A DNA stretch of 64,000 nt from an uncultured Alphaproteobacteria bacterium (GTDB taxonomy: Bacteria; Pseudomonadota; Alphaproteobacteria; HIMB59; GCA-002718135), in contig CABYHW010000001.1 in the NCBI GenBank assembly GCA_902518705.1, forward strand, positions 16,798 to 80,797. Direction: 5' to 3'. Below the pieces are notes generated by a model, which made no database searches, had not been told where the DNA came from, and was given only the letters and a program-made list of their open reading frames with translations. Within the stretch, counting starts at the first letter, position 1; each line of letters begins with the position of its first letter. Positions 1-64,000 of the stretch are shown here, piece by piece. Both the position numbers and the translations under genes were made by a program.

Positions 1-130
1 CAATATTCAGCGTATTATTAGTGATATTAATCCGCATGGTGTAGATTTATCTTCAGGCGTTGAAAAAGAGCTTGGCATTAAAGATAATGGCATTATAAAT
101 AATTTTATCGAGAAGTTGAATAATGCTTAA
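1..130 (+). CDS. trpF: phosphoribosylanthranilate isomerase, C-terminal part (truncated by window edge)
   Basis: Frame 2 reads [28 protein letters not shown]...NNA*; GVDxSSGVE motif; overlaps trpB start. Confidence 0.9.
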
Positions 131-1331
131 AAATACATTCAAAAGTTATCCAAATGAAAAAGGGTATTTTGGTCAGTTTGGTGGAAGGTATGTTTCCGAA
201 ACTTTAATGCCTTTAATTCTTGAAGTAGAAAAAGAATATGAAAAAATAAAAAATGACAGAAATTTTGTTAATGAGTTTAATCATTATTTAAAAACATATG
301 TTGGAAGACCAAGCCCATTATTTTTAGCTGAAAGAATTACTAATGATCTTGGTGGTCCAAAAATTTATTTTAAAAGGGACGAATTAAACCATACAGGTGC
401 TCATAAAATTAATAATTGCATGGGTCAAATCTTACTAGCAAAAAAAATGGGTAAGACTAGAATCATAGCAGAAACAGGAGCAGGTCAACACGGTGTCGCA
501 ACAGCAACAGTGTGTGCTTTATTTGGATTACCTTGTATAGTTTATATGGGAGAAAAAGATATTGAAAGACAATCACCAAATGTCTTTAGGATGAAATTGT
601 TAGGTGCAGAAATACGATCTGTTAATACTGGTTCAAAATCACTCAAAGATGCTATGAATGAAGCACTTAGGGATTGGGTTACAAATGTTAAAGACACTTT
701 TTATATAATAGGTACAGCGGCAGGACCTCATCCATATCCAGCTATGGTGAGAGATTTTCAATCTGTTATTGGAAAAGAAGTACGTGAGCAGCTTGAAGAT
801 GCTGAAGGAAGATCACCAGATTTATTAATGGCTTGTATCGGTGGAGGTTCAAATGCCTTAGGGTTGTTTCATGAATTTTTAGATGATTCTAATGTTGAAA
901 TGATTGCTGTTGAAGCAGCTGGTCATGGTATCAATACTGATAAGCATGCGGCTAGTTTAACTGGTGGAAAACCAGGTGTATTGCATGGTAATAAAACCTA
1001 TTTGCTACAATCAAACACTGGGCAAATTCAAGAGGCTCATTCCATTTCTGCTGGTTTAGATTATCCAGGTATTGGTCCAGAACATTCATTTTTATTTGAA
1101 GAAAAAAGAGTGACATATATGTCAGCAACCGATAGAGAAGCACTAGAAGCATTTCAGTATTGTTGTAGAATAGAAGGTATAATTCCAGCTTTAGAACCAG
1201 CTCATGCATTAGCTGTATTGAAGAAAATAGCAAAAAACTATAGTAAAGATAAAATTGTTGTCATGAACATGTGTGGACGAGGTGATAAAGATATTTTTAC
1301 AATTGCTGATGAATTAAATATAAAGATTTAA
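123..1331 (+). CDS. trpB: tryptophan synthase beta chain
   Basis: [12 protein letters not shown]-lysine motif, [17 protein letters not shown]. Confidence 0.98.
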
Positions 1332-2126
1332 ATGACTGATTTAATTAGTCAGGCATTTAAAAATAAAGAAAAAAAACTAGTAACATTTGTTACTGGAGGT
1401 GATCCTGATTTTGATACCAGTTTAGAAATTATTAAGACAATAATTAAAAATGGAGCTGATATTATGGAAATTGGAATGCCTTTTTCTGATCCAATGGCTG
1501 ATGGCCCAACAATTCAGCTTTCAAGTAATAGAGCAATTAGTAAAGGAATTAATTTAGAAAATATTTTCTCTTTAGCCGCCGAGGCAAAGAAAATTAAAGT
1601 TGATCTGCCTATTATTTTAATGGGTTACTACAACTTGATTTTATATTTTGGAATTGAGAAGTTTGTAAAAAGATGTAAAGAAAATGGTGTTGATGGTTTA
1701 ATTATTGTTGATCTACAACCTGAAGAAGATGAGGATTTGATCAATGAACTAAGAAACAACCAAATTGATCTTATTAGATTGATTACTCCTACAACTGATG
1801 AGGAAAGACTAAAATTGATATTAAACAATGCTAGTGGTTTTTTATATTATGTTAGTGTTATGGGAATTACTGGACAAAAATCTGCTGATTTAAATGATCT
1901 TGAAAAATCAGTGGCTTTTATCAAAAAACATACAAGCTTACCAGTTGTCCCTGGATTTGGTATTAAAAACTCAACCGATGTAAATAATATATGTAAAATA
2001 GCTGATGGTGCAGTTGTTGGCTCAAGTATAGTTAAAATTATTGAAGAAAATTTAACTAATAAAGAAGAAATGTTATCGAAAATTGATAAGTTTTCAAAAG
2101 ATCTGAAAAATGGAACTAGAGTATGA
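1332..2126 (+). CDS. trpA: tryptophan synthase alpha chain
   Basis: EIGMPFSDPMADGPTIQ, GFGI, ADGAVVGS motifs. Confidence 0.98.
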   Translation: MTDLISQAFKNKEKKLVTFVTGGDPDFDTSLEIIKTIIKNGADIMEIGMPFSDPMADGPTIQLSSNRAISKGINLENIFSLAAEAKKIKVDLPIILMGYYNLILYFGIEKFVKRCKENGVDGLIIVDLQPEEDEDLINELRNNQIDLIRLITPTTDEERLKLILNNASGFLYYVSVMGITGQKSADLNDLEKSVAFIKKHTSLPVVPGFGIKNSTDVNNICKIADGAVVGSSIVKIIEENLTNKEEMLSKIDKFSKDLKNGTRV

Positions 2127-2965
2127 ATTGGCTAACAAATTTTGTAAAACCCAAATTATCTTCACTTGTAAAAAGAAGAAATGTTCCAGAAAAGTTATGG
2201 AATAACTGCGTTTCATGTGGAAATATGATTCATCACAAAGATTTAAAAGAAAATTTATATGTTTGTGTAAATTGCAATTATCATTTTAGAATGTCTGCAG
2301 AAGATAGGATAAAATTGTTTTTCAAAGATGGTGATTATAGCGAAATTACCCCAGATAAAATCTCAGATGATCCACTGAAATTCACAGATAAAAAAAAATA
2401 TAAAGATAGATTAAAAGAATACAGAAAAAAAACAAATAGGGATGACGCTTTTATTCTTATAAAAGGAAAAATTAAAGACAAAGAAATTATCTCGGGACTA
2501 ATGAATTTTGAATTCATGGGAGGTTCTATGGGTAGAGCAGTTGGTGGAGCAATAGTTAAAGGTGCTAAAATTGCTATAGAAAACAAATTGCCTTATGTAA
2601 TTGTTACTTCTTCTGGTGGAGCAAGAATGCAGGAAGGAATTGTAAGCTTAATGCAAATGCCTAGAACAATTGCTGCTGTTGATCTGTTAAATGAAAACAA
2701 TATACCTTACATAGTTGTTCTTACTGAACCTACTACTGGTGGAGTAACAGCTTCTTTCGCTATGTTAGGCGATATAACAATAGCAGAAAAAGGCGCTACA
2801 ATTGGTTTCGCAGGTAAAAGAGTTATACAAGACACCATCAGAGAAGAATTACCTATAGATTTTCAAAAAGCTGAATATCTAAAAGATCATGGGATGGTAG
2901 ATATTGTTTCTCATAGAAAAGATCTTAAAGAAACTTTATACAAAGTATTAGATCATATAAGTTAA
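2123..2965 (+). CDS. accD: acetyl-CoA carboxylase carboxyltransferase beta subunit
   Basis: CxxC..CxxC Zn finger, FMGGSMG, SGGARMQEG, PTTGGVTAS. Confidence 0.97.
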   Translation: MNWLTNFVKPKLSSLVKRRNVPEKLWNNCVSCGNMIHHKDLKENLYVCVNCNYHFRMSAEDRIKLFFKDGDYSEITPDKISDDPLKFTDKKKYKDRLKEYRKKTNRDDAFILIKGKIKDKEIISGLMNFEFMGGSMGRAVGGAIVKGAKIAIENKLPYVIVTSSGGARMQEGIVSLMQMPRTIAAVDLLNENNIPYIVVLTEPTTGGVTASFAMLGDITIAEKGATIGFAGKRVIQDTIREELPIDFQKAEYLKDHGMVDIVSHRKDLKETLYKVLDHIS

Positions 2966-2968
2966 TAA

Positions 2969-4228
2969 GTGAAATCTAAAACAGAAAAGTTGTTAGATGA
3001 ACTGGTCAAACTGCACCCCAAATACATTGATCTTTCATTAGACAGATTAAAATTATTATTAAAAAAATTAGGTAATCCTGAAAATCATCTACCTAAAACT
3101 ATCCATATTGCTGGAACAAATGGAAAAGGCTCTGTACAAAGTTTTATAAGAAGTATTTTGTTGAAGAATGGGTATAAATGTGATGCATATATTTCGCCAC
3201 ATTTATCTAGGTTTAACGAAAGAATAATTTTAAATGATAAAGAAGTAAGTACCAAGAAACTGTTCGAAACTCTAAAATTTGTAAAAACAATAAATAATAA
3301 CAGACCAATAACTTTCTTTGAAATAACAACAGCCGCAGCATTCATATTGTTTAAACAATCAAAATCTGACTTTCTTATTTTAGAGACAGGATTAGGAGGT
3401 CGATTAGATGCAACTAATATAATACCAAAAAAGTTATGTAGTATTTTAACTCCAATTAGTTTTGATCATGAGGAATTTCTTGGAAAAACACTTAAGAAAA
3501 TTGCAAATGAAAAATTGGGTATAGTGAAGAATTGTAAGTTTGTGTTAGTTGGTAAACAAAAAAAAGAATTGAAAGATCACATCCAAAAAAAACTAAATAA
3601 ATTTGAAAATAAATATTTTTATGGAAAAGAATATCGAGTAACAAAATCATTAAAAAATAAATTTGAGATAAAAATAGATGGAAAAAAATATTTCTATACT
3701 CAACCTTCATTGAATGGAAAACATCAAGAAGAAAACGCATCAATATCTATATATTTTGCAAAAGTTATAAAAAATATGGGGTATGAATTAAATACAAAAA
3801 AGATTAATGCAGCGATAAAAAAAACTGTATGGCCAGGAAGATTGGAAGTTATTAATTATAAAAATAAAAAGATAATCCTTGATGGGTCACACAACATTGA
3901 TGGGGCTGAAAAACTAAATGAATTTTTAAAAGCTGAAAGAATAAAACCCATAGTCTTGTTTGGAATGTTAAATAATAAGAAAGCAAATTTATTTTTGAAT
4001 AAAATAAAAAAAAGAGTATCAAAAGTTTTAGCTATAGAAATTCCAAATGAAAAAAATTCATTTAAAACTAAACAAATAGATGAGATTTGTAATTTTCATT
4101 CTATTAAATGTGAGCAAATAAATAATATAAATGATGCTTTAAAATATTTTAGATCTAATCAACAAAAAATATATTTAATTACTGGTTCTTTATATTTGAT
4201 AGGGAAAATTAGAGAAAAACTATTATAA
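2969..4228 (+). CDS. folC: dihydrofolate synthase/folylpolyglutamate synthase
   Basis: HIAGTNGKGS, SPHL, ETGLGGRLDATN, WPGRLE, TGSLYLIG. Confidence 0.96.
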   Translation: MKSKTEKLLDELVKLHPKYIDLSLDRLKLLLKKLGNPENHLPKTIHIAGTNGKGSVQSFIRSILLKNGYKCDAYISPHLSRFNERIILNDKEVSTKKLFETLKFVKTINNNRPITFFEITTAAAFILFKQSKSDFLILETGLGGRLDATNIIPKKLCSILTPISFDHEEFLGKTLKKIANEKLGIVKNCKFVLVGKQKKELKDHIQKKLNKFENKYFYGKEYRVTKSLKNKFEIKIDGKKYFYTQPSLNGKHQEENASISIYFAKVIKNMGYELNTKKINAAIKKTVWPGRLEVINYKNKKIILDGSHNIDGAEKLNEFLKAERIKPIVLFGMLNNKKANLFLNKIKKRVSKVLAIEIPNEKNSFKTKQIDEICNFHSIKCEQINNINDALKYFRSNQQKIYLITGSLYLIGKIREKLL

Positions 4229-4543
4229 ATTGGATTGTATCCAATTTTCTAATGCTGTTTTAGGAAGACTGCCAACCTTAGTGTCGATTAAATCACCATT
4301 TTTAAAAATCATTATTGTAGGAATTCCCCTAATACCGTATTTTTGTGGTGTCATAGGGTTCTCATCAATGTTCATTTTATATATTTTAACTTTATCTTTA
4401 TTCTCAACAGCAATTTCTTCTAAAATTGGGTCAAGTACTTTACATGGACCGCACCATTCTGCACCAAAATCAACTACCACTGGAACGTCATTATTAGATA
4501 TATCTTTATCAAAAGTTTGATCGTTTGTTTTAAGAGTAGACAT
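4223..4543 (-). CDS. trxA: thioredoxin
   Basis: WCGPC active site, GIRGIPT. Confidence 0.97.
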   Translation of the reverse strand: MSTLKTNDQTFDKDISNNDVPVVVDFGAEWCGPCKVLDPILEEIAVENKDKVKIYKMNIDENPMTPQKYGIRGIPTIMIFKNGDLIDTKVGSLPKTALENWIQSNL

Positions 4544-4550
4544 AAATAAT

Positions 4551-4578
4551 ATGTAAGAAATATTTATCTATTATCAAG
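4551..4578 (-). promoter_or_regulatory. candidate RpoH (sigma32)-type promoter of trxA
   Basis: Minus strand CTTG-N17-CTTACAT, ending 7 nt before the ATG; resembles alphaproteobacterial CTTG-N17-CYTATNT. Confidence 0.45.
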
Positions 4579-4589
4579 CTAAATTAAAT

Positions 4590-5270
4590 CTAATTTTCTA
4601 AAATTGATTTTTTATCCCCAATATGTCTAATTTTAGAAGGAATTACATAACCTTTGATTTGATTTTTTTTTATTAATTTTTTCCAAATTTCATTCATTGG
4701 GAATATTTTTTTTCTTTTATTAAAGATATTTTTAGATACGATTTGAAGGCCAGAATAATACAATTTCTCATTTTTATTATTCCAATTTGTGACTACATTT
4801 CTTTTTAGATTAAAGTCTCCATTTTCTTTCTTTAAACCTAAAAAATTAATATCTTTAGATAACAACATTTTACAGTGAGATACATCTTGATAGTTACCAA
4901 GAAAATATTTGATATGTGATTTATTATTTTTAGTCCAAAAAATATCAGAATTAACAACACATATTTTTTTTCTATTTGTATAATTGAAAATATTTTTTAC
5001 TCCTCCCCCTGTACCAAGTATTTTTTTTTCATAGATAATCTGAATGGGATATTTTTTAAAATTTTTGTCCAAATACTTTTTAATTTTATTATGTAAATAA
5101 TGTGTATTTATTAAGATTTCATCACATCCAATATTAGTAAAGAAATCAACTGTGTTCTTTAATAATACTTTATTTTTATATTTTAAAAGAGGTTTTGGTG
5201 TACTGCGTGTCAAATTCAGCATTCTTGATCCAAAACCTGCGCATAAAATCATTAATGTAAAATTCTTCAT
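4590..5270 (-). CDS. murU: nucleotidyltransferase, MurU-like (MurNAc-1-P uridylyltransferase)
   Basis: MILCAGFGSRM..LT..TPKPLL, LGTGGG; follows the amgK-like gene. Confidence 0.75.
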   Translation of the reverse strand: MKNFTLMILCAGFGSRMLNLTRSTPKPLLKYKNKVLLKNTVDFFTNIGCDEILINTHYLHNKIKKYLDKNFKKYPIQIIYEKKILGTGGGVKNIFNYTNRKKICVVNSDIFWTKNNKSHIKYFLGNYQDVSHCKMLLSKDINFLGLKKENGDFNLKRNVVTNWNNKNEKLYYSGLQIVSKNIFNKRKKIFPMNEIWKKLIKKNQIKGYVIPSKIRHIGDKKSILEN

Positions 5271-5273
5271 GAA

Positions 5274-6191
5274 TTATAAATACTTTTCATACAATGATCT
5301 TAGTTCATAATTTTTAATATTATTCAATGTCACTATTGTTCTAGATTTAGTTATTTTTAAATATTTTAAGTATTTATTATCATTATTTGTGCTAATTAAT
5401 TTTCTCCATCTACCAAGTAATCGAGTCTGTCGAGCTAAACTTAAAACATAATATTGCTCCAGAAAAGTATTAAAATTTTCAATAATTGAAGTGTTATCAT
5501 AAAAATATTCAATTAATTTTTCATTGTAATCTCGTCTAAAATTAATTCTTGGATTTTCTAATAGTGATATTAGGTCCCATCCTATAAATCCCTTAAAAGC
5601 ACTTTGAAAATCAATAATTCCACATTTTAAATGTGATTCACAATTTTCTAAAAAAAATAAATTAACAAATTCAAAGTCTTTGTGAACAAAATTTTTCATA
5701 TTATAATTTTGAGAATAAAATATACTTTTCCATGATTCATAAAATTTTGAAGTTGGAAAATTTGAATTTTTGTTGTTAGGAATATAATAAGCAACAAACT
5801 CTTTAAGTTCATTTTTTAAATCTTCAAAGGTGTATTCTTTTAAATTTTTTAAATTATTTAAATGTGATTGATTTTGGATAACAATTATATTTTCTACAGC
5901 TAGTTTTAAAAGTTTATAAAGATTGTCTTTATTGTATATTTTATTAAATCTATTTTTTCCAAAATCTTGCATGTATATTTTATATTGCTTTTGATTAACT
6001 TCATATATTTTTGGAATTGATATATTAATCTTTTGTAATATTTCATAAACAGTAAGGAAATTTTTAAACTCTTGTTTATCTCTAGAAAAATCAATTATTA
6101 TTTTGGTATTCTCTTTTTCAGTAATTCTATAAATTAATTTGTTAGATAATCCGTCTTCAATTTTTTCTAAATCATTGTGATCAGAATTCAT
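5274..6191 (-). CDS. amgK: aminoglycoside-phosphotransferase-fold kinase, AmgK-like
   Basis: HKDF..NL and IIDFQSA kinase motifs; tsaE-amgK-murU order. Confidence 0.7.
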   Translation of the reverse strand: MNSDHNDLEKIEDGLSNKLIYRITEKENTKIIIDFSRDKQEFKNFLTVYEILQKINISIPKIYEVNQKQYKIYMQDFGKNRFNKIYNKDNLYKLLKLAVENIIVIQNQSHLNNLKNLKEYTFEDLKNELKEFVAYYIPNNKNSNFPTSKFYESWKSIFYSQNYNMKNFVHKDFEFVNLFFLENCESHLKCGIIDFQSAFKGFIGWDLISLLENPRINFRRDYNEKLIEYFYDNTSIIENFNTFLEQYYVLSLARQTRLLGRWRKLISTNNDNKYLKYLKITKSRTIVTLNNIKNYELRSLYEKYL

Positions 6192-6195
6192 TAGA

Positions 6196-6642
6196 CTATT
6201 GTTTAAAACAAATATTAATTTTTCTTTTAGTTTCCGAAATCATATCTAAATTTATTAAATAATGATTTTTGTTTAGCGGTAAACTAGTTAACATTTCAGG
6301 CCACTCTATAAATGTAATATTGTTATTTAAATTTTCAAAGAAATCTAATTCCTCTAACTCCTTTAGGCTCTTTACTCTATAAAGATCATAATGATAGATT
6401 TGTGATGAATTCAATTCATAGGTTATCAAAATAGGGAATGTTGGACTAGTAATGGAAGATGGTTTTGGTAAATTATTTAATACAAAAAGATTATTAATTA
6501 ATAATCGTATAAATGTTGTTTTACCAGCACCTAGCTCTCCTTGAAATAAGTAGATATCTCCAACAGATATGTCTTTACATAAATTAGTGGAGAGTTTTTC
6601 CAGTTTACGAAGATCTAAAATTTGATTACTTAATTTTTGCAA
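6196..6642 (-). CDS. tsaE: tRNA threonylcarbamoyladenosine biosynthesis ATPase
   Basis: GELGAGKTT, SPTF, HYDLYR, IEWPE. Confidence 0.95.
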   Translation of the reverse strand: MQKLSNQILDLRKLEKLSTNLCKDISVGDIYLFQGELGAGKTTFIRLLINNLFVLNNLPKPSSITSPTFPILITYELNSSQIYHYDLYRVKSLKELEELDFFENLNNNITFIEWPEMLTSLPLNKNHYLINLDMISETKRKINICFKQ

Positions 6643-6648
6643 ATTTTA

Positions 6649-7818
6649 TTATGCAATAGCTTTTAGAGCTTCAACTAAATCAGTTTTTTCCCAAGTAAAA
6701 TGTCCCTTGTCACTTGGTTCTCTACCAAAATGGCCATAAGCAGAAGTTGGAGCATAAATTGCATTTGTAAGTTTTAAATGTTCTCTTATTCCTCTTGGGC
6801 TTAGATCAAATAAATCTTGTACAGATTTTTCAATTTTCTGTTCATCAACTTTATTTGTTCCATTAGTATTAACATATACTGATAAAGGTTTTGATACTCC
6901 TATTGCATAAGATAGCTGTATAGTACACTCATCAGCTAGATCCGCTGCAACAACATTTTTTGCTAAGTACCTAGCTGCATATGCTGCAGATCTATCAACC
7001 TTAGATGGATCCTTTCCTGAAAATGCTCCTCCACCATGAGGCGCTGCACCACCATATGTATCAACTATTATTTTACGGCCAGTTAGACCAGAGTCGCCAT
7101 CAGGGCCTCCGATAACAAAATTTCCTGTAGGGTTAACATAGAATTCTTCATCTTTAAGACCATCTAACAAGTTATTAGGTATGCACTCATATACGTAAGG
7201 TTTAACAATTTCTTTTACGTCCTGAGGAGATAAACCTTCTTTGTGTTGTGAAGAAATAACTAAAGAAGTAACCTTGCTTGGTTTTCCGTTTTCGTAAAGC
7301 ATTGTAACTTGGCTTTTTGAATCAGGTTCTAAACCAGATGCAGATCCATCTTTACGGGCTTGTGCCATTTTATATAATATTTGATGAGAATAATGTATCG
7401 GTGCTGGCATTAATGATTCAGTGTCTTTACACGCAAAACCAAACATGATTCCTTGATCGCCTGCGCCCTCATCTTTATTGCTACCAGAATCAACACCCAT
7501 GGCAATATCTGCTGACTGCTCATGAAGAAAACTTTCAATATCACAATTCTGCCAATGAAAGCCATCTTGTTCATAACCAATATCTTTAATACAATCTCTA
7601 ACTTGAGATATAATCTGATCTTTAGAAACTGATGGTCCCCTAACTTCTCCAGCTAAAACTACTTTATTGGTGGTAGTCAAAGTCTCACAAGCTACGCGCG
7701 TTTGTGGATCACCAGAAGATAAATAAGTATCAACAACCATATCTGAAATTCTATCACAAACTTTATCTGGATGGCCTTCAGAAACTGATTCACTTGTAAA
7801 TAAATAAGATCTTTTCAT
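6649..7818 (-). CDS. metK: S-adenosylmethionine synthetase
   Basis: [28 protein letters not shown]. Confidence 0.98.
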
Positions 7819-7826
7819 ATTAACTC

Positions 7827-10820
<2,994 letters not shown>

Positions 10821-10849
<29 letters not shown>

Positions 10850-11534
10850 ATCTTGTTCTTATTTGATCAAAAGAATTATCATAAGATCTGAATTTTTTTC
10901 TTAATCTTTTTATATGACTATCAATAGTCCTATCATCAACATATATTGAATCACCGTACATAGTGTCCATTAATTGATTTCTATCTTTTACTACTCCTGG
11001 ATACTGAGAAAGTGACTTAATTAAATTAAACTCTGCAACAGTAAGTTCAATTTCTATACCCTTCCAAAAACATAACTGCTTATCTTCATCTAGTATTAAA
11101 TCACCTCTTACAAAATTTTGTTTTTGAATATTATTATCTTTTTGTTCTTCGGTTCTATTGTTATGAATTCTTAGTACTGTTCTTACGCGTTCATTTAATA
11201 ATTTTTGTGAAAAAGGTTTTTTTATATAATCTGAAGCACCCATTCTTAATCCAATAATTTCATCTTGCTCATGATCTTTTGATGTTAAAAAAATGATTGG
11301 AAGATCTTTAAGTTTTTCAATCTTACTCGAACGTACTTTTGAGAGAAGTTCATTTCCATCCATTTTAGGCATTTTAATATCAAATAATCCCAAATCGTAA
11401 GATTTGCTTTTAAGAGCTTCAAAGGCTTCAACTCCGTTAAGAAATGTATCTACTGTAAATCCCTCACTTTCCAAAGAAAGAGATACTGATGTGAGAATCG
11501 ACTGCTCGTCGTCTACTAATGCTATCTTCACCAT
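10821..11534 (-). CDS. chvI: response regulator ChvI
   Basis: IALVDD, DIKMPKMDG, YVDDRTIDSHIKRLRKKF. Confidence 0.93.
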
Positions 11535-11676
11535 ATTGATTTTTATTAATAATTTATGGCAGATTTAAGTTCAAAGAAAAAAAGTCTCAGTTAACAAAAT
11601 GTGACTTAAGTTGATAAGTAAATGTAAATATTTCAATAACTTGTTTGCCTCATAAAAATATGAATTAAGTAAGGGA

Positions 11677-11704
11677 TTGACATGATAAAAAAAATATTTA
11701 TGTT
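11677..11704 (+). promoter_or_regulatory. candidate sigma70 promoter of nrdAB-grx
   Basis: TTGACA (11677-11682), 16 nt spacer, TATGTT (11699-11704). Confidence 0.55.
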
Positions 11705-11716
11705 CTTATTTTGTTC
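11702..11716 (+). promoter_or_regulatory. candidate alphaproteobacterial LexA (SOS) box
   Basis: Exact GTTC-N7-GTTC (GTTC TTATTTT GTTC) overlapping the predicted -10. Confidence 0.6.
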
Positions 11717-11759
11717 TTATTGCGATATTGAGCAAATGTTGTATTGTCCCTTTTCGGCG

Positions 11760-11775
11760 GCACTACATATTGTGT
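11760..11775 (+). promoter_or_regulatory. NrdR box
   Basis: gCACTACATATTGTGt matches the acaCwAtATaTwGtg consensus just upstream of nrdA; degenerate second copy 31 bp upstream (11729-11744). Confidence 0.75.
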
Positions 11776-11813
11776 TTTTCGACAATAATTTTTTAAAAAT
11801 GGATAGAATTTAA

Positions 11814-14567
11814 ATGGCAGACAATCTACAGGTATCAGCAAAAATCTCAGAAGAAAAAAGTGTAAATATTTTAACATTAAGTGTTGTACGTCGTGACGGA
11901 GCTATCACTCCTTTTAAATCGGAGAAAATTTCGAATGCTATTAAAAAAGCATTCTTAGCACAAACAAAAATTAGAAATGATAAAAATAAGGAAAAAGAAC
12001 AACAAGATGGAATTCATAAAACTGTCGAAGCTCTAACACATAAAGTTGTCTCAGCACTAACCAGAAGGATTGCTGATGGAGACATGATTCACATAGAAGA
12101 TATACAAGATCAAGTGGAATTAGCTCTTATGAGGGATGAGCATCATAAGGTTGCTAGAGCATATGTTTTATATAGAGAACAAAGAGCAGCCTCAAGATAT
12201 CACACTAAAAAACTAAAAGAACAAGTTGGAGAAAAAGCTTCTTCAATGATGGTAACTAAAAGAGATGGAAGTAAAGAGCCAATTTCACTCGATAAAATAA
12301 CAAATAGAGTCTCTGTTCTATCTACTGGTTTAAATATTGATCCAATTGTTGTTGTTCAAAAAGCAGTTCCAGGATTGTATAGTGATATTAGTTCTGCTGA
12401 AATTGACACTTATCTTGCTGAAACAGCAGCAGCTTTAACAGTTGAACATCCTGATTATTCTTACCTAGCAGCAAGAATAAAAGTTAATTCTCTTCATAAA
12501 GAAACTCCAGGCTTCATAATAGCTACAAAGAACTTATACGATGATGGTTTATTGAGAGAAGATTATTATAAAAAAGTGATGGAAAATTCAGATGCAATAG
12601 AATCAGTGATTGATTATGACAAAGATTATACCTTTGATTATTTTGCTCTTACTACACTAATCAGGGCATATTTATTAAAGTTTGATAATAAAACAATTGA
12701 AAGACCTCAAGACCTATGGATGAGAGTAACTTTAACAGTTACCGGTAATGAGTTTAATTTAGATAAAATAAAAGAAACTTATAAAAATTTATCAACTGGT
12801 ACGTATACACATGCCACTCCAACATTGTTTAATAGTGGATTAAAAATGCAGCAATTATCTTCATGTTTTTTAATAGGTATGGAGGATGACTCGATAGAAG
12901 GTATTTTTAATACTATAAAAGATTGTGCACTAATATCTAAAACTGCAGGTGGTATTGGCATGCACGCACACAACATTAGAGGTAGTGGAAGTAGAATAAA
13001 ATCTACAAATGGCAAATCTAATGGCCTTATTCCATTTTTGAAAATTTTTAATGAGACTGCTAAATCAGTTGATCAAGGCGGTGGTAAAAGAAAAGGTTCT
13101 TTTGCGGTTTACTTAGAACCTTGGCATGCCGATATTGAGAAGTTTCTAGAACTTAGGAAAAATACAGGTGCTGAAGAATTTAGAGCTAGAGACCTGTTCT
13201 ACGCTTTATGGATACCAGATTTATTCATGAAAAGAGTAGAAAACGATGAAGAATGGACCCTTATGAGTGAACATGAATGCCCAGGTCTTTCAGATGTGTA
13301 TGGTGATGAGTTTGAAAAACTTTACACTAAGTATGAAAATGAAATGAAGCATTTAGAAAAAATTAAAGCAAGAGATCTAATGTCTAAAATTATAGAAGCG
13401 CAGATAGAAACAGGACAGCCTTATATGCTCTATAAAGACTCAATCAATAACAAGTCCAACCAAAAAAATATTGGTGTTATTAAATCTTCAAACCTGTGTG
13501 CAGAGATAGTTGAATACTCTGATAAGAACGAGACATCTGTATGTAACTTGGCTTCTATAGCTCTGCCAAAATTTGTAAAAAAATCAGATAAAAAATTAAT
13601 ATATGACTATGATGCTCTTTATGAAACAGCAAAATTGGCTACAAAAAACTTAGATGAAGTAATTGATATTAATTTTTATCCAACTGATAAAACGGAAAGA
13701 TCTAATAATAAACACAGACCAATAGGTTTAGGAATACAGGGTCTTGCAGATGTCTACTTCAAGTTAGGAATAGCTTATGAGTCTGAAGAGGCTAAAGAAA
13801 TAAATAAATTAATTTTTGAAACAATTTACTTTGGAGCTTTAGAAGCTTCATGTGAATTAGCAAAAGAAAAGGGAGCATACGAAACATTTAAAAATTCACC
13901 AATTTCGGAAGGTAAATTTCAATTTGATCTGTGGAATGTTAACCCGTCTTCAAAATGGGATTGGGATGCGCTAAGAGCTAAAATTAAAGAGCACGGTGTA
14001 AGAAACTCTTTAACCACAGCTTGTATGCCAACTGCGTCAACAGGCATTATATTAGGTAACACTGAAACATTCCAAATACAAACCTCTAATATATATAAAA
14101 GACAAACACTCTCAGGTGAGTTCCTTCTTGTAAATAGATATTTGGTGAATGAACTTTCTCAAAGAGGACTGTGGAATAAAGATATGAGAGACAAAATAAT
14201 TTTAGAAAATGGATCGGTTGAAAACATAAATGAAATTCCTACTGAGCTAAAAGAAATCTATAAAACAGTTTGGGAAGTATCACAAAAAACTGTCATAGAT
14301 ATGTCAGCAGATAGAGCACCATTTATTGATCAAACCCAATCAATGAATCTTTGGCTTTCAACGCCTACATTTGGGAAAGTTAATTCAATGCATATGTATG
14401 CTTGGAAAAAAGGTCTTAAAACAGGAATGTATTATCTAAGAAGTAGATCAGCAGTTGATGCTGTAAAAGTTACAGTTTCATCAGAAAAAGCAGCAAAAGA
14501 TGCTTATATAAATACTGCTATTAAACAAAACAATGAACCAGAAGATTGCGAAACTTGCAGTGCATAA
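11814..14567 (+). CDS. nrdA: class I ribonucleotide reductase alpha subunit with two ATP-cones
   Basis: QLSSCFL, SNLCAEI, VCNLAS, PTAST, KTGMYYLR, C-terminal CETC; two VxK/RRDG cones. Confidence 0.97.
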   Translation: MADNLQVSAKISEEKSVNILTLSVVRRDGAITPFKSEKISNAIKKAFLAQTKIRNDKNKEKEQQDGIHKTVEALTHKVVSALTRRIADGDMIHIEDIQDQVELALMRDEHHKVARAYVLYREQRAASRYHTKKLKEQVGEKASSMMVTKRDGSKEPISLDKITNRVSVLSTGLNIDPIVVVQKAVPGLYSDISSAEIDTYLAETAAALTVEHPDYSYLAARIKVNSLHKETPGFIIATKNLYDDGLLREDYYKKVMENSDAIESVIDYDKDYTFDYFALTTLIRAYLLKFDNKTIERPQDLWMRVTLTVTGNEFNLDKIKETYKNLSTGTYTHATPTLFNSGLKMQQLSSCFLIGMEDDSIEGIFNTIKDCALISKTAGGIGMHAHNIRGSGSRIKSTNGKSNGLIPFLKIFNETAKSVDQGGGKRKGSFAVYLEPWHADIEKFLELRKNTGAEEFRARDLFYALWIPDLFMKRVENDEEWTLMSEHECPGLSDVYGDEFEKLYTKYENEMKHLEKIKARDLMSKIIEAQIETGQPYMLYKDSINNKSNQKNIGVIKSSNLCAEIVEYSDKNETSVCNLASIALPKFVKKSDKKLIYDYDALYETAKLATKNLDEVIDINFYPTDKTERSNNKHRPIGLGIQGLADVYFKLGIAYESEEAKEINKLIFETIYFGALEASCELAKEKGAYETFKNSPISEGKFQFDLWNVNPSSKWDWDALRAKIKEHGVRNSLTTACMPTASTGIILGNTETFQIQTSNIYKRQTLSGEFLLVNRYLVNELSQRGLWNKDMRDKIILENGSVENINEIPTELKEIYKTVWEVSQKTVIDMSADRAPFIDQTQSMNLWLSTPTFGKVNSMHMYAWKKGLKTGMYYLRSRSAVDAVKVTVSSEKAAKDAYINTAIKQNNEPEDCETCSA

Positions 14568-14581
14568 AGAAGGAGTAAAGA

Positions 14582-15571
14582 ATGATATCAAAAGGCGTTA
14601 AATCAATATTTCCAATAAAAAACCAAGAAATTTGGGATAGGTACAAACAACATATTCAAGCCTTTTGGACAACTGAAGAAGTATCTTTGCAAGATGATTT
14701 AAGAGATCTTGAAACTTTAAATGATGGTGAAAAGCATTTTATAAAGCACGTACTTGCATATTTTGCTAACTCCGAAGCAATGATTAATGAAAACTTAGCA
14801 AGTAGGTTCTACAAAGAAATTTTAATTCCTGAAGCAAGATGTTTTATATCTATACAAATGTTGAATGAGTCAATTCATGCAGAGATGTATGGTCTACAAA
14901 TTGAAGCTTATGTAAAAGATGCAAAAGAAAAAGACATGCTTTTTGATGCAATACAAAACGTACCATGTATTAACCATAAAGCACAATGGGTATCAAAATG
15001 GCTCAACGGTAGTCAAAATTTATTAACAAGACTAATAGGATTTGGATTAGTTGAAGGTTTATTTTTTGCAGGCTCTTTCTGTGCAATATATTATTTCAGA
15101 AAAAGAGGTTTATTACCTGGTTTAGCCTTATCTAACGACTGGATTGCAAGAGACGAGGGAATGCATTTTAGTTTCTCATCTCTAATGTTTAGAACTTTAA
15201 GAGATAAATTTAATAATAAAACATTAACTGATGCAGATATTAGTGATTTATCTTTGATACCCTCAGATGTGCCTCAATCACAATTTGAAGAAATTGTTAG
15301 AGAAGCAGTAGCATTTGAAAAAGAATTTGTAAGAGATGCTTTACCAGTAGATTTAATTGGTATGAATCAAGACTTAATGTGTCAATATATTGAAGCTGTT
15401 GCAGACAGAATTGCTGACCTATTTGAATTTGACAGAGTCTTTAAAACAGAAAATCCTTTTGATTTTATGAGAGCTTTAGATGTACAAAATGTTACTAACT
15501 TTTTTGAAAAAAGGGTATCTGAATATCAACGACCTACAGATAGAGCTTTAAGTTTTGATGAAGCATTTTGA
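14582..15571 (+). CDS. nrdB: class I ribonucleotide reductase beta subunit
   Basis: FWTxEEV, ESIHAEMY, VEGLFF, RDEGMH, NFFEKRVSEYQ; AAGGAG RBS. Confidence 0.96.
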   Translation: MISKGVKSIFPIKNQEIWDRYKQHIQAFWTTEEVSLQDDLRDLETLNDGEKHFIKHVLAYFANSEAMINENLASRFYKEILIPEARCFISIQMLNESIHAEMYGLQIEAYVKDAKEKDMLFDAIQNVPCINHKAQWVSKWLNGSQNLLTRLIGFGLVEGLFFAGSFCAIYYFRKRGLLPGLALSNDWIARDEGMHFSFSSLMFRTLRDKFNNKTLTDADISDLSLIPSDVPQSQFEEIVREAVAFEKEFVRDALPVDLIGMNQDLMCQYIEAVADRIADLFEFDRVFKTENPFDFMRALDVQNVTNFFEKRVSEYQRPTDRALSFDEAF

Positions 15572-15810
15572 TGGAAGCAGAGATATACTCTAAAACTAAT
15601 TGTGGATACTGTGATAGAGCTAAACTACGATTAGCTAAATTTAATCCAAAAATTTATATGCTTGATACAGATTATACGAGAGAAGATTTTTTTGAAAAGT
15701 TTCCGAACGCTAAAACCTTTCCCCAAATAATTTTAAATGGTGAAAAAATTGGAGGTTATCATGAACTTGAAAAATGGTTTGAAATGAATACCTTTGACGA
15801 AGAATTCTAA
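15568..15810 (+). CDS. RNR-associated glutaredoxin
   Basis: CGYC active site, TFPQI, IGGY; start overlaps nrdB stop. Confidence 0.92.
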   Translation: MMEAEIYSKTNCGYCDRAKLRLAKFNPKIYMLDTDYTREDFFEKFPNAKTFPQIILNGEKIGGYHELEKWFEMNTFDEEF

Positions 15811-15935
15811 ATAACCTTTTTTTTTCCTTTTCTTGAGTAAGTTTTTTTATTTCTAACAATTCTTTGTTTGTACTTAGGTAGTTTTAAATCTTGAGCAAAG
15901 GGATTTCTTTTCTTAATTTTTTTTTTTATTTCCAT
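15807..15935 (-). CDS. small basic ArfA-like protein (42 aa, not in ORF track)
   Basis: MEIKKKIKKRNPFAQDLKLPKYKQRIVRNKKTYSRKGKKKVI*; fills the grx-polA gap, starting 10 nt after the polA stop. Confidence 0.65.
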   Translation of the reverse strand: MEIKKKIKKRNPFAQDLKLPKYKQRIVRNKKTYSRKGKKKVI

Positions 15936-15945
15936 ATAATGTAAT

Positions 15946-18687
15946 CTAATGTGCCTGTCCCCAATGATCACCAGTACCAAAATCAACAGTGAGTGGAACT
16001 GAAAAATCTTTGTATTTTAAATGTACAGACTCCATAATCTTTTTTACATTACTTACTAAATTTTTATATTTTTTAGTTTCGACTTCAAAGATTAGTTCAT
16101 CATGTACTTGTAAAAGCATTTCAGCCTCAATATTTTTAAGTTTTATTTCCTTATGAATTTCAATCATAGCTAACTTAATAATGTCTGCTGCACTACCTTG
16201 GATTGGTGCATTAATAGCTTGTCTTTCTGCAAAACCTCTAACAGCAAAATTCTTATCGGCAATTCCCTTAATATTAATTTTCCTTTTAAAAATTGTTTCA
16301 ACGTATTGATTTGTTTTTGCGAAATCAATTTGATGCTCCATATATTTTTTAATTTTTGGATATTTAATAAAATACTCATTTATGTAATCTTTTGCTTCTG
16401 TATTGGAAATATCAAGTTGTTTAGCTAAACCATATGGACTGATTCCATATAAAATACCAAAATTAATTGCTTTTGCTTTTCTTCTATAATCGTTGTTTAT
16501 TTGACTATCGTTTAAATTAAATATTTCTTTAGCAGTTGATGCATGAATATCCTCATTGTTTTTAAAAGCTTTAATAAAATTTTTATCACTAGAAATTTCT
16601 GCGGCTAATCTAAGCTCTATTTGAGAATAATCAAAACTGACTAATTTTTTTCCTTTTCCACTAACAAAAGCTGTTCTTATTTTTTTTCCATTTTCTGTTC
16701 TAATTGGGATATTTTGAAGATTTGGATCTGTAGAGCTTAATCGACCTGTTAATGTATTAGCTAAACCAAATGATGTATGAACTCTACTTTTGCCATCTGT
16801 TAATCTAAATAAAGCATCTGTATAAGTTGATTTAAGTTTAGTTAATTCTCTCCAATCAAGCACAAGTTGAGCAATTTCATGTCCATCTGAGGCTAAATTA
16901 TTTAAAGTTGAAGAATCAGTAGAATAGGTGCCTGATTTTGTTTTTTTACCACCCGGTATTTTAAGATTAATAAATAATATTTCTCCTAACTGTTTAGGTG
17001 ATCCAATATTGAATTCTTCTTTTGAAAGTTTATAAATATTTTTTTCAAGTTTTTTACTTTCATTTTCAAATTCATTACTTAGACTTGTTAAAAAGTTTTT
17101 ATTGACCTCAATACCATTAGCTTCAATTGAAGATAATACCTCTACAAGTGGTAAATCAATATTTTTATAAACAAAATTAGCTTTTTCTTTTATTAAACGA
17201 GGGTAAAGATTTTGAAAAAGCCTAAACGTTAACAAAGAATCTTCAGCTGCATAATTAATTGCGTTATCAATAGTTACTTTATCAAAAGTAATTTCATTCT
17301 TCCCTGTGCCAACGACTTCTTTATATTTGATTGTTGTATGATTTAAATGATTAAATGAAAGATCATCTAAATTGTGTTTAAAAATACCATTATCAATTGA
17401 GTAGGAAATTAACATTGTATCTGCAATTGAATTAAAAGTTACTCCATACTTTTTTAAAATTCTAATATCATACTTTATGTTCTGACCAATTTTTAAGATT
17501 GATTCATTTTTGCAAATTTTTTTAATATGATTAATTACATATTGTTCCTCTAGTTGATTATCAATTTTTTTTGACCCATCTAAAGTAGTATGATTTATAG
17601 GAATATAATAAGAAATGATTTCGCTACAACAAATTGATATCCCAACTAACTTAGCCTTTTCTATATTGAGTGAATTAGTTTCAGTATCAATAGCGAATAT
17701 GCCTTTTTTTTCAATTTCGCTTAAAACATCTTCAAAATCGTTCTTTGAATTAATTAATTGATATTTTGGTTCTATTTCTTTTTTTTGAATAATATTATCA
17801 TTATCACTAGATATAAAAGAATTAGATTTTAATCTATCAGATGTTGATCTAAAACCCTGTTCTTTAAGGAACTTAAAAATATTATTATTTTCATTTTTTA
17901 GTTCGTTGTATGTTTTTATTTTTTTGATACTTTCATCTATTTTGACATCATTCTTTAGTGTTACAAGTTCTAAACTTAATCTGATATCCTTTTCTGCATC
18001 TGTTAAAATATTTCTTCTTTTTTCTTGTTTAATTTTATCGATATTTTTTAGTAAACCTTCAATATTATCAAATTCATTTATTAACTGAGCTGCTGTTTTA
18101 GGCCCAATACCAGGTGCACCTGGAATATTATCTACTTTGTCTCCTGTTAGCGCTTGAATAAAGATAACCTTATCAGGCTTGACTCCAAATTTTTCTTCAA
18201 CATCTTTAATTTCTATTTTTTTATTTTTCATTGGATCAAGCATTGTTACATTTTTACTAACTAGCTGCATTAAATCTTTATCTGATGAAACTATGATAGT
18301 TTCAATTTTATCTTTTTCTGCTAAGCTTACATAAGTAGCTATTAAATCATCAGCTTCAAATCCTTCTATTTCTAATTGCGGTATATTAAAACTCTTTACA
18401 CACTCTCTTATTAAAGGGAATTGTGGTATTAAATCATCAGGAGCCTCTCCTCTATTTGCTTTATATTCTGGATAGATTTGATTTCTAAAATTTTCTCTCG
18501 CAGCATCAAAAATAACTATCATTTTATCATTACTGTAATCCTCTATGAGCTTAACAAGCATATTAGTAAAACCAAAAACAGCGTTGATTGGAGTACCATC
18601 TGCACGATTCATAGGTGGTAATCCATAATAAGCTCTAAATATATAGGCAGAACCATCAACTAATATTAATCTACTCTTTGTATTCAT
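15946..18687 (-). CDS. polA: DNA polymerase I
   Basis: 5'-3' exonuclease (LVDGS, EADD), DTET 3'-5' exonuclease, DYSQIELR, AKAINFGILYG, QVHDEL. Confidence 0.98.
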   Translation of the reverse strand: MNTKSRLILVDGSAYIFRAYYGLPPMNRADGTPINAVFGFTNMLVKLIEDYSNDKMIVIFDAARENFRNQIYPEYKANRGEAPDDLIPQFPLIRECVKSFNIPQLEIEGFEADDLIATYVSLAEKDKIETIIVSSDKDLMQLVSKNVTMLDPMKNKKIEIKDVEEKFGVKPDKVIFIQALTGDKVDNIPGAPGIGPKTAAQLINEFDNIEGLLKNIDKIKQEKRRNILTDAEKDIRLSLELVTLKNDVKIDESIKKIKTYNELKNENNNIFKFLKEQGFRSTSDRLKSNSFISSDNDNIIQKKEIEPKYQLINSKNDFEDVLSEIEKKGIFAIDTETNSLNIEKAKLVGISICCSEIISYYIPINHTTLDGSKKIDNQLEEQYVINHIKKICKNESILKIGQNIKYDIRILKKYGVTFNSIADTMLISYSIDNGIFKHNLDDLSFNHLNHTTIKYKEVVGTGKNEITFDKVTIDNAINYAAEDSLLTFRLFQNLYPRLIKEKANFVYKNIDLPLVEVLSSIEANGIEVNKNFLTSLSNEFENESKKLEKNIYKLSKEEFNIGSPKQLGEILFINLKIPGGKKTKSGTYSTDSSTLNNLASDGHEIAQLVLDWRELTKLKSTYTDALFRLTDGKSRVHTSFGLANTLTGRLSSTDPNLQNIPIRTENGKKIRTAFVSGKGKKLVSFDYSQIELRLAAEISSDKNFIKAFKNNEDIHASTAKEIFNLNDSQINNDYRRKAKAINFGILYGISPYGLAKQLDISNTEAKDYINEYFIKYPKIKKYMEHQIDFAKTNQYVETIFKRKINIKGIADKNFAVRGFAERQAINAPIQGSAADIIKLAMIEIHKEIKLKNIEAEMLLQVHDELIFEVETKKYKNLVSNVKKIMESVHLKYKDFSVPLTVDFGTGDHWGQAH

Positions 18688-18718
18688 TGTAAATTTAAAT
18701 ATATAAGATTTTAATAAA

Positions 18719-19645
18719 ATGTCAGATTATAAATATTCAATAGAAGCTAAAAATGTAAATAAAACTTTCTTAAAAAAAAATCAGAAAGTTAAAGCCTTGA
18801 TAGATTTTAATATTACTATTGAAAGAGGTACAATTCACGGTTTATTAGGCCCAAATGGTGCCGGAAAATCAACATTTATTAATGTGCTGGGAGGTTTAGT
18901 AAAAAAAAACTCAGGTAAAGTCAATATTTGTGGAATTGATATAGATAAAAATATTAAATTAAGTAAATTTAAAATTGGTATAGTTCCCCAAGAACTTAAT
19001 ATAGATCCCTTCTTTTCTCCTGCAGAGTTATTAGAGCTACAAGCAGGTTTATATGGTGTGCCAAAAAGGAAAAGAAAAACTGATGAAATTTTAGAAAATT
19101 TAAAATTATCAGATCAAAGAAATTCATATGCTAGAACCTTGTCAGGGGGTATGAGAAGAAGATTATTAATTGGTAAGGCATTAGTTCACGATCCTGAAAT
19201 CATCATTTTAGATGAACCAACAGCTGGTGTAGATATTGATATTAGAGCTTCTGTTTGGGATTATATAAAAAGAATAAGTAATCAGGGTAAAACTGTATGC
19301 TTAACCACACATTATTTAGAAGAAGCAGAAAATTTATGTGACAATATTTCAATAATTAATCACGGAAAAAAAATTATTGAGGGATCCAAAAAAGATTTAC
19401 TAAATATTATATCTACTAAAACGGTTTCATTTGTTCTAGAAAGAAATATATTAGTTCCCAATCAGTTAAATGAATTTAAACCTATTCTTACTAATAATAT
19501 TTTAAAATTAAGCTATGATAAAAACAAAACTAATATTAAAAATATTATTGATATACTTATTAAAAATCAAATTGATTTCAGAGAAATTAATACATCCGAG
19601 GGAGATTTGGAGGATGTTTTCTTAAAGGTAATTAAAGATAAATAA
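18719..19645 (+). CDS. ABC-2 type transporter ATP-binding protein
   Basis: GPNGAGKST, LSGGMRRR, LDEPTAGVD; no adjacent permease. Confidence 0.9.
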   Translation: MSDYKYSIEAKNVNKTFLKKNQKVKALIDFNITIERGTIHGLLGPNGAGKSTFINVLGGLVKKNSGKVNICGIDIDKNIKLSKFKIGIVPQELNIDPFFSPAELLELQAGLYGVPKRKRKTDEILENLKLSDQRNSYARTLSGGMRRRLLIGKALVHDPEIIILDEPTAGVDIDIRASVWDYIKRISNQGKTVCLTTHYLEEAENLCDNISIINHGKKIIEGSKKDLLNIISTKTVSFVLERNILVPNQLNEFKPILTNNILKLSYDKNKTNIKNIIDILIKNQIDFREINTSEGDLEDVFLKVIKDK

Positions 19646-19664
19646 AGTTTTAGAAATTTACTAA

Positions 19665-20192
19665 TTATTCTCTGGGAGCGTGTTTATTTAAAATTCTTTG
19701 TAAGGTACGTCTATGCATCCTTAATCTTCTAGCAGTCTCAGAAACATTTCTATTACATTGTATAAAAACTCTTTGAATATGTTCCCATCTTATCCTATCA
19801 GCTGTCATTGGGTTTTCAGGTGGTGGAGGAAGAACTTCTTTAGAATTGGTTAAAGCATCATAAATTTGATCAATTTCAGCAGGCTTAGGTAAGTAGTCTA
19901 TTGCTCCAGATTTTATTGCTGCCACAGCTGTAGCAATGTTACCATAACCCGTCAAAAGTAAAGATTTAGTTTTTGGACTTATTTTTTGAAATTCTTTTAT
20001 TAATTCTAATCCCGATCCATCTTCCAATCTCATATCAACAACTGCATAATCAAAGTCTGTCTCATTTACTTTTGCCAGAGAGTCTTTGAAGCCTGGGGAA
20101 GAAATTACTTCAAACCCCTTTTTTTCCATAGATCTTGTTAATCTTTCCCTAAAAGGTAGGTCATCATCTACAATTAGCAATTTTATGTTCAT
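19665..20192 (-). CDS. regA: redox response regulator RegA/ActR/PrrA
   Basis: TGYGNIATAV, RWEHIQRV..CNRNVSETARRLRMHRRTLQRIL. Confidence 0.96.
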   Translation of the reverse strand: MNIKLLIVDDDLPFRERLTRSMEKKGFEVISSPGFKDSLAKVNETDFDYAVVDMRLEDGSGLELIKEFQKISPKTKSLLLTGYGNIATAVAAIKSGAIDYLPKPAEIDQIYDALTNSKEVLPPPPENPMTADRIRWEHIQRVFIQCNRNVSETARRLRMHRRTLQRILNKHAPRE

Positions 20193-21418
20193 ATATTTAA
20201 GATAGAGTTATCAAAAATAATTTCAACATTAGCATTATTATCTTTAGAATTATAAAATTTAAGATTACCACCCATATTTTCTATCAGGTTTTTTGCTATA
20301 AATATGCCTAGTCCCATGCCATTTTTATTTTTCGAAATATATGGTTCTCCTAATTTATCAATAATATCTTTAGAAAATCCACTACCATCATCAGATATGA
20401 TAATATTAACATTTGATTTTTGATAATTTAATTCTACTTTTGTTGTAGTAACAGAATAAAATATTGCGTTTTGAATAATATTTCCCAGAGCATACATTAT
20501 TTCATCTTTGTAAATTATTTCAGGCTCCGAAACTGAAGGTATAATTTCTAATATTAGTTTTTTATTTTTATTAAATTTATCAAAGTTTATTTTAATTAAA
20601 TCAGATATTTTTACTTTGTCTAAAAATTTATCCTTTAAATTTAAGGGGTTTTTAGAAAATCTTTTTAATATTTCTTTACATCTTTCTGCTTGAGATTTTA
20701 ATAAAATAATATCTTTTACAATATTTTGATCTTCGATTAATTTTTTTTCTTTAAGCAAGTCATTTAAAACTAAAAAGATTGTATTAAGAGGTGTGCCTAA
20801 TTCATGAGCAGCAGCTGCACTTAGAGAGCCTACCTCTGTCATTTTTTTTTGATTCAAAATTTGTAGTTTGGAAATCGATAACGCATTAGAGATTTTTCTT
20901 GAAGAACTTGCAAATAAATAGGCATAAATAGCAATAAAAATTACTGTTATAATTAAAGCTGAAATTAATCCAAAACTATAAATCTCTGGTAAGTAAAACT
21001 TAGGACCTAAATCAAGTGGAATAAAATAAAAATTTAATAATATGATAATTAGAATAGATATGGTTGATAGAATAACTGTCATTAATGCGGGTAGATATGA
21101 AGCTGATGTAATAACTGGTGCTAATATTAGTATAGAAAATGGATTTATAATTCCGCCAGTAAGAAAAAGTAAAAAACCTAATTGTAATGTATCATAAAGT
21201 AAATAAGAAAATGCTTTTAAATTACTTATTGTTTTATTTTTTCTTTCTTCATAATAAGAATAAAAATTTACTGCAACTGATAATAAAATTATTGAAAGAA
21301 TTTCAAAATAAGGAATTTGGATTTTTAAAACAAAAGATACAAATATAACTGCTAAAACTTGACCAAATATTGCTATCCATCTAATTTTAATTAGATTCCC
21401 AAGTAATATTGTATTCAT
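20189..21418 (-). CDS. regB: redox sensor kinase RegB/ActS/PrrB
   Basis: GGIINPF quinone-binding motif, AAAAHELGTPL, QAERC redox Cys. Confidence 0.93.
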   Translation of the reverse strand: MNTILLGNLIKIRWIAIFGQVLAVIFVSFVLKIQIPYFEILSIILLSVAVNFYSYYEERKNKTISNLKAFSYLLYDTLQLGFLLFLTGGIINPFSILILAPVITSASYLPALMTVILSTISILIIILLNFYFIPLDLGPKFYLPEIYSFGLISALIITVIFIAIYAYLFASSSRKISNALSISKLQILNQKKMTEVGSLSAAAAHELGTPLNTIFLVLNDLLKEKKLIEDQNIVKDIILLKSQAERCKEILKRFSKNPLNLKDKFLDKVKISDLIKINFDKFNKNKKLILEIIPSVSEPEIIYKDEIMYALGNIIQNAIFYSVTTTKVELNYQKSNVNIIISDDGSGFSKDIIDKLGEPYISKNKNGMGLGIFIAKNLIENMGGNLKFYNSKDNNANVEIIFDNSILNI

Positions 21419-21424
21419 TAAAAA

Positions 21425-24969
<3,545 letters not shown>

Positions 24970-24972
24970 ATT

Positions 24973-26088
24973 TTAAACTCTCATTGGCATTAGGACATAA
25001 ATTAAGTTTGGACTAGAATTTTCTTGAGCAGTTATTGGTGATGAATTATCTCTAAAATTAAGAATAATTTCATCATCTTGTAAATTATTTACAATATCCA
25101 TTATATATTTTGAATTAAATCCTATTTCAAATTTATCACCGCTGTAATTGATTTTGATATCTTCAGTTGCAGTACTATTTTCATTATTAATAGTATTTAA
25201 ATTTATTACATTTTCTAATAGTTTAAATTTTACAACTGGTGATTTTTCATTTGCTATAGTGCTTACTCTGTCAACTGCTGATAGTAATCGTTCTCTATTA
25301 ATTATTAACTTGTTATCATTGTTATTTGGAATTACTCTATTGTAGTCTGGAAAAGTACCATCAATGAGTTTTGATATAAGTATTGTATTGTTAATATAAA
25401 AAATAATTTTTGATGAACTAAGATATATATCTATATCTATATTTACATCAGCTAATAATTTACTTAACTCATTAATAGTTTTCTTTGGCAAAATAACACC
25501 CGAAATAGGATTAATTTTTTGATCGAGTTTGTGACTAAATTTTGCTAGTCTATGCCCGTCGGTTGCAACAAATGTAACCAAAGAATTGTTTCCTTCATCG
25601 TGAAGATTGAAATAAATACCATTTAAAAAATATCTAGTTTCTTCATTTGATACTGCGAACTTTGTTTTATCAATTAATTTAAATATTATATTTGAATTTA
25701 TCTTTATAGTTGATTCCTCACGTTTAAAGTCAATTATAGGAAATTCTTCTTTAGGTAGACATGCTAAAGAAAAACGAGAGCCATTGGCTCTAAGTGTTAA
25801 TAATTTTCCATTATTTGAAATAATTTCTATATTACTATCTCCTTCTATTTTTCTAACGATATCATAGAATATTTGTGAGTTAATTGTTGTTGAGCCTTCC
25901 TCAATAACATTACATTGTAACTCTTCTATTATAGAAATATCCATATCAGTAGATGTGAGGGTGATGCTGTTGTTTTTTGCCTCTATCAAAATATTAGAAA
26001 GTATGGGTAAGTTATTTTTTTTATCAACTATTCCTTGAATATGAGATAATGTTCTAAAAATATTATCTTTAGTAACTTCAAACTTCAT
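24973..26088 (-). CDS. dnaN: DNA polymerase III beta clamp
   Basis: ATDGHRLA, LIDGTFPDY, YVLMPMRV. Confidence 0.97.
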   Translation of the reverse strand: MKFEVTKDNIFRTLSHIQGIVDKKNNLPILSNILIEAKNNSITLTSTDMDISIIEELQCNVIEEGSTTINSQIFYDIVRKIEGDSNIEIISNNGKLLTLRANGSRFSLACLPKEEFPIIDFKREESTIKINSNIIFKLIDKTKFAVSNEETRYFLNGIYFNLHDEGNNSLVTFVATDGHRLAKFSHKLDQKINPISGVILPKKTINELSKLLADVNIDIDIYLSSSKIIFYINNTILISKLIDGTFPDYNRVIPNNNDNKLIINRERLLSAVDRVSTIANEKSPVVKFKLLENVINLNTINNENSTATEDIKINYSGDKFEIGFNSKYIMDIVNNLQDDEIILNFRDNSSPITAQENSSPNLIYVLMPMRV

Positions 26089-26112
26089 AATTTGAATATA
26101 ATTTATATCTTC

Positions 26113-27507
26113 TTAGGAATCTATAAGTCTTTTTAATAATTCTAAATCCTCGTTAAAATTAGTATCTGATAATTTCAATTCTTCTATTTTTTTTACTGCA
26201 TGCATTACGGTAGTATGATCCCTGCCACCAAATTTTCTTCCTATTTCTGGTAATGATCTAGATGTAATTGATTTAGCAAGATACATCGCAATTTGTCTTG
26301 GTCTGGCAACTGATCTAGATCTTCTTGGAGAATGCATATCTGTTATTCTTATGTTAAAATGTTCAGCTACTTTTTTTTGAATTTCTTCAATAGTAATTTT
26401 TTTGTTAGATGATTTCAACAAATCTTGCAATACTAATTGAGCAGTTTCAATTGTAATAGCTGTTCCTACTAGAGTAGCATGCGCCACAAGTCGGTTTAGT
26501 GCTCCTTCCATTTCTCTAACATTAGAAATAATTCGGTGTGATAAAAACTCTAACACTTTCGGGGGTATTTCAACTCCTCTCTTATGAGCTTTTTCTATTA
26601 GTATACCAAGTCTCAACTCATATGTTGTAGGATGGATATCGGCAACTAAACCACAACCCAGTCTTGATTTAAGTCTTTCTTGTACTCCATCTAAATCCGT
26701 TGGTGTTTTATCTGCTGATATCACTATCTGTTTATTTTGTTCAATTAAAGCATTAAATGTATGAAAGAATTCTTCTTGGGTATTATCTTTGCCACTTATA
26801 AACTGTACATCATCGATCATTAGTACATCTATTGATCTAAATTGTTCTTTAAAAGCAGATGTATCTTTATAACGTAAAGCTCTAACAAACTGATACATAA
26901 ATTTCTCAGCTGATAAATATATAACTTTTCGATCTGGTTGCTTTTCTTTAATTTTCCATCCTATAGCATGCATAAGATGAGTCTTTCCTAAACCTACTCC
27001 GCCACACAAGAATAATGGGTTAAAAGTAATTTTATCCGCTTCAGAAACTCTTTGAGATGCTGCAAAAGCAAGTTCGTTCGGTTTACCAACAACAAAGTTA
27101 TCAAATGTAAACCTTGGATCTAATGGTGCCCCAAACTCGTTTGGATAATTTGACGATTGGTTAGTTCTGACATCTAATGAGGATTTCCAATGGTTATCAG
27201 AACTCTTTACAGTTCTAGTTGTACCAGGGACAATTCTTCCTCCATTTGGTTTAACTACGAATTTTATAATATCAATCGATGACAAGTATTTTTTAGCTTC
27301 GTTTTTTATTTTATCAGAATAATTATTTACAATCCAGTCCCTTAAGAATTTTGTTGGAACAGAAAAAGTAATTGTATCATTTTCAACTGATACATAGCTT
27401 AAGTGTTTTATCCAGTTATTATAAGCTGTGTCACCTACTGATTTTTTTAAATCTTTTTTTAGGGAGATCCAGTTGTTATCATTAAACCCGGTTGTATTAT
27501 TGTCCAT
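26113..27507 (-). CDS. dnaA: chromosomal replication initiator DnaA
   Basis: GGVGLGKTHL, IDDVQF, QEEFFHTFN, GGRDHTTV; start moved to ATG 27507 (MDNN) behind an AGGGGG RBS. Confidence 0.97.
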   Translation of the reverse strand: MDNNTTGFNDNNWISLKKDLKKSVGDTAYNNWIKHLSYVSVENDTITFSVPTKFLRDWIVNNYSDKIKNEAKKYLSSIDIIKFVVKPNGGRIVPGTTRTVKSSDNHWKSSLDVRTNQSSNYPNEFGAPLDPRFTFDNFVVGKPNELAFAASQRVSEADKITFNPLFLCGGVGLGKTHLMHAIGWKIKEKQPDRKVIYLSAEKFMYQFVRALRYKDTSAFKEQFRSIDVLMIDDVQFISGKDNTQEEFFHTFNALIEQNKQIVISADKTPTDLDGVQERLKSRLGCGLVADIHPTTYELRLGILIEKAHKRGVEIPPKVLEFLSHRIISNVREMEGALNRLVAHATLVGTAITIETAQLVLQDLLKSSNKKITIEEIQKKVAEHFNIRITDMHSPRRSRSVARPRQIAMYLAKSITSRSLPEIGRKFGGRDHTTVMHAVKKIEELKLSDTNFNEDLELLKRLIDS

Positions 27508-27653
27508 CTTCCCCCTAATAGACGATTTTTGAATTATAATAATTTCACGCAAAAAACCAAAAGTCGTAAAACTAATTCACCAAAATAATTTACTTAATGA
27601 ACACCCTTTAAGTATTTTTAGCAAGAAGAAAAGTGAAAAAAATTAAAAAAAAA

Positions 27654-27914
27654 TTATTTTTTTGAAATTTGTTTTGATAAAGAGGATAACTTTCTGGATA
27701 TGTATTCTTTTTTAAAAATACCTTTTTTTGATGCTCTGGCCATTATTGAGTTGACATTGCTGAATGATTTTTGGATTTCCTCGTCATTTTTTGCTTCTAC
27801 TGAAGATTTATATTTGTTTAGAGCGTTTCTAAACTTAGACAAGTATTGAGAATTAACAGTATTTCTAGTTTTATTCTGTCTTGATCTTTTTTTTGCAGAA
27901 GCATGGTTAGCCAT
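27654..27914 (-). CDS. rpsT: 30S ribosomal protein S20
   Basis: MANHASAKKR N-terminus, SRKLSSL. Confidence 0.95.
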   Translation of the reverse strand: MANHASAKKRSRQNKTRNTVNSQYLSKFRNALNKYKSSVEAKNDEEIQKSFSNVNSIMARASKKGIFKKEYISRKLSSLSKQISKK

Positions 27915-27920
27915 ATGAGT

Positions 27921-27948
27921 GCTATAAATTCAAAATAAATTAAGTCAA
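27921..27948 (-). promoter_or_regulatory. candidate rpsT promoter
   Basis: TTGACT-N16-TATAGC ending 6 nt before the ATG. Confidence 0.5.
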
Positions 27949-27966
27949 TTAGTATTTAATGTTCAA

Positions 27967-28785
27967 TCACTTATTATTTTGAATTTTAGGACAATAAAAA
28001 GTAGATCTTCCATATTGAACGATCTTTTTAACCTTATCATTACCTATTTTTTTTCCTTCCTGGTTGTATACCTTAAAATTAGACTGAAAATTTCCTAATG
28101 TGCCGTCTGTAGACCTATAATCTCGTATACTTGATCCCCCAAATTTTATTGCTTTTTTTAAAATTTTTCTAATAGATTTTATTAGTTTCATAATGAGACT
28201 AATTTCTAAATCCTTACCCAAAGTAAGTGGTGAAATTTTAGAATCAAATAGAATTTCCGATGCATAGATATTACCTATGCCTGCAATTAATTTTTGATTA
28301 AGCAAAATCTGCTTTATTGGAACCTCAGATTTTGAAATTTTTTTAAATATCATTTGTGCAGTAAGATCTGGGTTCAGTGCATCTACACCCAAGGTCAATA
28401 TATACTTTTGTTTTTGTAGATCTTTTGTTTGTACCATATCTATAAACCCAAATTTTCTAGGGTCATGATAAACAAGTATAATTCCACTTGAAAAAAACAA
28501 TACAAAATGATCATGTTTTATTCTTTTGTAGCTTTTATCAACGGTTTTTAATCTTCCTGACATTCCTAGATGTATTACTAGAGAATAATCTATATCTAAA
28601 TCTATAATTATAAACTTTGCTATACGTCTTAGGTTGGATATCTTCGAGTTACGTAGTATATTAATTATATTATTTGGAATTTTATAACGAAGTTTTGATG
28701 TATGAATTTTGACACAAGATATTTTTTGATTAAATATTACACTAAGTCCTTTAACTGTAGTTTCAACTTCAGGTAATTCTGGCAT
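27967..28785 (-). CDS. mutM: formamidopyrimidine-DNA glycosylase
   Basis: MPELPEVE, HLGMSG, GIGNIYASE, RSTFYCP. Confidence 0.96.
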   Translation of the reverse strand: MPELPEVETTVKGLSVIFNQKISCVKIHTSKLRYKIPNNIINILRNSKISNLRRIAKFIIIDLDIDYSLVIHLGMSGRLKTVDKSYKRIKHDHFVLFFSSGIILVYHDPRKFGFIDMVQTKDLQKQKYILTLGVDALNPDLTAQMIFKKISKSEVPIKQILLNQKLIAGIGNIYASEILFDSKISPLTLGKDLEISLIMKLIKSIRKILKKAIKFGGSSIRDYRSTDGTLGNFQSNFKVYNQEGKKIGNDKVKKIVQYGRSTFYCPKIQNNK

Positions 28786-28786
28786 A

Positions 28787-29518
28787 ATGAAAAAAGATTA
28801 TAATTTTGGTTATACAAAAGTAAATTCAAAACAAAAGACTAAACTTGTTCAGAATGTATTTTCAAGCGTAGCTCCAAACTACGACATAATGAATGATTTA
28901 ATGAGTTTAGGTATGCATCGATTATGGAAAAAAAGATTTGTAGAAACTGTGGATCTAAAGGAAAATGAAATTATCTTGGATGTTGGTTCTGGGTCTGGTG
29001 ATATTGCCATCGAAATTTTAAAGGAAAATTTACCAACCAGTCTTTATCTTTTAGATCTAAATGAAGAAATGTTATTAGAAGGAAGAAAAAGATTAAAAAA
29101 AGAAAAAAATATAAAATATTTTATTGGTAATGCTGAAAAGTTAAATTTTAAAAATAATTTTTTTGATAAGTATACTATTTCTTTCTGCTTAAGAAATGTG
29201 ACCGAATATTTATTATCTATAAAAGAGGCTTACAGAGTTCTTAAACCTGGTGGGAAATATTGTTGCTTAGAATTTAGTACACCTAAATCATCTTTGATAT
29301 CAAGTTCATATAAAATTTACAAAGGACAGATCTTACCTCTATTAGGAGAAATAGTTGCTAAAGATAAGAATGCATATAACTATTTGAGTGAAAGTATTGA
29401 TTTGTTTCCATCACAAGAAGAGCTTAGCAAAAATCTACGTGATTGCGGTTTTACTAAAGTCGAGACTATTAATCTATTTAATGGAATTGTAGCAATACAT
29501 ACTGGTTATAAACTGTAA
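28787..29518 (+). CDS. ubiE: ubiquinone/menaquinone C-methyltransferase
   Basis: VF.SVA..YDIMNDLMSLGMHRLWK, LDVGSGSGD, RVLKPGG. Confidence 0.95.
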   Translation: MKKDYNFGYTKVNSKQKTKLVQNVFSSVAPNYDIMNDLMSLGMHRLWKKRFVETVDLKENEIILDVGSGSGDIAIEILKENLPTSLYLLDLNEEMLLEGRKRLKKEKNIKYFIGNAEKLNFKNNFFDKYTISFCLRNVTEYLLSIKEAYRVLKPGGKYCCLEFSTPKSSLISSSYKIYKGQILPLLGEIVAKDKNAYNYLSESIDLFPSQEELSKNLRDCGFTKVETINLFNGIVAIHTGYKL

Positions 29519-30687
29519 TGAGTAAAATTTTATTTATAATAACTGGCTCTATTGCTGCATCTCGATGTAAAGAAGTTATTACTTTGTTGAATATTAATAA
29601 AGTTAAAATTAGCTGCATTCTAACTAAAGAGGCAAAGAAATATGTAAAAATATCAGATATAAAAAAATTACTCAAAAATAGAATATTTACTGATGAAGAT
29701 GAGAAAAAAAATAAGATGCTTCATATTAATTTATCAAGAGATAATGATATAATAGTTGTGTGCCCAGCTACAGCCAATTCCATTGCAAAGTTTGCTAATG
29801 GATATGGAGATAATTTAGCTTCTAATACGTTACTTGCTTCAAATAAAAAAATTCTGTTTGTCCCCGCAATGAATAGCTTTATGTGGCATAATAAAATTAA
29901 TCAAAAAAATGTAAGATTATTAAAAGATAGTGGTCATGAGTTTATTGGCCCAAAAGTTGGAAATCTAAAATGTGGAGAATTTGGTTTAGGTAGAATTGAT
30001 AACTCAAAAAATATAGTAAATAGAATTTTAAGCAGGTTAGAAAATATTAATTTATTAAAAGATAAAAAATGCCTAGTAACTGCAGGGCCAACAATTGAAA
30101 TGATTGATCCAGTTAGATTTATTTCGAATCAATCTTCTGGAAAACAAGGATATGAAATTGCTTCACAACTTGTTTTGTATGGAGCAAAAGTGATCTTGAT
30201 ATCTGGGCCAACAAATTTAGACCCTCCACCCAATTTAAAATTTATTCAAATAAAATCTGCAAATGAAATGTATCAGAAGATTAAAAAAATTACTAAAATT
30301 GATATAGGAATTTTTACTGCTGCAGTATCTGATTTCAAAAATAAAAAAATTAATAAATCCAAGATTAAAAAAAATAAAAACTTAAGTATTAGTCTTTCTA
30401 AAAATATAGATATTTTAGAAAAAATTGGAAAAAGTAAAACTCAACGACCAAAATTTTTAGTAGGCTTTGCAGCAGAAACAGGAGGTATTAATAATGCCAA
30501 AAAAAAATTAGTAAATAAAAAATGTGATATGATTATTTATAATAAAATCGATAATAAAAATAAGGTTTTCGACTCAGATTATAATCGAATATCAATAATT
30601 ACAAAAAATCAGATAAAAAAATTTAAAAAAATGACAAAGGTAAATTGTGCAAAGCAAATTATAAAACAAATTTATAATACCATATAA
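29518..30687 (+). CDS. coaBC: phosphopantothenoylcysteine decarboxylase/synthetase
   Basis: PATANSIAK, PAMN, CGEFGLGR, TAGPT.E.IDPVRFISN.SSGKQG. Confidence 0.95.
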   Translation: MSKILFIITGSIAASRCKEVITLLNINKVKISCILTKEAKKYVKISDIKKLLKNRIFTDEDEKKNKMLHINLSRDNDIIVVCPATANSIAKFANGYGDNLASNTLLASNKKILFVPAMNSFMWHNKINQKNVRLLKDSGHEFIGPKVGNLKCGEFGLGRIDNSKNIVNRILSRLENINLLKDKKCLVTAGPTIEMIDPVRFISNQSSGKQGYEIASQLVLYGAKVILISGPTNLDPPPNLKFIQIKSANEMYQKIKKITKIDIGIFTAAVSDFKNKKINKSKIKKNKNLSISLSKNIDILEKIGKSKTQRPKFLVGFAAETGGINNAKKKLVNKKCDMIIYNKIDNKNKVFDSDYNRISIITKNQIKKFKKMTKVNCAKQIIKQIYNTI

Positions 30688-30691
30688 AATT

Positions 30692-31444
30692 ATGAATAAT
30701 TACTCTGAAGAAGAATATAAAATTTTTAGTAGATTATTTATTTTAAACGAATTTTCTGAAGAAAATATGAAAAAATTATCAAAAATAAAAATTGGCATTG
30801 TTGGTATGGGAGGTATAGGATGCCCTTTAAGTCATTATTTAGTAAGTTCTGGAATTAAAGAATTATTAATAATAGATGGAGACGTTGTTGAAAAAAGTAA
30901 TCTTAATAGACAAATTTTATTTAATTTAAATGATATTGGAAAAAAAAAGGTTGATGTTGCAAAAAGCAAATTAAAATTAATCAATACTGAATGTAAAATT
31001 AATACTATTGATGAAAATATTAACTCTTTAAATTTAAATTCTTTAAATGAATGTTCAATAATTATTGATGCAACTGATGATTGGTTAAGTTCTAAATTAT
31101 TAAATGAATATTGTATTAAAAACTCAATCAATTTTTTATATTCTTCAGCGTTAAGACATGATTTACAGATAATTCTTTTCAATAATTCAAATAAAAATAA
31201 TCATCTATGTTTAAATTGTATATTTCCTAACAAAGATGATGTTGATCTTCCTAGATGTAGTGTAGTTGGTATTTCCGGTATTTCTGCAGGATTAGCGGGT
31301 TTGATTGCTGCTCAGAAAATAATTAATTTCTACTTAAATTTAAACGATGAAACTAATATAATGACAATTTCTGATGGAAAAAAATTAAGCATTGATAATA
31401 TTATTATCAAAAGTAAACATAATTGTTATTTAAATTCAGTTTAA
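30692..31444 (+). CDS. HesA/MoeB/ThiF family adenylyltransferase
   Basis: GMGGIG, D.VEKSNLNRQ, CLNC. Confidence 0.85.
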   Translation: MNNYSEEEYKIFSRLFILNEFSEENMKKLSKIKIGIVGMGGIGCPLSHYLVSSGIKELLIIDGDVVEKSNLNRQILFNLNDIGKKKVDVAKSKLKLINTECKINTIDENINSLNLNSLNECSIIIDATDDWLSSKLLNEYCIKNSINFLYSSALRHDLQIILFNNSNKNNHLCLNCIFPNKDDVDLPRCSVVGISGISAGLAGLIAAQKIINFYLNLNDETNIMTISDGKKLSIDNIIIKSKHNCYLNSV

Positions 31445-31483
31445 GTTAATTGATAAATACATAAAAAAAGTTTAATTAAAATT

Positions 31484-31990
31484 ATGAAACAAAATTCTTT
31501 TACCTATGATCAATTAATTGATTGTGCAAAAGGTGTACTTTTTGGAAAGGGAAATGCACAACTTCCAATGCCTCCTATGCTAATGTTCGATAGAATCACT
31601 TCAATAAATGAGACTGGTGGAATATTTTCTAAAGGCGAAGTTGTTGCAGAATTAGATATTAAAGAAGACTTATGGTTTTTTGAATGTCATTTTAAAGATG
31701 ACCCAGTAATGCCAGGTTGTTTAGGTTTAGATGCTATGTGGCAATTACTTGGTTTTTATTTAGGATGGCTTGGTCAACCAGGAAAGGGTAGAGCCTTAGG
31801 TGTTGGTGAAGTTAAGTTTACCGGTCAGGTATTACAAAAAGTCAAAAAAGTGACTTACCATATATCTCTTAAAAGACTTATATTAAGAAAATTAATTTTA
31901 GGAGTTGGAGATGGTGTTTTAAAAGCTGACGGTGAAACAATCTATGAAGCAAAAGATATGAAAGTCGGGCTATTTTCACCTGAGAAATAA
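31484..31990 (+). CDS. fabA: 3-hydroxyacyl-ACP dehydratase/isomerase
   Basis: [33 protein letters not shown]. Confidence 0.97.
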
Positions 31991-31993
31991 GTA

Positions 31994-33211
31994 ATGAATA
32001 GAGTAGTGGTAACAGGTTTGGGTATAGTATCATGTATTGGTAATAATCAATCGGATGTTATAGACAGTCTTAAAAATTTGAAATCTGGAATAATAAGTGC
32101 TGAAGAGTATGAGGAGTTTTCTTTTAGAAGTCTTGTGCATGGTAAACCAAATATAGATATTAGTAACGAAATTGACAGAAGATTATTAAGGTTTATGGGA
32201 GATGGAGCTGCCTACAACTATATTGCGATGAAAGATGCTATAGACGACTCAGGGTTAGAGGATAGTGATGTTTCAAATGAAATGACTGGTATAATTGTTG
32301 GTTCTGGCGGTCCATCTACACAAAATTTATTTAAGTCTTCTGAAATTGGAAAGAGTTCGGGTTCAAAAAAAATTGGACCATTCATGGTACCAAGAGCAAT
32401 GTCTAGTACAAATTCTGCAACTCTTGCGACTCCTTTTAAAATTAAAGGAGTTAACTATTCAATTACTTCAGCATGTTCTACAAGTTCACATTGCATTGGT
32501 AATGCGTATGAACTAATTCAGATGGGAAAACAAAATATTGTTTTTGCTGGAGGGGGTGAAGAGCTCCATTGGACTTTATCAATTTTATTTGATGCAATGG
32601 GTGCTTTGTCATCAAAATATAATTCTACTCCTAAAAAGTCTTCAAGGGCATATGATGCAGATAGAGATGGTTTTGTAATTGCCGGAGGAGGTGGAACTTT
32701 AGTACTTGAAGAATTAGAGCATGCAAAAGCTAGAGGTGCTAAAATATATGGTGAAATCACAGGATATGGAGCAACCTCAGATGGCTACGATATGGTGCAG
32801 CCTTCTGGAGAAGGAGCAGAAAGATGCATGAAACAAGCATTAAAAAATATTGATGGTAAAATTGATTATATAAACACACATGGGACAAGTACTCCAATAG
32901 GTGATGTAAAAGAATTGGAAGCAATCAAAAATGTTTTTGGCTCGAATATTCCTAAAATGAGCTCAACAAAATCTTTAACTGGTCATTCTTTAGGGGCAAC
33001 TGGTGTGCATGAAGCAATTTATAGTTTATTGATGATGAAAAATAGTTTTATTAGTGGTTCTGCAAATATTGATAAACTCGATGATAATGCCAAAGATTGC
33101 AATATTCTTTTAAAAACAGAAAATGATGTTGAAATTGAGCATGTTATGTCGAATAGTTTTGGTTTTGGTGGTACGAATGCAACATTAGTATTTTCAAAAT
33201 ATTATGCTTAG
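31994..33211 (+). CDS. fabB: beta-ketoacyl-ACP synthase I
   Basis: [27 protein letters not shown]. Confidence 0.96.
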
Positions 33212-33977
33212 AAATAAAAGAGGTTTAGTATTTGGTATTGCAAATAATCATTCAATTGCATGGGGAATTGCAAAACAACTAGCTGAAAATGGTGCTGAAA
33301 TAGCCATTGGTTATCAAAACGAAATATTATTGAAGAGGGTGAAACCACTTTCTGAAGAAATTAATTCAAAAATATTAATAGAATGTGATTTTAATAATGA
33401 TGACTCTATAAATAAATCTGTAGAAATTATAAAAAAAGAATGGGGAACAATTGATTTTATAATTCACGCTGTTGCATTCGCAGATAAATCAGAATTAAAT
33501 GGCAGATATGTTGATACCACAAAGGATAATTTTATTAATTGTTTGGAAATATCATGTTTTTCATTAACTAGTCTTGCAAGAAGTTTTGAAACTATAATGA
33601 ATGATGGAGGAAGTATTCTTACCCTTACTTTTTATGGCTCAAATAAAGTTATACCAAATTATAATTTAATGGGAATTGCAAAAGCTGCTTTAGAAACAAG
33701 TGTAAAATACTTGAGTGTAGATTTAGGCAAAAAAAATATTCGTGTTAATGCAATATCAGCAGGACCTATGAGAACAATTGCTGGTGCAGCAATAAACAAT
33801 GCTAGAGAGGTGTTTAAATTTACAGAAGAACATTCAGCATTGAAACGAAATGCACAACTAGATGAAATTGGTAAATCTGCTTTATACTTTGTTAGTGATT
33901 TATCTTCTGCAGTTACTGGTGAAGTACATTATGTTGACTGTGGTTACAATATTATTGGGATGCCCAATAAGTTCTAA
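33204..33977 (+). CDS. fabI: enoyl-ACP reductase
   Basis: [26 protein letters not shown]. Confidence 0.96.
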
Positions 33978-34729
33978 AATTTTCCCAATAAATCTATTGG
34001 ATTATCAACAAATATACTATCTACACCTATTGAGAAAATATCATTAGCACTAGATAAATTTATATTTTTATCTGAATAAACAGTAATTGAAATATTTGAT
34101 TTTTTAATTTTTTTTATAATATCAGCTGTAATAAGATCTATATTTAATCCACAAATTTTTAAATCATTATTAATTGAGATATTAATTAAATCATCAATAT
34201 TATATTCTTTAAAATCATCTAATAAAAAGCTTCGGAAAGACTGAGGGTAAATTTTTGATATTTCTAAAATAGAAGTCATATCAAATGACGAGAAAAAAAT
34301 TTCTACTTTGTTGATATTTTTTGTGAGTTTATAAATTTGATAAGTATTTTCTTTTTCAAAATTTTTATTGGGTTTTAATTCAATATTTAAATTACCATTT
34401 TTATTATTACACAGAGTTAGAATATCTTCTAGCTTAGGAACAAAAATATTTGTATTTTTTTTATAAAAAAATCTTCCCGCATCAAGTTTTTTTATGCTCT
34501 CATAATCATAATCAATTGCAAGTCCACTTCCATCAGTAGTTCTATCTAAAGTGTCGTCATGTAATAAAATTGGTACTTTGTCTCTAGAAATCTTAACATC
34601 TATCTCAACAAAATTTAACCCTATTTCGAATGCCCTAGCAATAGATTCTAAAGTGTTTTCTGGACACAGATCTTTTACACCTCTGTGTCCAATTAATTTA
34701 GGTAATTTAAGCGTTTTCTTCTGCGTCAA
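33974..34729 (-). CDS. glycerophosphodiester phosphodiesterase
   Basis: [27 protein letters not shown]. Confidence 0.9.
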
Positions 34730-36800
34730 CTGCTTTCATAGAAAGTTTTATTTTTCCTCTTGAATCGATATCCAGTACTTTTACTTTAACCATATCTCCT
34801 TCGCTAATAACATCTTCAACTTTCTCAACTCTTTCATTTTTTAATTGACTAATATGGACAAGGCCATCTGTAGATCCCATGAAATTAACAAAAGCACCGA
34901 AGTCCATTATCTTTATAACTTTACCATCATAAATTTTCCCAATCTCTGGTTCTTCGACAATACCTTTGATCCATTCTAATGCATCATTTCCAGATTTTTG
35001 ATCTACAGCAGCAATACTCACTAAACCTTCATCATTAATTTCGATTTTAGCTCCAGTTGTTTCAGATATTTCTCTGATAACTGCTCCTCCTTTACCAATA
35101 ACTTCTCTAATTTTATCTTTATTAATTTGAAGATTAGTTATTGTTGGTGCGTATTTCGAAATTGATTGGTTAGGCTTGTCTATTGCTTTAGCCATTTCGC
35201 CAAGTATGTGGAATCGTCCATCTTTAGCTTGTGCTAATGCTTCTTCCATAATTTCAGCTGTAATACTAGTTATTTTAATATCCATTTGTAATGAAGTTAT
35301 TCCTTCAGAAGTTCCAGCAACTTTAAAATCCATATCACCAAGATGATCTTCATCACCAAGTATGTCTGATAATATTACATATTTATCATTTTCTTTTATT
35401 AATCCCATCGCAATACCAGCTACTGGTCTTTCTAAAGGCACTCCTGCATCCATTAAAGACATTGAGGTACCACAAACAGTTGCCATAGAGCTAGAGCCAT
35501 TAGATTCTGTAATTTCAGATACAACTCTATAAGTATAAGGAAATTTTTCTTTAGAAGGTAACATTGGGTGAATAGCTCTCCAGGCTAATTTTCCATGTCC
35601 TATTTCTCTTCTACTGGTTGAACCTATTCTTCCAACTTCTCCAACTGAGTAAGGTGGAAAATTGTAGTGCAACATAAAATTCTCTGTATATTCGCCATCT
35701 ATTGCATCTATTCTTTGCTCGTCTTGTCCAGTTCCTAAAGTTGAAACTACAAGAGCTTGTGTTTCTCCTCTTGTAAATAATGCTGATCCATGAGTTCTTT
35801 CTAAAACTCCCGTTTCACACACAATTGGACGTACTGTTTTTGTATCTCTTCCATCAATTCTATTCCCAGTATTAATTAATTCTCCTCTAACTATATCTTT
35901 TTCTACATTTTTTATTGCATCAGAAACTAGTACTGGTGAGAGTGTTTCACTTACAAATTTTTCAGAAATTTCATTTCTTAATGAAGATAGTTTTTCTGAT
36001 CTTTTTTGTTTTTCAGTAATTTTATATGCATCTATAAACTCTTTACCAAATTCTTTATCAATCTTGGATGGTAAACTTTTAATTTCTTCATCTTTTTCTT
36101 TAAGGTCCCAAGGTTCTTTTGCAGCTTTTTTAGCTAAGGAGATTATTGCTTCGATCACTGATTTATAATTTTCTTGACCGAGAACTACTGCATCTAACAT
36201 TTGTTTTTCTGAAAGCTCATGAGCTTCAGACTCGATCATTAGTACACCTTCCTTAGTCCCTGCCAATACTAATTCTAGTTTAGAATTTGATAATTGACTC
36301 TTGCTGGGGTTAACAACAAACTCGTCATCTATAAAACCAATCTTAATTGCTCCAAGTGGGCCTAAAAATGGTAATCCGGATAAAGTTAATGCAGCACTTG
36401 CTGCTACCATTGCTACAATGTCTGAGTCATTTTCTTGATCATGTGATAATACAGTACAAGTAACTTGAGTTTCATTTTTAAAATCTTTATGAAATAATGG
36501 TCTAACTGGTCTATCAATCAATCGTGAAACTAATGTTTCTTTTTCAGTTGGTCTAGCCTCTCTTTTAAAAAAACCACCTGGTATTTTTCCTACAGAATAA
36601 TATTTTTCTTGATAATTTACTGTTAAAGGAAAAAAATCCATATCTGGATTTGCTTCTTTTGCAGCAACTACATTACACATAACTGTTGTTCCACCATAAG
36701 TGGCTATAACTGTTGAGTCAGCCTGTCTTGCTATTTTTCCAGTCTCTAATTTAAGTTTTTTCCCAGCCCATTCAATTTCTACATTCTTTACATCAAACAT
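34707..36800 (-). CDS. pnp: polynucleotide phosphorylase
   Basis: [40 protein letters not shown] and S1 domains. Confidence 0.98.
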
Positions 36801-36823
36801 AATTATTATTTTTCCTCTTTTTT

Positions 36824-37093
36824 TTAACCTCTGATATTTAATTTTTTTATTAAATCTGAATATTCAGATTTATTTTTTCTAGATAAATAATTTAATAATT
36901 TTTTTCTTTTATTTACCAATGATACTAACCCTCTTTTTGAGTGGTTATCTTTGTTATGAGATTTAAAATGTTCAGTTAAATTTTTTATTCTTTCTGTTAA
37001 AACTGCTATTTGAACACCTGTTGATCCAGTATCTTTATCATTTTTAGAAAATTCATTAATGAGATTTTTTTTATTTTCTTTAGTAATCGACAT
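36824..37093 (-). CDS. rpsO: 30S ribosomal protein S15
   Basis: [22 protein letters not shown]. Confidence 0.97.
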
Positions 37094-37101
37094 CAGTTCT
37101 C

Positions 37102-38007
37102 CTATATTAGTATTTTATTTGGTTTAAACAAATTACCATCTAATTTGCCTATTGAGACAATGTCTCCTTTCTTAAATAAAAAAATATTTTTTTTATCTAA
37201 GTTTATTGACGAAGAATTTATGATTTTTTCTTCATCAATTTTAATAGATCTCCCAAAAGATAAATTTTTAATATCCATTTTTTCTTCAATTTCATAAGCC
37301 AAGATGTCGTCCAGCATAGAAATTGTAGGAGAGATAAAATTAATTCCTTCGTGCATTTGTCCTATTTTAAGCAGATCGTCCAGTAAAATCGAAGTTTTTT
37401 CTCTAAATTTACCTACTTTTGACCTTTTCAGTGAAGAAATATGACCATATGTTTTTAGGTCTAAAGCAAAATCACGAGCAAAACTTCTAACATAAAAACC
37501 TTTTCCGCATAAAATTTTAAATAATGTTTTGTCTGTACTGTGTTTAGTGATACTTAAGTTTTCAACAAAAACTTTTTTGGGCTCAATTGTAAATGTTTCG
37601 TTTTCTCTAAATAATTTATAAGCTCTTTCACCATTGATTTTAACTGCAGAAACTTTTGGCGGTGTCTGGGTAATATAACCTAAGTAATTAATTATTTTGT
37701 TCTCTATTTCATTTTTTGTTGGGAAATAATTTGATTCAAATAGAATTTTACCACCTGAATCATCTGTTGTTGTTTGACTGCCCCAAGTTATTGTGAACTC
37801 ATATTCTTTTTTCATAATACTAATATATGGAATCAACTTAGTTGCTTTTCCTATAGCAATAGGTAATACTCCCTCAGCCATAGGGTCTAGAGTGCCTGCA
37901 TGACCAATTTTGTTAATTGAAAATTTTTTTTTAATAGAGTTTATGGCTTTAAAAGATGTAATATTTTTAGGTTTATATAAATTGATCCAACCCTGTTTTG
38001 AAATCAT
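37102..38007 (-). CDS. truB: tRNA pseudouridine(55) synthase
   Basis: [29 protein letters not shown]. Confidence 0.96.
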
Positions 38008-38372
38008 TACTTAATATCTCTAAGGACATTTTTATTTAATAAAAGGTTTTCAATTTTTTCTGCTTCATCAAATGTATCATCTAAATAAAAAGCAAGTTTT
38101 GGTGTAAATTTTGAATTGATTTTTGCTTTTGATAGAAATTTTTGAAAAATATATTTTCTTTCTTTTAAAACTTCTAAAATTTGGATTTTGTTCTTACCAC
38201 CTAGAGGCATAAAATAGACGTTTGCAATTTTTAAATCCTTAGACATTCTAACAAATGATATTGTAATAGATGCAGAATTAAGATTTTCGTCAAAAAAATC
38301 TTCTTTTAATAAACAATCACTTAGTAATGACCTTATCAATTCACCAAATCTAATTTGCCTTTGTGTATCCAT
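38007..38372 (-). CDS. rbfA: ribosome-binding factor A
   Basis: MSKDLKIANVY, TPKL.F.LD; between infB and truB. Confidence 0.9.
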   Translation of the reverse strand: MDTQRQIRFGELIRSLLSDCLLKEDFFDENLNSASITISFVRMSKDLKIANVYFMPLGGKNKIQILEVLKERKYIFQKFLSKAKINSKFTPKLAFYLDDTFDEAEKIENLLLNKNVLRDIK

Positions 38373-38384
38373 CGTAAAAAAACA

Positions 38385-40625
38385 TTATAACTTTCTGCTT
38401 GTAGAAACTTCTTCAAATGTTTCAATAATATCACCGACTTTTATATCACTATAATTATCTAACATTACACCGCACTCAAAACCTGACTTAACTTCAGATA
38501 CTTCTTCTTTAAATCTTTTAAGGCTGCTAATTTGACCTTTATGTATTACAATATTATCTCTTAAAATTCTAATCTGTGATTTTCTTGAAATATGACCATC
38601 TTTAACCATGCACCCAGCAATATTTCCAACTTTAGATATATTGAATACTTCTCTAATCTCTACGTTACCTGTAATATTTTCAGAAATATCTGGTTTCAAT
38701 AGACCAGTTAAAAGATTTTTTACATCATCAATAAGTTCATAAATAATTGAATAATATTTAATATCTACACCATCCCTTTTAGCTATATCTCTAGCATGAG
38801 GTAGTGCTCTAACATTAAAACCAACAATAAAACCTTTTCCTGAACCAGCTAACGTAACATCACTCTCAGTAATAGCACCTACACCTTTGTAAATGACATT
38901 TACCCTTACTTCATCAGTTGATAGTTTGGTTATTGAATTTTCAATTGCTTCTGCAGAACCCTGAACATCAGTTTTGATTACTACAGGTAGAGTTGTTGCT
39001 TCGCCTTTATTAATTTGAGCAAACATTTCCTCAACATTAGATTTAGCAACTGTATTTTTTTGAATTTGAATTTTACTTGATCTAAATTCTGCAATTTTTC
39101 TAGCAATACCCTCATTTTCAACGACAATAAAATCGTCCCCAGCTAATGGATTAGAATCAAATCCTAAAACTTCAACCGGTACTGATGGTTCAGCTTGCTT
39201 AATATTTTTACCTTTATCATCTATTAAAGCTTTTACTTTTCCCCACTCAGACCCCGATACGAAAATATCACTAACTTTTAATGTTCCTTTTTGAACTAAT
39301 ACTGTTGCAACTGAACCTCGGCCTTTTTCTAGCTTTGATTCAATAACAGAGCCTCTAGCTTTTCTATCAGGATTTGCTTTAAGGTTAAGTAAATCGGCTT
39401 GTAAATGGATAGCCTCTTCTAGTTTATCTAAATTCGTTCCTTTAGTTGCGGATACTTCAATATCTAAAACTTCACCACTTAGTTTTTCAACAATTATCTC
39501 ATGACTAAGTAATTCATTCCTAACCTTATCAGGGTCAGCTCCCGGAAGATCTATTTTGTTGATAGCAACTATTATTGGTACTTCCGCAGATTTTGCATGA
39601 GCTATAGATTCAATAGTCTGAGGTTTAATTCCGTCATCTGCAGCTACAACAAGTATAACTATATCAGTTGTTTTAGATCCTCTAGCTCTCATGTTTGAGA
39701 AAGCAGCATGGCCAGGAGTATCAATAAATGTAATCTTTTTATTATTATTATTAATTTGGTAAGCGCCAATATGCTGTGTAATACCGCCTGCTTCACCAGA
39801 TACTACATTACTTTCTCTAAAAGCATCAAGTAGAGAAGTTTTTCCATGATCAACATGGCCCATAATTGTTACTACAGGAGCTCTTTTTATAAGACTATCT
39901 TCATGGTCTTCAAAATCATTAATATCATTCAATACATCTTCATCTTTAACTACAGTCACTTTATGACCTAATTCTTCTGCAACTAATTGAGCTGTATCAG
40001 ACTCTAAAGATTGAGTAGCATTTGCCATAACACCCATTTTCATTAAGACTTTAACTACATCAGCAGTTTTTTCTGCCATTCTGTTGGCTAAATCTTGGAC
40101 AGTAATGAAATCAGGAATGGAAATTTCTCTAGAAATTTTGCTTTCCTCTGATTCGTTTGCAGATTTTAGTTTTTCTTTTTCTCTAGCTCTTTTAATTTTG
40201 GCTAAACTTGGAAATTTATCAAATTCTTGTTCTTCTTGTTCTAATATTTTCTTTGCATCAGATTTACTAAAATCATCTTCAAGTGGTCTTAGAGTTGATT
40301 TTTTTTGTTGGGTTTTTTTATCTACACTTTTCTTGTTTTTATTTTCAAAATTTCTAGTTTTATTTGGGGAGGAAAAATTTGGTTGTGGTGATGAATTTAT
40401 TCCTGGCCTTGGTGTTCTTAGACTAGACGATCCTCTAAAGTTAGATTGGGCTGTAGATGAACTCTTCTGCTGATTGTTTTTATTTTTAAAAACAATTTGT
40501 ATTGTTTTTTTACTACCACTAGATCTTGCTTTATCACCTGCGGGACCAAGATTTTTTCTTATCTGTAATCTTCCAGATGAGGATAATTTTAGTGGTTTTT
40601 TTTTATTTCCTTTATTTTTTTCCAA
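38385..40625 (-). CDS. infB: translation initiation factor IF-2
   Basis: [22 protein letters not shown]. Confidence 0.98.
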
Positions 40626-40627
40626 TT

Positions 40628-42166
40628 TTAATCCTTAGTATTTTCAGTAAACCAGCTCTCTCTAGCTTTCATAATCATTTTATTAACTGCTTCCTCGTCT
40701 ATATCGATATTTTTTAAAATACCTTCGTCTTTATCAACTAGTTCAAATGTAGCTAGATCTGCAAAGTCATCTTTGGTTAAAATATTTGATCTAGCAAGTT
40801 GTGCTAATATTGCTGAAGTCATACCATCTAATTTTTTTAATTCTTCATCTTTGATTTTTTCATTTATAATTTTGTTATTTTCTTCATCCAATTCTTTTAA
40901 ATAATTTTTTGCTCTTTCCAGGATTTCGCCTGCTAAAGCAGAGTCAAAACCTTCAATTTTTTCTATGTTTTCTATTGTTTCAAATGCAATTGAATCAATT
41001 GTTGTATAACCGTCTGTAACTAAAAGTTGAGCAATAACATCCTCAACATCCAATAACTCTGAAATTAATGAACTTTTCTCTTTAAATTCTTGCTGTCTTC
41101 TCTCAGATTCTTCCTCTTCCGTTAGAATATCTATTTCAAGGTTTGTTAAGTTAGAAGCCAACTTTACATTTTGACCTTTTCTTCCTATTGCGAGACTTAG
41201 TTGATCATCTGGTATGACAACTTCAACTTTACTTTTTTCTTCAAATAGAAAAATTTTGGTAACCTCAGCTGGAGCCAAGGCATTAGCAAGAAAAGTCGCT
41301 TGATTTTCTGACCAAGTAACAATATCAATTTTTTCTCCTTGTAACTCGTTTACAACTGCCTGTACTCTTGACCCCCTCATACCAACACAGGCTCCTACAG
41401 GGTCTATAGTTGAATCTTCTGTATAAACACTGATTTTTGCTCTAGAACCAGGGTCTCTAGCAACACTTTTGACAATAATTATACCTTCATAAATTTCAGG
41501 GACTTCCTGAAAAAACAATTTTGATAAAAATTGAGGATGTGTTCTTGATAAAAAAACTTGATAACCTTTCAAATCATTTTTTACTTCGTATATATATGCT
41601 CTAACTCTATCGCCATTTTTAAAAGTCTCTCTAGGAATTAATTCCTCTCTTTTGATTATTGCTTCGCTTTTGCCTAGGTCTAAAATTAAATTTCCAAATT
41701 CAATTCGTTTAACAATTCCAACTGCAATTTCCCCAACTTTGTCTTTATACTCTTCGTATTGTTTTGATTTATCTGCTTCTCTAACTTTTTGAATGATAAC
41801 GCCTTTGGCGTTTTGTGCAGCAACTCTTCCAAGTTCGATAGGAGGTAAATCTTTTATAATAAACTCCCCAAGATTAATATTTGGATTAATCTCTTTTGCT
41901 TCATCTAAAAGAATTTGTCTTGATTGAAAAACTTCATCCAGTACTTGAACAACCTCTAAATATGATTTTAATGAAATATCACCTGTAGATCTGTCAATTG
42001 AAACTCTGATATCAATTTCTTGCCCATATTTAACTCTTGCAGCTTTTTCTAATGCTTGTTCCATCGCTGAAAAAACTGAGTCTTGTTCAATGTTTTTTTC
42101 TAGCGCTACATTAGAAGCCACCTGAAGCATTTCTTCTCTAATTACGTTATATTTTTTTTTAGCCAT
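40628..42166 (-). CDS. nusA: transcription termination factor NusA
   Basis: S1/KH domains, ARDPGSRAK, SLAIGRKGQNV, C-terminal AR repeats. Confidence 0.97.
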   Translation of the reverse strand: MAKKKYNVIREEMLQVASNVALEKNIEQDSVFSAMEQALEKAARVKYGQEIDIRVSIDRSTGDISLKSYLEVVQVLDEVFQSRQILLDEAKEINPNINLGEFIIKDLPPIELGRVAAQNAKGVIIQKVREADKSKQYEEYKDKVGEIAVGIVKRIEFGNLILDLGKSEAIIKREELIPRETFKNGDRVRAYIYEVKNDLKGYQVFLSRTHPQFLSKLFFQEVPEIYEGIIIVKSVARDPGSRAKISVYTEDSTIDPVGACVGMRGSRVQAVVNELQGEKIDIVTWSENQATFLANALAPAEVTKIFLFEEKSKVEVVIPDDQLSLAIGRKGQNVKLASNLTNLEIDILTEEEESERRQQEFKEKSSLISELLDVEDVIAQLLVTDGYTTIDSIAFETIENIEKIEGFDSALAGEILERAKNYLKELDEENNKIINEKIKDEELKKLDGMTSAILAQLARSNILTKDDFADLATFELVDKDEGILKNIDIDEEAVNKMIMKARESWFTENTKD

Positions 42167-42172
42167 AGTTAT

Positions 42173-42198
42173 AAAAAAAAGGTGGGATAACCCACCTT
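42173..42198 (-). terminator. intrinsic terminator/attenuator directly before nusA (rimP-leader-like)
   Basis: Minus strand AAGGTGGG-TTAT-CCCACCTT running into T8, 6 nt before the nusA ATG. Confidence 0.75.
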
Positions 42199-42238
42199 AA
42201 TAATACTGCGTATATTAATATTTTACAAAATTTCAAGC

Positions 42239-42895
42239 TTATAATTTTCTCAAAATGAATAAAGATGGTTTTCTTTGAGAATTAATTGCTTTTTTATAAT
42301 ATTTTGTCTCAATATCAAAATAGTCTTTTATGTGTAAATTCATTTCTGATTGATTTAGCCATAAAAAATAATCCTTACAATTGTAAATTGAATTTAAAAT
42401 AAATCTTACATATATTGTTGAATCTGTAGCTATGTGTATTTCAGAACTCTGTTTTAAAACTTTATGAAGTTTTATTAAAAATTTACTTGTTATCAATCTT
42501 CTCTTAGCATGTCTATTTTTTGGCCATGGGTCAGGAAAAAATATCCATACAAGGTCAAAACATTTTCTATGTATAGATTCTAAAATATCATATACATTTC
42601 CGTTATGTAATCGAATATTTTTTATTTTATTCTTTTCAATGTTTTTAAGTAAAATTATATTTCCATCAATGTATTTTTCACAAGATATAACAACTTTATC
42701 TAAAAATTTATTTGCAAGAAATATACTAGTTTCACCATAACCAGTACCAATATCTAAAATATAATTTATTTTTTCATCGCAATTTTGAAACTGATATTTA
42801 GCTACTGTTTGATGATATTTTTTTAAATTAATTTTTTTCTTGCTTCTACCTCTTGTTCTTCCAAATAAACGATTTCCATAATTCTTACTAAGCAT
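42239..42895 (-). CDS. trmB: tRNA (guanine-N7)-methyltransferase
   Basis: LDIGTGYGE, FFPDPWPK.RH.KRR, ATD. Confidence 0.93.
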   Translation of the reverse strand: MLSKNYGNRLFGRTRGRSKKKINLKKYHQTVAKYQFQNCDEKINYILDIGTGYGETSIFLANKFLDKVVISCEKYIDGNIILLKNIEKNKIKNIRLHNGNVYDILESIHRKCFDLVWIFFPDPWPKNRHAKRRLITSKFLIKLHKVLKQSSEIHIATDSTIYVRFILNSIYNCKDYFLWLNQSEMNLHIKDYFDIETKYYKKAINSQRKPSLFILRKL

Positions 42896-44339
42896 TTTTT
42901 CTTAAATAATAGAAAATACTAAATATAAAAATAATGAAAAAATATATTTTTAATATTGAATGAAAATTAATGAAATTATTATTTTTTTTAAATGATAATT
43001 TATAATTAAAATTTTCAGTTTTATTAAATTGGGTTCTAATTAGTACAGCGCCATTATTGTCTATCACTGCAGATATTCCATTATTAGAAACACGAATAAT
43101 TGGCTTATTAAATTCTGCAGCTCTAATTTTGGTGAGATAGAAATGTTGATAAGGACCTAGATAATCACCAAACCAAAAATCATTCGTAATATTTACAATA
43201 AAATTACTTTCATTATTCAATTTATTTAATAGCTTCCAGTAAAAAACAATTTCATAACAAATGACAGGAATAAAACTCATATTATCAGATAGATTGATTA
43301 TTCTTTCAACTTTACCTTTTGAATAATCATTTTGACCCACAATACTTTCTAAAAAAGTTAGTGAATCTCTTAATGGAAGAAACTCTCCAAAGGGAACAAG
43401 TATTTTTTTATCAAAGTAAGTTACATTTACTAAATTAATATTTATTAAACTATTATAATATTTACTATTTTCATATCTTGTAGCTCCAATAATTAATGTT
43501 TGATTTTCTTTTAAAGAATCTTTTATGATTTTAAGTTCAAGATCATCTAAAAGATAAGGAAAGTTATTTTCACCAAAAATAAGCAATTCTGCAGTACTTT
43601 CATCTATATGTTTAATTATTCTTTGAAGTTTTTTTTCTGGTGTCAAAAATTGGTCATTATTTTTAAAATTTAATTGGAAAATTTCCATATTAATTGTTTT
43701 AATTTTAGAATTATTTTTTTCTAGGCTAAAATTTGCAATTAATAAACTAATTATTGGCAGAGAAATAAACAGTCCTAGATATTTCAATTCTTGTTTAAAG
43801 TTTTCTTTAGTTAAAAAAATAAAAGGGATGCAAAATATCTGAATAACTAAATAACTTGAAAATAATGTTCCAAATGATTTTATTGAAAATAGTAAATATT
43901 CATTACTAGAGAGTAATAATGAAAATGTAAACCAAGGAAATCCATAAAAAAATATGGATATTATATATTCACTAGATGTGAACATAAGTGGAATAAGAAT
44001 GATTATTGGAATTTTTTTTCCTAATTTAAAAATTATTGTAAAGATTAAACCTAAAATTACAGATAAGAATATTATCAGTAGTAAAAAAACCAGAAAAAAT
44101 TTTTTAGTTTCTTCAAAAACAAAAAAAGGATTTTTGATCCAAAATAAATAACTAATAAAAAAACCAAACCCAAATATTGATAATTTAATAAAAATGTTTT
44201 TATCACTATAATTTTCTCTATTTGAATCTAATAAGAAACAAAGACATGGAAATATAATGAAACCTAGTGGTAAAAAAAAATATGGAGGAAATAAAAGTGA
44301 GGTTAAAAGTCCTAAGATAAAGTAAATTAAAATACTCAA
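42888..44339 (-). CDS. lnt: apolipoprotein N-acyltransferase
   Basis: GFPW, K.ILVPFGE, ICYE, NITND.WFG, R.SNNGIS. Confidence 0.92.
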   Translation of the reverse strand: MSILIYFILGLLTSLLFPPYFFLPLGFIIFPCLCFLLDSNRENYSDKNIFIKLSIFGFGFFISYLFWIKNPFFVFEETKKFFLVFLLLIIFLSVILGLIFTIIFKLGKKIPIIILIPLMFTSSEYIISIFFYGFPWFTFSLLLSSNEYLLFSIKSFGTLFSSYLVIQIFCIPFIFLTKENFKQELKYLGLFISLPIISLLIANFSLEKNNSKIKTINMEIFQLNFKNNDQFLTPEKKLQRIIKHIDESTAELLIFGENNFPYLLDDLELKIIKDSLKENQTLIIGATRYENSKYYNSLININLVNVTYFDKKILVPFGEFLPLRDSLTFLESIVGQNDYSKGKVERIINLSDNMSFIPVICYEIVFYWKLLNKLNNESNFIVNITNDFWFGDYLGPYQHFYLTKIRAAEFNKPIIRVSNNGISAVIDNNGAVLIRTQFNKTENFNYKLSFKKNNNFINFHSILKIYFFIIFIFSIFYYLRKNA

Positions 44340-45185
44340 TTATTTTTATTTACTTCAACTATTTCAATTTTTCTATTGTTTGATTTAATAATCTTGATCC
44401 TAAGATCATTATTAAAATCAATTACTTCATTATTGTTTGGTATCCTATTTATTTTTTCATATACAAGCCCACCTACAGAAGAGGTTTCATCATCTTCATT
44501 TCTTGGAATATTAATTGAAAAAAAATTCTTCCAAATCTTCTACTCTATAACTAGCATCCACAGTTATTGAATTATCTGATTTTTTATAAACTAATTCTTC
44601 ATCATCTTCTGCGTCATGTTCATCTTCAATCTCACCAACAATTTCTTCAACTAAGTCTTCTATCGTTACCAATCCATCAACACCTCCAACTCCATCAACA
44701 ACTAGCCCTATATGAATCCTAGATGATCTCATGGTTTTCAGTAAATCTAAAATCGGAGATTTGGGAGCAACATATAATACATCTCTTATTATTTCACTCA
44801 TCTGAAATGTATCCTGTGAAGATTTAATAAAATCTTTTATGTGAAAAAAACCAATTACATTATCAATATTTTTTTTAAATACTGGAATTCTCGAATGTCC
44901 CTCTTCCTTAATAACTTCTAAAATTTCGTTGTAAGATTTATCATGGTCTAAGGCTACTATTTCACTTCTAGGTATCATTAAATCTTCAACACTTTTTTCA
45001 TTCAAATTTACGATGTTTTTAATTAGATTTTTCTCATTATTATCATTTAGATCGTCAATATTTTTATTATCTTCATCATTAGCTATAAAATTTAAAATAT
45101 CTTCTTTTGTTGAATCATTGGATAATAATTTTTTAATTATCCAATTTTTCCAGCTCGATGATTTATCAGCGTTATTTGTGTTCAT
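44336..45185 (-). pseudogene. corC: CorC/HlyC CBS-domain protein with a 1-bp frameshift (or sequencing error) in a T8 run
   Basis: CBS pair (GHSRIPV, TIEDLVEEIVGEIEDEHD); removing one base of the run at 44518-44525 restores the C-terminal domain ...ETSSVGGLVYEKINRIP...KIEIVEV, whose stop overlaps the lnt start. Confidence 0.85.
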
Positions 45186-45664
45186 TAAATTGTGTAAGGA
45201 TTGTTAATTCCAAATAATCCTAAAATTTTTATCTCCTCTCTTTTCATTTTTTTAAATTCTAAATTTTTTTTATGATTATATCCATTAATATGCAATAAAC
45301 TATGGATTAATAGATGGTTAAAATGATCATATATGCTAATTTTATTCCTACGTATATATTTTTCAATAGTATCAATTGAGAAAAAAATATCACAATATAA
45401 AATTTTTCCAACATTTTTATTTGAGTTCTTTGTAATAAAAGTAAGAACATCAGTATCTGTTTGTTTATTTTTATAGGTTTTATTAAGTTTAATCATTTTT
45501 GATTTATCTGTTAAAATTATATTCAGTTCAAATTTATGATCTCTTTTAAAATAAGAGTTCATTTTATTTATAGTCTTTTTTGTAATAGTCTTAATTTTAG
45601 GTATTCGCCTTGACCATTTTTTTGATTCAGAAAAAAAATCAACTTTTATGTTTTTCATATGCAT
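45185..45664 (-). CDS. ybeY: rRNA maturation RNase YbeY
   Basis: TDVLTF, HSLLHINGYNH. Confidence 0.9.
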   Translation of the reverse strand: MHMKNIKVDFFSESKKWSRRIPKIKTITKKTINKMNSYFKRDHKFELNIILTDKSKMIKLNKTYKNKQTDTDVLTFITKNSNKNVGKILYCDIFFSIDTIEKYIRRNKISIYDHFNHLLIHSLLHINGYNHKKNLEFKKMKREEIKILGLFGINNPYTI

Positions 45665-46598
45665 TAATAATTTTTTTGACTAAATCATGTCTAACGACAT
45701 CCTTTTCTGATAATTCGATAAAACCTATATCGTTAACTTTATTTAATTTTTTTAATGCATCCTTAAGCCCGGAATCTTTTTCACTTACAAGATCGATTTG
45801 TGTAATATCTCCTACAACCACCATTTGACTATTTTTACCTAATCTAGTTAAAAACATTTTCATTTGTGTTTTTGTTGTATTTTGAGCTTCATCCAAAATT
45901 ATAAAACAATCTTCAAGAGTTCTTCCTCTCATAAAGGCAATTGGTGCTATTTCTATTGTGTTGTTAAGTAATTTTTTTTCAACCTGTTCATAGGGTAGCA
46001 TTGAATATAAAGCATCATAGATAGGTCTCAAAAAAGGATCTACTTTTTCTTTTAAATCTCCAGGAAGAAAACCTAATTTTTCTCCAGCTTCAACAGCTGG
46101 TCTGGATAAAATAATTTTATTTACTTTGCCATCTTGAAGGGCTGAAACTGCTTTAGCAACAGCAAGATAAGTCTTTCCTGTCCCAGCAGGACCAATAGCA
46201 AATGTAATATTTTTGGTATTTAGTAATTGAAGATATTTATTTTGTATTTCAGTTCTTGGTATAATTTTTCTTTTTTTAGTTTGAATAAATAAATCCATCT
46301 GTTTGTCTGACTTAATATTCATAGATATTAAACTTTTATTATCTCTAATTCTATCCTCATCTATTTCAGCACCATTTTGTGCTTCTTTAAATAAGTTAAG
46401 AATAGTTTTCTTAGTTTCAAAAATTGATTTTTTATTACCTGATATTTTAATTTTATTTCCACGGTATTGGATTTTAACTTGATTAATTTGTTCTATAAGA
46501 GATAAGTTTCTATCATTGATACCAAATAAGTTACTTAAAATTGTATTATCTTCTAATTCTAATTCTAAATTTTCGTTTTTATTTACTATATCTGACAT
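45639..46598 (-). CDS. phoH: PhoH-like ATPase
   Basis: GPAGTGKTYLA, RPAVEAGE.LGFLPG, MRGRTL, DEAQN. Confidence 0.95.
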   Translation of the reverse strand: MSDIVNKNENLELELEDNTILSNLFGINDRNLSLIEQINQVKIQYRGNKIKISGNKKSIFETKKTILNLFKEAQNGAEIDEDRIRDNKSLISMNIKSDKQMDLFIQTKKRKIIPRTEIQNKYLQLLNTKNITFAIGPAGTGKTYLAVAKAVSALQDGKVNKIILSRPAVEAGEKLGFLPGDLKEKVDPFLRPIYDALYSMLPYEQVEKKLLNNTIEIAPIAFMRGRTLEDCFIILDEAQNTTKTQMKMFLTRLGKNSQMVVVGDITQIDLVSEKDSGLKDALKKLNKVNDIGFIELSEKDVVRHDLVKKIINAYEKHKS

Positions 46599-47887
46599 TC
46601 AAGTGCAAAGTTAGTTGAGTTTGTAATTTTCACATTCATAATTTGATTTAAGAGATCTTTTTTAGAGTTAATAAATGTACTTTGATTGTAGATTGTACGA
46701 CCTATAAATTGATCTTTATGCCTGCCTACCTTTTCAAATAATACTTCCATCCCTTTATTAACAAATGATTTATTAAAATTTATTTGTTGTTGTGTAAGTA
46801 AAGATTGCAAAGCGCTTAACCGAGCTTTTTTATCTAACAAACTAATATTATCTTTGTTTTGAGCAGGTGTTCCTGGTCTTGGACTATAAATAAATGAATA
46901 AGCAATAACAAAATTTACTTTTTCAATAAATTTCATTGTATGTTCAAAATCATTATCTGTTTCTTCCGGGAAACCGACAATAAAATCTGATGAAAGAGCA
47001 ATGTCAGGGCGAACATTTCTTATTTTTTCAACTATTCTTAAATAATCATCAACTGAATGTTTTCTGTTCATTTTTTTTAAAATTTTATCTGAGCCAGATT
47101 GAATGGGTAGATGAAGAAAAGGCATAAGTTTTGAATTATCAGCATGGGCATTTATGAGGGAATCTTTCATATCTATAGGGTGGGATGTCATATATCTAAT
47201 CCTTTTTATTTCTTCGATTTCACTGATTTTATTAATTAAGTAAGCTAGATCTTTTGATTTTCCATCTGATGCTACACCGTGGTAAGCATTAACATTTTGA
47301 CCTAGCAAAATTATTTCTTTAATACCATTTGATACATATTTTTTTGTTTCTTCTACTATATCATCAACTGGTCTAGAAAATTCAGGTCCTCTTGTATATG
47401 GCACTACACAAAAAGAACAAAACTTATCACACCCTTCTTGAATAGATAAAAATTCAGAAGATAAATTAGAAGAATTGAAAATTAAGTTTTTAAATTTTTC
47501 ATTTTGTAAAAACTCACTATTTTCAATTTCATCGACTTTATCAATCATATCAGGTAATTTGTGATAAGATTGAGGTCCAACGACATAATCAACTGAAGGA
47601 GATCTTTTTTTTATTTCAAGACCTTCAGCTTGAGCTACACAACCGGCAACTACTAATTTCATATTTTGTTTTTTGTCTTTAATTTTTTTTACTCTACCAA
47701 TATCAGAATAAACTTTTTCAACTGCCTTTTCTCTAATATGACAAGTATTCAAAACAGTTAAATCTGCTTTAGAAATATCTTTTGTTATTTTATATCCCTT
47801 ATTTGAGAACAAATCTTTAATACGATTACTATCATATACATTCATCTGACAGCCATAAGATTTTATATAAATATATTTATCAATCAT
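46586..47887 (-). CDS. miaB: tRNA-2-methylthio-N6-isopentenyladenosine synthase
   Basis: GCQMNVYDS, radical [12 protein letters not shown]-terminal TRAM. Confidence 0.96.
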
Positions 47888-48359
47888 TATTAATATTTTT
47901 TATGAAGCATTTAGCATGAATATTTTTGTCATTATACCTATAATAGTTATGTCTAAAATTTAAAAAGACAAAGTTGTTTTTTTGATAAAAATTTATTGCT
48001 TCTACATTATCTTCAGCAACTTCAATGAAAATCTTTGAAAAATTAAGATTATTTGTTTCAATATAATTTAATAATTTTGTTGCAATTTTTTTTCTTCTTT
48101 GATGTTTTGATACAAATAAAATATGTAATTCTAAATTATATTCTTTATCATTTTTAATTGTATCACCAATTAAGACTCCTACAAGATTATTATCCTTAAA
48201 ATATCCAAGAGAGTAATTATTATTTTTGCTAAAATGACTTTCAATATTTTTTATATTCCATCCTATGTTTTTAAAATAATTAAATTCATCACTATTATCA
48301 TTTATAAAATTGATTATTGATAATAAGTGTTCTTTATTTATTAAACTAATTCTATTCAA
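47880..48359 (-). CDS. rimI: GNAT acetyltransferase, RimI-like
   Basis: EVAEDN..AINFY..RHNYY; tsaB-rimI order. Confidence 0.75.
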
Positions 48360-48967
48360 TTTAGTAATTGATTATTTGATATATATATTGGTTCAATAAT
48401 AATATTTTTTTTAAACGTAAAATTATTGTAATTGTTGTAAAATTCTTCAAAAAAAGAAAACTTCATTTGTTCTAGTTCATTTTTTTCATTTATTTTACTT
48501 TTATTAAAAAGAATCAAATCGATATTTTTTGGAATTGAATATTTATTATTTTCAATTTTATAGTATTTCATGTTGTGATCTTTAGTTTTATAACAAAAAA
48601 ATTTCTGATTATTAGAAGAGGTTATAAAAACTCCCAAATTTTTTTTGAAATGTTTTATTGCGTTAAAGTTTAAGATATCCTCAATAGTTAGTGGGTAATA
48701 AGGAATATTACGGGAAATCATAAGACCAGAAATAAATGCCGAACCAACCCTTAAACTTGTGTAAGAACCAGGACCAATAGTTGTAGAAATTTTTTTGAGA
48801 TTTTTAGTTAAATTTAATCGTTTATCTATTTCTATATAGGATTGTATTATATTATCACTTAACTTATCTGTTTCAGATTTAGTAATTTTCTGTTGTAATA
48901 TTATTTTGTTGTCATCAATTACACAAAATTCTGGTATTGATGATATAATATCTAGAAATAACAACAT
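48356..48967 (-). CDS. tsaB: tRNA t6A biosynthesis protein TsaB
   Basis: [11 protein letters not shown]; conserved position. Confidence 0.85.
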
Positions 48968-49997
48968 ATGAAATTACATAACTACATTTTATTGCTATTT
49001 TTAAAAAGTATTTCTTTAATTTTTTTATTAGTAAGTAGTGCTTTTGCTAATGAAGTAAAAAAACTCAGCAACTGTATTTATGTATCATAAATTTGGAGTT
49101 TCTAAATATCCCTCAACAAGTGTAACCATTGACCAACTTAATAGTCATATTGAAGAATTAACTAAAGAAAAATATACTATTAAATCATTAGATTTTATTA
49201 TTGATACAATTATTAATGATGGTGATCTTCCAGCAAATACTATTGGCATAAGTGTAGATGATGCTGATAAGTCTTTTTTAGAAGTGGGATGGCCTTTATT
49301 TAAAGAAAATAATATTCCCGTAACGTTATTTGTAACAACAGGGACGATTTCAAATAATAAAAAATATATTAACTGGGATCAAATAAGAAAACTGAGAGAA
49401 GAAGGCGTAGTAATTGGTGCACACTCTCATACACATGCCCACATGCCAGATATTAGTATTGAAGAAGTAAGAGATGAAATAGAAACATCTAATAGAATCT
49501 TCTTAAAAGAGCTTGGGGAGATACCAACTTTATTTGCATTTCCTTATGGTGAGACAACAGATGAAATAATTGAATTAGTAAAAGAATTTAAATTTAAGGT
49601 TGCTTTTGGTCAGCATTCAGGAATAATTAATGAAACTTCTAACATGTATTATTTACCGAGATTTTCATTAAATGAAAGGTATGGTGAAATAGATAGAGTA
49701 AAATTTGCTGCTTCTTCTAAAGGATTAGGAGTTTATGACTTTATACCTCAAAATCCAACTATTAAACAAAACCCACCATTCATAGGTTTCTCTCTTCTAG
49801 ATGATAAAAAAGTTAAATCTCTAGATTGTTTTATATTTGATAGCAAAGGGCAAGTTGATAGAGAAATTTATAAATTTAACGAAAGAATTGAAATAAGACT
49901 TTCACGAGAATTAACACCTGGAAGATCTAGAATGAATTGTACTGTTAAAGATGGTGAAGGTAATTGGAGATGGTTTGGTCACCAATTTTATTTTTAA
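48968..49997 (+). CDS. secreted polysaccharide deacetylase (NodB/CE4), signal peptide out of frame at an A7 run
   Basis: MYHKFG, SVDDA, HSHTH, FAFPYGE; removing one A at 49057-49063 joins MKLH...SSAFA-NEVKNSATVF to MYH. Confidence 0.85.
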
Positions 49998-50981
49998 TTA
50001 ATAAGAAATAGTTTTTTGATCAAAGATAGCAAAGTTATTAGTTTTAATAACTTGTCTTATTGTTTTAATATAATTTTCATCTTCTGCGTAAGTGCTTAAT
50101 TCATTAACAAGTAAGTTAACATTGGAAAAATTATTTCTTTTTCTCATAATATTCCGGATATCACGAAAATCTTCATATGCATAATGAGAGTTAATATTAT
50201 CAAAATATGATTCAACACTGTTACTATATGAGCTAAATGATTTGATTAGATGAGTATCACCATTTTCTCTTTCAAGTGGGATAACGCCTTCCGAGTCATC
50301 ATAAGTGTATTCCCCAAAAAGTGCGTTGTATTCTTTTGCAAATCTAGACTTACCCCATCCGCTTTCAATTACTGCTTGGGCTAATACTATTGAATTAGGT
50401 ATTACATCAACGTTTGAAAGTATTTCGTCAACTAAATCTAGTTTGTGTTTATTTTGATACTTAATATTATACTTTTGAGCAATATCATTAAGTTTTCTTA
50501 TTTCATTATTATTGAGAGTTCTAAAAGTTTCTAACTTACCTTTGAGCTCATTAACGAAACTTCTAATCATTAAAATATTTTGATTTTCATTGATAATTAT
50601 TGGTAAAACAGTTTTTACGAATTCTTTTTTATTTGAATCAAGGTAATCAAAGTCTTTATCTGATAATGTTAACTGCAAACTGGGATTGTTTTGCTCTTCA
50701 ATCTTTGAAGTGATAATAGGATTAATAGGCTTTATTCTTACTTTAACAATTAATTTTTCATTCACTATTTCTGTAATAGGAGGGCCCTTAAGGGTAATTT
50801 CCTTTTCAGATGGTGTAATTTCTTTTTCAGAATATAATTTGTTTATTTGATTTGCGGTTTGAATGTTATTCTTACTATTGACAGTGTTATTTTCTACAAA
50901 GCCAACAAAGCCATTGCTTATAAAAATTAATCCAAGAAGTAATAGAGGAAAGCAAAAAAAATTATACAGTCTATCCATCAA
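49998..50981 (-). CDS. Bax-like glucosaminidase (GH73) domain protein
   Basis: N-terminal TM; LAQAVIESGWGKSRFA..NALFG, NINSH.AY, YAEDENY. Confidence 0.85.
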   Translation of the reverse strand: MMDRLYNFFCFPLLLLGLIFISNGFVGFVENNTVNSKNNIQTANQINKLYSEKEITPSEKEITLKGPPITEIVNEKLIVKVRIKPINPIITSKIEEQNNPSLQLTLSDKDFDYLDSNKKEFVKTVLPIIINENQNILMIRSFVNELKGKLETFRTLNNNEIRKLNDIAQKYNIKYQNKHKLDLVDEILSNVDVIPNSIVLAQAVIESGWGKSRFAKEYNALFGEYTYDDSEGVIPLERENGDTHLIKSFSSYSNSVESYFDNINSHYAYEDFRDIRNIMRKRNNFSNVNLLVNELSTYAEDENYIKTIRQVIKTNNFAIFDQKTISY

Positions 50982-51540
50982 TAGGCCTTACTTCTTGTAC
51001 TTCTGGAACATAGTGCTTTAGCATATTTTCGATACCCATTTTTAAAGTAGCAGTTGAACTTGGACAACCTGAACAAGCACCTTGCATGTGGAGATATACG
51101 ACACCATCCTTAAAACTATCATAAATAATATCACCGCCATCCATAGCAACAGCTGGTCTTACTCGTGTATCCAGTAATTCTTTAATTTGTTTTACAATAT
51201 CGGTATCGTTTTCATCAATCTCTAATGATTTATCTTCACCTTTTTTAGTAATATTGATTGTTGCATCTCCAGAATTATAATGATCCATTATTGAACCTAA
51301 GATTAACGGCTTCATAACTTGCCAATCTAAAGATTGATTTTTTGTAATAGTAATAAAATCACTTCCAAAAAACACTCCTTCAACTCCCTCGACATCAAAT
51401 AAGCGTTTTGCAAATGGTGAGTCAGCTGCTTCATCAATATTTTGGAAAAAGGCCGTGCCATCATCCATAACAACCTTACCGGGTAGAAATTTTAATGTTT
51501 GTGGATTCGGAGTTTGTTCAGTTTGTATAAACATATGCAC
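50971..51540 (-). CDS. nfuA: NifU/NfuA-family Fe-S scaffold
   Basis: TPNP.TLKF N-domain, RPAVAMDGG, GACSGCPSS. Confidence 0.9.
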   Translation of the reverse strand: MHMFIQTEQTPNPQTLKFLPGKVVMDDGTAFFQNIDEAADSPFAKRLFDVEGVEGVFFGSDFITITKNQSLDWQVMKPLILGSIMDHYNSGDATINITKKGEDKSLEIDENDTDIVKQIKELLDTRVRPAVAMDGGDIIYDSFKDGVVYLHMQGACSGCPSSTATLKMGIENMLKHYVPEVQEVRPIDG

Positions 51541-51607
51541 TATATATAGTTATTAATATGTCTTTAGTATGAATTTTCTAAAAAAAAATTTAAAATTTGG
51601 GGAATTT

Positions 51608-52615
51608 TTAGGACAAAAAACCAATAATTTCTTTAGTTTTTTGCAAAACAGGTTCTGCTACTGCTATAGCATTCTCTTTACCCTGATTTAAAATAGAATC
51701 GATGTAAGAAACATCACTCATGAGTTTATTCATTTCACTCGTAATGGGCTCTAATTTAGATACAGATAAATCGGCTAAATCTTTTTTAAAGGTGGAAAAT
51801 TCTTTCCCTGCATAATCTTTTATAATACTCTCAATAGATGTGTCTTGTAAAGAAGCAAAAATCGAGATTAGGTTTTCAGCTTCTGGTCTTTTTTCTAAAC
51901 CAGTTTTATCTTGTGGTAATGGTTCAGGATCTGTTTTAGCTTTTTTAATCTTTTGTGTAATATTTTCTGCTGTATCAGTTAACATGATTCTGGAATAATC
52001 AGAAGGATCTGATTTACTCATTTTTTTTGACCCATCGCGGAGACTCATCACTCTTGTAGCCTCTCCTAAAATTAATGGTTCAGGAATAGGAAAAAAATCT
52101 GTCTTAAAATCATTATTAAATTTTTGTGCAATATCTCTTGTTAACTCTAAATGTTGTTTTTGATCATCACCTACAGGAACGTGTGTTGCTAAATAAATTA
52201 ATATATCTGCTGCCATTAATGTTGGATATGAAAATAAACCAACAGAAACATTCTCACTATTCTTTCCGGCCTTATCTTTAAATTGTGTCATGCGGTTTAA
52301 CCATCCCATCCTCGCAACACAATTAAACAACCATCCAAGTTGTGCATGTTGAGGAACTTGTGATTGAACAAAAATATTATTTTTTTTTGGATCAATACCA
52401 GAGGCAATAAAAGCTGCAGTTACTTCTCGTGTTTTATTTGCTAAAACTTTAGGGTCTTGCCAAACGGTAATGGCATGTAAATCAACAACACAAAAAAAAC
52501 ATTCGTATTCTTTTTGAAGAGTAACAAAATTTTTTATGGCACCAAGATAATTTCCTAAATGGAGATCACCAGATGGTTGAACGCCGGATAAAATTCTTTT
52601 TGTTGGTTTTTCCAT
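51608..52615 (-). CDS. trpS: tryptophanyl-tRNA synthetase
   Basis: HLGN, VPVG.DQKQHLE, KMSKS. Confidence 0.97.
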
Positions 52616-52616
52616 T

Positions 52617-54164
52617 TTATTTTTTTAAATATTCTCTTAACTGATTTACCGATAGGACTTTTAACACAATTACTAATCCAAAATAAATAATTATAGCTAA
52701 AAAGATAATCAGAAGTAAAAGCGCGGAGTTTAATAACACTGAATTACCGCTAATATTAGTAAAGAACAGTCCATTTAATAAGTATATTCCTACAAATAAT
52801 AGGGACGAACTTAGTAAAATTTTAATGGAATTCCTTACTAATAGATCATCAAATTTCATATGATTCCTAATAGCTAAAAAGAGGTATAATAATAATGCAT
52901 TTATCCATGCACTAATTGCTGTTGCAACAGCAATACCCATTTCTCTCATTGATCCAATTAAAAGTAGCGATAAGACAACGTTAGTAATCACACTGACAAT
53001 AGATATGTATAGTGGTGATTTAGTATCTTCTCTTGCAAAGAAACAAGAAACTAAAACTTTAATTATAATGTATGCAGGTAGACCTAAGGCAAAGTAACTT
53101 AATACTTTAGCAGTATAAAAAGTATCTTCTGCTACAAAGGCACCTCGTTCAAATAAAATTTGGATAATGGGTTCCGCTAAAATAAATAATCCAATGGCTG
53201 ATGGTAAAGAAATTAATAACGAAAATTCAATAGATCTATTTTGAATATTATTTGTTGTTTCGTGATCTGATTGTTTAATAGCTTTTGATAAACTTGGTAA
53301 AAGAACTATGCCAAGTGCTATTCCAAATATAGCAAGTGGTAATTGGTTAAGACGATCCGCATAATAAATATGACTGATTGCACCAACGGGTAAAAAAGAA
53401 GCAATAATAGTTCCAATAACAATATTTAATTGAATAACACCTGAACCAACAACACCTGGTAAAAATAATTTGAAAAACTTTTTTAATTTTTCATTTAAAA
53501 CTGGAAGGATAATACGTGGTCGATAAAAATTTAAAACCGCTCTGTATAAATATAAAAATTGTAAAACTCCTCCTATTAATACACCATACGATAATGCGTG
53601 ACCTGCAGTTGTCACAAAAGGTGTTAAAAAGAATAATGACAGAATAAAACTTATATTTAAAATAGCAGGAGCAAATGCACCAGCGGCGAAACGTTCATGA
53701 ACATTATTAATTGAAGCAAAGTGAGCAGCTAAGGATATAAAAATAATATAGGGGAAAATTATTTTTCCAAAATGCACAGCAAGTTCATAGGCTTCTTTAT
53801 TATCAGTAAAACCAGGTGCTAAAACTTGAATGATATAAGGCATCCCAAAGAAGAAAATGATCGTTAAAACGACCGTAGCAAATAGTAACATTGAGGTTGT
53901 GTTTTCAACAAAATCAGAAGCCTCGCGTTCATCTTTTGGATTGAGAACAACACCTGAGAAAACAGGGATTAATGCAGCACTGTATGCTCCTTCTGCTAGG
54001 ACACGACGAAAGAAATTAGGAATACGAAATGCTACGAAGAATGCGTCAGCAATGACTGTCGATCCAAGATATCTTGCTATTAATATGTCTCGAATAAAAC
54101 CTAATACTCGACTTAAAAATGTATAGAAGCTGACAGTAAAGAATGATCTAAAAAGACTCTTCAT
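52617..54164 (-). CDS. murJ: lipid II flippase MurJ/MviN
   Basis: [30 protein letters not shown]. Confidence 0.96.
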
Positions 54165-54218
54165 ATGGTGGTTTTATAGTTTGGTAAGTGATTTGTATAA
54201 GTGAAATTTATGGCTTAA

Positions 54219-54902
54219 TTACGAGCCAAAACAATATCCTGCTGATCTCACGGTTCTTATAAAATCTTCTTTTACGTCATTATTAATGGCCTTTCGCAGT
54301 CTTCTTATATGAACATCAACTGTTCGAGGTTCTACATGGGCCTCATTTTTCCAAACATGATTAAGTAATTGTTCGCGGCTAAAGACACGACCAATATTTT
54401 CCATGAAGAAAGCTAATAAATTAAATTCTGTTGGACCAAGATGAAGAGTTTCTCCATCTCGTGATGCTGAGTGAGATACAAGGTCAATTACTATTCCTTT
54501 ATAAGTTAAAACTTCATCTACAAACATTGGTCTAATTCGTCGAAGAACAGCTTTTACTCTTGCCACTAATTCGTTAACCGAAAAAGGTTTTGTTATGTAA
54601 TCATCTGCTCCAGTTTCTAAGCCACGAAGTTTATCTTCTTCTTCGCCTTTTGCTGTTAACATTATGATAGGAATATTCTTATGTTCTTTATTTTTTCTAA
54701 TTCTTCTACAAAGTTCAATTCCTGATAGTTTAGGTAACATCCAATCAAGAATAATTATGTCAGGTGGTTTATATAATATTTTTTCTAAAGCAGTTTCACC
54801 GTCCGTTGCAGTATCTATTTTATATCCTTCTTTATTAAAATTAAATTTAAGAAGATCTAGTAATGCTTCTTCATCTTCGACGATAAGCATTTTTAGTTTC
54901 AT
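54219..54902 (-). CDS. phoB: phosphate regulon response regulator
   Basis: LDWMLP, GADDY, LGPTEF.LL, RTVDVHIRRLRK. Confidence 0.95.
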   Translation of the reverse strand: MKLKMLIVEDEEALLDLLKFNFNKEGYKIDTATDGETALEKILYKPPDIIILDWMLPKLSGIELCRRIRKNKEHKNIPIIMLTAKGEEEDKLRGLETGADDYITKPFSVNELVARVKAVLRRIRPMFVDEVLTYKGIVIDLVSHSASRDGETLHLGPTEFNLLAFFMENIGRVFSREQLLNHVWKNEAHVEPRTVDVHIRRLRKAINNDVKEDFIRTVRSAGYCFGS

Positions 54903-54913
54903 GAATCTCTACT

Positions 54914-54942
54914 ATTAAATTTTTGTTACAATTCTATTACAA
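54914..54942 (-). promoter_or_regulatory. Pho box upstream of phoB
   Basis: Minus strand TTGTAAT-AGAA-TTGTAAC-AAAA-ATTTAAT; three half-sites at 11-bp period. Confidence 0.7.
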
Positions 54943-54943
54943 T

Positions 54944-55654
54944 TTATTTTTTCTTTGGAAGAATTGCTTCCCAGGTTGGGTCTGGATTACCATCAAATAG
55001 GGGCTCACCAGAAACTGCATAATAAATATCTTCAGCTATATTTTGTACATAATCACCAATTCGCTCTAGGTCTTTAACCATATATAAAAGACTTGTACAT
55101 GCTGTGATTCTTTTTGGTTCTTCCATCATGTAGGTTAATAGTTGTCTTAATATTCCAAGATATTCTTCATCAATTTGTCTATCCATTAACCAAACTTTTT
55201 TTGCGGCTTGATCTGAAAATTCTAAAAAAGCTTTTATTACTTCACTAATCATTATATTTACTTGTGCACCCATATTAATAATATCTCTCGAAGGTTTTTC
55301 TGGCAAAACTATTTCTGCTACTGCTACTCTTTTGGCAATATTTGTTGCATGATCTCCTATTCTTTCTAGATCTTTATTGATTTTAATTGCTGAAAAAATT
55401 GTTCGTAAGTCTGCAGCCATCGGTTGTCTTTTGCCAAGTATTTCAACTAAGCTTTGATCAAGAGTATTATATGCTTTATCAATTACATCATCGTTTTCTA
55501 TAATTTTTTCTGCAAATTCTGTATCTTTATCCTTTAAACATTGAAGTGAGTCTTTTAGTTGATTTTCAACTAAACTGCCCATATCAACAATATTATTTTT
55601 AATGTCTCTAATTTCTTCATCATATGATTTTACAATATGTCCTTCTTGTTTCAT
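54944..55654 (-). CDS. phoU: phosphate signalling protein PhoU
   Basis: RQPMAADLR, two DLERIGD repeats. Confidence 0.95.
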   Translation of the reverse strand: MKQEGHIVKSYDEEIRDIKNNIVDMGSLVENQLKDSLQCLKDKDTEFAEKIIENDDVIDKAYNTLDQSLVEILGKRQPMAADLRTIFSAIKINKDLERIGDHATNIAKRVAVAEIVLPEKPSRDIINMGAQVNIMISEVIKAFLEFSDQAAKKVWLMDRQIDEEYLGILRQLLTYMMEEPKRITACTSLLYMVKDLERIGDYVQNIAEDIYYAVSGEPLFDGNPDPTWEAILPKKK

Positions 55655-56415
55655 TAACCAAATCTCCCTGTAATGTAATCCTGTGTTTTTGTATTATCAG
55701 GATTTGTAAAAATTTTGTTTGTCTCACCCGTTTCTATTAATTCTCCTAAATGGAAGAAACATGTTTTCTGCGAAACCCTGGCTGCCTGTTGCATAGAATG
55801 AGTTACTATAATAATTGTATAGTTTAATCTTAACTCATCAATTAATTCTTCTATAATAGCAGTTGCTATTGGATCTAAAGCAGAGCAAGGTTCATCCATT
55901 AGGATTATTTCAGGATTAACAGCAATTGCTCTTGCAATACATAATCGTTGTTGTTGACCGCCTGATAAACTTGTTCCAGGTTCATTTAATCGATCTTTTA
56001 CTTCATCAAATAGACCTGCCTTTTTTAATGATGAATGTACAATTTCTTCTAATTCATTTTTTGAGTCAACTAAACCATGTATAGTTGGGCCATAAGCAAC
56101 ATTATCAAAAATAGATTTAGGAAAAGGATTTGGTTTTTGAAATACCATTCCAATTTTAGATCTTAGACTTACAACATCGGTTTTTTCACTAATAATTTCT
56201 TCGTTATCTACTTTTATTGATCCCGATACTTTACATATTTCAATTAAATCATTCATTCTGTTTATACATCTTAAGAAAGTTGATTTACCACATCCTGAAG
56301 GACCGATTAATGCCGTAACTTCTTTCTCCTTGATATCCATTGAGATTCCAAAAAGAGCTTGTTTGGATCCATAATATACATCTACACCATTTGCCAATAT
56401 TTTAGAGTTACTCAT
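55654..56415 (-). CDS. pstB: phosphate ABC transporter ATPase
   Basis: [40 protein letters not shown]. Confidence 0.97.
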
Positions 56416-56418
56416 GTT

Positions 56419-57699
56419 TTACCACTTCCTTTCAAATCTATTTCTTAAGAACACTGCAATGGCATTCATCATAAACAAAAATATTAAAATTACCATTATT
56501 GCTGCGGCTGATTTTTCTTGAAAACCTCTTTCTGCACTTTCCACCCAAAGATATATTTGAACAGGTAGTGCTGCTGAAGGTTCTGTTAAACCAGTTGGAA
56601 TATTAGGAATAAATGCAATCATGCCAATCATTATTAGTGGTGCTGTTTCTCCTAATGCTTGTGCTAATCCAATAATAGTCCCTGTTAAAGTCCCTGGTAG
56701 TGCAAGGGGTACGACATGATGAAATACCGCTTGTGTTTTTGTTGCTCCAACTGCAAGTGCTCCTTCTTTAATTGAAGGAGGAACAGCTTTCAATGAAGCT
56801 CGACAGGCAATGATAATGGTTGGTAACGTCATTAAGGCTAATACGGACCCTCCAACTAACGGTGTACTCCTTGGAAGACCAAAAACATTAAGCAATACCC
56901 CCAACCCAAGTAGTCCAAAAACTATTGATGGGACTGCTGCTAGATTTGAAATATTTACTTCTATTAATTCAGTTATTCTATTTTTTGGAGCAAATTCCTC
57001 AAGATAAACAGACGCTCCTATAGCAATTGGAAAAGATAAAATAAAAACAGTAAAAAGAGTAAATAATGATCCCATAAATGAACCAGCTACACCAGCAATT
57101 TCAGGATGCCTTGAATCTGCTTTAGTAAAAAAGAAATTATTAAAAACTTGTTTAACTCTATTTTCTTCAACTAATTGATCAACATAACTTAATTGAATAT
57201 CATTTAATTTTCTTCTATCTTCTGGCACATCCCTTCTTGAATTACCTTTTAATAGTTGATCCACATCACTATGGGCGGTTACCCAAATTTGTTGCTTAGT
57301 ATTAATAACTTCAGGATTATCTAAGAAGTAGTCTTTAATTTCCTTATCTACATTTATAGAAAATAATTTTTTTACTAATTTAATATCTGATTTTGAGAGA
57401 TCAGGGAAAAAATTTTCAATAGCCTGTTTTTTAACTCTAAAAAATTTTCCTTTTTCCATATCTTCATCTGAAGAGTCAGGTGTTAGTTTTAAAACCTCTT
57501 GATTATAATCAACTTCTAGGAGAACAATTGTTTTTTGAAAAGCAGTGTATCCTTTAGAAAATATTGTATACAAAAGAAAAACTAAAACTGCTAAAGATAA
57601 ACACATAGCTGTAAAGCCGTAATACTTAAATCGCATATCTTCTAAGCTTCTCTTTTTTCTCAAAGAAACAATTTTTTCTTTAGCAATAGAATTATTCAT
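56419..57699 (-). CDS. pstA: phosphate ABC transporter permease
   Basis: NLAAVPSIVFGLLG, GETAPL; long N-terminal extension. Confidence 0.95.
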   Translation of the reverse strand: MNNSIAKEKIVSLRKKRSLEDMRFKYYGFTAMCLSLAVLVFLLYTIFSKGYTAFQKTIVLLEVDYNQEVLKLTPDSSDEDMEKGKFFRVKKQAIENFFPDLSKSDIKLVKKLFSINVDKEIKDYFLDNPEVINTKQQIWVTAHSDVDQLLKGNSRRDVPEDRRKLNDIQLSYVDQLVEENRVKQVFNNFFFTKADSRHPEIAGVAGSFMGSLFTLFTVFILSFPIAIGASVYLEEFAPKNRITELIEVNISNLAAVPSIVFGLLGLGVLLNVFGLPRSTPLVGGSVLALMTLPTIIIACRASLKAVPPSIKEGALAVGATKTQAVFHHVVPLALPGTLTGTIIGLAQALGETAPLIMIGMIAFIPNIPTGLTEPSAALPVQIYLWVESAERGFQEKSAAAIMVILIFLFMMNAIAVFLRNRFERKW

Positions 57700-59065
57700 A
57701 ACGCTCCCTGTATCTCTTTACTATTTGTAGAGCTATAATGTTAAGAAATAATGTAATAACAAATAAAACTAATCCTAAAGCAAATGCTGATAATGTTCTT
57801 GGGTTATCAAATTCTTGATCACCTATTAAGGCCACAACAATTTGAACTGTAACTGTTGTTACGTTTTCAAAAGGATTGCCCGTAAGATTGGGGGCTGTGC
57901 CTGCTGCAACTACAACAATCATAGTCTCCCCTATCGCTCTGGATATTGCTAATAAAAATGCTCCTACAATTCCAGGTAAAGCTGCTGGTAAAATTACTTT
58001 TTTAATAGTTTCTGCTTTATTAGCGCCAATACCAAGAGATGCTTCCCTTAGACTTTGTGGAACAGAGTTTATTACATCATCAGATAAAGAAGAAATAAAA
58101 GGAATAATCATAACCCCCATTACCATGCCGGCTGCAAGAGCGCTTGTTGGTGAAGCATCAATTCCAATTGATTGTCCAAATGCTTTAACGAAAGGTGCAA
58201 CACTAACAAAAGCAAAGAACCCGTAAACTATTGTTGGTATCCCTGCCAAAATTTCGAGAAGAGGTTTAACTATTTTTCTAACTCTTTGACTTGCGTATTC
58301 TGCTAAATAAATTGCTGTTAATAATCCAAGAGGTGCCGCAACACACATGGCTACTACCATTACTAAAAATGTTCCAGCAAATATTGGTACTGCACCAAAG
58401 GATCCCTCTGCAGCTGTTTGACCTTCTCTAATTGGAATAAAAGGATACCACTCAGTACTAAATAAAAATTCGAAGATTGATACTTCTGCAAAAAAGCGAA
58501 GGCTTTCAAATATTAGTGAAAAAACTATTCCTATTGTAGTGAAAATAGCAACAGATGAACAAAATATAAGTATATATTGAATATATTTTTCAATTGTATG
58601 TTGAGCATGAAATTCTGGTTTTAATTTTTGTGAAGCGTATAAGGCTCCAAGTAACATTATAATGATTATTGAGGTATAAAAAGATATTTGACTTATTTGT
58701 CTTAAGGAAGAATAATGAGATGCAGCATTAATTATTTCTATAGATTTACCATCAGCAAAAGAAGGGTTATTAGCAACATTTCTAATCTCTGCTAACAATA
58801 ATCCTTCGTTGTAAACTGCGCCCTCAATAAATTCAAAGTTACTAATAACTATGTTTTGAATAATCTGTTCTTGAAAAATAGCCCATGAAAAATAAACAAT
58901 TAGTGCAGGAAACAAACACCACATTAAAACGTATTGTGCATAATAATTGGGAAGAGATTTGCTTTTCGTACCTTGTTTTTTAGAATTTAATTTAATTCTT
59001 GATCTTCCGTATATAAAGGATGAGAAAATTCCGACTGCAATTAAAACTAAAGACCAAAAAAACAT
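57692..59065 (-). CDS. pstC: phosphate ABC transporter permease
   Basis: LAGIPTIVYGFF, SRAIGETMIV. Confidence 0.95.
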   Translation of the reverse strand: MFFWSLVLIAVGIFSSFIYGRSRIKLNSKKQGTKSKSLPNYYAQYVLMWCLFPALIVYFSWAIFQEQIIQNIVISNFEFIEGAVYNEGLLLAEIRNVANNPSFADGKSIEIINAASHYSSLRQISQISFYTSIIIIMLLGALYASQKLKPEFHAQHTIEKYIQYILIFCSSVAIFTTIGIVFSLIFESLRFFAEVSIFEFLFSTEWYPFIPIREGQTAAEGSFGAVPIFAGTFLVMVVAMCVAAPLGLLTAIYLAEYASQRVRKIVKPLLEILAGIPTIVYGFFAFVSVAPFVKAFGQSIGIDASPTSALAAGMVMGVMIIPFISSLSDDVINSVPQSLREASLGIGANKAETIKKVILPAALPGIVGAFLLAISRAIGETMIVVVAAGTAPNLTGNPFENVTTVTVQIVVALIGDQEFDNPRTLSAFALGLVLFVITLFLNIIALQIVKRYRERYE

Positions 59066-59080
59066 TTATAACTTAGTATT

Positions 59081-59106
59081 AAAAAAAAGGGGGCTTGTAT
59101 GCCCCC
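59081..59106 (-). terminator. intrinsic terminator / stabilising hairpin between pstS and pstC
   Basis: Minus strand GGGGGC-ATACAA-GCCCCC followed by T8. Confidence 0.8.
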
Positions 59107-59128
59107 ATTTTATAAAAATTTAAGATTT

Positions 59129-60124
59129 TTATTTATAATTTGTTTGATTAGAAATAGCATCAAGAACAGCTGCTCTATCCGCAGGACTTAGTTGAACAAG
59201 TCCAGCATCTAGTAAGTAACCTTCTGTTGCTTCTTCACTTACAAACTCATTAACATAATCCATTAAACCAGGAATAACACCAATGTGTGCTTTTTTAATG
59301 TAGAAGAATAAAGGTCTTGCTATTGGATATGAATAATCTTGGATACCTTCCATAGAGATTTCAACACCGTTAATCATTGACGCTTTAACTTTATCAGAAT
59401 TGTTAGATACAAAACTATAACCAAAGATACCGAATGCACCTTGTTCTTTAGTTATATGCTCAACATACAGTTCATCATTTTCACCACCTTCAATAACATG
59501 GCCATCTTCACGATACGCTTGACAATCACCGTCAGCAACTAACATATCTTTAACACAACCCTTTTTCATTACAAGTGAGTCAAATGCATCTCTTGTTCCA
59601 GAAGTTGGAGGAGGTGCCATGATAGAAATTTCAACTTTTGGTAATCTTTTATCTATTTCATACCAAGTTGTTGGAGCATTTGCATTATCTCTAGCCATTG
59701 CCTGCCAGATTTCTTCTTTAGTTAAATCAATGCCACCTTTCATTGTAGCACCGTTAGTATATTTCCATTCATAATCTGCAGCGTATGCAAAAGCTATACC
59801 ATCATTACCAACTCTAACTTCGATGATATCGGTTACACCACCATCTTGACAAAGTTTGAATTCTTTATCTTTTTGTGCTCTTGAAGAGTTAGTGATATCT
59901 GGATGTTCAACTCCAACACCTGCACAAAATAATTTGTGTCCTCCACCAGAACCAGTTGATTCAATTACGGGTGCTTTCATTCCTTCTGATGCCATTTTTT
60001 CAGCAACTAAAGTAGCGAAAGGATAAACTGTAGAAGATCCTACAATTGAAATATAGTCTCTTGCTGAAACTGAAGTAGTTCCAAATAAAGCAAGGACAGC
60101 AATTAATTTGATTACATTTTTCAT
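59129..60124 (-). CDS. pstS: phosphate-binding periplasmic protein
   Basis: Signal peptide, GSSTVYP, GSGGG, SGTRDAF, YPIARPLF; start placed at MKNV behind a GAGG RBS. Confidence 0.93.
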   Translation of the reverse strand: MKNVIKLIAVLALFGTTSVSARDYISIVGSSTVYPFATLVAEKMASEGMKAPVIESTGSGGGHKLFCAGVGVEHPDITNSSRAQKDKEFKLCQDGGVTDIIEVRVGNDGIAFAYAADYEWKYTNGATMKGGIDLTKEEIWQAMARDNANAPTTWYEIDKRLPKVEISIMAPPPTSGTRDAFDSLVMKKGCVKDMLVADGDCQAYREDGHVIEGGENDELYVEHITKEQGAFGIFGYSFVSNNSDKVKASMINGVEISMEGIQDYSYPIARPLFFYIKKAHIGVIPGLMDYVNEFVSEEATEGYLLDAGLVQLSPADRAAVLDAISNQTNYK

Positions 60125-60165
60125 ATTAAGCCTCATTTAAAATAAGGTTGTCCTACAGAATATAT

Positions 60166-60194
60166 ATTAAGGATTTATTACAGTTTGCTGAAAT
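60166..60194 (-). promoter_or_regulatory. Pho box upstream of pstS (inside phoR 3' end)
   Basis: Minus strand ATTTCAG-CAAA-CTGTAAT-AAAT-CCTTAAT; 11-bp period. Confidence 0.65.
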
Positions 60195-61219
60195 ACTGGT
60201 AAAGAAATAGTAAATGTTGAACCCTTATCTACCTTGCTTTTTATCGATAATTTACCATTATGCCTATTAGTTATATGTTTAACAATAGATAAACCCAAAC
60301 CCGTACCGCCTTGATTTCGAGATCTATTTTTATCTACTCTATAAAATCTTTCAGTAAGTCTAGTTAAATGCTCTTTCGATATGCCTTCTCCCTTATCTAT
60401 AAAACTTATTTGGCAAAAGGTGGTATTGTCATCAATTACACTCTCAAGCTCAATTTCAATAGTAGAATTTTCTTTGCTATATTTGATTGCATTATCAGTT
60501 AGATTTAAAAAAACTTGAATCAAAGCATCTTTGTTTGCTGATATTGTAGACTTATCAAAATCATCCTTGATTTGAACTTCAATTTTTTTTGCCATTAACT
60601 TGTTTTGTAAATTATCTACTACGCCATCAATTAATTGCCTTATATTCGCTTCTTGAAATTCTATCGGCTTATCTTCAGTCTCATATTTACTTAGTAATAA
60701 TAAATCTTCGACTAATCTAGTCATACGCCAAGCCTGATCTTCCATTGTGTCTAAAAATTTACCAACCGTTTTGTCTTTGTTCTTATCTTCATTGAGTGAA
60801 TTTTTAATTGTTTCAACATAGCCTAGAATTGAGGAAAGAGGAGTTCTCAATTCATGGCTTACATTAGCCACAAAATCTGTTCGCATTTGTTCGTAGTTTT
60901 TAAGAAGACTTTGATCGTTTAGTGATATTAATAATTCTTCATAATCTTTTTCAACAAATATTAAGTCAGCAATAAAATACATATCACTAAAATTAGATGG
61001 GGTGAATTCAAACCTAAAATCTTCTTTCTCCCTAAAGGCTTTATCAATAAAAGTATTTAACTCTGTTGATCTAATAATATTATTGAGATCTCTTCCTTCA
61101 TCGATAAATAAAAATTTTTGTTTAGCTGCATTATTGTAAAAAATTATTTCCTTATTTGTATCAATTGCAATAATAATCGAAGGTATCTTACTTAGACTTA
61201 GTCTTAGTTTTTTTTTCAT
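60167..61219 (-). CDS. phoR: phosphate regulon sensor kinase, no TM segment
   Basis: PAS-like region, DFVANVSHELRTPL, ERFYRVD..RSR..GGTGLGL. Confidence 0.9.
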   Translation of the reverse strand: MKKKLRLSLSKIPSIIIAIDTNKEIIFYNNAAKQKFLFIDEGRDLNNIIRSTELNTFIDKAFREKEDFRFEFTPSNFSDMYFIADLIFVEKDYEELLISLNDQSLLKNYEQMRTDFVANVSHELRTPLSSILGYVETIKNSLNEDKNKDKTVGKFLDTMEDQAWRMTRLVEDLLLLSKYETEDKPIEFQEANIRQLIDGVVDNLQNKLMAKKIEVQIKDDFDKSTISANKDALIQVFLNLTDNAIKYSKENSTIEIELESVIDDNTTFCQISFIDKGEGISKEHLTRLTERFYRVDKNRSRNQGGTGLGLSIVKHITNRHNGKLSIKSKVDKGSTFTISLPVFQQTVINP

Positions 61220-61688
61220 ATTTTTTTAATTTTGGCCAATCATTGTCACTTAAAATATAACCTACACAATTTCTAGAACCACACTTACAAATGTGATCCA
61301 CAAAATCTGTATCAAAAGGATAACCATAGTTATAGAAAAGTTCGTCTCCTTTTTTTATTCGTTTAATGGAAGAAATCCAAATCTCATTATCTATGATGTC
61401 TACTTCACAATTCGGATTGCATGAATGATTAATAAATTTTGCAAAGTTATAATCAACATCACCGTCTATGTCGTATCGCTTGTTTAGTTCAAAAACATAG
61501 ACCATGCCGTTATTTTTATCTTTTTTTGCTTTGCGGATTTGTTTATCTGCTCTTTTGTCACCCTCTCTTTTAGTAACTTTATCACCAATATATTGGATTA
61601 CTTTCTGGCCTTTTTTAATATTAGTTTTTGCAAATAATCCAGAACCGTGAAGGGGTGATTTTTTTTTAAACCAAATTTTCTGCGTCAT
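61188..61688 (-). CDS. SET-domain protein-lysine methyltransferase with post-SET
   Basis: SPLHGSGLFA, FINHSCNPN, ELFYNY, CKCGSRNC; start placed at MTQK (61688). Confidence 0.9.
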   Translation of the reverse strand: MTQKIWFKKKSPLHGSGLFAKTNIKKGQKVIQYIGDKVTKREGDKRADKQIRKAKKDKNNGMVYVFELNKRYDIDGDVDYNFAKFINHSCNPNCEVDIIDNEIWISSIKRIKKGDELFYNYGYPFDTDFVDHICKCGSRNCVGYILSDNDWPKLKKYEKKTKTKSK

Positions 61689-61774
61689 ACTGTTATTTTT
61701 ATACAATACACACATATAATAATAAATTGTATTATAAAATGATACTTTTATGTATAAGAACAAATCTTTAATTA

Positions 61775-62587
61775 ATGAAATTTGAAAGTAATAAAAAATT
61801 TTACCGCACAATTTGCATTTCGGATACCCACCTAGGAACCAGTGGTTGTAAAAGCAAAATGCTTTTAGAATTCTTAGAAGAAACAGATTCGGAATATTTA
61901 TTTTTAGTAGGCGACATTGTTGATGGATGGCGCATGCGTAAGAAAATGTATTGGCCACAAGAACATAACGACGTGGTTCAAAAAGTTTTAAAGAAAGCGA
62001 AAAATGGAACTAAGGTAGTGCTTATCCCAGGAAATCATGATGAAGTATTAAAAGATTTTACAAATTTTTCCTTTGGAGAAATTTCAATAAAAAATGAAGA
62101 TACGCATCAATTAGCTGATGGAAGGAAAGTGCTGATTACACACGGAGATGAATTTGATGCTGTGATCATTAATGCGAGGTGGTTAGCCAAAGTGGGATCA
62201 GCACTTTATGAATATTTACTAAAGTTAAATAATGTATTCAATTTTATTCGACGAAAGATGGGCTTGTCTTATTGGTCACTGTCTCAATATTTAAAAAAGA
62301 AAACTAAGCATGCAACAAACTTTATTAGTAATTTTGAGTTTGCTGTATCTGACAGAGCTAGAAGAGAAAATGCCGATGTTGTTGTGTGCGGGCATATACA
62401 TAGACCAGAAATAAAGGAATTAAATGGTGTTCTCTATTGTAATGATGGTGACTGGATTGAAAGTTGCACAGCACTCGTTGAAGATGAAATTGGCAATTTA
62501 TCAATTCTTAATTGGCCCGAAGAAAGAGAAAAATTAAAATTAATTTCTTTAGAAGAAAGACGAAAAATAAAAGAGGATGCAGCCTAA
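61775..62587 (+). CDS. plcP: PlcP-type metallophosphoesterase (phospholipase C; UDP-2,3-diacylglucosamine hydrolase family)
   Basis: SDTHLG, GDIVDGW, GNHDE, HGDEFD, GHIH, NDGDWIESCTA; adjacent GT4 gene and pho genes. Confidence 0.85.
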   Translation: MKFESNKKFYRTICISDTHLGTSGCKSKMLLEFLEETDSEYLFLVGDIVDGWRMRKKMYWPQEHNDVVQKVLKKAKNGTKVVLIPGNHDEVLKDFTNFSFGEISIKNEDTHQLADGRKVLITHGDEFDAVIINARWLAKVGSALYEYLLKLNNVFNFIRRKMGLSYWSLSQYLKKKTKHATNFISNFEFAVSDRARRENADVVVCGHIHRPEIKELNGVLYCNDGDWIESCTALVEDEIGNLSILNWPEEREKLKLISLEERRKIKEDAA

Positions 62588-63578
62588 AAAAATCGCATTA
62601 ATTAGTGATGCGTGGGTTCCTCAGGTAAATGGCGTAGTTACGACATTTCAAAGCGTTATACCTATTCTAGAAAAAAAAGGTTTTGAAATTAAAATATTAC
62701 ATCCTGAGATGTTTAATAATTTTAGTTATCCTAGGTACAAAGAAATAAAGATTTCTTACAACACTAAGAAAGTTACTGAAAAATTTTTTAAAGAATTTAA
62801 TCCAGATATTGTTCATATAATGACTGAAGGTCCAGTAGGTTTTGCTGGTCGTAAGTACTGTCTTAATAATAAACTACAATATACTTCTTCCTTTCACACT
62901 CGTTTTCCTGATTATATTAAACAAAGAGCTTTTATTCCAAAGAGATTTACTTATTCCATATTAAGAAAACTACATAGTGATTCTGAAAGAGTTCTTGTTC
63001 CATCAGTTTCAATGCTAAATGAGTTAAAAAAATATAATTTTAAAAATTTAGTAGTTTGGAACAGAGGTGTTGATACAGAATTATTTAATCCAAATAAAAG
63101 AGATATAAACAGCAAGGATACTCAGCTGACTTATGTTGGAAGAGTAGCAATTGAAAAAAATATTGAAGAATTTTTAAAACTTAAAGGAAATTATAATAAA
63201 ATAGTTGTGGGGGATGGTCCTGAATTAGAAAAATATACTAATAAGTATCCTGAAGTAAATTTTGTTGGTTTAAAAACCGGAGAAGAATTAGCAAAGTATT
63301 ATGCAAACGCAGATGTGTTTGTATTTCCTTCTAAGACAGACACTTTAGGAAATGTAATACTTGAAGCATTGGCTAGTGGAACACCAGTTGCTGCATATCC
63401 AGTAACTGGGCCTATAGATGTATTAACAGATGAGAAGATTAACACTTTAGATAATGACTTATTACAATCAATTAAAAAAGCGCTTAAAGTAAAAAGGGTT
63501 GATTGTAGAAATTTTACACTTAATTTAACATGGGATAAATGTGTGAAAGAATTTTTAGAATACATGGTAAACGTCTAG
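62577..63578 (+). CDS. GT4 glycosyltransferase (Agt-like glycolipid synthase)
   Basis: DAWVPQVNGVV, YVGRVAIEKN, FPSKTDTLG.V.LEA.ASGTPV. Confidence 0.85.
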   Translation: MQPKKIALISDAWVPQVNGVVTTFQSVIPILEKKGFEIKILHPEMFNNFSYPRYKEIKISYNTKKVTEKFFKEFNPDIVHIMTEGPVGFAGRKYCLNNKLQYTSSFHTRFPDYIKQRAFIPKRFTYSILRKLHSDSERVLVPSVSMLNELKKYNFKNLVVWNRGVDTELFNPNKRDINSKDTQLTYVGRVAIEKNIEEFLKLKGNYNKIVVGDGPELEKYTNKYPEVNFVGLKTGEELAKYYANADVFVFPSKTDTLGNVILEALASGTPVAAYPVTGPIDVLTDEKINTLDNDLLQSIKKALKVKRVDCRNFTLNLTWDKCVKEFLEYMVNV

Positions 63579-63598
63579 TTATTTAGGGTAATTTTGTA

Positions 63599-64000
63599 AT
63601 GACATATTCTTTAAGACAAAAAATACTAGCAGAATTTATTGGGACATATTTTCTTGTACTAACAGTTGTAGGTAGTGGAATTATGGGAGAGTTAATGTCA
63701 AATGACCTTGGTATAATATTACTAGGAAACACAATTGCAACAGGTGCCATTTTATTTGTAATTATTTCTATGTTTATTAATATCTCAGGGGCATACTTTA
63801 ATCCTGCTGTTGTATTAAGTGATATTATTCAAAAAAATATTCCTATTAATTATGGAATAATTTTTATTTTTACTCAGATTATTGCTGGTATATTTGGTTG
63901 TTTAACTGCAAATTGGTATTTTGAATATCCCATAATTGAATGGTCACTCAATGAAAGAGTTGGTGTATTTAAATTCTTTTCAGAAATAATTGCAACTGTT
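63599..64000 (+). CDS. MIP/aquaporin, AqpS-like (truncated by window edge)
   Basis: MTYSLRQKILAEFIGT..VVGSGIMG..LLGNTIATGAIL..ISGAYFNPAV. Confidence 0.85.
   Translation, partial: MTYSLRQKILAEFIGTYFLVLTVVGSGIMGELMSNDLGIILLGNTIATGAILFVIISMFINISGAYFNPAVVLSDIIQKNIPINYGIIFIFTQIIAGIFGCLTANWYFEYPIIEWSLNERVGVFKFFSEIIATV

Follow-up and report, generated by a model that had tools for sequence, protein, structure and literature searches.

A glutaredoxin encoded beside a eukaryote-type ribonucleotide reductase ends in a tail like that of NrdB

In an uncultured marine alphaproteobacterium of the HIMB59 type, the gene directly downstream of the ribonucleotide reductase (RNR) genes nrdA and nrdB encodes a glutaredoxin (Grx) whose last residues match the C-terminal docking tail of NrdB. 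The match was found in the window, a stretch of 64,000 nucleotides; the tail is conserved among the close relatives of this Grx, and the part of NrdA that corresponds to the site holding the terminal residues of the R2 peptide in yeast Rnr1 is conserved as well. We posit that the Grx docks on NrdA through its tail and serves the eukaryote-type RNR as reductant, a proposal that we hold with about even confidence. The initial annotation of the window considered the arrangement undescribed, and our literature search, with subscription-only papers and supplements outside its view, found no redoxin with a C-terminus resembling a beta tail.

Results

The nrdA-nrdB-grx operon

The genes nrdA, nrdB and grx form one operon (Table 1), with 14 bases between the nrdA stop and the nrdB start and an overlap of the nrdB stop and the grx start in the sequence TGATG. 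The ATG at 15571, whose A also belongs to the nrdB stop codon TGA (15569-15571), is the likely start of grx, since the largest cluster of homologues (904 members) begins with MEAE and is 79 aa long. The ORF list chose a TTG at 15568 instead, which would give one residue more. Among relatives, nrdB lies directly upstream of grx in 31 of 31 loci, and likewise in all 86 Grx rows of loci L052-L138. The promoter-like match upstream of nrdA is no evidence of function, because the region holds 18 such sites and shuffled sequences predict 21.0; a palindrome-like site at 11760-11777, also upstream of nrdA, was compared with an NrdR-box consensus, and the scan, with a pattern one base too long, yielded 6 matches with 5.5 expected.

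Table 1. Features of the operon and its surroundings (positions in the window)
Feature	Position	Strand	Description
Promoter-like site	11677-11704	+	TTGACA, 16 nt, TATGTT; upstream of nrdA; consensus match only
nrdA	11814-14567	+	917 aa; class Ia RNR large subunit, eukaryote type, two N-terminal ATP cones
NrdA residues 823-862	14280-14399	+	Positions equivalent to subsite 2 of the peptide-binding site in yeast Rnr1: S823, Q824, K825, I828, K855, S858, M859, Y862
NrdA C-terminal redox pair	14547-14564	+	CETCSA-COOH; from translation
nrdB	14582-15571	+	329 aa; RNR small subunit; PF00268, 298 bits
NrdB docking tail	15551-15568	+	SFDEAF-COOH; from translation; rank 1 of 1521 ORFs on the giant-virus NrdB tail profile
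grx	15571-15810	+	79-aa dithiol glutaredoxin; CGYC at residues 11-14; start overlaps nrdB stop
Grx tail, NrdB-tail-like	15787-15807	+	NTFDEEF-COOH; rank 2 of 1521, 10.3 bits

The product of nrdA matches PF02867 (714 bits), PF03477 in two stretches and PF00317, and reaches 725.6 bits against the NCBIfam model TIGR02506, for which the cut-off is 341. Its nearest solved structures are human RRM1 (5d1y, E 6e-279) and yeast Rnr1 (1zyz, E 1.5e-277), with E. coli R1 at 1e-74. The enzyme has the hallmarks of a eukaryote-like class Ia RNR: the barrel, ATP cone and C-terminal CxxC of NrdA, a ferritin-like NrdB, and a eukaryotic R1 as the closest solved structure. NrdA ends in EPEDCETCSA, and both cysteines of the pair, C912 and C915, are invariant in all 19 aligned NrdA sequences.

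The third gene encodes a member of PF00462 (35.5 bits over residues 5-60, cut-off 22.9). The hallmarks of this family are a CxxC near the N-terminus, a cis-Pro motif (T-x-P) and a GG motif; in addition to the CGYC, the protein has TFP at residues 49-51 and GG at 61-62, and all 31 aligned sequences have C11, C14, P51 and G61 unchanged. It falls under every NCBIfam Grx equivalog cut-off (the best scores being 44.2 against 90, 32.6 against 129 and 36 against 84) and cannot be named a member of Grx3 (TIGR02181, NF007923) or GrxA (NF008401, TIGR02183). Assignment as an NrdH-redoxin was likewise rejected: its 10 NCBIfam matches with E up to 0.01 include no NrdH model, and it sits next to an nrdA and nrdB of class Ia. 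Nor is it part of a Grx-RNR fusion of the Facklamia type, as nrdB and grx are distinct ORFs, the first closed by a TGA stop and the second opened by its own ATG.

The best solved relative of the Grx is E. coli Grx3 (1fov, E 1.3e-6, residues 3-66). Beyond the aligned stretch 13 residues follow in Grx and 14 in the Grx3 structure, so that the total length is ordinary and the tail replaces the usual C-terminal end. The initial annotation had taken the tail for an appendage to the fold, a description that must be dropped. The two near-complete genomes of the order yielded no further dithiol Grx, the other PF00462 match being of the CGFS type, and a reductant role is therefore probable whatever the function of the tail. 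The glutathione synthase gene gshB, which scores above cut-off in 5 of 5 genomes checked, points indirectly to glutathione-dependent disulfide reductase activity.

Two adjacent genes with one tail motif

As the annotation had pointed out, NrdB and Grx, products of adjacent genes with overlapping ends, both finish in (S/T)FDE(A/E)F; translation gives SFDEAF and TFDEEF. The source genome (70.75% completeness) has 1521 ORFs of at least 70 aa, and just two of them end in F[DEN][DE]xF, namely this nrdB and this grx. We scored all of these ORFs on a profile of seven residues made from 32 non-redundant NrdB tails from giant-virus contigs, with no sequence from the source lineage. NrdB (10.6 bits) and Grx take the first two ranks; the third, at 7.3 bits, looks like a shadow ORF, and the background has a mean of -14.8 and a standard deviation of 5.8. 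Chance is very unlikely to have caused the match.

The two tails are encoded differently, again as annotated: NrdB, which ends in RALSFDEAF, uses AGT TTT GAT GAA GCA TTT, and Grx, which ends in EMNTFDEEF, uses ACC TTT GAC GAA GAA TTC before its TAA stop at 15808-15810. They also differ in protein context. Position -2 (counting from the C-terminus) is A, T or S in NrdB and D, E or N in Grx. The NrdB tail ends a long flexible stretch; that of Grx comes directly after the last predicted helix and leaves about 6-7 residues free. NrdB also has a Tyr, presumably the one used in radical transfer, in an SEYQ motif 15 residues from its end, and nothing in Grx matches it.

Conservation and distribution of the tail

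Of 113 close homologues, 112 end in Phe and one in Tyr. Among 83 distinct grx genes the terminal Phe is encoded by TTC in 58 and by TTT in 25, and a residue held fixed with both codons in use argues, at the sequence level, that the tail is under purifying selection. Elsewhere in the tail, Glu occupies -3 in 94 of the same 113 homologues, D, N or E occupies -2 in 109 and Asn occupies -7 in 108; a Phe stands at -5 or -8 in 110 of 115. Pro is found at -5 in 46 of 115, with profile scores of just -4 to +2 bits or so for these forms. Five of 120 close homologues lack the tail; their ends are presumably translated sequencing adapter or ends of chimeric contigs, and they were treated as artefacts and kept in the counts as stated.

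The tail persists down to about 45% identity and reaches a second alphaproteobacterial order, in which 4 of 4 genomes have a eukaryote-like NrdB. There, Grx tails SEEEF, SEEDF, FDNDDF and FQDDF adjoin NrdB tails FNEEF, FDEEF, NEDEDF and FEEDF. Acidic residues followed by Phe also end 10 of 11 relatives (46-78% identical) of a divergent Grx, P0162. The cluster mates of P0162 match genomes of the second order; two viral loci from the P0162 search were uninformative. Seven Grx paralogues unlinked to RNR genes, from four genomes of these lineages, lack the tail, with profile scores of -6.4 to -22.5, and 142 of 148 distant Grx cluster representatives score below 5 bits. The initial annotation would have been refuted by a tail not conserved among homologues, or as common in Grx unlinked to RNR; the tail proved to be conserved and confined to RNR-linked Grx.

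Its presence is not universal even near RNR genes. On viral contig L221, a Grx 79% identical through ...LEKWF continues into unrelated sequence instead of the tail, and the RNR differs as well, with an NrdB that ends in TWDDAF; the contig may be viewed as a natural loss experiment. The viral Grx of loci L222-L229, 67-72% identical, end right after the GG motif. Close homologues of this kind imply that the fold needs no tail. Further Grx that adjoin nrdB without a matching tail occur at L035, L233, L235, L243/L259 and L275 and in Acinetobacter phage phiAB441 (order nrdA-nrdB-grx). For the Grx P0255, which ends in SKFDSEF, a search for genomic context in 18 viral and 14 metagenome loci gave only relatives at 48% identity or less, with other tails. 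In 75 giant-virus or viral loci, a phmmer search with the window Grx (E up to 1e-3, a setting that divergent Grx could escape) found none within 5 kb of a eukaryote-like nrdB.

The annotation also proposed to test whether the two tails co-vary. Within the order there is little sign of it: the NrdB tail is nearly fixed as [SA]FD[ED][ATS]F and the Grx tail drifts, so the 86 NrdB/Grx rows, with NrdB tails almost invariant, display drift of one partner and not paired changes. Across RNR subclasses co-variation finds weak support, in the phage loci described below. A scan of genome contigs, saturated by one genus, returned at least 80 loci; the 80 retained are 69-100% identical and added little diversity. 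Clustering of all nrdB-linked Grx at 60% identity leaves only 9 clusters, fewer than a permutation test would need.

A candidate receptor site on NrdA

By docking on R1 the R2 heptapeptide acts as a competitive inhibitor, for which IC50 values of 8.9 and 31 uM are quoted with eukaryotic RNR (passages of PMC3483043); on this background the annotation was correct. Features given for ligands of the R1 peptide site in the same passages are present in Grx: a free C-terminal Phe, an adjacent acidic residue and an upstream hydrophobic anchor, and the Phe at -5 or -8 in Grx homologues echoes the two-subsite binding of the heptapeptide. We took the residues of the yeast Rnr1 subsites from those passages (PMC3483043), mapped them through a phmmer alignment to the yeast Rnr1 chain and viewed their conservation across 19 NrdA sequences. 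All 8 residues listed for the subsite that holds Asp-Phe-COOH in yeast Rnr1 are identical in NrdA; the hydrophobic subsite retains only 3 of 9. In the second order, K855, the Lys partner of the terminal carboxylate, is Met or Gln, and the tails are nonetheless kept.

Tails of phage RNR-linked glutaredoxins

Marine phages offer a parallel. Among 34 phage loci with both genes, 25 combine an NrdB that ends in [KD][GD]F[STE]L with a downstream Grx that ends in G[HYFEN][ST]L, a typical pair being KGFSL in NrdB and GTG[HYF]TL in the adjoining Grx; the Grx of the other 9 end in HTVGH. Ranked among 2429 background ORFs, the commonest phage Grx tail comes 64th and the best 12th, and we regard the phage tails as a suggestive but statistically weak second case across RNR subclasses. 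A search for a cultured-phage relative of the Grx with GTG-type tails gave 781 records, all below 60% identity and with matches that stop before the tail; two cyanophage Grx do not adjoin nrdAB and lack a GTG-type tail.

Discussion

A model for glutaredoxin docking and its alternatives

We propose that the operon supplies a eukaryote-type class Ia RNR with its own glutaredoxin, whose last 6-8 residues would serve as a short docking motif for the groove of NrdA that takes the NrdB C-terminus. The aromatic residue at -5 or -8 would enter the hydrophobic subsite, and the narrow basic one would take the terminal Phe with its free carboxylate, along with the acidic residue at -2. Whenever an alpha protomer is free of its beta tail, a docked Grx would sit beside the active-site entrance and reduce the disulfide of the flexible CETC tail of NrdA with electrons from glutathione; low affinity and fast exchange would then let it depart and NrdB rebind. 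Translational coupling suggests that Grx and NrdB are made in roughly equimolar amounts, and a Grx that bound as tightly as NrdB would be harmful. With only 6-7 free residues in the tail, the Grx body may clash with NrdA, which speaks against docking.

The same motif, conservation and receptor evidence fits equally well with a Grx whose tail occupies the groove in competition with NrdB and serves as an internal brake, or as a redox-dependent regulator of alpha-beta assembly, with no part in electron delivery. Competitive inhibition of eukaryotic RNR by R2 tail peptides (passages of PMC3483043) would be its precedent. Such a role is also compatible with a protein that copies only the anchor, since a bound Grx that lacks the Tyr of the SEYQ motif, presumably the radical-transfer Tyr, could not support catalysis. 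A pure competitor, however, would have no use for an intact CGYC, in which C11 and C14 are invariant in all 31 sequences; co-translation with NrdB would leave the dose of the inhibitor without separate control; and Grx is probably a reductant anyway, as the only dithiol Grx found in the near-complete genomes. We consider regulation by competition distinctly improbable. More weight, though still short of likely, goes to a functional tail that acts outside the beta-tail groove, be it by binding another partner (NrdB, an enzyme of the glutathione system, a protease or a chaperone), by folding back on Grx or by answering to some shared constraint other than docking. Of the two tails, that of Grx evolves more quickly and has often lost the Phe at -5, the two differ systematically at -2 within the order, few residues extend past the last helix, and many Grx that adjoin nrdB work without such a tail. 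Yet the residues that stay fixed in Grx (Phe at the end, an acidic or amide side chain at -2, an acidic one at -3) are those read by the conserved subsite in the yeast complex (passages of PMC3483043). A general tail-recognising partner is unlikely, given that no other ORF in the genome has the motif, and the existence of close viral homologues without the tail speaks against a need for it in the fold.

The likeness could, finally, be a relic or a coincidence without present function, going back for instance to a past duplication that copied the 3' end of nrdB or to the fission of a fusion protein. The genes are adjacent and overlapping, and in P0123, a metagenomic protein of 62 aa, the N-terminus of Grx runs into the NrdB tail at the common word FFEK, a junction at which recombination, or misassembly, between nrdB and grx is possible. 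Against this history stand the different codons of the two tails, the near-complete fixation of the terminal Phe through either of its codons, and the survival of the tail at low identity and in a second order, together with its loss in phage copies. A search for a longer, fused form of Grx among 18 candidates gave one unrelated protein (157 aa, PF02567), weak evidence that leaves an origin by fusion and fission without support. We judge a functionless relic to be very improbable.

Relation to known systems

Like the R2 C-terminal tail and the heptapeptide inhibitors modelled on it, the Grx tail has a free C-terminal Phe after acidic residues and an aromatic anchor upstream (passages of PMC3483043). 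It differs in being carried by a folded redox protein, not by the radical-generating subunit or a synthetic peptide, in lacking the upstream Tyr of the NrdB tail and in being a putative ligand. A glutaredoxin kept close to a class I RNR as reductant, and encoded with the RNR genes, is also seen in Facklamia ignava, as well as in Francisella and vibriophages, where a Grx domain is fused to NrdB (passages of PMC6187632). That tether is a covalent N-terminal fusion, whereas here a separate 79-aa Grx would be held non-covalently by a copy of the beta tail; the word "tail" does not occur in the searched passages of PMC6187632.

With the classical dithiol glutaredoxins Grx1 and Grx3 of E. coli, hydrogen donors for RNR, the present protein shares the fold family and the CxxC chemistry. 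Its last 13 residues bear no relation to theirs and its gene lies in the nrd operon, whereas classical Grx genes usually lie outside it (passages of PMC6187632). NrdH-redoxin of the class Ib nrdHIEF operons is likewise a small Grx-like protein encoded beside the RNR that it serves (passages of PMC6187632). It goes with NrdE and NrdF, however, and is reduced by thioredoxin reductase, and the RNR here is eukaryote-like class Ia. For a regulatory role of the Grx, the eukaryotic RNR inhibitors Sml1 and Spd1 offer an analogy: they too are small proteins that bind RNR subunits and alter activity, but they are not redoxins and have no sequence relation to Grx. They are disordered proteins and are not known to use the R2-tail site.

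Implications

How the oxidised cysteine pair at the C-terminus of a class I RNR meets its reductant, and why certain redoxins far surpass others as RNR donors, is usually explained only by contact between the active site of the redoxin and the C-terminal cysteine tail. Docking of the kind proposed here would, if true, amount to recruitment by a new principle, in which a redoxin is tethered non-covalently in the groove used by beta, and reduction and radical transfer would then alternate on each alpha protomer. Hardly any bacterial RNR comes closer to human RRM1 and yeast Rnr1 than this one, and a natural protein ligand of its peptide site would be relevant to work on peptide inhibitors. The system is small, with three soluble proteins and two peptides, and directly testable, and it occurs in marine alphaproteobacteria of the HIMB59 type, which abound in the ocean. 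More tentatively, and with the balance of our judgment against it, copying of the beta tail may be a general docking strategy that evolved more than once and recruits redoxins of nrd operons, perhaps also other RNR accessory proteins, to class I alpha; its cases would be the Grx of the FDEEF-COOH type in two alphaproteobacterial orders and the GTG[HYF][ST]L-COOH Grx of uncultured marine T4-like phages, in which NrdB ends in KGFSL-COOH. Were that so, one could tell from the C-terminus of a redoxin which RNR it serves, and the beta-tail groove would be a shared hub, given over alternately to radical delivery and to re-reduction.

The nrdA-nrdB-grx operon

Three genes for ribonucleotide reductase (RNR) lie in succession in the window, encoding the large (α, R1) subunit NrdA, the small (β, R2) subunit NrdB, and a glutaredoxin (Grx).

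Features of the RNR operon and its surroundings
Feature	Positions	Strand	Description
thioredoxin gene	4235-4537	-	PF00085, E 2.5e-32; ~7 kb upstream of nrdA
upstream flank	9113-11534	-	divergent pair; looks like sensor kinase and response regulator, judged from translations alone
promoter-like site	11677-11704		upstream of nrdA
palindrome-like stretch	11760-11777		between promoter-like site and nrdA start
nrdA	11814-14567	+	917 aa; two ATP cones, all-alpha domain, barrel
nrdB	14582-15571	+	329 aa; directly after nrdA
grx	start most likely ATG 15571, end 15810	+	small glutaredoxin gene after nrdB
downstream flank	15946-18687	-	convergent 913-aa ORF; looks like DNA polymerase I, judged from translation alone

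The A of the grx start codon is also the final base of the nrdB stop (TGATG), an overlap suggestive of translational coupling, and grx is the last gene of the operon, since the genes downstream lie on the opposite strand. The largest cluster of Grx homologues (904 members) has 79 residues and begins MEAE. Grx passes the Pfam glutaredoxin model (35.5 bits, cut-off 22.9) with the active site CGYC, and falls below all NCBIfam Grx equivalog cut-offs (best 44.2 vs 90). The palindrome-like stretch is, as we read it, reminiscent of an NrdR box, though a motif scan yielded 6 hits where 5.5 were expected; nrdR itself occurs in two near-complete relatives and was not found in the window's own genome (71% complete). 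The thioredoxin gene gives the cell a second possible RNR reductant, without operon linkage.

By its matches, the RNR is of the eukaryote type: NrdA, with one more ATP cone at its N-terminus, gives E 6e-279 to human RRM1, 1.5e-277 to yeast Rnr1 and only ~1e-74 to E. coli R1. Among relatives this RNR is rare. In a sample of 401 genomes of the class, seven contain this NrdB (E 1e-40 or better), four of them from the window's order (185 species genomes, two families; the window's genome included) and three from one other family, and in a draw of 401 genomes from the phylum only the window's own does. A second, small alphaproteobacterial order, the only other one in the class sample to have this RNR, carries it in 4/4 genomes. 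Similarity and distribution together suggest that the RNR was transferred horizontally, with eukaryotes or giant viruses involved.

A β-like tail on the glutaredoxin

NrdA ends EPEDCETCSA, NrdB ends RALSFDEAF and Grx ends EMNTFDEEF, the last two in exactly the codons quoted in the initial annotation, which had likened the Grx tail to an appendage. That is the wrong word, because Grx does not exceed E. coli Grx3 in length (13 vs 14 residues past the aligned core). The resemblance itself stands out from its background. Of the 1521 ORFs of at least 70 aa in the genome that contains the window (1.16 Mb, 70.75% complete), two end in F[DEN][DE]xF, namely NrdB and the neighbouring Grx. A 7-residue profile was built from the C-termini of 32 non-redundant NrdB encoded on viral contigs, those of giant viruses among them; these share 37-48% identity with the window's NrdB and include no sequence of its lineage. 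The profile ranks NrdB first (10.6 bits) and Grx second (10.3 bits) among the same ORFs, against a background mean of -14.8 (sd 5.8 bits); the third-ranked ORF (7.3 bits) has the look of a low-complexity shadow ORF, the fourth that of a membrane transporter.

Conservation and specificity of the tail

Grx was detected in 152 of the order's 185 genomes and in 20 of its 21 high-quality ones, with nrdB immediately 5' of grx in 31/31 loci and in all 86 Grx rows of loci L052-L138. The tail is conserved: of 120 close homologues, 113 passed a full-length filter, and these end in Phe (112) or Tyr (1), with D/N/E at position -2 in 109, Glu at -3 in 94 and Asn at -7 in 108. The terminal Phe is encoded by TTC in 58 and TTT in 25 of 83 distinct grx sequences. 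A further Phe stands at -5 only (55 of 115 Grx), at -8 only (54), at both (1) or at neither (5), and 46/115 have Pro at -5; as the sequences with Phe at -5 or -8 are related, this probably reflects one or a few switches, not many. Acidic residues followed by a terminal Phe persist in 10 of 11 relatives of the divergent homologue P0162 (46-78% identical to it) and in the second order, where the NrdB/Grx pairs read FNEEF/SEEEF, FDEEF/SEEDF, NEDEDF/FDNDDF and FEEDF/FQDDF; in one of those genomes two ORFs intervene, and grx follows nrdB at a distance of 1.6 kb. Several truncated homologues (P0002, P0010, P0122, P0134 and others) end in peptides which we take to be translated sequencing adapter at contig ends, and thus database artefacts, not natural variants.

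The tail is also limited to RNR-linked Grx. Seven Grx paralogues encoded at other sites in four of these genomes, of the CGFS type (four), of the dithiol type (two) or fused to a longer protein (one), all fail to match the profile (-6.4 to -22.5 bits), and among 148 distant Grx cluster representatives only 6 reach 5 bits. Four of the six look like members of the window's Grx clade, one (P0255) is of undefined context, and one (P0123, 62 aa, from a metagenome) runs from Grx residues 1-45 into the end of NrdB at FFEK, a word common to both, so that its tail is NrdB's own; P0123 reflects either a chimeric assembly or a genuine deletion/recombination between grx and nrdB. On viral contig L221 (4950-5267), a Grx that is 79% identical up to ...LEKWF, and hence probably host-derived, continues into unrelated sequence in place of the tail, and the accompanying RNR differs (599-aa NrdA, NrdB ending TWDDAF). 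The viral Grx of L222-L229, 67-72% identical over residues 1-67 and encoded upstream of nrdA and nrdB, stop just past the GG motif (...GYSELDGLSF), and their NrdB ends NVFDD[TA]E, with a C-terminus that is not aromatic. Thus the fold is independent of the tail, which goes with the cognate RNR.

A putative receptor site on NrdA

Passages of PMC3483043 describe the R2 heptapeptide bound to yeast Rnr1 at two subsites, a broad hydrophobic one that takes the N-terminal aromatic residue and a narrow basic one (S691, Q692, K693, I696, K723, S726, M727, Y730) that holds the penultimate Asp and the terminal Phe with its carboxylate; the last residue is recognised with very high specificity. When these residues were transferred to NrdA through phmmer alignments, the second subsite proved identical at 8/8 positions (S823, Q824, K825, I828, K855, S858, M859, Y862), and the hydrophobic one at 3/9. 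The fixed positions of the Grx tail are, on this alignment, exactly those that the conserved subsite is predicted to read. In NrdA of the second order, K825 is Lys or Arg and K855 is replaced by Met or Gln; the K855 change is a point against a simple docking picture.

Proposed role: reductant delivery or brake

The intact dithiol active site, a glutathione synthase in 5/5 genomes checked and, in two near-complete genomes of the order, a CGFS protein as the only other PF00462 match argue that Grx very probably functions as a reductant, and operon linkage makes the C-terminal CETC redox cysteines of NrdA very probably its target. We posit, from sequence, that the Grx tail docks in the β-tail groove of an α protomer whose β tail is off, which would raise the local Grx concentration beside the mobile cysteine tail of NrdA, with an affinity weak enough to let NrdB rebind. 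The same docking could serve instead as a brake on α-β assembly, and the evidence fits either outcome. Equimolar co-expression of Grx and NrdB would be harmful if Grx were a tight competitor. Grx copies the anchor part of the NrdB tail only: the Tyr of SEYQ, 15 residues from the NrdB end and in our reading the residue of radical transfer, is missing from Grx, and Grx reaches only 6-7 residues beyond its last helix.

A possible second case in marine phages

Uncultured marine T4-like phage loci carry nrdA-nrdB-grx, with NrdB ending [FL]KGF[ST]L and Grx ending ...TG[YF][NT]GTG[HYF][ST]L (GTG-type tail or gene trio on viral contigs L244-L251, L274, L299 and L304-L339). A further scan found Grx in 37 of 38 loci and both genes in 34, the Grx of the latter ending G-x-[ST]-L in 25 and HTVGH in 9. 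On a 5-residue profile of 12 phage NrdB tails from loci without a GTG-type Grx, the commonest phage Grx tails come 64th among 2429 background ORFs, and the best two, GTGYSL and GTGFTL, come 12th and 15th; phage-type and window-type tails each score badly on the other's profile. Likeness to the cognate tail is absent from the nrdB-adjacent Grx of L035, L233, L235, L243/L259, L275 and Acinetobacter phage phiAB441. In L304-L307 and L309, ~1.08 kb, likely an inserted gene, separates nrdB from the tail-bearing grx, which overlap in relatives. The phage trio may be a second, independent β-tail look-alike with a different motif. With modest statistics, it is a lead in line with the predicted co-variation of the two tails, not proof. 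Within the window's order the NrdB tail stays fixed and that of Grx drifts, the Pro(-5) forms scoring poorly on the profile.

Relation to known systems

Other redoxins are kept near RNR by operon linkage, as for NrdH, or by covalent fusion, as in the Grx::NrdB of Facklamia ignava, both treated in passages of PMC6187632 in which the word "tail" does not occur. Full-text searches of openly accessible articles found no redoxin described as having a β-like C-terminus. We infer that the window encodes an RNR-dedicated glutaredoxin whose putative docking device has not been described before in that literature.
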